Assembly: GCA_965287045.1 (NCBI GenBank)
Contig: OZ336878.1
Location: 44,144,001 to 44,208,000 of the forward strand
Source: Carcharhinus amblyrhynchos
Lineage: Eukaryota
Direction: 5' to 3'
Length of the DNA stretch: 64,000 nt
Part shown: positions 1-64,000 of the stretch, piece after piece
Layout of the letters: each line of letters starts with the position of its first letter
How positions within the stretch are numbered: position 1 is the first letter of the stretch
Notes under the pieces: generated by a model
Told to the model about the DNA's origin: nothing
The model's input: only the letters and a program-made list of their open reading frames with translations
Databases searched by the model: none
Program-made: the position numbers and the translations under genes

Positions 1-1019
1 CTTTTCCACGCAAGATTTGGCAAAGCAGAGCTGGGAAGGTGACAGGTCCCCACACACGATCATCCCACATGATAAAATACTCTCTGCTTTCAGACCTGCT
101 AAAGGCGATGGTATTGAATATCATCCTCTGAGTACGTACCTCACCAAAGTTTCATGAAAATGAAAAATTGAGATAAATCATAAAATTGTGACAAAATGAT
201 TCCACGTTTGGGCATTAATAGTTTAAACAAAGCAGGATAAAGTAAATAGAAACACAGTATCGCTGCAGTGCAGGAAGAGGCTATCCGCCCTCTTTATTTG
301 CACTGACTGTCCAAAACAGCATCCCATCCAGGCCCACCCCAAGTGTGGCTTGGATTTTAGTGGGTAGAGAGAAAATGTTCTATTTTGAATAGAAGGCTAC
401 ATGGAGTCTTAATTTAATATGGTGAAGATGTAGTGAGAGAAAAGACATGCAGGTTGGAGAGAACAAAACAAAAAACTTAAAGGAGCATTGACTATAAAAG
501 TATATTAATAAAATAAAGATAAATAAGGTTGACAAACGTTTTTTCTTGTATCCCATTCAAGACAGAGAGATGTCAGAAGAAGCTGCATGGTTCTGGGAAA
601 GAGATGGCTTTATGAAAAAATTAAATTGCTTGCTCTAGAAGTTTCTTTAAAAAGGAGAGGTGAGATTTCCTTTCAAATTGAAAAAGATGGTGAGACCAAG
701 GCAGAATAAGAACCGAAGGTGACATCATCAAGGGTAAGATTTGGTAACTGTTACTTTGATTTGTGTGGTATATTTGTGTGGCAACCTGTGGTATTCTTGC
801 AATTAGAGGCAATCCAGGTAAGTAAAAAATGCATCATGTCACTAGAGATTGCATTGTGCACTAGAGATTGCACTGTACACTAAAGACTTATAGAAGAGTA
901 AGCTTTTACCATGCTACCACCATCTTTGACATGGATGGCACATGTCCATCAATGGAAAAAATAATAACTATATAAACTATTTAGTCAACCATCCATTATT
1001 TTTACCCAAGGAAGAAAAA

Positions 1020-1500
1020 TGTACAAATATTTAGGAAAGTGGGATCAGTAGGAGCTAATTCCACCCCCTCAAGCCTGCTATTTAACTGGATCATGGCTAA
1101 TCTTCTACCTCAATGCCATCTTCTCTCAATCTCCCTATATCCCTGAATTTCACTGGTATTTCAAAATGTATTGACCTCTGCTTTGATCATACTTAATGAT
1201 GGAGTCTTCACAGTCCTTTGAGGCAGTGAATTTCAAAAAACTGATCACCCTCTGGCTGAAGAAATTCCTCCTCATCATGGTCCTAGATAACCAGCTACTT
1301 ATTCTGAGACTGTGCTCTCTGGTTCTAGTCCTCTCCAGACACGGGAAACATTCTTCCTGCAGCCATACGGTCGAGCCCTGCCAGAATTTTGTACACTTTA
1401 ATGAAGTCACTTCTCATTCTCTTAAACTCCAGAGAATACAAGTCTAATCTCCTCAATCTTTCTATGTGGGACAATTCTGCCACCCCAGAGTTACATTTTG
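1020..1500 (-). mobile_element. Old, degraded CR1-like LINE 3' fragment
   Basis: Diverged version of the CR1 RT C-terminus (RRNFFSQRV in ORF 1150-1410) and of the 3' UTR (gatcatggct...aggagc). Confidence 0.75.
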
Positions 1501-1656
1501 CCTGTGGCCAGTATATCCTTCCTTATGAAAGAAGAGCAAGGCATAGTGATATTGTCATTGGACTAGTAATCCAGAGACCCAGGGCAATGCTCTGGAGACT
1601 TAGACTCGAATCCTACCATGGCAAATGGTGAATATTGAATTCAATTTTAAAAAATC

Positions 1657-2694
1657 TAAGAACATAAGAGCATAAGAAATAGAAGCAGGAGTAGGCCATC
1701 TAGCCCTTCGAGCCTGCCCCGCCATTCAATAAGATCATGGCTGATCTGAAGTGGCTCAGTTCCACTTTCCTGCTTTCTCCCCATAACTCTTAATTCCCTT
1801 GCCTACCAAAAATCTATCCACCCGTGTCTTAAATATATTTAGCGAGGTAGCCTCCACCACTTCAACGGGCAGAGAATTCCAGAGATTCACCACCCTTTGA
1901 GTGAAGAAGTTCCTCCTCAACTCCGTTCTAAACTGTCCTCCCCTTATCTTGAGGCTGTGCCCTCGAGTCCTGCTGTCCTTTCTGAGCGGGAAGAATCTCT
2001 CTACCTCTACCCTATCCATCCCATTCATTATCTTATACATCTCTATAAGATCCCCCCTCAACCTTCTAAATTCCAACGAATACAAACCCAGTCTATTCAG
2101 CCTCTCTTCATAGTTCAACCGCCTCATCTCCAGTATCAGCCTAGTGAACCTCCTCTGCACTCCCTCCAAGGCCAAAAAATCCTTGCACAAGTACGGCGAC
2201 CAAAACTGCGCACAGTACTCCAGTTGCGGCCTTACCAGTGCCCTGTACAGTTGCAGCAAGACCTCCCTGCTTTTATATTCAAACCCCCTCACTATAAAGG
2301 CCAGCATCCCATTTGCCTTCCTGATCACCTGCTGCACCTGCAGGCTGGGTTTTTGTGACTCATGCACAAGGACCCCCAGGTCCCTCTGCACCGTAGCATG
2401 CTGCAGCTTTTCTCCCTTTAAATAGTAGTCCATCCTACTATTATTCCTGCCAAAGTGGATAACCTCACACTTGCTAACATTGTACTCCACCTGACAGATC
2501 CTCGCCCACTCGCTCAGCCTATCTAGATCCCTCTGCAGACTTTCCACACCCTCCGCACAATTTGCTTTTCCACTTATCTTTGTGTCATCAGCAAATTTCG
2601 ACACCCTACACTCAGCCCCCTCCTCCAAATCATCTATATAAATGGTAAATAGCTGAGGCCCCAGCACCGATCCCTGGGGCACTCCACTAGTCAC
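1657..2694 (-). mobile_element. Young 5'-truncated CR1 LINE (RT C-terminal part, open ORF 1756-2694)
   Basis: [10 protein letters not shown] and FADD motifs; (TTCTTATG)n-type tail; high similarity to 44990-46032. Confidence 0.95.
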
Positions 2695-2892
2695 TGACTA
2701 GTGGAACTGGCAGTCTAACGATGACCATGAAACTATTGTCAATTGCCATAAAAACTCATCTGGTTCACTAATGTCCTTTAGGGAAGGAAATCTGTTACCT
2801 ACATGTGACGCCAGATCCACAGCAATCTGGTTGACTCTTAAATGCCCTCAGAGAAAGTCAGTAAGTGCTGGCCCAACTAATGACATCCACAT

Positions 2893-3203
2893 CTCATAGA
2901 CTCTGACAATGCAGAAGGAGGTCATTCGACCCATCGAGTCTGCACTGACACAATTCCATCCAGGCCCTATCCTCATAACCCATTTACTCTAACCAGTTCC
3001 CCTGACACTAAGGGACAATTTAGCATGGCCGATCCATCTAACCTGCACATCTTTGGACTCGTGTGAGGAAACCAGAACGCTTTGAGGAAACTCACGCAGA
3101 CATGGGGAGAATGTGCAAACTCCACCCAGACAGTGACCCAAGCCGGGAATCGAACCTGACCCCTGGTGCTGTGAAGCAGCAGTGCTAACTAATGTGCCAC
3201 TGA
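2893..3203 (-). mobile_element. HE1-like V-SINE, tail type 1
   Basis: Reverse complement of the tRNA-like head gtggcacattagttagcactgctgcttcacag with the V-domain-like core gtttgcacattctcccc. Confidence 0.85.
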
Positions 3204-3292
3204 GCTTTCTCCATGAATGAATGAAAAAACACCACACAATAATCCAGGAGCTATCTCACAAAGGGTCATTACTGCAGTAAGACTTCCTTCCT

Positions 3293-3620
3293 TGGGTGGC
3301 ATGGTAGCACAGTGGTTAGCACTGCTGCTTCATAGCTCCAGGGACCTGGGGTTGATTCCCAGCTCGGGTCACTGTCTGTGTGGAGTTTGCACATTCTCCC
3401 TGTGTCTGCATGGGTTTCCTCCCACAGTCCGAAGATGTGCAGGTTAGGTGGATTGGCCATGCTAAAATTGCCCCTTAGTATCCTGGGATGTGTAAATTAG
3501 AGGGATTAGCAGGTAAAATGTGTAGGGATATGGGGATAGGGCCTGGGTGGGATTGTGGTCGGTGCAGACTCAATGGGCCAAAGGGCCTGTTTCTGCACTG
3601 CAGGGTTCTATTTTCTATGT
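3293..3620 (+). mobile_element. HE1-like V-SINE, tail type 1
   Basis: Pol III A/B-box head ggtagcacagtggttagcactgctgc...gttgattccc; tail gggcc...ctgcactg...ttcta. Confidence 0.9.
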
Positions 3621-3962
3621 TCTCTTATACTCAAACTCCCTTGCAACATAGGCTAACACACCATTTACCTTCCTAATTTCTTGTTGTACCTTTCTGTGAC
3701 GCATGAACAAGGACACCCAGGTCCCTTTGAATATCAACATTTCCCAATCTCTCCCCATTCAAGAAATACTCTATTTCTGTTTTTCCTAGCAAAGTGCATA
3801 ACCTCACATTTTTCCTAATTTAATTCCATCTGCCATGCTCCAGTACAGCTGAACACATCTTTGTAAATTATAATGGTCAAGATGCCTTTGGGAGGCAGCC
3901 ATGATGTAGCTTCAACTGATCTTCTGCACTGAGCAGCCATTCTCTGGTTCTTGTCTAATTTT

Positions 3963-4240
3963 GGGGCAATACAGTAGCATAGTGGTTAGCACTGCCACCT
4001 CACAGCACCAGGGATCCAGGTTCAATTCCAGGATTGTGTCACTGTCTGTGTGGAGTTTGCACATTCTCTCCGTGTCTGCATGGGTTTCCTTCAGGTGCTC
4101 TGGTTTCCTCCCACATTCTGAAATGCTGATTAGATGCATTGACTTGAACAGGTGCCAGAGTATTGTGACTAGGGGAATTTCACAGTAACTTCATTGTACT
4201 GTTAATGTAAGCCTTACTTATGACTAATAAATAAACTTTA
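3963..4240 (+). mobile_element. HE1-like SINE, tail type 2
   Basis: Same head and core as type 1, but the tail is gactaggggaatttcacagtaacttcattg...gactaataaataaacttt. Confidence 0.85.
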
Positions 4241-4414
4241 ATTTTGCTTTGTAAAATATATGATCAGCTTAATTACCTTGCAGCTTTTTTATTTGGGGGA
4301 AAATCAAGTTTTCATGAAAAAGCTACAACATGTAAAACCTAACTTGCTATTTCCCTAGAATCTATTGTTTTCTCATTTCCAGTTTTCAGCTTTACCACTT
4401 CTCCTCAGTTAATA

Positions 4415-4731
4415 TTTTATTCATTTAAGGGACATAGGCATTGCTGGCTGGGCCAGCATTTGTTGTTCGTTTCAGAGGGCATTTGAGAGTCAACTACATT
4501 GCTGTGGGTCTGGAGTCACATGTAGGCCAGACCAGGTAAGGGCAGCAGGTTTCCTTCTCTAAAGGACTTGAGTGAACCAGATGCGTTTTGACAACAGTAG
4601 ACAGTAGTTTCATCGTGATCATTACACTTTCACCATCTTCTGTGGTGGCATTCAAACCCGGGACCCCAAAGCATTACCCTGGGTATCTGGGTTATTAGTC
4701 CAGTGAGAATATCACTGCACCACTGCCTCCC
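4415..4731 (-). mobile_element. tRNA-derived SINE family B
   Basis: Matches 5461-5815 and 52935-53283 (gagtcacatgtaggccagaccaggtaagg). Confidence 0.85.
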
Positions 4732-5460
4732 AAGATACAGATACTATTAGACATAGATAGAGGCTGCTATTTATTGTATTAAATTAATATTATTAAATTA
4801 TCCAAATCAATAATCACTTGGGAGCATGAAACAAATTTAGACCTTTGAGACAATACAACATAACAATTCTAATTAATATCGTTTAGGACAGAATTGAGTG
4901 AAAAGAGTTTATTACTTAAACAATATTGCTGGTAAATTGAAAACAGATATTACTGGAAACACACAGCTGGTCAGGTACTATCTGTGGAAAGCAAAAGGGA
5001 GGGTTGATGCTTCAGGTCTTATTTTTTGCCAGAATTGAATATTGATGGTAAAATGTTTGTACAAAACTGAGTGGCATGATTCAGTTCTCTTCAATAAACA
5101 GTGACTCAGTGGAAGAAATGGCCTAATTTAATTGTGTATCACATTCAGAATTCATGAGATATTTCAGCATTACGAAACTGATGTCTTCCGATAAGGCTCA
5201 GACTGAAAAATTTACTGCAAGGTGTCATTAGCATTACGCATTTGACGATTCCCGATAGATCAAATACATCACCCACAGTGAACCTGTAGGTAGGAAGCAG
5301 AGGGAAGAATGAAGTGTTACTCACAACTTAATAATATGTCTTAGTAAATTATTACTTCCCAATCTACAATAAGCTTCTGGTAATGGTTTGATTTATAGGT
5401 CCTTTTTTAAAAAAAATTCTGGGTGCTTTTATAAGGTCAGTTAAAAAATGAAAGGCTCAC

Positions 5461-5815
5461 TTTTTTTTAATATTCATTGATGGGACTTGGACGTCGCTGG
5501 CTGACCAGCATTTATTGCCCATCCCTAGTCACCTGACGGCAGTTGAGAATCAATCACTTTGCTGTGGCTTTGGTGTCACATCTAGGCCAGACCAGGTAAG
5601 AACAGCAGATTTCTCGCCTTAAAGAACATAAGTGAACCAAATGTTTTTCTCCAACAATCAACACTGGTTTCATGGTCATCAGTAGATTTTGAGTTTTGGA
5701 TATTTTCTATTGAATTCAAATTCCACCATCTCACATGGCAGGATTCAAACCCAGGTCCACAGAACATGAGGTGAATTTCCACATTAATAGTCTAGCATGA
5801 GGCTATGACCTCCCC
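5461..5815 (-). mobile_element. tRNA-derived SINE family B
   Basis: Complete copy from tail to head on the minus strand. Confidence 0.85.
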
Positions 5816-5839
5816 TAATACGTGGAACTTTTCATAGCC

Positions 5840-6125
5840 AAGGGATGTCTTAAAGAGCTTTTCAGCCAATTATGTACTTTGGAGCCACAATCAAAGATGT
5901 AACGTAAAAAACAATATGGGAACAATAAACTGCACAGACAGAACATGACAATGACCACGTAACCTGCTTTTGATTGAGGGATCATTATTGGCCAGGATAC
6001 TGGGCTAACTTCCCTTCTCTTCTTTGAAATGGTAGCATGTGATCTTTCACAACTGTCCGGGCATCGGTTTAAGATCTTATCCAAAAGACGGCACCAGTGC
6101 AGTATTCGCTCAGTACTGCACTCAA
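5840..6125 (-). mobile_element. Deu-domain SINE remnant (SacSINE1/AmnSINE-like)
   Basis: Reverse complement of the recalled Deu core agtgcagtactgag...ggtgccgtctttt...gaagagaaggg...cctggccaata. Confidence 0.65.
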
Positions 6126-6196
6126 TAATTCACAAATCAATGGCCCAAAACTTCCCATCAAAGTCAGAACCCCTGCGCCTAAGCCTAATCAAATAT

Positions 6197-6460
6197 TGTG
6201 GTAATGCGGCTCCTTTAAGGGGTGATCTTTTGAGGGCCACATGATCGGGCCAGCCCATATGGAGTGGTGGCACAGGAAACCAGGCCAACCAGGAGCGAGG
6301 GTATGCATCCTGGAATGGTGAGGACCTTCAACTGGAGCCAGGGAGGGGAAGAGAGCAGACCTGTGCATATGTCCTGTCAGACCTTTCCCTTGTATATGTA
6401 TATTAGTTAATAAAACTTTTCTTGTTGAAGCCATATCAAGTCACCTCCAAATTTATGATA
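6197..6460 (+). mobile_element. Possible short solo LTR
   Basis: Starts TGTGGTA, has a late AATAAA and ends ATGATA; no clear TSD. Confidence 0.35.
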
Positions 6461-7353
6461 GATTGGAAACTACCCACTAAATTGCACATGTTTAAAAGGC
6501 TTCAATTTCCATTGGAGGATCCTGCAGAACTATCTCAGTGCAGGAGCGATTACAGAGAGCAGTAAAATGAATCAGCACAGAAGCCATGCTCCCTTTTTAT
6601 GGGACTAGCTGCCATATTCTGATAAGTGTTTGAATGTACCTAAGTTTCACAATGAATGAATGAATGTGTGAGTGAAGGTGTACATGTGTGCAAGTGGGTA
6701 GGTGGGTGAGATAAGTGCATAGAGTGCCAGCTGGGTACAATGGCAGCTGGGCAGGGTGAATATGGTGGCAACTGGCTTGTCAGATCAGGGATTAGTAGGA
6801 TCTGGTTGGTAGGGGCAATTGGGGAAGTTCAGGACATTTGTCAGGATGGGGCTTGTCAAGTCATGGGTTGGAGGAGTCAGGGGGTTTGGGGAGAAGGAAC
6901 TTGGAAGTGTCAGTTATTTAGTTGCCTTGGGATATGATTAAAATTTTTCTGTTTAATTTCCTGGATAACTCTCCAGGTAAGTAAGTCTTAATTGTCTAAA
7001 GTCTCTAATTCTGATTCAGAAACTTTCTCAGAGGGTCACAGGGAGGTTATTGGAAGTCCAAAAGGAAGTCAAATGACACCTTGATCAAAGCGGTTTTTAG
7101 CACACATTTAATGACTGCCAGCACCATGTAGAGCAGACAGATAACGACATTAATCAGTGAGCAATGCTGATTTGATGACAGCACTGCCATTCCCAAACTC
7201 TACATTTCAATCTATGCCATCGTAACCTTGTAGAGCTGGACATGCATCAAGTGAAATGAAGGAGATCCATTCTGTGCTATTAAAATGGGCCATCAATTAC
7301 TTGCAGGTTTTATTCTGGCTGCTGGTGGAATTGTACGCATTTTTGGAGTTTTA

Positions 7354-7689
7354 TTACACTTGGCTAAAGCCTGAGCATTCTGCTAGAAGCAACCTGCTGG
7401 TAACGAAGTACTTTTTTTGGTTATTTAAAGGTTTGTTCTGAAACGGATCGCTTCCAGGCATGGATGACATAACAGAGCTTTTTCTGGAAATTGAGCATAA
7501 TTGAGAGAATTTAAAGAGGTCATGTAGAGCAGAGTCAGATGCTGGAAGAGAGAGGAGGCAGACGAGTAGGCCTATCCTCTGAGGGTCTTTAAGCAGCAAT
7601 TCTTTTGCCTCAACTTCAGTGAAGACTAACGCTTGAAACGTCTTCAGTTCACAGAGAGGGTCATGACTGAAATCTGTTAACTGTCGAAG
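7354..7689 (-). CDS. Candidate terminal coding exon of an unidentified minus-strand gene
   Basis: Acceptor ttttatcctgctttaatcttaaaattgtag; 111 open codons in phase 0 (LRQLTDFSHDPLCELKTFQALV...) to TAA with an overlapping AATAAA; non-repetitive sequence. Confidence 0.4.
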   Translation of the reverse strand, partial: LRQLTDFSHDPLCELKTFQALVFTEVEAKELLLKDPQRIGLLVCLLSLPASDSALHDLFKFSQLCSISRKSSVMSSMPGSDPFQNKPLNNQKKYFVTSRLLLAECSGFSQV

Positions 7690-8454
7690 CTACAATTTTA
7701 AGATTAAAGCAGGATAAAAGTAACAAGGCCTGTGGCTGTCAAGGTGTTCATGATTGGCACTTTGCAAAATCCAAAATGAAACGGCTGCTCTTGGATGCGA
7801 TTTCTCGATTGGGCAACACTTGCTGAACATCCTGAATTTGCCAATAGTTACACCAACAATCGATTCAAGATAGTCAGTTAAGCTGACAAAATGGCTCATT
7901 TACACTTGTTAGAAGTGATGTAAATTCATATGTAGGGACCCATTTTCTGTAAACAAAAGGAATAAGTGCAAGCTTTGCATCTTTCTCTATTTCCAGGGAG
8001 CTTGGGGAATCTTTCTTCGCATCCTACGTGCCTCAATGCCTTAGCCAATCAAAGTTGACTTGTCAACCAATCAGCACCCTTTTCTCCTGCAGTATAAATT
8101 ATTGAAATGGTTTGAAATTTGGCACTTTTGGCATTTGTTTTGTTGAGAGGAAGACAGAAAGGTTTGCTATGTGTTTCTTTTCAACAATGAACATTAGAGA
8201 GTACATTCAGGTATAAGTTCAGTTTAAAAAATCAAACATAAATCTGGTTCCATTCATCAGTGCCACATTTTTCAGAGATCCCTTAACATATTAATTATTT
8301 ACATTCCTAGTGTTTCTACCTTTATATTCATGTTATCCAATAGTTAATACTTTGACTAAATTTTCCTCAATTTGTTTATGCATCTACCATCAATCAGGTT
8401 GTATATCCATCAAACTTCATCTCCAGATTCCACATCACCCTGTGTAAGGCTATT

Positions 8455-8775
8455 CAGAGAATGCTACACTGCAGAAGGAGATCATTCAGCCTATCAAATC
8501 TACGCTGACTACAATCCCACACAGACCCTATCCCCATAACCCCATGCATTTACCCTAGCTGGTCCCCCGACACTAGCGGGCAATTTAGCATGGCCAATCC
8601 ACCTAACCCGCACATCTTCGGACTGTGGGAAGAAACCAGAGCACACTGGAGGAAACCCATGCAGAGACTAGGAGAATGTGCAAACTCCACACTGACAGTG
8701 AGCCAAGCTGGAAATTGAGCCCAAGTCCCTGGCGCTGTGAGGCAGCACTGCTAACCACTATGCCACCATGCCACA
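8455..8775 (-). mobile_element. HE1-like V-SINE, tail type 1
   Basis: Reverse-complement match to the other copies. Confidence 0.9.
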
Positions 8776-8822
8776 TTATTTGGCTTTTAGTCCAAGGGTC
8801 AATGAATGCAGTAAGAAACATA

Positions 8823-9858
8823 GGTCACGACTCTCCCATTGCGACCCACAACTTTTCTGGCAGGTTGCGGTGGGAATTGCACATTGCCAGCCTTGTACCG
8901 GGATTTGCACATGCGCTGGGAATACATGTGCATCTCCCAGAGCTGGTGAACAGTCACCGGTCAGACCTCGCTGGAAATTGACGGGAAGGCAGGTAAGTAA
9001 TTAGAATCTTTTCAAAATGTATTTCAAATATGTTTTAAATGTGATTATCGGGAATTTTCAAGCCCCAATTGAATTTCCCACCTTGCCAGGAGTACCTAAT
9101 TCTGGCAGGGTTTAGACAAGTTCCCCATGTTCAGGGAACTAGCAGGAGACCCCACCTGAATGAAGGGGGGCAATTGGGGGCCCCCCAAGGGGGTCAGGTC
9201 ATGGGGGGATGGTGCCCCTTGGGCAAGGGCAACCTGGCAATGCCAGCCTGTGCCCACTGGCATTGCCCAAGGGACAAAGTGTCTATGCCCAGGGGGCCCC
9301 TTGGCACTGTCCATCAGACATCAGGCAGTGCCACGGGGCCGGGACCTATTGTGGAAGGGGCCTAGGGGTGATCATTGGATGGGTAGGGTCCCTCTCTGCA
9401 TAGTGATCAGTCTGGGATAGAGGGAGACCAGTGATTGGGACGAACTGGGTGGGTGGTCTGCCGAGGTGTCTGCTGGGGCGAGGGGATCACTGCTGCTGGG
9501 GGGAGTGGGCTGTGTGCCAGGATGGTTCAGCAGGTCAGGGCTGGCCCAGGGATTGTTGTGGGGACTGCGATTGGGCTGTGGAGAGGGGGAGGCTGAAGGG
9601 GCAGCATTGCGGGGGTCCTGGGCTGGCCATCAAATGGGGAGTCTGACAGATCAGAACCACTGCGCGTGCGCAGAGTTCCAGAAGTTCAGGCTTTGGTGTG
9701 AATAGGCCCCACCCTCTCTAGGTTTTTAATGACATTCATGATTGGGACCTCTGCAGTGCACAGAGTGCGGAGATTTGAGTGAGAAGCTGAACTGATAAAA
9801 CAGTTAGGATCTAGAACAGTTTTCCTGCCAATTCAGCACTTTGGGGAGAATCACGGCC
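8823..9858. mobile_element. Non-autonomous DNA transposon (PIF/Harbinger-like MITE, about 1 kb)
   Basis: Imperfect TIRs ggtcacgactctccc / gggagaatcacggcc, ATA on both flanks, GC-rich interior; paralogous to 29093-30000. Confidence 0.7.
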
Positions 9859-10228
9859 ATAATTCCTGAATAAAAAAACACTTTTATTTCAGTAGTCTAG
9901 CAAGAAAGGGAAAAATGGAAATGTAGACCAAACACCAGATGGCCAACATGGAAAATTGAATCTTGGGGAAGCACTTTACTAATAATTATTACTGATTAAT
10001 TAATCAAAACACAATCACAGCTAAGTTTAGATAAATATACACAGCATATGATTCAATGCAATATAACTTTAAATATTCAATCTAGGCGTCAAATCTAGAA
10101 CAAAACAGAGACAAAAATGCAAAATTGTAAAAATTAGTGGCTGCATGCCTTGGGCCTACAGCGTGAAGTTAAGCACTGAATGTTGCTAGACGATTTATCA
10201 TAGTGGGCTGAACAAATTCTATTCTCAC

Positions 10229-10361
10229 CTTATGTCCACATGGAGTTTTTTTAAAAAAGGTTGCAATCCATTGAAACATGAGTGTTCTGGACAGTCGACA
10301 TAACACGTTTTGACACCTGTAATATCGTGCTGCCTTTGGAAGATTGTCGATTCAAAGACTC
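10229..10361 (-). CDS. Candidate internal exon (133 nt) of an unidentified minus-strand gene
   Basis: Acceptor cctattctcattgcatcag, donor AAG|GTGAGA, single open frame GVFESTIFQRQHDITGVKTCYVDCPEHSCFNGLQPFLKKLHVDI. Confidence 0.4.
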
Positions 10362-10754
10362 CTGATGCAATGAGAATAGGATGTCAGGCATTTGCATCCT
10401 CTCTCAGATAAAGGTTAAAGAAGACGTTAATAAAACATTTTGCTTTATGTCCATTTCATTAATGAATCACATGAATGTGAAGGTACAGTAATGCACTGAA
10501 TACTAAATGCTTATTTTCAATGATTAATTGCATTGCTGTTTATAATTTTATGATCTTTGAACCAGTGACCTTCTTAGCATTTGGCAACATCAAAACAGAA
10601 AGAACTCTTTCTGATTCAACATTTGATTTAAAATTTCAGCTATTTGATTAAGCGCAATATGACACCAGCAAATTTAAGGTTAATAACTGGATTTGAATGT
10701 CTACGAGCATATATCAATCAGTGAAATCAGCAAATCTTTCTCTAATTGAACAAA

Positions 10755-11030
10755 TGCAGTACAGTGGCATAGTGGTTAGCAGTTCTGCCTCATGATGCCC
10801 AGGATCTGGCTTCGATTCCTGGCTTGGGTCACTGTCTGTGTGGAGTCTGCATGTTCTCCACATGTCTGCATGGATTTCCTCGAGGTTCTCCAGTTTCCTT
10901 CCACAGTCCCAAAAACGTGCTGGTTAGGTGCATTGACCATGCTAAATTCTCCCTCAGTGTAATAATAATAATAATTTAACAATAACTTATTTGCAGTGTT
11001 AATATAAACCTAATTGTGACATAAATAAAA
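10755..11030 (+). mobile_element. HE1-like SINE, tail type 2 (internally deleted)
   Basis: Head and core match; ends ttgtgacataaataaa. Confidence 0.8.
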
Positions 11031-11149
11031 TGAGCTAACAACATGCAAATAGTTTTGAAATTAATTACATGTTCATTGTGCTCCTAAAGTACGTCACACA
11101 GTGTAAAGTTAGGAATACCTAGTCATGTGAACGCTACTTAATTAATCCA

Positions 11150-11285
11150 GTCAGAAGTCTCACAACACCAGGTTCAAGTCCAGCAGGTTTATTTGGTAGC
11201 ACAAGATTTTGGAGCAGTTTCTTCATCAGGCGAGAGCTTTCTTACTGTGCCTACCCCAATCCAGCGCCAGCATCTCCACATCTTG
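11150..11285. mobile_element. Short Penelope-like terminal-repeat element
   Basis: agaagtctcacaacaccagg...gtttatttggtagcac...cttcatcagg motif typical of PLE ends (recalled). Confidence 0.45.
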
Positions 11286-12246
11286 ATTAATCCAAACTGG
11301 GAACAATGGCAAATTGTTCAAATAATTCCACCCCCCCACCCCCCCCTACCCCGCTGCCGCGCCACCCTCTCCTGCATCATCACCCCCCCAACCTTTGCTT
11401 TATTTTTTCAAACTATCCTCTTCACAGGTTTTCTTAGACTTCACTTTTGTAATTTTTAACAATGTGTTCCCTCAAACTACATGATAATAACTTCAGACAT
11501 CATCTAAAACGTGCTGCTGCTCTATTTACTAGATTTCAGTCGGCATTGATGGAAACTTTAATTCAACTGGTGCATCATTTAAGATCCTATTTTGGTGAGC
11601 ATTTTATATTTGGCACAGAACAGGTTATTGCATCAAAAACCCAATTTAACAGAGATGTCTTGGATTGCCTTTTGCCTTAATGACAGAAATGTTGTCCATG
11701 TTCAGGATTTATCTGCTGTCTTCTGTGTTTCTCCTTAATTTGATGCTTTAGGCATTGTCAATGGAATGATAAGTCTTTGGAGCAGACTGTTCCTGAAGTC
11801 TTCTCTGAAACATTTGTATTTTGAAATGTTGTGGTCAGGGCAAGTTCAGGCCGTTGGAGCTGATTTTGCATGACAACATCTGCAGAGCGTGACAGTTTCA
11901 AAATTGATTTTGAGTGCTCTACAGATTTATAGTGCTAGACATAATCCATGATATTGTTAAACATATTTTAAATCTCACTCTCTGTTGAATGATTCTTGGT
12001 TTACAGATTCCCCTTTAACTGCTAATGAAATTAAAGGTGCAGTATTCTCTTGTCTTAAGGGATTGCAGTTCCAGCAGTCTAGGTACATCAAAACGGGAAC
12101 TCTGGACTTCTGATCTTAACCCTTCCAGGCTACTTGAGTTCCATGTGTCATTAGTTCACTTCCACAGCACTGGTGTGGGCTCATTCCAATGCGGATACAT
12201 TTTACGTACCTAGAGGAAGGGGCAGGAAAGTTCCTGCCAAGCTCCA

Positions 12247-12571
12247 TAGCACGGTGGCACTGTGGTTAGCAATGTTGCCTCACAGCACCAGGGATCCAGG
12301 TTCAATCCCGGCCCTCTGTTACTGTTTGTGTGAAGTTTGCACATTCTCCCCGTGTCTGTGTGGGTTTCCTCCGGGTGCTCCGGTTTCCTCCCACAGTCCA
12401 AAGTTGTGCGGGTTAGGTTGACTGGCCGTGCTGAATTGACCCTGGTGTCAGGGGGCTTAGCAGGGTAAATATGTGAGGTTACGGGAGTAGGGCCTGGGTG
12501 GGATTATGGTTGGGATGCACACTCGATAGGCTGAATGGCCTCCTTCTGCAATGTAGAAATTCTATGATTCT
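12247..12571 (+). mobile_element. HE1-like V-SINE, tail type 1
   Basis: Near-consensus, CpG-retaining copy. Confidence 0.9.
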
Positions 12572-12839
12572 AAGCTATTCTGGAGGCTAACGAAGTAAAG
12601 ATTTTTGTAATGTCATCAAATAGGCTGATGTTATATCCCAGTATTCTACCACAGGGTGAAGGCCAAGAATTTGACAATGGAGTTCCAACTGCCGAGGTGA
12701 CAATAGAAAATTTCTATCCTCTGTGCAGAGATGTGGGCAGAACTTTGACTCCAAAAGGGAAATGGGGTTGGGTGCATGTAGGAATTCAATCCCCAAAAGA
12801 GTGACTTTGGGTAGCGGAAATTGAATTTAGGAGAGGGCC

Positions 12840-13320
12840 AAGGATAGATCCTTACAGGATACCAGGGTAACTGTGCAAGAGTGGAAAGGGAATCTCTTGC
12901 AGGTGATTCTCTAGCCATGAATTTATAAATAAGAACAGAACCAGGCAAATGCAGCCCCATGCAGCTCAGTGATGGTGAAGGGACACTGGAGGTGAAGATG
13001 TGGTCAAACATGCCTAAGGCTGCAGCCAGATCAATAAGGACGAACTAGTGGGATAGTTTACCTTTGTCACAGTCACGTAGGATGTAATTTAAAACTTTGA
13101 CAAGAGCAAATTCGGCACTGTGGTATGAAGGAAACCTATGTTGAGGGATTCAAACATGACACTTTGTGAAAGATGGGAACAGATTTGTGAGGAGACTACA
13201 CATTCAAGGACTTTGTACAGGAGATGGATATTAGAGATGATGCTAATCTACTTTGCAAGGATGTAGGGGTCAAGGGGAGTTTTTTGAAGAGAGGAATAAT
13301 GTTGGAAAATTTGAAGGAGA
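12840..13320 (-). mobile_element. L2-clade LINE RT remnant
   Basis: The minus strand near 13000-13050 reads ...LIDLAAALGMFDH, similar to the L2 motif LLDLSAAFDTVDH. Confidence 0.6.
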
Positions 13321-13421
13321 ATACAAATTGCACAGGTTTGGCCATTTAATGAATTAATGCAAGCTCTCAAGGTCAGTTGAGTTTTTTTGTTGGTCAAACC
13401 TCCTGTCCAGTCTTAGAGACA

Positions 13422-13621
13422 GTGACCAGAATTCTCCGGCTGTTCTCACCCGCAGGACTTTTCGGTTCCACTGGCAGCACACTCCTGCCCACGGATTTCC
13501 CACTGGCATGGGGTGACATCAGTTGGAATTCCCATTGACAGTGAATCCTGCCACTAGCAAACAACAATCCACCACCTGCTGGTGGGAGGCATGTGGCTGG
13601 GAGACCGAAGGATCTCGCCCA
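13422..13621. mobile_element. Short Harbinger-like MITE (about 200 bp)
   Basis: Imperfect TIRs gaccagaattctcc / gaaggatctcgccc. Confidence 0.55.
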
Positions 13622-15107
13622 ATATTCCAAAAAGATCACCTTGATTTCCAACTCCAAATTTGTTGTGACATCTGTCGGAATGAAGGCAAACCTACTGGAC
13701 ACTGCCGGGAACACAGGAGAAAAATCATGGAGGCATTAAAAAAAATGTTTCGTTTTGTTCACTGCCTTTGAACACTTCTATTTATTAATTATAAAAGTAA
13801 TGGCAAATGGGAAAAAAAGGCTGTGGGGCTTAGTCGGGTGGTTGGAGGAAGAAAACTCATCCTATTAGAGTTGGCAAGTCAATTACTTGATTAATCACCA
13901 GTGTAAATACTGTCCAAATACAAAGAGCGATTTTAATAAGAGGTATCATATTAATGTTTAAAATGGTAGTTCTATCATCCAACATCTGGTAAAGATCAGA
14001 AACATTTATTTACCTTTTCGTTTGCAGATTGCTGATCAGTTCCTATGTAATTCCAGAACTTCCTGTTTCATTCCACCACTGTTGTTTCAGGATTGGTGCA
14101 ACTTGATATTCAAAGTAAATTACAGGAAGCATCCTGACAATTCCTTCTAACCTGGAAATATTGGTGTTAATGAGAATGCAATTTTTGAAATGACTGATGA
14201 ACACACATCATATGTTTAACGGTCTAAAGCCTTTCCTAGTTTGCTTGCTGGCTGAACTTAATAACAAATATTCCATAGCTAGAATGATTTATTGGCCAAT
14301 TCTTTTGCTGGTTCAAAGTCCTCTAGCCCAGCAACAAACTTTATGGACTTTGTGTTCCAGCTCCCTGTGGATAGTTCATGATGTAACACATTTACTTTTA
14401 TTCTATTTGAAAAGCAAATTGTTCCATGTAAATTAATAGGGATCTTACTTTTTTTTATGTGCTAGCAATTATGAATTGAGTGGAACCCGGCAAGTGCAGC
14501 CTCATGCAGCTGAATGATGATGAAGAGGCATCGGAGATGAATATGGTATGGTCTACCATGCTTTATCTTATAGAATCATAGGATCATGGAACATAGAACA
14601 GAATTCTCATATAGTGCAGAAAGAGGCTAATCAGCCTTTCGAGTCTGCATTGACTATCTGGCAGAGCATGTTACTCATGCACTTTCACCAACTCCATCCC
14701 ATAACCCCACACATTTGCCATGGCTAATTTATCTAACCTACACATTATGAATGTGATACTTCTGTTTATTATCTTATAACTTAGGGTTAAATCTTGACCT
14801 GCGACCTTTTAACATGGAAGAGTGATTATTGTTCTTCTCATCAGGTATCTTCTATTTTGTTCAGCCAAGTGACAGTCATCAATATTTCCATTTGTTTGCG
14901 CTGGGACTAAATAATGGCAACTGGTTTAATCATCTTGAAGTTCCCAACTCCTGTATATGTCACAATATATTAAGTAGATAATAGTTGTTATTAGAGAATA
15001 TAGATAAGCATCAATATTTCTTAGAGAATGATCTGTGTATTACTTTGTGTCCACAATAATCATCATTAGCATGAATGAACATTACCATAAAAAGATAAAT
15101 CATTCTT

Positions 15108-15237
15108 ACTGCGAGGTCTGTTCAAGGATATAGCAGCAGAAAATCAGTAGTTATTCTAAAGCAAATTTAGCACTGTGAGGTTTGCTCAAGGGTATAGCAG
15201 CAGAAGATCAGTACGTGTTCTAAGAAGGAATTTAACA
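15108..15237 (+). repeat. Two-copy tandem repeat, 64-bp unit
   Basis: actgcgaggtctgttcaaggatatagcagcagaaaatcagta... recurs at 15172 as actgtgaggtttgctcaagggtatagcagcagaagatcagta... Confidence 0.85.
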
Positions 15238-15249
15238 CAATACAGAAGA

Positions 15250-16450
15250 GAAGGAAGGCACAGAAAATTGAAAATATGCCTAGACCTATAGATGTCTCTT
15301 AGCTAAGGTCATATCTGAGTATGATTAAATATTATCGAAAATATGTACTGGATCTAGCATTCAAAATTGCGCCAATGACTTCACTCCGAGAAAAGGCTTG
15401 GAAGTAGTAATGGCAACAAGAAGCAGATGATGCATTTCTATGATTAAACCGATTACTGAGAGAGGATTTTAGACACATTTTAATTCAGAATTGTCGATAA
15501 CAATGGATGCTGATGCAAGTCCTATTGTAGTAGGATCAGCTCTTTCACATATTTCCTAATGGAGGTGAAAAGCTAATAGAGCTTGCATCAACGGTGGCAC
15601 GGTGGTTCACATTGCTGCCTCACAGCGCCCAGGACCAAGGTTTGATTCCCGGCTTGGATCACTATCTGCGAAGAGTTTGCACATTCTCTGTGTGTTGGTG
15701 TGGGTTTCCTCTGGGTGCTCTGGTTTCCTCCCACAATTCAAAGACGTGCTGGTCAGATGCATTGGCCATGCTAAATTGCCCCTCAGTGTCAGAGGTACAA
15801 GCCAGGGTAAATGCATGGGGTTATGGGTATAGGGCTTAGGTGGGATAGTGGTTGGTACAGACTTGATGGGCCAAATGGCCTCCTTCTGCACTGTAGGATT
15901 CTATGACTCTAAGAGCATTTTCAAAGACTGAGTGTAAATATTCTCAGATAGAACGTGAAGCTTTGGCCTTTGTATTTGTATTGAAAAGTCTTTACATGCA
16001 TGCAAACAAAAAGCAAGTTCACACTCATTACAAGTAATAATCCATTAACTGCTTTGCTAGGTCAACACAAGGAGTGACCACTAGTTCTGGCTGAGCGAAT
16101 ACAAAGATGGACAATGTGCCCTGCATGATTTGAAGGTATCATTAAGTACCGGATTTCAAAAGAAAACTCCAACCGGGCTTGCTTGTCAGAGCTGCCCAAT
16201 ATGTACGCAGATCCGGTAATGTGTGAATCAAATATGTTGATGTTTTACTGCTCATTAGGGAAGAAATTCACAATCAAATGCACAAAGATACTTTCCAAAT
16301 TCATCAGGTGTACCTTGAAAGGATGGCCAAATGAGCTCTTAGAAGAAGGGAATTTGAAACCCTTCCACAGTTGAACACGGAATCCTTCTGTGTGGTGCTG
16401 CTTTAACTGAGCTACATGAAGATCATCTGTGAATCGTAAAGATGAAATCC
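15250..16450 (+). mobile_element. Decayed Ty3/Gypsy pol fragment (RT thumb/connection, RNase H), interrupted by a SINE
   Basis: Translations PRPIDVS*LRSYLSMIKYY, DADASPIVVG, KYSQIEREALA and LKGWP...LKPF match Gypsy pol motifs; many stops and frameshifts. Confidence 0.8.
15590..15909 (+). mobile_element. HE1-like V-SINE, tail type 1, inserted in the Gypsy RNase H region
   Basis: Consensus head, core and tail; the Gypsy reading resumes after it. Confidence 0.9.
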
Positions 16451-17929
16451 ATCTCAAGATCTTTTAATGCAATACATTATTGGAGAAAATGTCTCCACAT
16501 GAGAGGAAGGATGGGAAAACATTGTCAGAAGTATATTGAGATGACTACAAAATTACCAACCCTGTCCATGGCTCTTACCAAAATCGAGACGAAGCTTCCG
16601 GCCCTTTAACAGATGTGTCTATACGTTTGAAAAATAAAAATCCCAAATATATTTTAAAAAAGCAATAACTGATCTAATTGATAGTAGACATCTAACTAGT
16701 ATATCCTTGTAATTCATAAAGCATTGCAGCACAGGCTGTAATGTTGCATCAGACTGAGGAGAGACGTGCAGTGGCTTTAAACTGGAAGCAGCTCATTGCA
16801 TAGGAAGTCTTGTGACTGCAGGGAAATTATCCATCCATTGCTGACACCATTTCCAACATTCTCCAATCCCTTTCCGGTAAATTCAATATCAGGGAAACAA
16901 AAAATGGTTGTAAAACAGTGTCAGTCTGAAACACCATTTATTCTACATTCATGCTTAACTCTCAGATAACTGAAATCTATAGCAGCCTGCAGCAAGTATA
17001 AAGTTTGCTGTCAGACATCACCTCTGTGAATGCATATGAGAGAGAGACACACACACTGTAACAATGTCCTTCAGTGGTATTAGGTAATTAAATAATCTCC
17101 TCAGAACAAAGCTCAAACGATGTATGTGGTCATGCTCGGGTGATGTGAAGTATAAACACAGCAAGAAGGATTGTGAAAGAAAAGAAGGGATGACTCCTGC
17201 ATTCGGGAAATGGAAAATGACACATTGGCATCTACAGGATATTCTCCTGAGACAATACAGAGATTTCTTATTCTACCTCTAACTGTGCAATACATGACCA
17301 AGAGATGCTTGATGCAAACATTCAGAGCATGAGTTGGAAAATATTTAATTCTTCAGGCTCTGCTACAACCTACAAAACATTCAAAATTTTTCTTCCTTTG
17401 GTAATAACGGAATAACATGATTAAATCTTTTTTTTTAGTCAGAATCATGGCAGCAAGATAATATCAGTGGACTCATTACATTAAAGAACGATATACATCT
17501 GGAAACTGTACATAAACAATATATTGGACATTTACTGGAAAATACAATGCATTGTATTTTCTTTACAGGAAGTGGTGTTTGGCTATAAACTATTGCAACT
17601 TAGAACTGAGTTCTAATACACAAATATATTTCGTGTTAGATGAATATTAGGCATTGGTCATTATATAAAGAAAATAACAAGGGATGAGGAAATTTCCACA
17701 GAATATGTGCCACCTTTATTGATAACAATATTGCTTGACTTGTTTCTGAGCAAAACATATCAGTAAAGTACCAGGTTTCAACCCTGATCAATCCTGAACT
17801 TTCTGTATGACCTCTCACCCTCATCATGACCCAGTGAGTCCAGGTCATGTGTGTTAGGGTGAAGACAGAATCAGACTCAATGATGATGCAATATATTGTT
17901 GAATCCTCTCGAGGCAAATATGATGCAAG

Positions 17930-18510
17930 ACCATAAGATTATAAGACATAGGAGCAGAATTAGGCCACTTGGCCTATCGCGTCTGTTCCATCATTCAATC
18001 ATGGCTGATATTTTTCTCATCCTCATTCTCCTGCCTTTTCCCCATAACCTCTGATCCCCTTATTAATCAAAAACCTATCTATCTTACACTCAATGACCAG
18101 GCCTCCATTGCCTTCTGCATCAAAGCTCACCACTTTCTGGCTGAAGAAATTCCTCCTCATCTCTGTTCTAAAGGATCACCCCTTTAGTCTGAGTTTGTGT
18201 CCTCTGGTTTTAGTTTTTCCTACTAGTGGAAAACTCCCCTCCACGTCCACTCTATCCAGGCCTTTCAGTATCCTATAAGTTTCAATAAGATCCCCCCTCA
18301 TTCTTCTAAACTCCAACGAGTACAGACCTAGAGTCCTCAACCACTCCTCATACGACAAGTTCTTCATTCCAGGGATCATTCATGTGAACCTCCTCTGGAC
18401 CTTTTCCAAGGCCAGCACATCCTTCCTTAGATATGGGGCCCAAAACTGCTCACAACACTCCAAATGGGGTCTGACCAGAGCCTTATACAGCCTCTGAAGT
18501 ACATCCCTAC
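17930..18510 (-). mobile_element. CR1 LINE 3' fragment, intermediate-age subfamily
   Basis: ORF 18176-18379 (LGLYSLEFRRMRGDLIETY); repeated cataaga tail. Confidence 0.9.
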
Positions 18511-18789
18511 TCATGTATTCCAGGCCCAAGCACAAAAAATTGAGTCATGTAACCACTGATTATGGAAGTAATCTCAAAATGGCTGAATTGCAAAGAGGTA
18601 AGAGAATTGGAGGAAGAAGGTGATAGCCACAAGTGCAGTTCTGTAACACTGTTGGTTTTGGTGAGTTGGCAGAAAAAAGAATGGCAGATGATCTGTTCTT
18701 GACGAGTTATGGCATGAACCATGCCAATCGCCATAGTATGGGCATCCTGTGGGTATGTAAAAGCATGCAGAATGGATAGATCACAATGT

Positions 18790-18894
18790 GATGAGAATGA
18801 AGATGGAACAATTGACATCAGAGAGTATGTGATTGCCTTGTCTGTAGTGTCAAGACCATCTAAAACTCACGAAACTATTAAGTTGGCATTTACG
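18790..18894 (+). pseudogene. LPCAT1: Orphan LPCAT1 (lysophosphatidylcholine acyltransferase 1) EF-hand exon fragment
   Basis: DE|NEDGTIDIREYVIALSVVSRPSKTHETIKLAFT|gtgagt aligns to vertebrate LPCAT1 (human FDE|SGSGEVDLRECVVALSVVCRPARTLDTIQLAFK, recalled). 18796-18894 is 99 nt and ends at a consensus donor. No neighbouring LPCAT1 exons were found in the window. Confidence 0.85.
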
Positions 18895-19013
18895 GTGAGT
18901 ATCATTGTGCAGTGCATGATTTTGGACTTGCAATCAAAAATGATTGTCTGCAGCATCATTTTATGAAGCTGATTGAAATGATCAGTTTTTGGCCCTTGTA
19001 CCAATGTACCTTC

Positions 19014-20209
19014 TTTTCAGAAGGCGTTTGACAAGGTACCTCACAAGAGGTTATTGCAGAAGGTAAGGGGGCATGGAGTTGGGGGTAGGGTGTTAGCATG
19101 GATAGAGGAATGGTTGTCAAATAGGCGGCAGAGAGTGGGGGTTAATGGGTGCTATTCGGATTGGCGGTTGGTGACTAGTGGAGTGCCCCAGGGGTCGGTG
19201 CTGGGGCCTCAGCTATTTACCATTTATATAGATGATCTGGAGGAGGGAACCGAGTGTATTGTGTCGAAATTTGCTGATGACACCAAGATAGGTGGAACGG
19301 CAAATTGCGCGGAGGGTGTGGAGAGTCTGCAGAAGGATCTAGATAGGCTGGGCGAATGGGCCAGGAACTGACAAATGGAATTTAATGTTGGCAAGTGCGA
19401 GGTGGTCCACTTTGGTAGGAATAATGGTAGGAAGGACTATTACTTACGTGGCAAAAAACTGCAGCAGGCGACGGTGCAGAGGGACCTCGGGGTCCTTGTG
19501 CATGAGTCGCAAAAACCCAGCCTGCAGGTGCAGCAAGTGGTCAGGAAGGCGAATGGGATGCTGGCCTTCATAGCGAGGGGGATTGAATACAAAAGTAGGG
19601 AGGTCTTGCTGCAGCTGTATAGGGCATTGGTGAGGCCGCAGCTGGATACTGTGTGCAGTTTTGGTCGCTGCACTTACGCAAGGATATTTTGGCCTTGGAG
19701 GGAGTGCAGAGGAGGTTTACTAGGCTGATTCCGGAGTTGAGGGGGTTGAGCTATGAGGAGAGGTTGAATAAACTAGGCTTGTACTCGTTAGAGTTTAGAA
19801 GAATGAGGGGAGATCTCATTGAGACATATAAGATGATGAATGGGATGGATAGGATAGAGGTGGAGAGACTCTTCCCGCTCAGAAAGGACAGTAGGACTAG
19901 GGGGCACAGCCTCAAGATAAAGGGGGGCAGTTTAGAACGGAGTTGAGGAGGAACTTCTTCACTCAAAGGGTGGTGAATCTCTGGAATTCTCTGCCCGTTG
20001 AGGTGGTGGAGGCTGCCTCGCTAAATATTTTTAAGACGCGGGTTGATGGGTTTTTGATAAGCGAGGGGATTAAGGGTTATGGGGAGAGGGCGGGAATGTG
20101 GAACTGAGCCACGACAGATCAGCCATGATCTTATCGAATGGCGGGGCAGGCTCGAAGGGCTAGATGGCCTACTCCTGCTCTTATTTCTTATGTTCTTATG
20201 TTCTTATGT
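19014..20209 (+). mobile_element. Young 5'-truncated CR1 LINE (RT) with a premature stop and frameshifts
   Basis: [20 protein letters not shown] and FADD motifs; TGA at about 19369; (TTCTTATG)n tail. Confidence 0.95.
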
Positions 20210-21459
20210 CAGTCAGCATCTGATGCTGCTTTGATATCAGATGTGCCATTTTCACTTTGCAGGTCCAGTTATAGCCCTGTCTGAAATACACACTGTTGAC
20301 CATCAGCAATACACACAGTTGACCTTCTTTCCATCAGCATTATTCAAATACATTTCACATTTCAGATGGTGTGCTAGCCACTCTCTTACGCTGCTACAGA
20401 ATTCGTGGAAATTCTGCTATTTTGATGGAGTTGACAGGAGTTTTTCTCATGACAAGGAATTAAGTCCTGGACCTTTGAGATGTGGATTTGAAAAGTGTCT
20501 GAGCAAAACATTTGCTTCCAGTCATGGAGGGGAGTGTATAGTTGCACTTATTCTTTGGCTGCAAAATGACATGCAAAAGCAGCAGGGAGGGAGAAGCTTT
20601 TCACAGAGGATGCTTCTCAACGTGAGGCCTTATCCTTCAGAGATCACTTCATCTACCTAAACCTCAGGCAGAATCAGTGTCTTGAGGCAACTTCACTTCA
20701 CCATGGCTCAAACCAAACCTGTAGCTCCAGAGCAGGGTGAGGGCAGTTCTATAGGTAGCCATTGAGGTCAATGTGGCCCCAATTTCTGGGTTTTTTGGTG
20801 TCAGGAAATCATGATAACATGAATAAAAAAAAATCCAGGTATTGGCAATGTGTTCTGGAGATAGTATCTTTTTAAAAAACTACTTAAAATGGAAACTGTG
20901 TAGTGGTAGAGACAACTTGGCTAGGTTGGTGGAACTAGTGCTTTTGATATGTTGATAAGCTTAGCAACACTGTTTACCTCAGGCAAGTTGGTAACAATGG
21001 AGAATAGAATGTCAAGGGTTTGAGTAAATATGTTAGAGGTTCAAAGGAGGAGGTAAGGTGTGGTCTTTACAAATACATTCTAAAAGGTGGTCTCATGAGA
21101 TTACGGTAATTAAGAGTGATTCTGAGGAGATTAGTTCAGATAAGGGAAGACCAAAAGAGAATATGGTATATCAGGAGCAATTTCAATCTACGCAAGTTCA
21201 CTGTTTCAGCTGTTTTGAGAACTCAACCTGCAGCTGAAAAAGCTGTGTGAACTCCCAGTTAGCGATGTCCATAGAAAAGCCTGTTTGGAAAACCATTTGT
21301 TCTGCCCTACATCAGAAGCAATCCAAACATATAGGACCCGATTCTCCCATCGCGACATGCTAATTTTTGGGGGCATCGGGTTGGGAGATGCATGTGTTGG
21401 CCATTTAGTGGGATTTGCGCCTCAGCAAGTAGCTAATGCCAAAACTACATACAGTATTC

Positions 21460-21625
21460 AGCATGCAGCTGGATATAGCACTTGGAGTGAATGGATCGGA
21501 GGTTTTGGGGAAAAAGCAGAATTAGGCTATTGAGTTGCATGATCAGCCATGGTGGTAATGAAAGGTGGAGCAGGCTCAAAGGGCTAAATGACTTCCTCCT
21601 GCTCCTATCTTCTTTGTTTCTATGT
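21460..21625 (+). mobile_element. Old CR1 3' UTR remnant
   Basis: gatcagccatg...ggagcaggctcaaagggctaaatgacttcctcctgctcctat. Confidence 0.65.
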
Positions 21626-22243
21626 AAATTCCACCCACTGAGTACAGCCATTGAGTTAGTTCAATAAATTCCCAGTTGGATTTCTTGTTCAGAATTTTAT
21701 TATTTAATAAACCTTTATTTTATCTAAAATCATCACAAAGACACCTGGGACATCCTTTTCTGGTTTTCACATCTTTCCTTACACTATACCGAATTGCAGA
21801 ATACAGTTGAAAACAGGTGCTTCAAGCTTCCCTTCAGGGATTTAGTGTTTAATGTCAGTTGTGCTCTTCACACTGGGCTGAAGCCAATGATATCACTGAC
21901 GGCTCACAGTTCATACTGTGCAATGCAGCAGCTTTTAATGCAATGCAATCTTGCAACTGCAGGAAATCAAAATTGTATTCCCAAGAAATAAAAATCTGGT
22001 CATTGGTTTCAGATTGCCTTTGACGGGACCCGAAAAGATTTTCCATTGTCACTCGCTGCAAAACCAGAAAATCCTGCCTGAGGATCAACGGATTTTTGTG
22101 TGGTCTGCACCTCCCCCCCCCACCCCCCCCACCGCTGCCCGCAATGATTCCTCTGGTAGGTGGGATGGGAAAATTACCCCCATAGTGAATTTGAAAAACA
22201 ACCATCCAAAAACAATATATATTTATCTAGAACCTTTAACATA

Positions 22244-22385
22244 TGGGGAGGCAAGAGTGTAATTGTATTGTCACTGGACTAGTAATCCAGAGAACCAGAA
22301 TTCTGGGACTCTGGGTTCAAATCTTTGACAGAAATTTGAATTCAATAACAATCTGGAATTCAATGTTGAATGATGATGCTAATTT
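22244..22385 (+). mobile_element. SINE family B 5' fragment
   Basis: ggggaggca...ttgtcactggactagtaatccagag head. Confidence 0.7.
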
Positions 22386-22430
22386 TTTCTGGCTTAAGTG
22401 AGAGTAGTCACATGTTAATTCAGTGATTCA

Positions 22431-22735
22431 GGGCGACGTAGTAGCACACTGGTTAGCAGTGCTGCCTCACAGTGCCAGGGACCCGGGTTTGATTCCGGCC
22501 TTGGGTGACTGTCTGTGTGGAGTTTGTACATTCTCCCCGTGTCTGTGTTGGTTTCCTCTGACTGCTCTGGTTTCCTCCCATAGTCCAAAGATGTGCAGGT
22601 TATGTTGATTGGCAATCCTAAATTGCCCCTTAGTATCAGGGGAAATGCTGGATTAAATACATGAGGTAATGGGGATAGAGCCTGGGTGGGATTGCTGTTG
22701 GTGCAGGCTTGATGGGCCGAATGGCCTTCTTCTGC
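22431..22735 (+). mobile_element. HE1-like V-SINE, tail type 1
   Basis: Consensus head and core. Confidence 0.88.
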
Positions 22736-24352
22736 TAAAGCCAAGCAAACTATATAATCACCCAGGGTCCATACACGTGCACTTGTCATCAAGATAGTGA
22801 TCAAGACCAAGACCCTTGATTGAACCTTCAAATCACTGATGTCCATAGTAGGGCCTGGTCCAGATGTTGCCCTGGAGGTCAGCAAACTCAAAACAGACCA
22901 GAATCGAGCCTAAGTAAAAGCCATCATTTTGATTAATTTTTAATTTAATCTCTTACTAATTACACCATTGCCTCCCCAAATGTTAAAGTTACCAGATAAA
23001 AAACATTTTCTGTTTTTGTTACGGGTTTACAGATAGTCTACTACTGTTAAAAAAGCACTAAGAATGGTATATTTCAAACCTAGTTTAAATAAGTATTATT
23101 GCATTTACAGTAATACAGCAGTTTAAAGAACTCAGAAGTATGCAGTTATACTAATTATATTCTGGCACAGTCCGGTCAGGTATAAACAACTTAATAAGGG
23201 ACCACAAAAGTAACTTTATAAATCTACGTACCACATATTAAAAATCTTACACATACAAACATTTCCTCTTCTCAACTACTTGACTTCTTGATGCCAAATT
23301 ATAATGTCAAATTTTTCCCTGTACATTTTATGTCCATATGAAATATTGAACTTATCTATGTAAATCTGTCATAATGTACTTACTTATATGATCTGGTCAC
23401 TGACTATGCAAATTTATAAACTTTTCCAAAAATCTCCATTCATATTTTAGATTGAGTAATTTTCACACTCAGACAAGTTAATATTTAACTTTATTAAAAA
23501 CTTTAAATTTCTTTATGTGGAAGTTAAAGTCACTGTAGGGTTTCCTCTCCCATGCCCACATTACTTCCCCCTTTAAACCACCAGAGTGAATATTTTCCAT
23601 TTTCCAATGGCATTCTGACCTGCTCATTTCCCTATCCCTGGCTCTGAGCCGTACTTATCTATGTTCCAGCATTCTCCCTGGTGCCCCTTGCATATTGGAC
23701 AGGCTGCAGAGAAATGGCTGCCAAAGTGCTCACCTCTGATATCCCCGTCAGGGGTGTTGGCACCCGCTTAATGCTTATGTTGTTGAGCTGCTGTGAGTGG
23801 AATATTCATTGTGGACTCAATATGCAGAGTGAGTGTTCATTAATAAGATGCTAATGTTTAAGACTACGTTCCCAAGATTCTGCAGCTTGTTCCGCATCAC
23901 TCCGTCTGTGGCCTTGGTCTAAAATTGCAAAACTCCATCTTGCTGGAGAGAATCATGTTATTCAGAACCCCCTGGATTTTGAGCGCAATCCTGTGTATGG
24001 ACTGTCTGGGCACAAGATCCCAACTTGCGGGCAGTAGGAGGGGAAATTTCTGCCCTGTGTGTCTGAATTGGAAAATTGTTTCATTTTTCTAATATATTAG
24101 ATTTAAGTAAGCACCAAATTACAATGCAAATAACTGAGTCTTACTCTGTCCAAAACTGGATATTAAAGGCTGCAACAACTATAGGAATAGTGAGGAGATC
24201 TGGGGAGGCTTTTCCTTGGGGCTCCCATTCTTAATTGGAGGTCTAGCTCATGAAAGTTAGAATCATCAATGAGGTGAGATATCCTAAAGTCAGGATGATG
24301 AAGACAACTTTTTCAACCAAGCAGGCATGGATGAAATGGATAGTTGAAGGTT

Positions 24353-25331
24353 ATGATCTGGAGGAGGGAACCGAGTGTAGGGTGTCGAAATTTGCTGATG
24401 ACACCAAGATTGGGGGAACGGCAAATTGTGCGGAGGGTGTGGAGAGTCTGCAGAAGGATCTAGATAGGCTGGGCGAATGGGCCAGGAAATGGCAAATGGA
24501 ATTTAATGTTGGCAAGTGTGAGGTGGTCCACTTTGGTAGGAAGAATGGTAGGAAGGACTATTACTTACGGGGCGAAAAACTGCAGCAGGCGACGGTGCAG
24601 AGGGACCTCAGGGTCCTTGTGCATGAGTCGCAAAAACCCAGCTTGCAGGTGCAGCAGGTGGTCAGGAAGGCGAATGGGATGCTGGCCTTCATAGCGAGGG
24701 GGATTGAATATAAAAGTAGGGAGGTCTTGCTGCAGCTGTATAGGGCATTGGTGAGGCCGCAGCTGGAGTACTGTGTGCAGTTTTGGGCGCCGCACCTGCG
24801 CAAAGATATTTTGGCCTTGGAGGGAGTGCAGAGGAGGTTTACTAGGCTGATACCAGAGTTGAGGGGGTTGAGCTATGAGGAGAGGCTGAATAAACTGGGC
24901 TTGTACTCGTTAGAGTTTAGAAGAATGAGGGGAGATCTCATTGAGACGTATAAGATGATGAATGGGATGGATAGGATAGAGGTGGAGAGACTCTTCCCGC
25001 TCAAAAAAGACAGTAGGACTAGGGGGCACAGCCTCAAGATAAAAGGGGGGCGGTTTAGAACGGAGTTGAGGAGGAACTTCTTCACTCAAAGGGTGGTGAA
25101 TCTCTGGAATTCTCTGCCCGTTGAAGTGGTGGAGGCTGCCTCGCTAAATATTTTTAAGACGCGGGTTGATGGGTTTTTGATAAGAGAGGGGATTAAGGGT
25201 TATGGGGAGAAAGCGGGAAAGTGGAACTGAGCAGCGACAGATCAGCCATGATCTTATTGAATGGCAGGGCAGGCTCGAAGGGCTAGATGGCCTACTCCTG
25301 CTCCTATTTCTTATGTTCTTATGTTCTTATG
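24353..25331 (+). mobile_element. Young 5'-truncated CR1 LINE, open RT C-terminus
   Basis: FADD motif, uninterrupted frame, tail repeats, TTATG at both ends. Confidence 0.95.
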
Positions 25332-25642
25332 CAGCGTGACCTATCTACCTTGAGGACCATGGAGCAAAAGGATTAAGGTCTTCAAGAGGGCATGACGTGT
25401 GAGTGGCATAACGCTGATAAGTGCCAATCCCCTTCCTCAGATTTGACCAATATTTTCCTGCACAGCACTTCTTAGACCAACACACTTACAGCTCCACTCA
25501 TTCATCTTCCTGCAGGAACCTCACACCCCTACCTGAGCTGCCAACACGCACTCATTCTCAGTTTATTGTCCTCTCACAACTATACCTTACAGTCACCTTC
25601 ATTCCTCTGAATGCAAGCCACTCCTAATACTTCCATCCCTCT

Positions 25643-25953
25643 GGGTGGCAAGGTGAAACAGTGGTTAGCACTGTTGCCTCACAGCCAGGGACCTGGGTTC
25701 GATTCCCGGCTTGGGTCACTGACTGTGTGGAGTTTGCATATTCTCTCCATATTTACCTGGGTTTCCTCCAGGTACTCTGGTTTCCTCCCACAGTTCAAAG
25801 ATGTGCGGGTAGGTGGATTCACCATGCAAAGTTGGCCCTTCGTATCAAGGGGAACAAGCTGGAGTAAATGCATGGAGATAAGCCTGGGTAGGATTGTGGT
25901 CAGTGCAGACTCAATGGGCCACCTTCTGCACTGTAGGGATAGTATGATTCTAT
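25643..25953 (+). mobile_element. HE1-like V-SINE, tail type 1
   Basis: Consensus head, core and tail. Confidence 0.88.
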
Positions 25954-26302
25954 GCCTCCTCTCCGCACAGGAGAAGAGAGCAAACAACTTGGCAAGAATT
26001 AGAGAGGCAGGGTTATGGGAAACAGGAGCGATGGGCTCTCATGTCGGATATTTTGTTGAACACTGGCAATGCGTGGCCACATATCCCATTTGGAAGGTGG
26101 TCTGGCACAATGGGGCTGCAGACGTCAACAGCAGGTTGCTATCAGACCATGAGCCTCAAGTTCTTGCAAATGTTGAGAGAGCTGGTCCATTGCTTTCAGA
26201 CCCTCTCGTAGGATTTATTTTTACCTTATTTCACCTGACTCTCAGTGTCCATTCCCTCTGCCTTTGGCAGCTGCTGCTTCCTTTGGTGTTAGTGAAGCCC
26301 CT

Positions 26303-27227
26303 AAGATTGGGGGAACGGCAAATTGTGCGGAGGGTGTGGAGAGTCTGCAGAAGGATCTAGATAGGCTGGGTGAATGGGCCAGGAAATGGCAAATGGAATT
26401 TAATGTTGGCAAGTGTGAGGTGGTCCACTTTGGTAGGAAGAATGGTAGGAAGGACTATTACTTACGGGGCGAAAAACTGCAGCAGGCGACGGTGCAGAGG
26501 GACCTCGGGGTCCTTGTGCATGAGTCGCAAAAACCCAGCTTGCAGGTGCAGCAGGTGGTCAGGAAGGCGAATGGGATGCTGGCCTTCATAGCGAGGGGGA
26601 TTGAATATAAAAGTAGGGAGGTCTTGCTGCGGCTGTATAGGGCATTGGTGAGGCCGCAGCTGGAGTACTGTGTGCAGTTTTGGGCGCCGCACCTGCGCAA
26701 AGATATTTTGGCCTTGGAGGGAGTGCAGAGGAAGTTTACTAGGCTGATACCGGAGTTGAGGGGGTTGAGCTATGAGGAGAGGCTGAATAAACTAGGCTTG
26801 TACTCGTTAGAGTTTAGAAGAATGAGGGGAGATCTCATTGAGACGTATAAGATGATGAATGGGATGGATAGGATAGAGGTGGAGAGACTCTTCCCGCTCA
26901 AAAAAGACAGTAGGACTAGGGGGCACAGCCTCAAGATAAAGGGGGGGCGGTTTAGAACGGAGTTGAGGAGGAACTTCTTCACTCAAAGGGTGGTGAATTT
27001 CTGGAATTCTCTGCCCGTTGAAGTGGTGGAGGCTACCTCGCTAAATATTTTTAAGACGCAGGTTGATGTGTTTTTGATAAGAGAGGGGATTAAGGGTTAT
27101 GGGGAGAGGGCGGGAATGTGGAACTGAGCCACGACAGATCAGCCATGATCTTATTGAATGGCGGGGCAGGCTCGAAGGGCTAGATGGCCTGCTCCTGCTC
27201 CTATTTCTTATGTTCTTATGTTCTTAT
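26303..27227 (+). mobile_element. Young 5'-truncated CR1 LINE
   Basis: Nearly identical to 24407-25331. Confidence 0.95.
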
Positions 27228-27989
27228 TATATACAGTCCCTCAGCAGAGGATCTCGATGGTGTCACAGAAGTAGCTACTCGTGTCACTCTGACTCTGCCT
27301 TTCTTTGTAATGACCGGCTGGCACCAGGGAAATGCAGCTGAGGGTGGGTGAAGTGCTAGTCAAGTGACCAGTTCCCGGCAGTTGGCATTTACCTGCCAAG
27401 CATCAGTAGCATTCTCTGGCAGAATCAGTGTTGGGCAAGGCAATTCTGTAGCTGATCAATGCAACTCATTAAAGCTTCCAAAGCTTGTTAGCTTTACTGA
27501 GACAGGCCCTCCTGCTGTGCTCTCACCTTACTCTCACTATGAGAACACAGCATGGGACTGATTGGCTACCAGGAAAGCAGGATTTCACTGGGAAAATCCC
27601 ACTTAATCAGCTTCTTTACAGGTTCAACTGTCACCTTGTTGCTGACATCAGCACATTCAGCCTCTCCCAACCCCAGCCCAGCACAAGTGAGGTTGACAAA
27701 AGCTGGGTCACGTCAGGTTACCTGCCTACTGGTGTTTTTAAAATTTTCTTCCCCATCCCCCAGCCTCCATAAGGACTGGGACAACTATCCCCACTGAGTC
27801 TGGATGAGCTAACTCTAAAGAATGGAATGAGTTGAGAAGGGAAGAAAAATATCTGAAAAGTATTCCATTCCTCTGAAAACAAATCTGGTCAAAATGTCAA
27901 TCTTAAAAAGTTATATTGTAAATCTTGTTCGGAGAAAGGAATTAAAAAATGCTTGTAATTAATTAGACTGTGAAGAAATAACATACTAA

Positions 27990-28270
27990 AGAAAATAAGA
28001 ACATAATTACTAAGAGCAGGGATAGGCCATAAGTTCATGGCTGATCTTTTCATGGACTTAGCTCCACTTTCCCACCCGCTCACCATAACCCTTAATTCCT
28101 TTACTGTTCAAAAATCTAGCTATCTCTGCCTTAAAAACATTCAATGAGGTAGCCTCAACTGCTTCACTGGACAGGGAATTCCATAGATTCACAACCCTTT
28201 GGATGAAGAAGTTCGTCCTCAACTCAGTCCAAATCTGCTCCCCCTTCTTTTGAGGCTATGCCCTTCAGTT
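27990..28270 (-). mobile_element. CR1 3' end fragment
   Basis: ataagaacataa tail; reverse complement of the RVVNLWNSLP-coding region. Confidence 0.8.
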
Positions 28271-28782
28271 CTGTCATTTATATATTTCGGTGAATTTCAG
28301 CAGAGGTTTTGTTGCAGGCGCAGAGTAGATTTGTAAAACTTAGATGGTGACTTAATTTGACAGTCTGTTGACACTTGGCCTACAGCCTTTCAGTCCTGAC
28401 TTGCAGGCTTTTCTCACACAAACACTTGAAATATAGATGGTGCATCTAAGTTAATTATCATAAAATGACAAAATATATATTCACCGACAGTTTTGGGTAT
28501 GGTGTAGAATCTGGTGCCTTGTTGTTTTAAGAGCTAATTAAAATAAGACTGCTTTACAATTAGGTACCTTAATTGCCAGTAGAGATTTTCTTTTTGCCTT
28601 TCAGAGGCATTACAACCACTGTCCTCTCTTTAAATTGGTTATGAACATGCTCCAGTAGCTTAATAGGCAAAAGTATTGCGCCAGAATACGCTGTAGCAGG
28701 GCATCTAATGCTCCCCTGCACCTCCTGCCCACAAACTTAATGAAAGTGCAAACTGATAAGAGTACAGTGAGGGAAGCAGACA

Positions 28783-29090
28783 GGGGAAACATGCTGGCAC
28801 TATTGTTAGCACTGCTGCCTCACAATTCCAGGGACCCAGGTTCAATTCTCAGCTTGGGTCATTGTCAGTGCAGAGTCTGCGTGTTTTCCCGTGTCTGCGT
28901 GGGTTTCCTCCAGGTGCTCCAGTTTCCCCCCACAATCTGAAAGATGTGCTGGCTAGGTACATTGGCCATGCTAAATTGTCCCTTATTCTACCTGAACAGG
29001 CAGCAGAGTGTGGTGACTAGGAGATTTTCACAGTAACTTTATTGCAGTGCTAATATAAGCCTTACTTCTGGCACTAATAAATAAGCTTTA
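28783..29090 (+). mobile_element. HE1-like SINE, tail type 2
   Basis: Ends gactaggagattttcacagtaac...cactaataaataa. Confidence 0.85.
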
Positions 29091-29092
29091 AA

Positions 29093-30000
29093 AGGCGACG
29101 ATTCTCTCATCCCGTCGCAGTACCTTTTTAGCATGGTGGGCCAGGAGAATCATTTGTATGCTGATTCACGGAATTCCTGCATGCATTCCTGCTGCGCCCA
29201 CATCTTCCAGCAACAGATATCTGGCGCTGTGCTGGAAACCAGCGGGAACATTAGGTCAGTGATTTAAATCTAGTTTTGGTGTAATTTAAATCTGATGAGC
29301 ATCTCCCACCCTGTCAAGAGCATTTCACTCCAGCAGGGTTCTGACTAGCTCCCCACTTTCGGGGAACTACCAGGACGACCCCACTGGAGTGAAGGTGGGA
29401 ATTGGGGCCCTGCAGGGGGTTGGCGGTGGGAAGGTGGTGCCCTCTTTGATTGGACACTGAGGGTTGTGCCTAAGGGCCGATCACTGGGGGCAGGAGAAGG
29501 CCGGCGATTGGGGTGGGCTGGAAGGTGGTGGTCGGGGGGGGGGTCTGCCTCCTGGGGGGACGGGGTGGTGGCTCTGCCTCCAGAAGAGGGTTCTGTCGGG
29601 GGTTTGGGGGGATCATCACTGCTAGGGGGAGGTTGGTGATCATGCGGTCTGAGACAGGATGGGGAGGGGTTTCGGGGATGGCCTGTGAATTGAAGGGACA
29701 CTGTGATTAGGCTGTCGGCGGGGGAGTGAAGGGGCAGCACTGACAGAATCCCGGGCTGGGCAGCAAACTGCAGTCTGACAGATCAGGGCCACCGCGTATG
29801 TGCAGAGTTCCAGAACTGTCAGACCCTGGCGTGAATAAGCCCTGTTCCCCCTGAGCTTTTAATGATATTCATGATTGTGACCTCTGCATTGCACATTGTG
29901 TGAGAGATTCTTGTCTGAAGTCGCACTGAAAAAAAACGTGGTTTACTCCAGTTTTCCTGCCAATTCGACGCTTGGATCTTATTTGGGAGAATCACTGCCC
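29093..30000. mobile_element. Harbinger-like MITE (same family as 8823-9858)
   Basis: TIRs ggcgacgattctctc / gggagaatcactgccc; shared subterminal block gtctgacagatcag...cagagttccagaa. Confidence 0.7.
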
Positions 30001-30755
30001 TGGGATCTGAGTCAAAAGGGTTGCAAAGATAACAGGATATCTGCTTAGCCAATGAAATTTAAGGGTTAGGAAATAAACAAAGGAGAATGAAGAGGTGATT
30101 CAATGTCAAGAAAGTAAAAAGGAGAAAAAGATTGGATGCAAAAAGAGAGAAAGAAAGACAAAACAACAGAAAGAAAATGTAAGATTTTTAAAATTTAAAG
30201 CAAAAAAAATTGAACTTTCAGGCTGATTTCTGTTTTTTTGAAAGCCAGTCTGCCCAGATTAGTGCACTCAATGCTGCATTGCTGCTGGGGAGGTTGGGGG
30301 TTTTGTAGCAGTTTGGGACTTAGGGAGAGGGCTGGGGTTAGTGGAGGGAAGAGTGAGAAAGAGAGTGGTAGCAGTGATGCACTAATATTTCTCAGTTAAA
30401 AAGCAATGTTTTATACAATCTGGGGACTCAAATGATTAATACATTGGAAAAGAATGCCATATTCCATATGATCAACACCTTTTCTTAGAGCTCAGGCACC
30501 TCAAAATTTGGCACTACATCCCTGGTCTTCAGGAATCAACAATACAATGTTTAAAACTATTTTCTCAGAAAGGAGATAAAAATAAGTTGTATTCATGATT
30601 CCACAATATCCAAAGTGCTTTACTGTGGATTAGATACTTTTGAAATGCAGGATTATGTGGCAACCAATACATCCAAACTCATCTCACGTACCGCAATAAG
30701 ATGAATGACTAGATGATTCACCCATTTTTGACTGTGTTGGTCCTCAGAGTATGGA

Positions 30756-31112
30756 TTAACTAAACAAAGGCTTTTGAAACCCAAAAAATACAAAGACATT
30801 TATCCATGAGTTTTTCTGATGGTTGCACGAACAGCAGACATCCCATCTGTGTAATTCGTCCCTTAAGGCAACATATTGTTGGTTGACAAGGAGTCCCTTG
30901 GCAGTCTTGTGGTTGATATAAAAATGTGAGTAACTGTAGCCAAGGATTGGATTCCCTTTGATGACCAACACGAACTGACCTGCATTCATGTGATAGCTTG
31001 CTAAACATGTTACCCCTCCCACTGGCAAATCTTCAAACATAGTTTTGCTGGTAAGACCATTAAATATATAAAACATAGTTACGTACTTTCCACTGGCAGG
31101 CAAGTTGAAAAG
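30756..31112 (-). pseudogene. Candidate exon-like segment of an unidentified minus-strand gene
   Basis: Strong acceptor (ttcctgttatttgtcaatctttaaatcag) opens a 118-codon frame (LFNLPASGK...CLASYHMNAGQFVLVIK...); no clean donor at the end. Confidence 0.35.
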
Positions 31113-31794
31113 CTGATTTAAAGATTGACAAATAACAGGAAATCAGCATAAAAAGATAAATGTATTACAACAGCAGAGGGACATAAAAAGTGTTTTTTCA
31201 TCCTTTCTTTGGTCACTTTGCAATACCTACAATTCTTGCCTGGAACATCAGGTTGATATTTTGTTGGGCCCTTGACAAGGAGTTAATTCAGTTTTTCGTT
31301 AATTTAGCTGAATATCTAGAGATCTTTCACACTGATTTTGTCTCCAATCTTTTGCAGGGTCAAGAAATAATAATGGAATGGAAGGCATTCAGAGAAGAGA
31401 CAGTTCACTATAAACTAGGCATATGCCCTGGATGATAAAGGAAGTAGAAATTAAAATAAGAGTGGGGAGAGAGGGGGCTTCCGATAAATGTTGGGAGGAA
31501 GATGCAGTTAATAAGCAGGAAGATATTGGAAAATACATGGGAGAATTGACAAAAAATTGATTGTGGGAGGCAAAGAAAGCTTACAAGAAGAGACTAGTCA
31601 GTGATATTAAATCCAACTCCAAAACATTACACAAACGTATCAAGTATAAACGATTAGCTGGGGAAAAAGTTGGACCCGTTAGCAGTCGTCACTGTGGCTC
31701 AGCTGGTCACTGACTTACCTACGATCTCTGGTTCAAGTCCCACTCTAGAGCTTGAGCACAAAATCTGGACACAGAGGCTATGCCTAAAGGTATT

Positions 31795-32153
31795 AGAATC
31801 ATAGAATACCTACGTGCCGAAGGAGGCCATTCAGCCCATCGTGTCTGCACCAACCACAATCCCACCCAGACCTTATTCCTGTAAGCCCACATATTTATCC
31901 TGCTAATTCCTGAGACTAGGGTCAATGTAGCATGGCCACCAACCTAATGCATACATCTTTGGACTATGGGAGGAAACTGGAGCACCCAAAGGAAATCCAT
32001 GAGGACATGGGGGAGGAGGTGCAAACTCCGCACAGATAGTGACCCGAGACCGGAATTGAACCTGGGTCCCTGGCGCTGTGAGGCAGCAGTGCTAATCACT
32101 GTGCCACTGTGTTGCCCCAGTGTGAGGCAGCAGTGCTAACCACTGTGCCACCC
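31795..32153 (-). mobile_element. HE1-like V-SINE with a tandemly duplicated head
   Basis: gtgaggcagcagtgctaa(t/c)cactgtgccac occurs twice (about 32077 and 32122). Confidence 0.88.
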
Positions 32154-32675
32154 CTGTGTTAAATGAGAACTTTGCATCAAGGAGGTGGCAGATACTATAC
32201 AGGTAATTATAATAGGTGAAATGGAAGTTAAGGACATGAAAATAATAATAAGTCATATCATCCAGGAAGTCAGGGATGTGGACGCCCTGCCAATCTAAAT
32301 GATAGGATCTTATTCAAATAAATCTGGCTGGCATTAAAGCGTGCAGCCAGATTCATGACCTGAAGAATTAGCATGAATATAAATTTAGGGTCAGGGTCAA
32401 GTCACTGATTGGTGGGAATGATCCCTGCTTTCAGTGGAAGCAGAGGTTGAAAGTGATAGGTGGTGGGTGTGTAGAGGAGAGTTTCATGGTGATCAGGTGT
32501 GTGGTATAGGGGATTCCATTGTGATTGGGTGGTGGGGGTATAGGGGAATGTTTCACAGTAAGGTGGGTGGGGGTAGTGAGAGAGGGCTGCACATGTGTTA
32601 ACCATCCTGATAACTTTTCAAAGAAAGGAATCCCCATGAAACCAACAGAAAGAAATCTGATGGACAAGATCTCTC

Positions 32676-32945
32676 GGATGGGATTCTCCCTAAAAAAATT
32701 GTGTAAGAACTGGGGTAAATCCTGCTGCTTTTTTAAGTGGGATTTTCAAAATGAATCTCCCACACTCTGTGCATCACAGAATGCCCGAGCATGAATTATG
32801 TTGAAAAGTGGTGGTTGGGGCCTGCTCCCGCTGGAGAGGCTGGCAATATAGTGCTGAGTGGGCCACTGCACATGCACTGATCTGTCAACACAGAAATCAG
32901 CACATGCACAGTAGCCCCGCACTGCTGGCTCCCAATCGCTAGCCA
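32676..32945. mobile_element. Inverted end fragment of the 8823/29093 MITE family
   Basis: Reverse complement matches 29880-30000. Confidence 0.65.
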
Positions 32946-34769
32946 ATTCTCAATATGTTCTGAACTAGCAAACGGAAAGGACAGATTGCCCAAATCCACT
33001 GCAATTAGCCACATATTTACCATTTGCTCCTTGGTTGTTCATTTCCAGAGCAATCTCAGGTAACATAGGCATTTCTTGTAAACCCATGATGTCATAATCA
33101 GGAAACCAATGAACTCCTTTTCAGAATACTCCCCAGACCTTTGGACTTAAAGGGACATTACCAAAAAAAAGAAAGTACAGGCTTTCCGTAGCATATGAGT
33201 AATCATAGATGGGCTAGGGGTTGGGGGGTGGGGGGGGAGCTGTTCTACAATAATGAGGGGAATGGTACAGATGTGGGTTCCACTGTGATTGGGGTGGATG
33301 GTGGAGTTTCCACGATTGTAGGGGAAAGGTTTCATGGTGATTGGTGGTTGTTTGGGGGGGTGGTGGGCGGTGGGGGGGGGGAGGGTGCATGGTGCTTGGG
33401 GGATGGTTTTGTGGGGGATTGGAGGAAACTAGGGCATGGGAGGGGGAATTTCTATTCCTCTTGACTCTTTAGGTATTTTAGAAAGGAATCATTTTTAAAG
33501 ATTTAATTTGGCCTCGTGACCAGGCTGTTCTTCTAGTGGTGGCTTTGCTAATGGGCAGGAGACAGGGTGAGGATCCCATTAGGCCAAAACTTTGAACATT
33601 CAGTAAGTCTCACCCTCTTTTAATGAGATCCGTTACAATTACAGTGACTGGGAATGCCATTGGAAGTGGGAGCTAGAGTTTTCAAATGGTAGGACGTACA
33701 ACATTTTCACTGATGAGAGGGGTTAACATTTGATTCGAGCTAAAACACAATCTTATGACAGCCTGGCACATCAGCTGTCTTCTTTGAATGTCCTGACATA
33801 GCCTCCCTCAAAATATAATAACAGCTTCAGTTTTTTTTAATATAGCATAGTCTCTCTGTCCCCATCCTCCCCTTTGGAGATCGCACAGCCCCAAACATAG
33901 AAACTTGACAATGTGCTGACAGATTCCATAAAAAAAATCAAGCAAATCTGGTTTCAGGCATCAATACTGCCAACATGATATTTCATGCATTGGCCCAATG
34001 CCCCATTTTCACAGTAAAGTGCCTGAGGTTTGCATTCTCAAACTGCTCTGTCGAGAACACTGGAACACCATTATTCTAATTGTATTACTTGATCACAGTG
34101 GAAACTCCACTGTATCTAATGAAAAATTCTCAATCCTGATTTCATGAATCTCTGATAAGAAATAAATTAATTTGTTGGTGTAATGATTCAGGAACCCCAT
34201 CTGGAAAAGAACATTGTTTATTACAGAATGCAAAATAAAACCACTACCATGGTATACACACACTAATCCCTGCCTGGGACTACAGTTCAGCAAGCTCAGT
34301 CCTGGGTCTGTCTTATAAAAGGCTCAGGTAATGAGTTCCAGCTGGACAGGTCAATACCAGGGGAGCTCATTCTCAATGAGATCCTAAGGGAGACCAGTCA
34401 ATGATACCTTATGGATCTTGTGGTCCACAGCTCATCACAGCTGGTTTGTTGTGACTTCCATCTTATCATTGTTTCTGATGAACTAATCTGCAACCAGAAT
34501 TTTTTTTTGCAGTGTCCACTTTTGGTAAAGGCATTCAACATTAAACCAAATCCTCCATTATGGAAGTAAAGGGAAGGGTTAACTACATATGATTAATATC
34601 TTGCACATTGTGTGATTGCCTGCTCGACAGGATGCCTATTTAGCCCTACGATCCTTACATCTTCCTCAAATTAGTTTCAAAGTCCTGTTCCCCTTCACAA
34701 CATTAATTTGTTTAATCCATGTTCTCTGAACTGACAAGTTCTACCTGAGGTTAATTTTAACTGTTGGCT

Positions 34770-35170
34770 GCTGGAGACTTTGCATTCCTGGCCCAAAAAT
34801 ACCTCAAATTTTAAAATTCACATTGTGTTTGAATTTCTCAATAGCCTTGCTTCTTCAAGCCCCTGTAACCTCCTCTAGCCCTAAAACTCACCAAGATCTC
34901 CACACTCCTGCAATTCTGACTTCTTCCCATCTCTTTTGCTTTCAAGCTGCCATCAGTGCTCTGTCTTCAATCCCTAAAAGTTTAAGCTCTGGAATTCATT
35001 CCCTAAAATTTTCTTCTTTCCACCTCTCAAGAAGCTCCTTAAGTCTAACAGCTTGACCAAAGATTTGTTCACTTTTCCCGATAGCTCCTCAAGGGTGTCA
35101 CATTTTGTGTGGTACTGCTGCCTTGAAGCATCTTGGAAAGTGTGGCTATGTTAAAACTGTTTTGCAAATG
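34770..35170 (+). mobile_element. L2-like LINE 3' end remnant
   Basis: tttaaaattc...ctggaattc...ctcctt...gtgaagcatcttgg-type L2 tail. Confidence 0.5.
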
Positions 35171-36412
35171 TAGTTGTTGTTGCAGGTTAGGTGCTTGGAT
35201 GTAACCTGTACAAAGAAACAACTGGCCATCAAGGCTCAAAGGATATCAAGAGATGACTACTGGTAGCAAGGTTAGCATGGGAGGTATGCTAATAGCAAGC
35301 AGAGACTTGGGCATCCCTTGTTGGATCAGGAGAAACACTCTTGCTGCTTGAGATGGTAACTGAGAAAAGTTTTTTTGCCTTTCAAGGCTTCTAAACAGCT
35401 TCGCTTAACTGGGTGCAGTATTTAGAGTTGTTTTAAAATTTTGTCAGAGTTCCAAGTATGTCTTGGAACACCAATTTACATTTTTTAATGAGGGTACTAC
35501 TGGAGTCAGTGACGATCTTCATCGGCTGCTGAAACCAATGACGTTAATAGATGACAGGAACAGAGCACAAAATGGAGCCAGTCCATTTTAACTACTTCAT
35601 CTATTCCTTTCCTGCTGAACAGCGTGATCCAACAGTTACAGAAGGTGGTCACAGTTCTGGGAAGCCAAGCATTTAAGAGGAAAACATTGTGAACTTCGCT
35701 TTGAAGGAAACGTTGATAACTCTTTCAGTGGTTGGATGTTGGCAAAACTTGGTCAAGCATAGTAGATAGATTGAAGTGAAAGGTAGCCTTGAGACTTAAT
35801 ATTCCAGCTTTCTAGTTGCCAATGCACTAGATTCAAAAATGATAGAGTATTGGACAATCGTTGTGGTCTGGCTCCTGAGAACTAACAGAATGTGTTGCAG
35901 AAAAACCTGAAAACCGACTGATTTGGCAGTCTACTGATGGTTTAGTTGGGTAAATGTATTGGACAGTATAACAATGAGCTATCCAACCACAGAAGCCTGA
36001 GATTCAATCTTCACTGGTCTCATCTGAGGCGCCACGTTGGGTGTCAGGGGGTGGGGGAGAAGTAACCAGACTTACTTTTCCTTATGGCCTCTGCTGGAAA
36101 GTAGGTGTATGTGGTTTTTGGATGAAGTTCAGCCTAAGCTGTGAACTTACTGCCTCACTCACTCCCTCCCATCACCACTACCTGCTGTCACTGTCTGTCT
36201 GGTTACAAACATGAAGACTAGTCAGCCAGATGAAGTGCCAGACAGCTGTTAACAACTTTGGAACTCTATCCGAACATGACTCAGTGTCTTCATGAGGGGT
36301 GAGGAGAAAGAGAATAAATAGAAATGATAAAACACCTTTTGAATAATCTTAAATAATAAGGAGCACTCTCTTCAGTTTGAACGGAACGTAGCCAATAATA
36401 GCAGAACCTAAC

Positions 36413-36596
36413 CTTTAATAGACCCATTAAAATTTCTGTTTTAGACTTCAATTGAATGCCACATAAAAACTTGGATCCATATGGCCATGCCCATGCCATC
36501 AGCAAACAAGGATTTTTTTTGTTGAATTCTGTTTTCAGGACCAAATCTTTGGGTTTGATATTTATTCAAAGAATAAAATAATTTAATGTGTGGAAC
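36413..36596 (-). pseudogene. Candidate frameshifted exon of an unidentified minus-strand gene
   Basis: cag|...AAG|GTTAGG, 184 nt; two overlapping open frames join with one +1 shift (VPHIKLFYSLNKYQTQRFGPENRIQQKKSLFADGMGMA / YGSKFLCGIQLK...LLK). The acceptor tract is weak. Confidence 0.3.
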
Positions 36597-36929
36597 CTGT
36601 TTCTTAGATTAGTTTCTCTTACCAGCTTAGTACAAGACTGGAGGCACATATTGCCGACTGCCACTTCAGTGCCTTGACAGAAAGAGATAGGGTGGTAGTG
36701 TTAATGTCTCATGGCATCAGGTCAAATGTGGTAGGGGAACTACCTGCTGCTGACCACTTCATGCCCACCCATCCCTTCCTCAGTTGATGAATCATTATTG
36801 CTCCTTGTTGAACACCAGTTGGAAGAAGCACTGAGGTTGGCATTAGCACAGAATGTACTCTGGGTGAGAGACTTAAGTGTCCATCACCATGAGTAAGTTG
36901 AAGTATCACCAATGACCAAGATAGCTGAG

Positions 36930-38745
36930 TCCGGAAGGAAGTATCTGATGATTTCTCTTGCACAGGCCATCAATGAATGGGTCCCCAGCTGCAGTATGCA
37001 GGACTCTGATGTTCAGATTTTCACGTATGTCTCAAAGTTCCTCATTCGCAGATTTCCCACCATATTTTGTCAGATATTTGGCTGGTGTCCTTTATTCTGT
37101 TCTCACTCATTTCTATAACTTCATTCACAATGGTCTGTTTGTCCTTACCTTCTATGTGCTGTAGTGTTCTATTACAGTGGATACGCTAAATCTGGTCACC
37201 ATATCTGTAAAGTGCAGTGGAAAAATGACCCTATCTTTGTCCCATACTTAAGTCCTTTGGCATAGCATCATTAAATTGCCTGGCTACTGGTAACCTCAGA
37301 ACAGGACTTGGTGGTTTCTTCTGATATTATGTATAAATTTCATACTAAGCTATGATTTACTCAAAAAGGTCAGCTCATTCTTTATCAAGAGACCCAGCAT
37401 CTCACAGTAAAGCCTTCAGTTTTGTGACCCCAATGTGCAGTCTATGCAGCTTCCAAATGATCTACTTTTTGTCTACCAAATTCTAATTCACAGAGATTAA
37501 CAAGACTTCATGAATTCTTTGAGAAATCTCTGCCTTCCTTAATGGCAGGCAGTAATGGGCCAACCTAATAAATGTAAATCCACATTCTTCTCGAACACAA
37601 TCGTCCTGAGGTCTATGGATTAGTAGGTGTTGATGTGATCGGCGCAACTTGTGGGTCGAAGGGCCTGTTTGTGCTGTAGTGTTCTATGTTCTATGTTCTG
37701 TCATTTTTCATATCTAGTGTCATCTGTACTTTCTTCATTGAAGACCTACTGATCAGATCGAAAAGCTGATACCAGTTATCCTGCAAGGGAGCACTTGTCT
37801 TTTAGGAGATGTTACTTTGTTGTCATCTCCAAACATGAAGCATGTAGAACTTTCATACTCCTTGACCTTCTGCTGCTCTGCTTCATCAAGAAACTCCAGA
37901 TAGCAATTAAGCCAGTCTCCTCAAACACTGTGGAAGTACAATCATTATCTAGAACTGCACAGTTGAATGACTTAGCCATCAAAATATTCATCGCTGTATT
38001 CAAACTCTCAGTGACCAACACAATTCATTCATGGCAATCCCCATAATTTTCAGCCTCTGTATTCTCTGCTTCATGCATTATTTCAAAAACTTGATTGTTT
38101 CGCTGTAGGCAACACATTGCATAGTGATACTTGGAAACATACCAATAACATTCCCTGTATATTTCTCAGGTTTAAGCAGACCTCCTTTTTGTCTCAACTC
38201 TCAAACTAATGGAAATATGGCAATCTTTAGACTTTCTATGAATAATCCCATCTTTGTACTGGAATCTGCATCTAAGATTTTGTCACTCTCAAATCTTGGC
38301 CACCACTGAACCTTCCATCTTTTGCTTTATCATAAATGTGCCTGTATCCAATAAGAAAATAGCTGAATGACTATCTTCCCAGAACATTTTTGGGACAACA
38401 GCCATTTGGTCTAAAAGAAAGTCTTTACTTTGAAACTGAACCCCGCCCCCCCAATTCAATACTAAAATCTATTGCCATGAGAAATGTGTGCATAGTCAAG
38501 TAATCGAAATGTGTATACAGATTTCGGGATGTCAAGCTCAAATTTCTTCAGTCTCTTTTCCATTTCTCAAAGCCCATGATATATTCATCCAAATATTTGT
38601 TTTCTTAAATCTGACCAAGCTTCATATGCTTCCAATAAATCATCCTTTTTGCTGAATTTATTCAAAAACTGTAACAGGAGGTCCAGTCCATCTTCACAAT
38701 CTAAATCATTCACATTTCACTTTGCAAACATTTTACTCTCTGCGG
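36930..38745 (-). mobile_element. Decayed Ty1/Copia LTR retrotransposon internal region (gag - protease - integrase), GalEa-like
   Basis: Minus-strand order: gag KKDDLLEAYEAWSD, zinc-knuckle remnant CYWYVSKYHYAMC, protease CAVLDNDCTSTV, integrase LPVARQFNDA and ANEEL*DIRENLNIRVLHTAAGDPFIDGLCKRNH. Integrase directly after protease is the Copia order. Confidence 0.75.
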
Positions 38746-38750
38746 TTTGA

Positions 38751-39362
38751 TTTCATTGCTAGAGGGATGGAGTTTAAAAACAGCGAGATTATGTTGCAAC
38801 TGTATGAGGTGCTGGTGAGGTCACACCTGGAGTACTGTGTACAGTTTTGGTCTCCTTGCTTGGGAAAGGATATACAGGCACTGGAGGGGGTGCAGAGGAG
38901 ATTCACTAGGTTGATTCCGCAGTTGAGAGGATTGGCTGATGAGGAGAGACTCAGTAGACTGGGACAATACTCATCAGAATTCAGAAGGATGAGAGGAGAT
39001 CTTATAGAAACACAAGGTTATGAATGGAATAGATAAGATAGAAGCAGAGAGGTTGTTTCCACTGGCAGGTGAAACTAAAACTAGAGGACATGGACTCAAA
39101 ATAAGGGGGAAGCAGATTTAGGACTGAGTTGAGGAGGAACTTCTTCACGCAAAAGGGTTGTGATTCTGTGGAATTCCCTGTTCATTGATGCAGTTGGGGC
39201 TACCTCATTGAATGTTTAAGGCAAGGCTAGATAAATTTTTGAACAGTAAATGAGTAAAGGTTATGGTCAGCAGGTGAACCGAGTCCACAAAAAAGATTAG
39301 CCATGATCTTATTGAATGACAGAGCAGGCTCAAGGGACCAGATGGCTCCTAGTTCTTATGTT
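38751..39362 (+). mobile_element. Older CR1 3' fragment
   Basis: ORF 38722-39036 (HLEYCVQFWSP); degraded tail. Confidence 0.9.
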
Positions 39363-39949
39363 CAATGAAGTCAATGCTATGCTTTGCTTCTTTCTGGGTA
39401 ATGAAGTAACCCATTTCCATATCTCAACTTCAGCTTCCCATTGCTCAAGGCTCAACTTATAATCATACCCACTCCCAAACACACAGCCTTGTACTGAGCT
39501 CCATTGAAGTGGTGCATTGGGCCAACTCTTCATTGTTAACATCAGAACCTAGGTTAATTTTCCAAGAGTGAATTTGGATAATCAAAGTTTGACATTTTAC
39601 GTCTTCCTTTTGCCACCCTGGAACTCACATTTATCACTGCAATTTACTTTGTTTCCTTTAGAGAGTGAAGACAAACAGTATTTTTCACAGTAACCAATCA
39701 CCAAGGCTTAATGTTCATCCTGTGCTACCATGTTAAATTGAATACTAGCCAATGATGAAAAAAACATCTTTATCTTCAACAAGTTTTTTTTTCCTAATAT
39801 AGCTCAATAGCAATACAAACTCCTTTAACTTCCCCATACCAACTGTTCTCACTCGTCCATTTATACTCCTTTGGAACTGAGCCACTAATCATCACCTGCC
39901 TTTACTAAGACAATTAGTTTAACAATGTAATTGCCAAAGTATGCACTTG

Positions 39950-41634
39950 CTGATACGTTGACAGTGGATAATTAAACAATTAACAGGAGGAAGGGCTGCA
40001 CAAATATTCCCAACATCAATGATAGGGAAGTTCATGCAGCAAGTCAGTGCAAAAAATAAGGCCCAAGCATTTACAACTGTTGTCAGCCAGAAGTGCCGAG
40101 TGATGATCCATCTTGACTTCCTCCTGACGTCCCCAGCATCACAGGTGCCAGTCTTCAGCCTATTGGATTCACTCCATTGATATGAAGTAACAGCTGCAAA
40201 GGCTATGGGCCCTGAAAATATTCCGGCATTAGTATTGAAAAATTATGTTCCAGAATTAGCCAGGCTCCTAGCCAAGCTTTTCCAGTACACACTGGCAGCT
40301 ATCCGACAACATAGATAGTTTCCCAGACATATCCACTCCACAAAAGGTAAGGCAAATCCAATCCAGCCCATACTGCATCATCAGCCTCATCTTAATCATC
40401 AGCAAAGTGCTGTTGACTGTGCTTTTAAGTGGCACTTACTCAGCAATAATCTGCTTACTGACACTCAGTTTGGATTCCACTAGGGCCACTTGGTTCCTGA
40501 CCTTATTGGTTCAAACATGTTCAAAGAGTGAACTTAAAACATAAGGTGAAAGGGACTGTCCTTAACATCAAGGCAGCATTTGACTGAGTATGGGAGCAAA
40601 GGACTCTGGAAAAAATAAAGTTAATGGGAATTCGATGGAGAGTTCTCTACCCTGTGGAGTCGGATCTAGACAATGAGATATGGATGTGGTTGTTGGAGGC
40701 AAATCATTTCAGTGCCAGGACATTGTTGCAGGAATTCCTCAGTATCCTAGGGCCAACCATCTTCTTCATCAATGACCTCCGCTGGAACATAAGGTGGGAA
40801 TGTTCATTGATGGTTGCACAGTCTTCAGCATTATTTGTGACTCCTCAGATATTGAAGCAGTCCATGTCCAAGTGCTGCATTACCTGGACAATATCCAGAC
40901 CTGGGCTGACAAGTGATATTAATATTCAAACCACACAGGTACCAGGCAATGACCATTCCAAACAATGTCCCAGTCCAATGCCGACATCGCCACATCTCAA
41001 GCAAGACAGAATCTAACCATCATGCCTTGACATTCAATGGCATTACCATCTCTGAACCTACAACATCTTGGAGGTTACCATTGACCAGAAATTGAACTGG
41101 ACTAACCATATGAACACTATAGTTACAACAGCAGGCCAGAGGCTAGGGGTTCTTTGGTGAGTAATTCATTACCTGACTCCCCAAAAGTTTGTCCACTATC
41201 TGCAAAGCACAAGTCAGGAGTATGATGGAATACTCTTCACTTGCCTAGACGAGTACGGTTCCAACAACACTCAAGAAACTTGACACCATCCCGGACAAAG
41301 CAACCCACTTGAGTAGCATCCCATCCACAACATTCACTCCTTCCCCTTCAATGCAGAGTAGCAGCAATGTTTACCATCTACAAGATGCTCTGCAGGAACT
41401 CACAGAGTCTCCTTAGACAGCACATTCCAAACCCATGACCACTACTAAGTAAAAGGACAAGCGCAGTGGACCATCACCTGGAAGTTCCTCTCCAAATCAC
41501 TCACTGTTCCTTTATTGTCACTTGATCAAAATCCTGTAACTCCCTCCTTAAAAGCACTGTGGATGTGCCTACACCACATGAATTGCAATGGTTCAATCAG
41601 GCAGCTCACCGCCATTTGGTCAATGACAATTGGA
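39950..41634 (+). mobile_element. Old non-LTR retrotransposon RT region (distinct from the young CR1); tail resumes at 46219-46283
   Basis: KAMGPENIP-, NPAHxxISL-, DIKAAFDxVW- and SILGPT-like RT motifs with many lesions. Confidence 0.8.
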
Positions 41635-42141
41635 TATTATGGTTCAGGTCAGAAACTCCAAAGTGTTTTATGGAGCCTGTCTGGATCATAAGTTTCGCAT
41701 CTGAATTTGGCTAAGGTATGTTTTGCCTCAGATATGATTCAAATGAGCCATTAGGGAGCTTTTATCAAACAAACTTTATTTAAGAATATAATTAACATGT
41801 ATGGTAAGAATATTAGCAATAGCAACCAATTACAAACAAAACAACCACAATAATGTATAACCCTTAACAAATATAGCTAAGATGTTCCAATCAAACCGAA
41901 CCCATAACAAAACCCTTCCTCATGTTTAACACAGTAAAGGCTGATGCTCATGAAATACTGGGACTGAGTCCTTTGGATGAATGCTACAGTTCTCTTGATG
42001 CACTCAGAACAGTTTGAAGTCAGAACAGCTTCTCAGGACACTAGGGAGGGACTCTGGTCAAGCCACCAACAGCAGACTTCCTACTGCAGGAAAGCAACAG
42101 ATTTTGGTTTTAGCTAACCAGCAGAACGTCTAAAACCCAGG

Positions 42142-42164
42142 GAGAGAGAGAGAGAGAGAGAGAG
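42142..42164. repeat. (GA)n microsatellite
   Basis: Direct reading. Confidence 0.95.
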
Positions 42165-42268
42165 ACTGCTTTCAGTCTGATGTCCACTCCTTTCTAAACT
42201 AAACACCACCACCAACCAAAAACAGAAAAAAAACCTTGAATTTCCTCAGAAGGAAAAAGATGTGACCA

Positions 42269-42958
42269 GTGGGTGGGGAGCGGAGGAAGGAGGGTGGAGA
42301 GCGGATGCCTCAGCCTCTCAATCTGCATAACAGGTTTGAGGTTCTTGCTTCCAGTCTGGACGAGAACGAGGGAGGTGAGGTTGGTGAGCAAACTGCACAT
42401 AGTACAGTGATGCAGACACAGGACTTAGGCAAAGAGAAGGTGAAAAGGAACATAGTAGTAATTGGGGATAGTGGGGTTAAGGGTATTGACACTGTCCTTT
42501 GTCACAATGACAAAGTGCACAGAAGAGTGTGTTGTCTGCCTGGTGCTCGGGTCCGGGATGTCACATCTGGGCTGCAGAGGAACCTGGAGTGGGAGGGTGA
42601 GAAACCGGTCGTTGTGGTACATGTGGGTGCCAACGACGTAGGCAAAATGCGAACTGAGGATCTGGGGAGGGAGTTTGAAAAGCTGGGAATGGAATTAAAA
42701 AGTAGAACTGACAAGGTGGTTATCTCTGGGCTACTGCCTGAACCGAGTGCAGACGGGCGTAGGGTTGATAAGATTAAGGAAGTGAATGGGTGGCTCAGGG
42801 ATTGGTGTGGGAGGAATGGGTTTGAATTTATGGGGCATTGGCATCAGTATTGGGGTAGGTGGGACCTGTTCAGGTGGGATGGGGTTGGTCTGAACCATGC
42901 TGGGACCAGAGTCCTGGTGAATCGTGTATATAGGACTGTAGACAGGGCTTTAAACTAA
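42269..42958 (+). CDS. CR1 ORF1p C-terminal SGNH/GDSL esterase-like domain (5'-truncated)
   Basis: GDS block I, G block II, GxND block III; block V reads DGVGLN instead of DGLHLN. Confidence 0.85.
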   Translation: MGGERRKEGGERMPQPLNLHNRFEVLASSLDENEGGEVGEQTAHSTVMQTQDLGKEKVKRNIVVIGDSGVKGIDTVLCHNDKVHRRVCCLPGARVRDVTSGLQRNLEWEGEKPVVVVHVGANDVGKMRTEDLGREFEKLGMELKSRTDKVVISGLLPEPSADGRRVDKIKEVNGWLRDWCGRNGFEFMGHWHQYWGRWDLFRWDGVGLNHAGTRVLVNRVYRTVDRALN

Positions 42959-45933
42959 TTGGGGGGGGAGGGTGCGAGGGTAGGTGACATTACGGGGTCT
43001 AAAGTTAAGGAGAGGGTACAGGTAAGGGAAGAGGCCGAGGATGTCCCAATAATAAAGGGAGTAGGGGGCGTGAGTATGGTTGGTGGCGTTCTGGCAAATA
43101 GGGTCCAGGTGAAGGCTGGGATGAAGGCACTTTATCTGAATGCACGAAGCATTCGGAATAAAGTGGATGAGCTGGTGGCGCAGATCAGCACAAATGGATA
43201 TGATCTGGTGGCCATTACAGAGACGTGGCTGCAAGGTGACAGGGACTGGGAGCTGAATGTCCAGGGGTATCAAGTGTTTAGGAAGGATAGGCGGGAGGAA
43301 AAAGGGGGGGGGGCTTGGCTCTGCTGATTAAGGATAGCATCAGGGTGGTAGCAAGGGATGATATAGGAACCAAAGAGCAGAAAGTGGAATCGTTGTGGGT
43401 GGAGATTAGGAACAGCAAAGGGAGGAAGACGCTAGTGGGTGTCATCTATAGGTCCCCGAATAATGATCTGGAGATGGGGCGGGCTGTTAACGTGCAAATA
43501 AGTGCGGCATGCAGGAATGGAACGGCGATAATTATGGGGGATTTCAATCTACATATTGATTGGTCAACCCATGTTGGATGCGGTGGGCTCGAGGAGGAGT
43601 TCTTGGAATGCTGCTGGGATAGTTTCCTTGAACAGTGTGTGTTGGAGCCGACGAGGGAGCGAGCTATCTTGGATCTGGTGTTATGTAATGAGGCGGGTAG
43701 AATTAGGGACCTTGTGGTGAAGGATCCTCTTGGGGAGAGTGATCATTGTATGGTGGAGTTTCTGGTGCAGATGGAGGAGGAGAAAGTGGGTTCCCGGACA
43801 TGCGTCCTTTGTTTGAATAGAGGGGAGTACGGTAGGATGAGGGAAGAATTGGTGAATGTGGACTGGGGGAGCGCGTTGGAGGGAGGGTCTGCTGAGGAGC
43901 AGTGGAGGATCTTTAAGGAGATCTTTCTTGGTGCTCAGCAGAAATTTATTCCGATGGTTAAAAAGGACAGTAGGAAGAGAGGTAATAAGCCGTGGATAAC
44001 GAAGGAGGTGAAGGAAAGTGTTAAATTAAAAGCGGAGGCGTTTAGAGTAGCTAAGAGTAGTGGGTGAGAAGAGGATTGGGAGAAGTTTAAATGTCAACAA
44101 AGATTGACAAAGAAGTTGATAAAGAAGGGTAGGAGAAACTATGAAGCTGGGCTAGTGCTTAATATAAAAAAGGATAGCAAGAGTTTTTATAAATATATAA
44201 AAAGGAAGAGGCTGGCTAGGGTGAACGTTGGACCCTTAGAGGATGAGAAGGGGGACTTAGTGGTAAGGGATGGGGATATGGCTGAGGTCTTGAATAACTT
44301 CTTTGTTTCTGTCTTCACGGAGGAGGACGTGAATAATTTGCCGGGTGTTAGAGATGGAAAGGTGGTAGGACTGGAGGGTCTCAATGACATTATTGTTACT
44401 AGAGAGGCGGTGCTCGACAGACTGGAGGGACTGATTGTGGACAAGTCCCCAGGACCGGATGGAATGCATCTGAGGGTTCTGAAAGAAATGGCGGAGGTGA
44501 TAGTGGATGCCTTGGTGGTTATTTTCCAAACGTCGCTGGATTCCGGGGAAGTGCCGGAAGATTGGAAAACGGGTAATGTTACGTTGTTGTTTAAGAAGGG
44601 TGCCAGGCAAAAGGCAGGGAATTATAGGCCGGTTAGTTTAACGTCTGTTGTAGGTAAAATGTTAGAATCCGTCATCAAGGAGGAAATAGCGAGGCATCTT
44701 GAGGGGAATTGCTTGATAGAGCAGACGCAGCACGGTTTCGTTAAGGGGAAGTCGTGTCTGACAAATTTATTGGAGTTCTATGAGGATGTGTCTAGGGCGG
44801 TGGATAGAGGAGAGCCGGTGGATGTGGTCTTTCTTAATTTTCAGAAGGCGTTTGACAAGGTACCTTACAAGAGGTTATTGCATAAGGTCAGGGGGCATGG
44901 AGTTGGGGGTAGGGTGTTAGCGTGGATAGAGGATTGGTTGTCAAATAGGAGGCAGAAAGTGGGGGTTAATGGGAGCTATTCGGATTGGCGGTTGGTGACT
45001 AGTGGAGTGCCCCAGGGGTCGGTGCTGGGGCCTCAGCTATTTACCATTTATATAGATGATCTGGAGGAGGGAACTGAGTGTATGGTGTTGAAATTTGCTG
45101 ATGACACCAAGATTGGTGGAACGGCAAATTGCACGGAGGGTGTGGAGAGTCTGCAGAAGGATCTAGATAGGCTGGGCAAATGGGCCAGGAAATGGCAAAT
45201 GGAATTTAATGTTGGCAAGTGCGAGGTGGTCCACTTTGGTAGGAATAATGGTAGGAAGGACTATTACTTACGCGGCAAAAAACTGCAGCAGGCGACGGTG
45301 CAGAGGGACCTCGGAGTCCTTGTGCATGAGTCGCAAAAACCCAGCCTGCAGGTGCAGCAGGCGGTCAGGAAGGCTAATGGGATGCTGGCCTTCATAGCGA
45401 GGGGAATTGAATATAAAAGTAGGGAGGTCTTGCTGCAACTGTACAGGGCACTGGTGAGGCCGCAGCTGGAGTACTGTGTGCAGTTTTTGTCGCCGCACTT
45501 ACGCAAGGATATTTTGGCCTTGGAGGGAGTGCAGAGGAGGTTTACTAGGCTGATACCAGATTTGAGGGGGTTGAGCTATGAGGAGAGGCTGAATAAACGA
45601 GGCTTGTCCTCGTTGGAGTTTAGAAGAATGAGGGGAGATCTCATTGAGACATATAAGATGATGAATGGGATGGATAGGATAGAGGTGGAGAGGCTCTTCC
45701 CGCTCAGAAAGGACAGTAGGACTAGGGGGCACAGCCTCAAGGTAAAGGGGGGGCAGTTTAGAACGGAGTTGAGGAGGAACTTCTTCACTCAAAGGGTAGT
45801 GAATCTCTGGAATTCTCTGCCTGTTGAAGTGGTGGAGGCTGCCTCGCTGAATATTTTTAAGACGCGGGTTGGTGGGTTTTTGATAAGCGAGGGGATTAAG
45901 GGTTATGGGGAGAGGGTGGGAAAGTGGAACTGA
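42959..45933 (+). pseudogene. CR1 ORF2 (endonuclease-RT) broken by one frameshift and one nonsense codon
   Basis: ORF track pieces 42959-43327, 43315-44067 and 44104-45933 are colinear. Confidence 0.9.
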
Positions 45934-46283
45934 GCCACGACAGATCAGCCATGATCTTATTGAATGGCGGGGCAGGCTTTAAGGGCTAGATGGCCTACTC
46001 CTGCTCCTATTTCTTATGTTCTTATGTTCTTAGAACACATGATCCTCTTCGTAACAATGCAGGGCTATGAAACAACACAGTAAAAATAGACAAACCCCAC
46101 TTAAACCACTGAAGGAGCAATAAAAGGACTCCTACAGACCGCCTGGTAAGAATGAAAGCTAAATGCTACAGAGAACATGATTTTTTAAAAAAACTCTTAA
46201 AGGTACACTAACATTACAGTGGAATGGGCAAAAAAATGCTGGTTTGCCAGCGATGCCCACAACCCATGAATGATTAAAAAAAA

Positions 46284-46735
46284 ACCTCATTGTTGACAAC
46301 ATTCTTGGGGTTAACATTGACCAGAAAATGAACTGGACCAGCCTTACACTTACTGTGGTGGCAAAAGGCTAGGAATTTGGAGATAAGTAACTCATCTGTT
46401 GACTCCCCAAAGCTATCCGCAACAGTAAGGCACACATCAGGAGTGTAATGGAATGCTTTCACATTCCAGAATGGTGTGGCTCCAGCAACTCGCAAGAGAC
46501 TCGACACCATCCAGGGGAATGGAGCTTGCTTGATTGGCAGCCCATCCAACAATTTGAACATCCATTGTTTCCACCACTACTGCGCACTAGCAGCAGTATG
46601 TGTTATATGCACTTCAGTAACAGCACTTTCCAAACTGTGACAAGTTCCCTCCAAGTTGCAAACAATCCTCACCTGTTATGTATATATAAATATATATATC
46701 GGCATTTCTTTACTTTTGGGGATAAAAATGTATAT
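46284..46735 (+). mobile_element. Second degraded fragment of the old LINE family
   Basis: ggggttaacattgaccagaaaatgaactggacc parallels 41070-41100. Confidence 0.7.
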
Positions 46736-47212
46736 TCCCTGTAAATGACTTTTCCAATTCAAATGTATTTATTTGTTATTATGGAGCCAATCAAACCAGG
46801 TTTTCTTGAGTCAAAGAAGGACTAAGTTTATTTGTTACTAAAGAAAATATAATAAAATCAAGACTTCTCAGGCACATCAGAAGTAAGAAAGTTAGAGTCC
46901 AGTAAAAAATTGAAAAGAATATACAATTATGTCCTTTGTTGGTCTTTGAGATGTAGATTGCTGAACATTACAGCCATTTGAAGTTAGTTGGTTTCCTGTA
47001 CAATTCTGGCATTGACTTTATTCAGGTCTGCACTTTGTTGACGACAACATTTTTAGACTCCAGAGGGAGAGAAAGAAATCTTTTCTGCTCTTGTACAACT
47101 GCTTTTAAATGGCTGCCATGTTTCTTTTCCTCCTGCTTTTCTTTCTCTAATTCTGCTTGGCAGAAATAGTTTTTAAAACTGCTGTCTGTATTTTTCAGAA
47201 GGGAATTTGATT

Positions 47213-47665
47213 AGAATCATGGAATCATAGAATTCTTACAGTGCAGAAGGAGGCCATTCAGTCCATTGAACCTGCACCGACAATAATCCACCCAGGCTCT
47301 ATCCCCATAACCCCACGTATTTACACTGCTAATCATGCTGACACAATGGGGTAATTTAGCTTGGCCAATCCACTTAACCTGCACATCTTTGGAGTGTGGG
47401 AGGAAACCAGAGCACCTGGAGGAAACCCACCCAGGTTCAATTCTGGCCTAGGGTGACTATGGAGTTTGCACATTCTCCCTGTGTCTGTGTGGGTTTCCTC
47501 CGAGTGCTCCAGCTTCCCCCCACAGTCCAAAGACATGCAGGTTAGATGGATTAGCCATGGTAAATGTGTGAGATTATAGGGATAGGGTGGGAGAAAGGGT
47601 CAGACAGTTGGTGCTGTCTCGATGGGCCAAATGGCCTTCTTCTACATGGTAGGGATTCTATTCAA
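47213..47665. mobile_element. Fused head-to-head pair of headless HE1-like SINEs (minus 47213-47430, plus 47431-47665)
   Basis: Both halves carry the core and a tail pointing outward; the junction is at ggaggaaacccac|ccaggttcaattc. Confidence 0.85.
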
Positions 47666-48379
47666 TGATTTTATCCTCCACAGGTGTTTTGAATAACTGA
47701 TCAGTATCTGATCAACTTCTAGAATTTTTGCATTTTAACGTCTTCCTTGTAACTGTTTGAAACGGACCTTGTCACCCATTCAAACCAAAATGTGAAATTC
47801 TATGTAACAGGCTCATAGTGCAAATTGTATAACCTTTCCAGGGAACTGGTCAACTTTACAGTATTAGCCATCAGGTGACATGTGACAGCCATTGTTGATC
47901 AGTTTTTTTTAGTTGTCCTTCTTTGACCAGTTTAATATGTATGTGGTTAGCTGCTGAAATTGCTCTCACTCAGTTATAGTTTCCTGATCTCATAATAGCA
48001 TTAATTTTTTTCAGAGACCGGGGTGGGGGGGTGGTATTTTCTTTTCAAAATCTGAAGAGCAGATAGTTGCAGCATGATAGATCCACAAATCCTGTCCACT
48101 ATTTACACACATTATGTTTATTCTTACTCATAAGTCAGCCATTGTGGGAGAGGGACCTTGCTCTAACTAAAATGGGGCTGCCTGAACTCAGCACTGAGTT
48201 CAAATGGTCTTGCTGGGTTTGGATCTTCTTCATATGTGGCTCCTGTCCCACTCCCATTCCCCTCCATCACCTGGCAAAAATAGGATTTATGGAAATGAGA
48301 GCCGGGGTCCCGGTGTCATTTTTGATAATGTGCAGAGTCTTCATGATTCTGTGAAAGTTCAAGCCTTGGTGTCCATACT

Positions 48380-49995
48380 CCATGAAAAGTATTCTTGCAT
48401 TGTGGCAGGAACTAAACTGGTTCGTGGGATAAGAGGGTTTTCCTACAATGACAAGCAGAATAAATTGGACCTATATTCTTGGGAGTTTAGAAGAATGAGA
48501 GGTGATCTAATTGAAACATGGCCCTGAAAGGATTTGACAGAGTCAACACTGAGAGGAAGAACATAAGAACATAAGAAATAGGAGCAGGAGTAGGCCATCT
48601 AGCCCCTCGAGCCTGCCCCGCCACTCAACAAGATCATGGTCGATCTGTCGTGGCTCAGTTCCACTTTCCTGCCCTCTTCCCATAACCCTTAATCCCCTTG
48701 CCTATCAAAAACCTATCAACCCGCGTCTTAAATATATTTAGCGAGGCAGCCTCCACCACTTCAGTGGGCAGAGAATTCCAGAGATTCACCACCCTTTGAG
48801 TGAAGAAGTTCCTCCTCAACTCCATTCTAAACCACTCCCCCTTTATCTTCAGGCTGTGCCCTCTAGTCCTACTGTCCTTTCTGAGCGGGAAGAGCCTCTC
48901 CACCTCTATCCTATCCATCCCATTCATCATCTTATATGTCTCAATGAGATCTCCCCTCATTCTTCTAAACTCTAACAAGTACAAGCCTAGTTTATTCAGC
49001 CTCTCCTCATAGTTCAACCCCCTCAACTCCAGTATCAGCCTAGTAAACCTCCTCTGCACTCCCTCCAAGGCCAAAATATCCTTGCGTAAGTGCGGCGACA
49101 AAAACTGCACACAGTACTCCAGCTGCGGCCTCACCAGTGCCCTGTGCAGTTGCAGCAAGACCTCCCTACTTTTATATTCAATCCCCCTCACTATGAAGGC
49201 CAGCATCCCATTTGCCATCCTGACCACCTGCTGCACCTGCAGGCTGGGTTTTTGCGACTCATGAACAAGGACCCCCAGGTCCCTCTGCACCATCGCATGC
49301 TGCAGTTTTTCGCCAAGTAAGTAATAGTCCTTCCTACCATTATTCCTACCAAAGTGGACAACTTCACACTTGCCAACATTAAATTCCATTTGCCAGTTCC
49401 TGGCCCATTCGCCCAGCCTATCTAGATCCTTCTGCAGACTTTCCACACCCTCCGCACAATTTGCCGTTCCACCAATCTTGGTGTCATCAGCAAATTTCAA
49501 CACCATACACTCGGTTCCCTCCTCCAGATCATCTATATAAATGGTAAATAGCTGAGGCCCCAGCACCGACCCCTGGGGCACTCCACTAGTCACCAACCGC
49601 CAATTGGAATAGCACCCATTAACCCCCACTCTCTGCCTCCTATTTGACAACCAATCCCCTATCCACGCTAAAATTTTCCCCAGCTGAGCAACCTACAACA
49701 CAGAAATACTGCCTCAGGATAAAGGACTGATCAGTTTGATGAGGAGAAATGAGGAGAAGTTTCTTCACTGAAAGGGTTGTGAATCTTATAAGTTCTCCAG
49801 CTTTGATGGTCTGTGTATTTCATTGTTGAATATATCTAAGGCTGAGATGGACAGATTTTTGGTCTCTCAGGGAGGCAAGGGATATGGGTAGTAGGTTGGA
49901 AGGTGGAATTAGGCAGAAGATCAACCACGTTCATATTGAACAGTGGGTCAAACTCAATGAGCTCTGTGGTCTACTCCTATTTCTTATGTTGTTAT
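48380..49995 (+). mobile_element. Old CR1 3' remnant (48380-48556 and 49672-49995) split by a young CR1
   Basis: LYSWEFRRMRGDLIET before the insertion; ttttcccc...gaggagaagtttcttcact continues after it. Confidence 0.75.
48557..49671 (-). mobile_element. Young 5'-truncated CR1 LINE (open ORF 48655-49650)
   Basis: RT motifs and tail repeats. Confidence 0.95.
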
Positions 49996-49999
49996 GTAA

Positions 50000-50340
50000 T
50001 ATAGGAAACACAGCAGCCAATTTGCACACAACAAGCTTCTACATTCAGCAATGTGATAATGACCAGATGGTCTAGTTTAGTGATTTATCTTTGAGGGATG
50101 TACATTGGACATGATATTGAGGGAAAACTCTTCTGCTCATAGTGTTGGGATCCTTCACATATACCTTTAGAGGGCAGATAGCAACTTCAATTTAACATCA
50201 CATCTGAAAGATGGCACGTCTGCACCATACTGCAGTTGTAGTTTAAATTTTGTGCTGTAGTCTCTGGAGTAAGACTTGAACCCACAGCATTCTGACTCAG
50301 AGGCGAGAATGCTACCAACGGGGCTCTGGCTGACACCTCG
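50000..50340 (-). mobile_element. Deu-domain SINE remnant
   Basis: Similar to 5840-6125, with the tRNA-like head at about 50270-50335. Confidence 0.6.
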
Positions 50341-50624
50341 TCATCTTGAATTAGCAACTAAGAATGTTGTGGTGGAGAAACAAGCTGAAGGATTGGATAG
50401 GGTTGACCTTTGTGTGTTTTTCTCTCTCTCTCTGGGTAACTGCACCATTGCCTATTTTCTGAATAATCCATGGCGAATGGTAACGTTTTGTTCTGTGACT
50501 CCATGACTCCCTTGAACTTTTAACCATTTCCCACATTCACAGTTAATAATCACATTTTACTTAACACACCGATTTAAAAATTGGACAATGGATGACCATT
50601 GAATTTTGAGTTTGAAATATTCAC

Positions 50625-50825
50625 CCGTATTTAACACTTTTTGGTACGAAGTGGTGAGTTTTTCTTCTCATCTGAAAGTCTGACTGTTGCTGGGATACGG
50701 CTCCACATACGCTTGTGTGACAGGAAATGTGTTCAAGCTTTAATAAATCGGCTGGTCGTGCAGACTTCCTGTCAAATTGCCAGCCTTCTGGTACCTCTTT
50801 CAAATAGCTGTTTGTCGTATGTGAG
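50625..50825 (-). CDS. Candidate symmetric internal exon (201 nt, phase 2-2) of an unidentified gene
   Basis: Acceptor ttaatattactctcactctcttag, donor GG|GTGAAT; only one frame is open (SHTTNSYLKEVPEGWQFDRK...VKYG); CpG-retaining unique sequence. Confidence 0.45.
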
Positions 50826-51954
50826 CTAAGAGAGTGAGAGTAATATTAATCTAAAACCCCCCACTACCCCTCCAGCCTAACTTCAATACAGAGTTAAATT
50901 GGTTGGGCTTCAAACAGTCAAATTCCTTCAGTGACCTGTGACACGTGTTAGGACATAATTACCCCCAGTGGCTATTCAACCAAGTGTGCATCACATCCAA
51001 ACCTAATTCTGCTCCCTACCATGGTTCACATTTTCCCGTCAGTCAGAGAGAGGATTGCCTTCAAGAGCACAAAATCCTCCTGCAGGTTCCTGTCTTAAAC
51101 AATGAAAGTACTTCAGCACAGACATTTGACCGTTTAAAAATGACGCCTCTAAATCTTCACCTATTGTATTAAGTTACATTTTCTGCCTTGCAAGTATATT
51201 TACTGACTGAATAATACATAGAAGAAAACAGAAAATAGAAGCGAAATACATCTCTGCTTGCCTTAAAGTATTTTGTTTTCCAGCCGTGTGCAATTCAGAC
51301 ACTCCCAAACCTTCCTTGGCACAAAATGTCCCGGTAATTTTGTTAATAGCATGACACACGTTTATTGCATTTTATAGCTCAGTAAAACATGGAAACTGGA
51401 TTTAGGCAATGAAATTGGAGTTATATTAAATATTTAGTGCAATTATTTAGCATCTTAACACAGTATGATTCATGACAAGAAGCCAGCATATTTTGCATGC
51501 TGTCCATCTTAATGTGGTGCTTCCATTTGTGAAATCAATTCCCGGTTACAAAGAAATCGGATTTGGTTTTCTATGGCATGTTGACAGTACACTCCACATT
51601 GGGGTAACATACTGCTTTTGAGTCTCACAAGGATACTGGAGAATCAGCAATGCTTATTTAAAAAGTTTGAATCAGCAAATTACATCAGAACTGGAAAAGT
51701 GATGCCCTGGAATTTGCCATTGGGTAACTGATAGCAGAACACATTTGTTCCACCATAACTACATTCCTCTTCATTGCACATTTTACTCAAGAATATCCAA
51801 TGTCCTCATCACATCCCATTCAACAATCTAGGATTCTAAACTGAGTGTAATTTCATCAAATTGGGACATTGTATTTGCCACTCACTATGTGGTCTCCTTC
51901 TCACTGTGTCAAAAGAACACAGATTCAGTCTGCTATCCACCTTCTCCCTGCAGA

Positions 51955-52275
51955 TAATAGAATCATAGAATCCCTACAGTGCAGAATGAGGCCATTTGGC
52001 TCATTGAGCCTGCACCAACAGCAATCCCACCCAGGTCCTATCCCGATAACCCTATGCATTCACGCACTAATCCTCTGACACAAAGGGGCAATTTTACGAT
52101 GGCCAAACCACCTAGCCCACACATTTATGGAGCGTGGGAGGAAACCAGATCACCCGGAAGAAATCCATGCAGACATAGGGAGAATGTACAAACTTTGCAC
52201 AGTCAACTGAGGTCAGAATTGAACCCGGGTCCCTGGCGCTGTGAGGCTGCAGTGCTAACTGCTGTGCCAACTATG
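51955..52275 (-). mobile_element. HE1-like V-SINE, tail type 1
   Basis: Reverse-complement match to the consensus. Confidence 0.88.
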
Positions 52276-52934
52276 CTGTCCAAATGTTTCCTGTCACTCA
52301 TCATTTCCAGTACTCCTATATTGACCACTGTGTCTTTGGTTTGTTTCTCTTTCAATGAACCTTAATGAAAACTTAAGGAACAGTGTCTCATCTTTCTAAC
52401 AAAACACTTTGCAGTGCTTCCTGAATCTGAGTATTGACTTTAACAACTTCTGGCCTTAACTGTAGGTCCTGTATTCTGTTTAACATTGGTTGCAATTTAG
52501 GTGGGCTGGTATTTCTGGGAATGTAGGAGAGGAGTGGATTGGTGCTTTGGATGTGGTGACCCAGTTGGAAAACTGTTGTTGGGATGGTTTATGCTCTTAG
52601 TGCGATCTTCCTCTCTCCAGCCAGATTTCTGGGCTATTGCAACCTGATCCATTTTGTCAGCTTTTCATATTTTCCATTCTACTTACTTTTTCTCTTTTAG
52701 CTATTCATACATTCTCCGAGTGGAAATTAAACTTCTGCGATAGCACAAAAGGGGCAGATTTATAGTGGCTATCTGTTTTATGTCACACAGATATTCAGCT
52801 CCATTAACCTCAATTGAACTGAATATCTGGTGGGTTGCAGGACACCCAATGCAATACCATTCATTTTGCCCTCTCATTAAAATAAATTTCTGCCTCTCTG
52901 TTTTGTGCCATTATGCTTTTTTCAATTTCTTATC

Positions 52935-53283
52935 ATGAGATTTCCTTCTGTCAAATGTGCGGGCATTGTTGATTGGGCCAACATTTATAGCCCTGACCTT
53001 GAGGGCATTTAAGAGTCAACCATATTGCTGTGGAGTCAGATATAGGCCAGACTAGGTAAGGACAACAGATCTCCTTCCCTAAAGGAAATTAATAACCAGA
53101 TAGGTTTTTACAGCAATTGACAATGGTTTCACAATCATCATTAGACTTTTAATTCTGGATTTTTTTTTTAATTCAAATTTCATCATCTGCAGTGGTGGGA
53201 TTTGAATACGGTCCCCAGAGCATTACTCTAGGTCTCTGAATTACTAGTCCAGTGGCAATACTATTATGCTACTGCCTCCCCCC
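52935..53283 (-). mobile_element. SINE family B
   Basis: Matches 4415-4731. Confidence 0.85.
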
Positions 53284-53601
53284 AACCTTCTGCCTTTTTA
53301 CTATTTCTTGTTTAGAGGTCAGTTTATTTCTTATCCTGCACACTGCTATTTTGTTAATTTCCTCTTTTCTTTTGATAAATGCTGATCATCAGTAATATTT
53401 TTGAGTTCTGTGAACAAATTCAACAGCCATAATGTTAACTGTGTTCTCTTGACAAATGCAGCTGACCTACAAGTGTTCCCAGCATTTCAGATTTCCAGCA
53501 CCGTAATATTTTACTTTTTGTTGAATTCAATGAAAAAAAATCTGGAATTAAAAGTCTAATGAAACCATTCTTGATTGTTGTAAAAACCATCTGCTTCACT
53601 G

Positions 53602-53930
53602 AGGGCAGTACGGTGGCACAATGATTAGCACTGCTGCCTCGCAGCTCCAGGGAGCTGGGTTCGATTCCTGATGTGGGTCACTGTTGTGTGGAGTTTGCAC
53701 ATTTTCCTTGTGTCTGCGTGGGTTTCCTCCAGGTGCTCCAGTTTCCTCCCACAGTCCAAAGATGCGTGGGTTAGGTTGATTGGACATGATAAATTAGCCC
53801 CTCGTGTCCCAGGATGTGATAGTTTAGAGGGATTAGCAGGGTAACTAAACTATAGGGTCTGGTGGAATTATTGTCAGTGCAGACTTGACGGGCTGAATGG
53901 CCTCCTTCTGTGCTGTCAGGTTTCTATGGT
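53602..53930 (+). mobile_element. HE1-like V-SINE, tail type 1, following a family-B SINE fragment (about 53520-53600)
   Basis: Consensus head, core and tail. Confidence 0.88.
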
Positions 53931-54782
53931 TTGTGTGTCACTACAGTCAGATATGTATGCTTTTAAGGCCATGTGAGGAGGGGTAAAAATCCCACCACTC
54001 TGAGTCTGACCAAAGCAAGGTTTTTGTGAATTTAGCAGTGATGGAGGTATTTACCTTTGCACTTAATCACTTACACGCTGAATATAAACAAACTAGTCTG
54101 ACTGACTTTCATCAGTTTAACACAAAATGGGGATCATTTTTATTGAGTTCCAGAACCACCCAGATAAAGATATGAAAATATTCAAAAAGATAAACCAATG
54201 TCTCGACCTGCACAACCCACCTACTCATACAGATGAGCGTGCAAAATCCACAAGTTATGCTCTTGGTAGTTACATTCTCAGCCAAATTAAAGTCCAGTGC
54301 CGAAAAATAAAAAACATTGAGTGTTCACTGATTATGAAACTGCAGTGAATTTTTCTCCACAGTGGTCTTGAGGTTTCAGGAGACAAAGCCCATGTCAGGA
54401 TGTACGTCATCCTGAACCATGCAATTGCCAGGGACAATTTCTTTTTTAAAAAAAATTAATCCATATTTTCAAGAAATCAATGAATTTTGCTGCTGAGATT
54501 CCTTTTAATGGAAATTCATTTTTACTGCGCTGGATTTTTAACTACAAAAGAAAAAGGGCCTTAACTTGGAAGAGCTGTGAAGGGAGTTTATTTCTTTTCC
54601 TGATTATTATTTAGCAGCTCACATGCTGTAGTGAGATCTCTAAAATGTGGTTATTCCAGATCTCTCTCCCCATAGTGGTTTCAGGAGATTTGGAAAGACT
54701 GTGGCTTTTGTTTCATAGTTGAGGTGATTAGATTCGGTAAAATTCCAGCCATTAACTCCTCAATATCCATGATCCATCTTAC

Positions 54783-55038
54783 CTTTCCATGTAGCTATTG
54801 TCTTAGAAGACTTTCTGGCTCTGCTGAATGGTAACTTTATAGAAATGCAAATATGATGTCCGGAGCAATTTCCAGTAAATCCTTTGAAGTAGTTCTCAAC
54901 ATCAATAGATACGAAAGTCCATGAGGATGTCTTGGCATGGTTGAATTGTAATTCACTTTGGAATTTTCCAGAAATTTGCCAACTTGCACTACCAGATGTC
55001 AAGTGACTTTTGGCAGACATCTTAAGTGTTTTTTCTTG
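54783..55038 (-). CDS. Candidate internal exon (256 nt, phase 0-1) of an unidentified gene
   Basis: Acceptor gactttttaatag, strong donor AAG|GTAAGA, single open frame QEKTLKMSAKSHL...IATWKG. Confidence 0.45.
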
Positions 55039-57159
55039 CTATTAAAAAGTCTTTTTGGAACAGTGTAGTATATGTTTGATCAACCGATGAAATTACAAAT
55101 TGATATCATTCATGCAAAATGTATGTCATCCTGACCATGCTTACATTGAAATTAAAAATATAGAAGACCTTGAATGAGGAAAGACCTTTACGTTCATCTA
55201 GCTCAGTCCTTCTCTATGTAATTATGCATTCTACTTCATCATGAGATTTACCCAAACCATTTTCAATAGAGAGCAAGTTTAGCATCAGTATCTCCTGGCA
55301 TCGAGTGAAATTCCAAACTATTTATGCTTCAATCTTTCCATTTTTCAGCTTCTGCCTCCTGGACCCTGGATGCAATTCTTCCCCCCTGTTATAGCCCTAA
55401 CATCAATGAACCCATTGGTGAAGTATTTGATCATCTCCATCTATACACATTCCAATGTCTAATGTTCCCAACCAAACATCATCCAATTATTTTTGAAGGA
55501 TGAATCCAAGATTGCAATCAGCTTTGGTGGGACTCTGCTCTACCTATGAAAAACTGTGGGAATAATTGGTAAGGGAACTGTACATCATCACAAATCACCA
55601 TTGTTAGGGTAGGGGAAAAAAGTGGAAAACAATAGAAAAATGTTATATTTATTATTGTACATATTCACTTCATGGTTGGTCTTTTACAATTTGTGACTGC
55701 ATTTTGTGTTAACAGCAGCTGAACATATGCACTCTACTGCACCACTTTGCTGCATGATGATTTTGACCACGATAGGTTAATAGTTGTATTTTTTTTTACA
55801 TATATTGAGAAATAATACAAGTTGATTACCAGGTCTTACTATAACTCTCAGAGATTTTAATTGATTTTAATTGAAGAGTTGTAGCACCAGTCTCGCACAC
55901 TTTGATTGCTGCTGCCAACGAGAATGGAGAATTCGCCGCTCAGCCAAATCTCCATTTACTGCAGCGGGACAGGAGAATCCCAGCTGCAGGCGAGGTCAAA
56001 GGATTCAGGCCATAGTTAATTAAAAATGCGCCTCTCCAAACATTATCTATTGATGTAAGTTGCCATTTGTGTGGTCCTGCAATTGATTGCTAGTTTTTGA
56101 TACAATGTTAGTATATTGGGCAGTAGATATCCAGAAATGCATTGTGTATATGTGAACACAAGATAAAAACACGTCAAATGCTTTGGGATTCCAGCAAATC
56201 ATGATTGAAAATCTGGTAATTTGTCTAACAATGACACCTCTAAATATAACATCTACATTGTAAGATTGGTAAATCTGCCTTCATAAAGTTGACTCCAGCC
56301 TATATTTAACCCATAAATAACGCACTGCAGCCTGTATTTATCCTGTATCTGATGCATTCCACATTGAATGTTACCCTGTGATACATTCTGCCAGTTTTCT
56401 AATATGTTTATGTGCTTACAACTGATATTAAATGGGCAAAGTAGATATTCTGGCATCAGGTAGAAATCTGAATCACAGGGGAGATTAATAAATATGAAAA
56501 TAAGCTGCAAATTTATGCATAGCCACCCTGTCACCTCGGTAGAAAATAATACATAATTTCAACTGAAATAATAAGCTGTAATTCAAACTGCAAAACACCC
56601 TTGTGTATGTATTCTAACTAAAGTACTGCTGCATTTGCTTTATTAAATAAATAATTTAGTTTATTCACTTATTGATATATTTTTCTCATTGTATCCAATG
56701 TAATCAGGGAAAGAGTTTGACAACCTTTTTTTATCAGACACCAAGATGCCAGCCACAGAAAGTGCATGGGAGTAGCTTCAAGGTGACTGCAACAAGCACC
56801 CCCAACACCCCCCCCCCCTTCACCACCAGCCCTATACTGTTCATAACAGCACATCTGAAATCAGTAACTCAACCAGAATTGTATGTGTGGACACAGATCA
56901 GCATTGCATGGCAATGTATTCATTATGAGCAATCCTGGTGATCCCAGCTAAACAGCTTGATGTACTGAATGTTACCTCAGAAATCAACGACAGTAACTTT
57001 AGACTATCCGTTTCATTCTGGCACACACGCACACACACACAAATTTCTGTTGAAGAGGATGTTACACTTTTACATGTTCCATGCAAAGGAATGGTTGGTA
57101 AGTCACAAGACTGGTTGTTCTCAGTGCAGCCTGGTGAAGAAGAGATTCCTTTCCATCTC

Positions 57160-57460
57160 TGAAGCATAGCAGCACAATATTTTAGCACTGCTGCTTCACA
57201 GCGCCAGGGATCTGGGTTTAATTCCCAGCTTGGGTAACTATATGTGTGGAATTTTTCGTTCTCCCCGTACATGGCTTTCCTCTGGGTGCCCCGGTTTCCT
57301 CCCACAGTCTGAATGACTGGCTGGTTTGGTGCATTGGCAATGCTAAATTCTCCCTCAATGTACCCAAACAGAAGCCAGAATGTGGCGACTAGGGGATTTT
57401 CATAATTACTTCAACGCGGTGTTAATGTAAACCGACTTGTGACAATAATAAATAAACTAA
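57160..57460 (+). mobile_element. HE1-like SINE, tail type 2
   Basis: Ends gactaggggattttc...cttgtgacaataataaataaac. Confidence 0.82.
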
Positions 57461-60400
57461 ACTAGCGAGGTGAGTTGGATAACAGGAGTCATATATTAAA
57501 GTTGTTTGATAAGATTGATTATCTGAAGTCAGTTTTCACCAGGTGATCTCATGATCAATACTTGAGAATGATTTGAAGTTAGATGTGACTGCTATACAGT
57601 ACAGAATGCATTGTGGCTGTTCATACCAACTGATGGTGAGCTGGCTTCTCTAAAGCTCTCCTTGCTACATTTGAAGCTCATAGACATGAAATGTAAAAGT
57701 TTTGCAGAAGTTCACAAATAATACAAGGGATGGGCATTAAGTGCTGGCCAGCCAGCAACACCCATGTCCCATGCATGAATAAAGAAAATTCTTGTTGGTT
57801 CAAAGGCTCTACATCTGGTTTCTTGATTAATTGTTTGAAAGGCTTTATCTTACAGTAATCATTCTGAGAGGTCACATTCACCACTTTAGAGCAGACTTTC
57901 ACCACTGCTTAGAGACAGCGACTACCCACTTATAAAGTGACTGATGACACCCATGAGGAACCCAAGCAATGAGGTTGAAAATTCTACAGTGAAAGCCATG
58001 TGACCAGCAGATGTGTCATTGCAAGCATTTGATATGCTGAAGCTGAGTTTCAGGTGACCTGAGAGATCTGGAGGTACACATCAGCTAAGCAGCTGGGGTC
58101 ATGAGAATGGTATGCACAACATTACACCACTGTGAGGAGAAAGGCATGGAGCACCTTCCCTTTTCAGAGTAAATGGAGGAGGAAGGTGATCTGGTCAATG
58201 CAACAGCAATGGCACACATTGATGCCCAGTATGCTCTCATAATGGCAAGGTTAATTTAGGTTTCAACGTTTCTCCCACGTGGCAGACACACGTTAAACCC
58301 ACCCAACATTCACTTTCTCCCAACACAGAGCAGTTCTGCAATTAAGCAAATCCCTTTTAAAGTCACCCATTGCTCGGTGTTAAGCCTTGTTTTACCGTTC
58401 ATCACAAAGAATAGGTCACTTGCCAGGCAACCACCAAAAATGGACAAGGTGGAAAAATGATGCAAACAATTAATTTTTAAGTGATTCACTGATGAAATAG
58501 AAACTTTAACTCAAACATACAACTTTGTGCAATTACAAATCTTACTCTCTTTTTTCCCCAACAGTTTCTACTTGGTATAATTCATGTAACTTCAGCAGAC
58601 ATGGAGGCAGGCTGTTCAGATCTTCTGACTGCTGAGATGGTCTTGGCCCTGGCCTCTGGACTTTGGAGCCTATGATAGCCTAGCCAAAAAAATGACTGAC
58701 ACCAACTTGTGAGGCACTGCCTGAGAGTGTGAGTGAGAATAGGAAGTGCTTTGAGCCAAGCTCCACTTCAATTTCCCCTCAAACCTCCCTTGTTACAGCT
58801 GTACTTCCCCCAGCAATGAGCTGTAAAACACTTTGCTGTAGATCAGTGGGGTGCTGAATTGAGGTGTGTGGCACCACAGTCCTGCTGTTTACCTCCTAAC
58901 CAATCCACAGATTTACCATGAGCATGCTTCCTCCTTACTTTGACTGGGTGGATGAACCTTCTGGGCGCAGATCAACCATAACAGTCACCTACGTACCCAC
59001 CTACCAACCACCACAGATGATGCACATGGTCAACTTCATCTTGAAGGATGCGCAGGAAGGGATGAATTTCTCCCTCTGGGTCCTTACAGCATCAGGTCCA
59101 GAAATCCAGTAGGATGCATTGCAACTCAATTAGGACAGTTAATTATTGTGTTCCCTCACCTCTTACTGTTCTCCCACGTGTTAGAGAGCCGCTGATAGAG
59201 CCTGTCAATTATCATTTTTGCAGTGTCCCTTTAAATAGCAGAGTTGAAATTGTCTCATGCAGGCCATCCTCATACCTACGCACAATAATCATTTGGGAAA
59301 TTTGGAAGGCAGATGCAAATGCAGGGCTTGTGTTATAGAGGCATTGTATTTATTTCTGAGTTGTGTGCATACAATCAGGAACATTTTTACCACTTCCCAC
59401 TCCCAGCAGGTCATCACACAAAAGTTCCAACCTCCCCGTCACTTCCGGCTTCATGGCCTCCTTGGCTCAAACCTTTGGTAACACCTGATTCTCTACTTTT
59501 CTGAATCTGGAGGTGTCCTGCACTAAGGCCCTTCACCTGGGCAGATGAGTCAGTGATCTCTTTCTAGTCCAATGCTACTGCGCAACCAGCCTCCAGAAAT
59601 TGTTCAAAAGTGTACTGGGATGAGTAACCCTGTTATTTATTGTATCTCCTTATGGGGAGGCGCCTACCTTCTAACCTTGAAGTGTCACTACGTGTGGAAT
59701 TTTGGGAATATCAATATGTGTCCCATTATGCCAAGGTATTTTGTACTAGATCTGCGCTGTTATGGAGCTTTTATCATTCCATATTTTAAAACATTCTGCA
59801 GTAGCCATAGAAAAATAATCTGTACACTTAAGTCAAGCAATTTTTTTCTATATTCCAGCTAACTACCTGTTCAACAAAATGTCACTGTGCATATAGCCTG
59901 GACCAAAACTAAATAAATAACTTTACAAAACCCTCAAACTACTGTTTAAAACATGTCTTGCAATGTGTGTACTTGCCACCTGCTTATTCAACAGCCTTAA
60001 GCAGTGTTTTTGATTTAGTTGACTGGCTTCACTTAATTGTCAATTACAATTATGATCCTTTATTGAAACATGAAAAATAATCACTTTTCAATCCTGACTG
60101 AGCATTTACCTTCTGAAGCTGTCTTCTGCCAGTTGTAGCCTGCCGTGTTCCAAACTGACAACTGGAAACAATTGAGTTTTGGCTCCTAAATCACCTTCTA
60201 TGGAATCACCTACAGGGAAGCATTTGTTACCATGTTATGCAGGCCTATACTATGTAGCTCTGGATGCTGTGGACTCCATCTCATTTATACTCCAAAGCAC
60301 TGATTATAAATGAGAAACAGTGGTGGCTGAGGGGACCGATCTTGAGCCCACACTCGCTGTCCGCAGCAAAGGTGGCTCAAGATTTGGTGCAACCCTGCAA

Positions 60401-61891
60401 GTTGCTGATTTCACCAAAAAGATAACTTATGATTTTTATTGCAATTCGCTAGTGATGTAATCAGGTTCATGCTCATTCTGTGAAAAATGCCCAGCTATTT
60501 TTTTGTGGCAAACTGTGGTAAGATCAGGAAAGAAGACCGACATGTTTCTCTGGAGAGAACCATGTTGTTTTTCTTGCTGGGACCATTTTTTTAGTAAGAT
60601 TCCACCAAATGGATTATATGCAGCCTTTGTATACATATACATATACATGACTGAGAATTCACAATCACGTTTTTAATTTTATCTTTATTGCCAATTCTTC
60701 CCCAGTTTCTCTCTTAAGGTTGTGACCTCTACAGGACGCTTGGTCCACGAATGACCAGGCACCTTATGTTATCTTGATCAAGTGACACCAGACAATGGAT
60801 GTCGGTAGGCTATTTGATCTTAGGATCTAGAAAGTGTCACATATTGTAATTTTTATACCTCAGAGCTCTGCAGGCATGACAATTGTCTCTAGGCATATAA
60901 CAGGTTTATTTACACTGCTTTCAACTTTGGCTTCCAGCTTTTTTTGCAGCTTTGTTTACTTTTCCCTGAGTCCCCATCCAGAATCAAGTATAGTAAGCAT
61001 CGATAATAAACTTACTCATGTAATCAATTACAGAGCAATTGAACACTACATCATAGAGTCTTACATGCTCATGTATCCCAGCTCAGAAGCAACATAATCA
61101 ACATTTTTGATAACTTATTTGTCTCTGACAATTATTTTACACAATTTGTGGCCGGGGAAGTCTAAGCCAGGGACACAATTTCATGGACCTATGATGTTGT
61201 TGCTTTCCTGGACTTTTGTGTTCTCTACATGATAAAATAAGATCCATGTGTTTGTCTTTAGTTGTACTTGCTGTATTATTTTCTGCTTCCACCGTGTGCT
61301 TTAGTCTGGCACTAAGGGTTGAATTTGGGCACATTTCAGATCTGCTATAGCTCTTGCTGCTAATGATAAAAGAAATATGACAGGTGTCCCACTTATGAGA
61401 GAGAAGAAGCTGGTAGATGGTGATATCATCAGGATTTCAAAGGATTGTTATGACTGAAGTTCCTTTAATCCCTGCTCAACTTCCTCATTGTTCTTCAAGT
61501 TCCTCAAACATGATACTTTGCTATCCACTTTGCTATCCTGATTATTGCACGTATACATTTTTTTTTTCTGCTCTAATACTCACATCCAACGTGACAGGCA
61601 GTTTCTGGATCTTAATTTGTTGTCTCATTCACTTATGGGGGTCCTGACAATACAACAAATTCGGGTAAAACAGAACTGTATTCTAATGTCCCAAGCACCA
61701 AGGACCTGAATTTTAGTTCCCTGCTGCAAGCTGTTTCAACAAGAACTCACAGTTGTACATTGCCTTTAAGGTCTTTAAGAATATCACTCAACAATTCATC
61801 GAGGACTAATCAAAATGATAGATGTCAAGTCAAAGAATTAGCTATTTGGAAGGGTGACCAAAAGAACTGTGTTTCAAAGAGCATCTTAATT

Positions 61892-62135
61892 GGCGGCATG
61901 GTGGCACAGTGGTTAGCACTCTTGCCTCACAGCTAGCTAGAACTAGGTTCAATTCCTAGCTTGTCACTGCCTGTGCAGAGTCTGATCATGGTCCAAGTGC
62001 TCCGGTTTCCTCCCAAAGTTTGAAAGGTATTTGGTGTACTCAAACAGCTGCCAGAGTGTGGCAACTTGAGGATTTTCATAGTAATTTCATTGTAGGGTTA
62101 ATATAAGTCTACTTGTGACTTTAATAAATAATCTT
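61892..62135 (+). mobile_element. HE1-like SINE, tail type 2 (degraded)
   Basis: Head ggcggcatggtggcacagtggttagcac; ends ctacttgtgactttaataaata. Confidence 0.8.
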
Positions 62136-62394
62136 TAAAAAGAAAGGTGGAGAGGGAGATGAAGTGATGGAATGATTTAGGGAGGGAATTCCAGGATATG
62201 AATTTTATAATATGGAAGGCACAACCAACATTGGTGGGGGCAAAAGATGGTGGATGCAGAAGATGTCAACAATAGTGAGTTTGAGCAGGATATTTTAAGA
62301 GAAGGTTACAGAGTTAGGAAGAAGAAATGCTGTAAGGCTGTTTGAATATGAAACTCTACATTTGGTAGAATGGGAGTCGATGTATGGGAGAAGA

Positions 62395-63280
62395 TGCATA
62401 GAGGTTTATAGCATGGAGACAGGCCCTTCAGCCCAACTTGTCCATGGTGCCCTTTTTTTAAACCCCTAAGCTAATCCCAATTGCCTACATTTAGCCCATA
62501 TCCCTCTATACCCATCTTACCCATGTAACATCTAAATGCTTTTTAAAAGACAAAATTGTACCTGCCTCTACTACTACCTCTGGCAACTTGTTCCAGACAC
62601 TCACCACCCTCTGTGAGAAAAAATTGCCCCTCTGGACCCTTTTGTATCTCTCCCCCTCTCACCTTAAACCTATGCCCTCTAGTTTTAGACTCCCTTAGCT
62701 TTGGGAAAAGATATTGACTATCTAGCTGATCTATGCCCCTCATCATTTTATAGACCTTTATCAGATCACCCCTTAGTCTCCTACACTCCAGAGAAAAAGC
62801 CCCAGTTTATCCAACCTCACCTTATACCGCAAACCATCAAGTCCCAGTAGCATCCTAATAAATCTTTTCTGCACTCTTTCTAGTTTAATAATATCTTTTC
62901 TATAATAGGGTGACCAGAATTGCACACAGTATTCCAAGTGTGCCCTTACCAATGTCTTGTACAACTTCAACAAGACATTCCAACTCCTGTATTCAATATT
63001 CTGACCAATGAAACCAAGTATGCCAAATGCCTTCTTCACCATTCTGTCCACCTGTGATTCCACTTTCAAGGATCTATGAAGCTGTACCCCTAGAGCTCTT
63101 TGTTCTGTAAATCTCCCCAATGGGCTACCATTAACTGACAAAGTCCTGCCCTTGTTCAATCTACCAAAATGCATCACTTCGCATTTACCTAAATTAAACT
63201 CCATCTACCCCCATTCATCAGCCCACTGGCCCAATTGATCAAGATCCCATTGTAGTCCGAGATAACATTCTTCACTGTCC
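62395..63280 (-). mobile_element. CR1/HER1-like LINE 3' fragment of a different subfamily
   Basis: ORF 62773-63204 (MEFNLGKCEVMHFG...HLEYCVQFWSP); tail ttgggctgaagggcctgtctccatgcta, resembling the HE1 type-1 tail. Confidence 0.9.
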
Positions 63281-63436
63281 ATTCATTGATGGATAAGTGG
63301 GATTTCATGTGAGATAAGATACAGGCAACAGCTTTTATTTTAATTAATTCATAGAAAATGGTCATCACTGGCTCGGCCAACATTTACTGTCCATCCCTAA
63401 TTGCCTTAGAGAAGATGGTGGTGAGTTGCCTTCTAA

Positions 63437-63762
63437 TAGAATCATAGAACACCACAATGTAGAAAAGAGGCTATGCGGCCATCGAATTTACACTGACCAC
63501 AATCCCACCCAACCCCTATCTCCACAACCCCATGCATTTACCCTAGCTAGTCCCCCTGACACTAAGGGACAATTTAGCATGGGCAATCCACCTAACCCAC
63601 ACATCTTTATATTGTGGGAGGGAACTGGAGCACCTGGAGGAAACCCAGGCAGACATGGGGAGAATGTACGAACTCCACACAGACAGTCACCCAAGTTGGG
63701 AATCGAACCTGGGTCCCTGGCGCCATGAGGCAAGAATGCTAACCATTATGCCACCGTGCCAC
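63437..63762 (-). mobile_element. HE1-like V-SINE, tail type 1
   Basis: Reverse-complement match to the consensus. Confidence 0.88.
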
Positions 63763-64000
63763 CTGAACTCCTGCAGTCCAGATAATGTAGGTACTTTAAA
63801 TGAGATTTACTTTACAGCCACGTGAATATATTTGGTGGGAGAAGCACTGGTTGGCGAGCCTTAAAGTAACAAAGGCGTGAATAAGAGTTATGGCACCAGG
63901 TAGCTAGCTAACAGTGAAGAACATAATAGAGGACGAAGTAGGGTGTTTTGTGATGCCAAGATTATCCAGTCAGAAACTCAAACTGGGGTCAACCAGAATG

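What the first reader, a model, noticed from the sequence alone, without database searches (positions are those of the whole stretch)
18786..20209. Chimeric LPCAT1-CR1 retrocopy: a partly spliced host exon carried along with a CR1 LINE
Seen in sequence: ATGT | GATGAG + 99-nt LPCAT1-like exon + gtgagt donor + about 119 nt intron-like DNA + 5'-truncated young CR1 + tail | ATGT. The exon has no polypyrimidine tract. It is preceded instead by GAT GAG (Asp-Glu), the residues that end the previous LPCAT1 exon (…FDE, boundary recalled from human LPCAT1). No other LPCAT1 exon was found in 64 kb. Inference: the 1.4-kb unit is one insertion templated from an RNA with the upstream intron spliced out and the downstream intron retained. 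Two routes fit: 5' transduction from a sense CR1 in the LPCAT1 intron, or an RT template switch from CR1 RNA to LPCAT1 pre-mRNA. CR1 is regarded as stringent-type (it needs its own 3' tail) and rarely mobilises host mRNA, so this would be a route to exon shuffling in sharks.
Basis: partly seen in the sequence, partly recalled or inferred. Interest (0 to 1): 0.8.

Follow-up and report, generated by a model that had tools for sequence, protein, structure and literature searches.

The report
LPCAT1 exon copied by CR1 retrotransposon
A fragment of a CR1 retrotransposon landed in an intron of a shark lipid-enzyme gene, and soon afterwards the gene's half-spliced RNA was copied from that fragment into another chromosome, showing a way for a retrotransposon thought to copy only its own RNA to move host exons, although this copy looks dead.

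Summary
Confirmed. The 1,420 extra bases are one insertion. The parent is the 14-exon LPCAT1-like gene on contig C2. There, exon 12 has a normal acceptor, 123 intron bases and the same 5'-truncated sense CR1. The window copy begins with the last 6-7 bases of exon 11, which lies 12.4 kb upstream in the parent. So the template was RNA with intron 11 spliced out and intron 12 retained. Contigs of two other organisms show the empty site with ATGT once; one of them also lacks the CR1 in the LPCAT1 intron. Two others carry the insertion. An RNA-templated single event has probability about 0.93.

How reverse transcription began is open. It either primed on the intronic CR1's own tail in trans (about 0.5), or started on another CR1 RNA and switched by homology (about 0.4). 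The copy and parent share a rare stop codon, but differ at lineage markers in the 3' half. The copy has no splice acceptor and looks dead. This works like L1/SVA 5' transduction, but the source is a non-coding stub of a stringent LINE. My nine literature searches listed no CR1 case. It is one event, frequency unknown.

The parts
18786..18789 (+). Target bases ATGT, left copy of the 4-nt target-site duplication; its last T also matches exon 11 (1-nt microhomology)
   Evidence: Runs X11 and X12 have contigs covering 18525-18789 that continue straight into the sequence of window 20210 onward (tables 7 and 8)
18790..18795 (+). Last 6 bases of LPCAT1 exon 11 (Asp-Glu), the 5' truncation point of the copy
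   Evidence: Exon 11 ends at C2:44380352 with these bases before a GT donor; 7-base contiguous match against 2 for the parent intron; absent from the empty allele
18796..18894 (+). Copy of LPCAT1 exon 12 (99 nt, EF-hand region), without a splice acceptor
   Evidence: Aligns to C2:44367911-44367813 with one substitution; exon number from the 14 exons mapped
18895..19013 (+). Donor site and first 119 bases of intron 12 (123 in the parent; 4 bases lost in the copy)
   Evidence: the parent-type contigs of X6 and X11 have the 4 extra bases (table 4)
19014..20178 (+). 5'-truncated CR1: C-terminal part of the reverse transcriptase and 3' UTR, with an in-frame stop at 19369-19371 shared with the parent copy
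   Evidence: RVT_1 E 1e-15; 95.8% identical to the long CR1 at 44838-46032; same 5' junction as the parent; 41 substitutions in 1166 sites against the parent
20179..20209 (+). 8-nt microsatellite tail of CR1; about one unit longer than in the parent (3.1 against 2.0 units)
20206..20209 (+). Right copy of ATGT, overlapping the tail (duplication and 3' priming microhomology cannot be separated)

Best explanation
Step 1 (shown): a CR1 inserted in sense orientation 123 bases into intron 12 of LPCAT1 on C2, as a 1.2-kb 5'-truncated stub that cannot encode its own enzyme. Step 2 (shown from the junction): an LPCAT1 transcript existed with intron 11 spliced out and the start of intron 12, including the CR1, still attached. 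Step 3 (inferred): ORF2 protein from an active CR1 elsewhere recognised the CR1 3' end inside this host RNA in trans, nicked C9 at ATGT, primed on the tail repeat, and copied back through the CR1, the intron start and exon 12, stopping 6 bases into exon 11. The result is a 1,420-base 5' transduction with a 4-base duplication. Step 4 (inferred): the few marker differences between copy and parent arose later by mutation or gene conversion. The copy lacks an acceptor and is probably non-functional. Steps 1 and 2 and the single RNA-templated event have probability about 0.93 and are shared with the first rival. The confidence given is for the whole chain, including priming on the intronic CR1's own tail.
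For: Parent found with a real acceptor, same exon, intron start and same CR1 5' junction: 1342 of 1413 aligned positions identical. Only 2 copies of exon plus intron were found in the genome, and all 14 exons lie on C2. The similarity ends at the CR1 tail; the parent's 3' flank is not copied. Spliced junction: 7 against 2 bases. Empty C9 site in X11 and X12, filled in X5 and X6; empty parent intron in X11, filled in X6, which fixes the order of events. Among 86 CR1 matches with a 5' end inside their locus, parent/copy is the only pair sharing an extended host-sequence 5' flank but not the 3' flank; the DNA duplicates L106/L107 and L108/L109 share both flanks (the other 5'-flank hits were about 50 nt, or 150 nt that I read as CR1 pieces). 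Copy and parent agree at 17 of 18 scorable lineage markers in the 5' half. They share a stop codon seen in 0 of 43 copies not picked on that half. The same stop in 16 of 45 picked copies suggests that ORF2-dead CR1 RNA is moved in trans in this family (inference). Shark SINE/LINE pairs with a shared tail are listed in PMC3747384 (passages). An ATTAAA lies 31 bases after the parent's tail, a weak hint of an intronic 3' end.
Against: Copy and parent differ at 3 non-decay lineage markers (19114, 19551, 20002) where 0.28 flips are expected from mutation alone. Two of these are among 6 scorable markers in the 3' half, which is the commonest distance of an unrelated copy from the parent (15 of 39 copies). 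Three DNA-duplicate pairs show 0 marker flips in 10 differences (low power). Apart from the stop codon, copy and parent share no non-majority state, so the CR1 sequence alone gives little proof of descent. The spliced-template claim rests on 4-5 diagnostic bases. An AATAAA inside the CR1, 435 bases before the tail end, could cut such transcripts short. The RNA intermediate was not seen.
Confidence: 0.5

Rival explanations
1. Homology-guided template switch: reverse transcription started at C9 on the RNA of a different, active CR1, then crossed over, somewhere after about position 19371, onto the partly spliced LPCAT1 pre-mRNA using the intronic CR1 as the homologous landing site. The intronic CR1 is still the handle, but the 3' part of the copy comes from another element, and the host RNA need not leave the nucleus.
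For: The 5' half matches the parent (1 of 18 markers differ; rare stop shared) while the 3' half looks like a random family member (2 of 6 differ). Two CpG-type polymorphic sites (19826, 19929) also differ in the 3' half. The family looks recombined: mean r2 between markers falls from 0.16 under 100 nt to 0.07 over 600 nt, and 199 of 348 marker pairs show all four combinations. The tail is one unit longer than the parent's. Template switching was proposed for a CR1-mobilised SINE (PMC5729268, passages).
Against: The breakpoint was chosen after seeing the data. One flip (19114) lies in the 5' half, so markers also flip by other means. No donor lineage sharing the copy's private 3' changes emerged among 104 other copies. 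Post-insertion gene conversion would give the same pattern. The sample of copies was picked by similarity to copy or parent and is not random.
Confidence: 0.4
2. RNA template without splicing: reverse transcription stopped at the acceptor AG of an unspliced pre-mRNA, and the 4 bases before it are untemplated additions that match exon 11 by chance.
For: The last two bases (AG) fit either template. Extra bases at LINE 5' junctions are common (recalled, no call).
Against: The chance of that 4-base match is 0.004, and the next base also matches exon 11.
Confidence: 0.03
3. DNA-level duplication or repair-templated capture of a 1.4-kb piece of the C2 locus.
For: The copy keeps intron sequence and the parent's CR1 junction.
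Against: The 3' end falls exactly at the CR1 tail with no parent flank; the 5' end crosses a 12.4-kb spliced junction; the empty allele shows a clean insertion with a 4-base duplication. DNA duplicates in the sample share both flanks.
Confidence: 0.03
4. The window holds the genuine LPCAT1 locus or a working paralogue, or the unit is an assembly artefact.
For: The exon frame is open and the donor is intact.
Against: The full gene is on C2. The unit is absent in 2 organisms. An X5 contig spans 18525-19041 and an X6 contig bridges the 5' junction by 34 bases. In X5 the exon copy has two changes (18859, 18880) that alter amino acids by my reading of the frame; this is one contig at depth 2 and may be error.
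Confidence: 0.01

Closest known systems
L1 5' transductions and mRNA/LINE-1 chimeras, especially RAP1GDS1-L1PA2 (Law and Burns, PMC13174262; abstract, sections 13 and 14, and part 1 of 2 of section 15 read)
   Same: Spliced host exon sequence in sense orientation 5' of a LINE, one duplication around the whole unit, and a source LINE in an intron of the donor gene driven by the host promoter.
   Different: The 17 human cases mostly carry the first exons and near-full-length L1 that keeps its coding capacity, joined by splicing. Here the source is a 1.2-kb non-coding stub, so the enzyme must come from another element. The exon is internal (12 of 14), the join is read-through into a retained intron, and the LINE is CR1, which recognises its own 3' end rather than poly(A).
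SVA 5' transductions and SVA_F1/MAST2 (PMC12593883, passages)
   Same: A non-autonomous element transcribed from an upstream promoter carries host sequence at its 5' end and is moved in trans.
   Different: SVA is moved by L1 and ends in poly(A); SVA_F1 arose by splicing into the element and founded a subfamily. This unit left one copy found.
CR1-mobilised SINEs with a CR1-derived tail (TguSINE1/PittSINE, PMC5729268; shark HE1/HER1 listed in PMC3747384; passages)
   Same: Foreign 5' sequence plus a CR1 3' end with an 8-nt microsatellite is a substrate for CR1 reverse transcriptase.
   Different: The head is a protein-coding pre-mRNA rather than a tRNA, there is no internal promoter, and it did not amplify.
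Processed pseudogenes favoured by 3'UTR-embedded Alu (PMC5199112, abstract only)
   Same: A retroelement embedded in a host transcript raises its chance of being retrocopied.
   Different: That is a statistical enrichment in the L1 system; here the embedded element is the structural 3' end of the insertion.

Membership tests
Canonical CR1 (the LINE part) | ORF2 with apurinic endonuclease and reverse transcriptase | tested here: met
   The long copy in the window (95.8% identical) gives Exo_endo_phos_2 E 5e-08 and RVT_1 E 5e-32; the stub itself gives RVT_1 E 1e-15
Canonical CR1 (the LINE part) | Esterase-type ORF1 (also found in some L2; PMC13343379 passages) | tested here: met
   Lipase_GDSL_2 E 1.2e-07 at 42266-42955, upstream of that ORF2. 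The same paper says chondrichthyan L2 lack ORF1 and that Zenon and Rex1 lack it
Canonical CR1 (the LINE part) | 8-nt microsatellite tail rather than poly(A) | tested here: met
   Period 8, 4.0 copies; resembles the amniote CR1 octamer quoted in PMC5729268
Canonical CR1 (the LINE part) | 3' hairpin bound by the reverse transcriptase | tested here: inconclusive
   A hairpin is predicted just before the tail (about 20143-20181), but z is -1.17 against shuffles
Canonical CR1 (the LINE part) | Reverse transcriptase falls in the CR1 clade of a tree with reference elements | not tested
   No reference LINE set was available from a tool
5' transduction | One insertion event encloses host sequence and element | tested here: met
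   Empty allele in 2 of 4 runs, ATGT once
5' transduction | A source element exists with the same upstream sequence and junction, and predates the copy | tested here: met
   C2 parent. The parent intron is empty in X11 and filled in X6; the order follows from the copy containing the junction
5' transduction | RNA intermediate (intron loss) | tested here: met
   Exon 11-exon 12 junction, 7 against 2 bases, chance 0.004 for the 4 diagnostic bases
5' transduction | The whole element part, including the 3' end, descends from the source locus | tested here: inconclusive
   The 5' half fits; the 3' half differs at 2 of 6 markers
5' transduction | A chimeric transcript is made from the source locus | not testable with these tools
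   No RNA holder was listed; only contig runs were laid
L1-type processed pseudogene | Poly(A) tail, all introns removed, long duplication | tested here: not met
   CR1 octamer tail, retained intron start, 4-nt duplication

The most novel reading that the evidence does not exclude
In sharks, any young sense-strand CR1 stub close behind an exon makes the host pre-mRNA a CR1 substrate, by tail recognition in trans or by homology-guided template switching. CR1 would then be a general source of exon-plus-donor retrocopies, and would explain a real share of the 14,081 retrocopies counted in cartilaginous fishes (bioRxiv 10.64898/2026.06.26.734816, passages), against the view that CR1's sequence requirement keeps host RNAs out.
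Probability: 0.25. Interest if true: 0.78.

Novelty: new variant of a known kind. Interest (0 to 1): 0.55.

Why it matters
A review states that CR1 recognises its own RNA and that this limits which cellular RNAs can be retrocopied (PMC5470649, passages). A 2026 preprint counts 14,081 retrocopies in cartilaginous fishes and credits CR1 or Tx1 by correlation, with no mechanism in the passages I saw. CR1-group elements fill 22-34% of shark and ray genomes (PMC13343379). This locus is a resolved example of how the restriction can be bypassed: parent, copy, both empty alleles and a spliced junction are all in hand. It gives a searchable signature: exon, donor, short intron start, truncated CR1, with the same junction at a parent gene. 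That makes the contribution of CR1 to retrocopies directly countable. It is one dead copy, so it shows possibility, not rate or benefit.

Tried and rejected
(1) Flanks as repeats, to infer the empty site from other copies: the 5' flank is unique and the 3' flank has one weak 76% hit. The empty site came instead.
(2) Expression: no RNA holder listed; 4 of 22 runs were laid, all DNA-type or of unrecorded kind, so nothing is known on expression.
(3) Host gene around the insertion: 159 window frames were scanned with Pfam (22; 137, taken from the 148 longest of the 208 non-repeat frames, the other 11 overlapping). Only CR1 domains and one sub-threshold hit (E 0.0037) came up. Short exons would be missed, so intron against intergenic is open.
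(4) Generality: family searches for two genes named as frequent retrocopy parents in cartilaginous fishes. Sds3 found nothing, not even the gene, so it is uninformative. Slu7 found five exons on C13 and no retrocopy.
(5) A donor lineage for the 3' half: none found among 104 copies.
(6) An automatic duplication search at 86 CR1 matches was too permissive to measure duplication lengths and is not used.
(7) Low-frequency shared variants at 19148 and 19260 proved to be selection artefacts: 0 of 31 and 0 of 37 in copies not picked on that half.
(8) L042 looked like a 5' inversion but is an inverted CR1 piece nested in a longer one.
(9) The stickleback spiggin paper (PMC4989455, passages) is not a precedent.
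(10) Look-ups of earlier findings by place, words and sequence gave nothing.
Rows left out of the marker counts: matches under 94% identity or shorter than 600 nt, and loci that repeated the same place.

Full report
OBSERVATION. The frame from 18790 is an EF-hand-like stretch and hits LPCAT1 or LPCAT1-like proteins (16 of 23 candidates; shark proteins 86-97% identical over the match). No other LPCAT1 exon is in the window. The window lies on contig C9 of a 2.9-Gb genome.

PARENT. A search with window 18740-19030 gave 2 matches: the window itself and a place on C2. With a shark LPCAT1 protein as query, 14 exons map in order on the minus strand of C2 from 44,521,728 to 44,341,930, so the copied exon is exon 12. 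The only other near-identical protein match in the genome is the C9 copy; a 42-59% paralogue lies on C4. At the parent, the exon has a pyrimidine-rich acceptor (15 of 20 bases against 7 of 20 in the window). It is followed by 123 intron bases and a sense CR1 that starts at the same base as in the window. Window 18794-20200 aligns to it at 1342 of 1413 positions, and the similarity stops at the CR1 tail.

SPLICED JUNCTION. Exon 11 ends at C2:44,380,352, 12.4 kb upstream. Reading leftwards from exon 12, the window matches exon 11 for 7 bases and the parent intron for 2. Two of the 7 are the AG common to both and one is the last base of the target. That leaves 4 diagnostic bases, with a chance of 0.004. 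The evidence is short but strong, because the empty allele shows that these bases are not target sequence.

EMPTY SITES AND TIMING. Four of 22 listed runs were laid on 18525-19045, all as contigs. In X11 (organism D) and X12 (organism E) a contig covers 18525-18789 and then continues with the sequence of window 20210 onward. So the empty allele has ATGT once and the insertion adds 1,420 bases. X11 also has a parent-type contig that covers 18794-19014 and continues into the parent's 3' flank with no CR1; by my comparison, the parent insertion lost 3 target bases and overlaps the tail by 3. X5 (organism A) has one contig spanning 18525-19041. X6 (organism B) has one contig bridging the 5' junction by 34 bases and a parent-type contig running into the CR1. 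The flank differs from X11 at 5 and from X12 at 6 of 265 bases. Both insertions therefore happened after the split from D and before the split from A and B (inference; the parent's state in A and E was not seen).

CONTROL ON FLANKS. Among 86 CR1 matches with a 5' end inside their locus, only parent and copy share an extended host-sequence 5' flank without the 3' flank; two DNA-duplicate pairs share both flanks. This sample was chosen by similarity and gives no rate.

THE ELEMENT. A long copy in the window, 95.8% identical, has a GDSL esterase frame, then endonuclease and reverse transcriptase. With the 8-nt tail this fits canonical CR1 as described in PMC13343379 and PMC5729268 (passages). I built no tree against references. 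The predicted 3' hairpin is not stronger than shuffles (z -1.17). The parent CR1 is a 1.2-kb stub, so the enzyme came from another element.

WHICH RNA WAS PRIMED? Copy and parent differ at 41 of 1166 CR1 sites. Against 104 other copies (and local copies; matches under 94% or 600 nt and repeated places dropped), they share no private change. This fits a copy made soon after the parent inserted. They do share an in-frame stop at 19369-19371 found in 0 of 43 copies not picked on that half and 16 of 45 picked ones. At lineage markers that are not CpG decay, they differ at 1 of 18 in the 5' half and 2 of 6 in the 3' half; 0.28 flips are expected from mutation in total. Two differences is the commonest 3'-half distance of an unrelated copy (15 of 39). 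Three DNA-duplicate pairs show 0 flips in 10 differences, and the family as a whole looks recombined, with 199 of 348 marker pairs showing all four combinations. So plain descent with mutation alone is disfavoured. Either reverse transcription began on another CR1 RNA and crossed onto the LPCAT1 RNA by homology, or a later conversion changed one copy. The breakpoint is post hoc, one flip lies in the 5' half, and no donor lineage was found. I put priming on the own tail at about 0.5 and a homology-guided switch at about 0.4; these odds are my judgement, not a computed value. In both routes the intronic CR1 is what made the host RNA copyable.

FUNCTION. The copy has a donor and an open frame but no acceptor, and Pfam found no host exon in 159 window frames. 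The exon has one difference from the parent, and there the parent in this genome carries the derived base, since none of the four runs lists another letter at 18811. No change in 99 bases is unremarkable at about 1.2% per lineage. One low-depth X5 contig has two further changes in the exon. It is most likely a dead copy. No RNA was examined.

COMPARISON. It works like L1 and SVA 5' transduction. The closest described case is RAP1GDS1-L1PA2 (PMC13174262: abstract, sections 13 and 14, part 1 of 2 of section 15; SVA in PMC12593883, passages). It differs in that the source is a non-coding stub, the exon is internal, the join is read-through into a retained intron, and the LINE needs its own 3' end (PMC3747384 and PMC5470649, passages). 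Suh 2015 on CR1 and the scarcity of bird retrogenes was seen only as a citation and may anticipate this route. Nine searches of an open-access library listed no CR1-borne host-exon transduction. I opened 9 papers in part; most subscription papers are not covered, and the supplements of the bioRxiv preprint were closed. An earlier AI note from another genome describes a ZFYVE1 exon plus intron start fused to a truncated CR1. I did not check it; it is a lead on recurrence, not support.

VERDICT. A real, well-resolved, RNA-templated single insertion and a new variant of a known kind. Interest 0.55: a clean counter-example to CR1 stringency with a countable signature, but one dead copy. My two tests of generality were uninformative or negative.

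Noticed in passing
window 42266-46032 (+): Near-full-length young CR1 with an esterase ORF1 frame and an ORF2 whose endonuclease and reverse-transcriptase parts are separated by a stop codon.
   Followed up: partly
window 19369-19371; loci L022-L048, L062: The same premature stop in the reverse transcriptase occurs in 16 other copies with different flanks. This suggests a coding-dead CR1 sublineage amplified in trans, though some may be recurrent changes enriched by the search.
   Followed up: partly
104 CR1 copies across G000: Lineage markers are heavily reshuffled (199 of 348 pairs show all four combinations; r2 falls with distance), pointing to frequent template switching or gene conversion in this family.
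   Followed up: partly
L002, parent exon 12 (base matching window 18811): The working LPCAT1 gene in this genome has Val where the dead copy, the four laid runs and the two shark homologues aligned have Ile; the retrocopy keeps the ancestral base.
   Followed up: no
L002, 31 bases after the parent CR1 tail; and inside the CR1 435 bases before the tail end: ATTAAA and AATAAA on the gene's sense strand: possible intronic polyadenylation that would drop the last two LPCAT1 exons.
   Followed up: no
window 2894-3231, 8454-8774, 12250-12573, 15591-15913, 22413-22735, 31793-32111, 63437-63763 and more: An abundant family of about 300-nt repeats, 72-80% alike, probably a SINE; not characterised.
   Followed up: no
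L042 (C6:116804711-116808197): A 3' CR1 piece inserted in the opposite orientation inside a longer CR1 of the same family.
   Followed up: partly
G000:C4:42094323-42125646: A second LPCAT-family gene, 42-59% identical to the query, probably LPCAT2 (name inferred).
   Followed up: no
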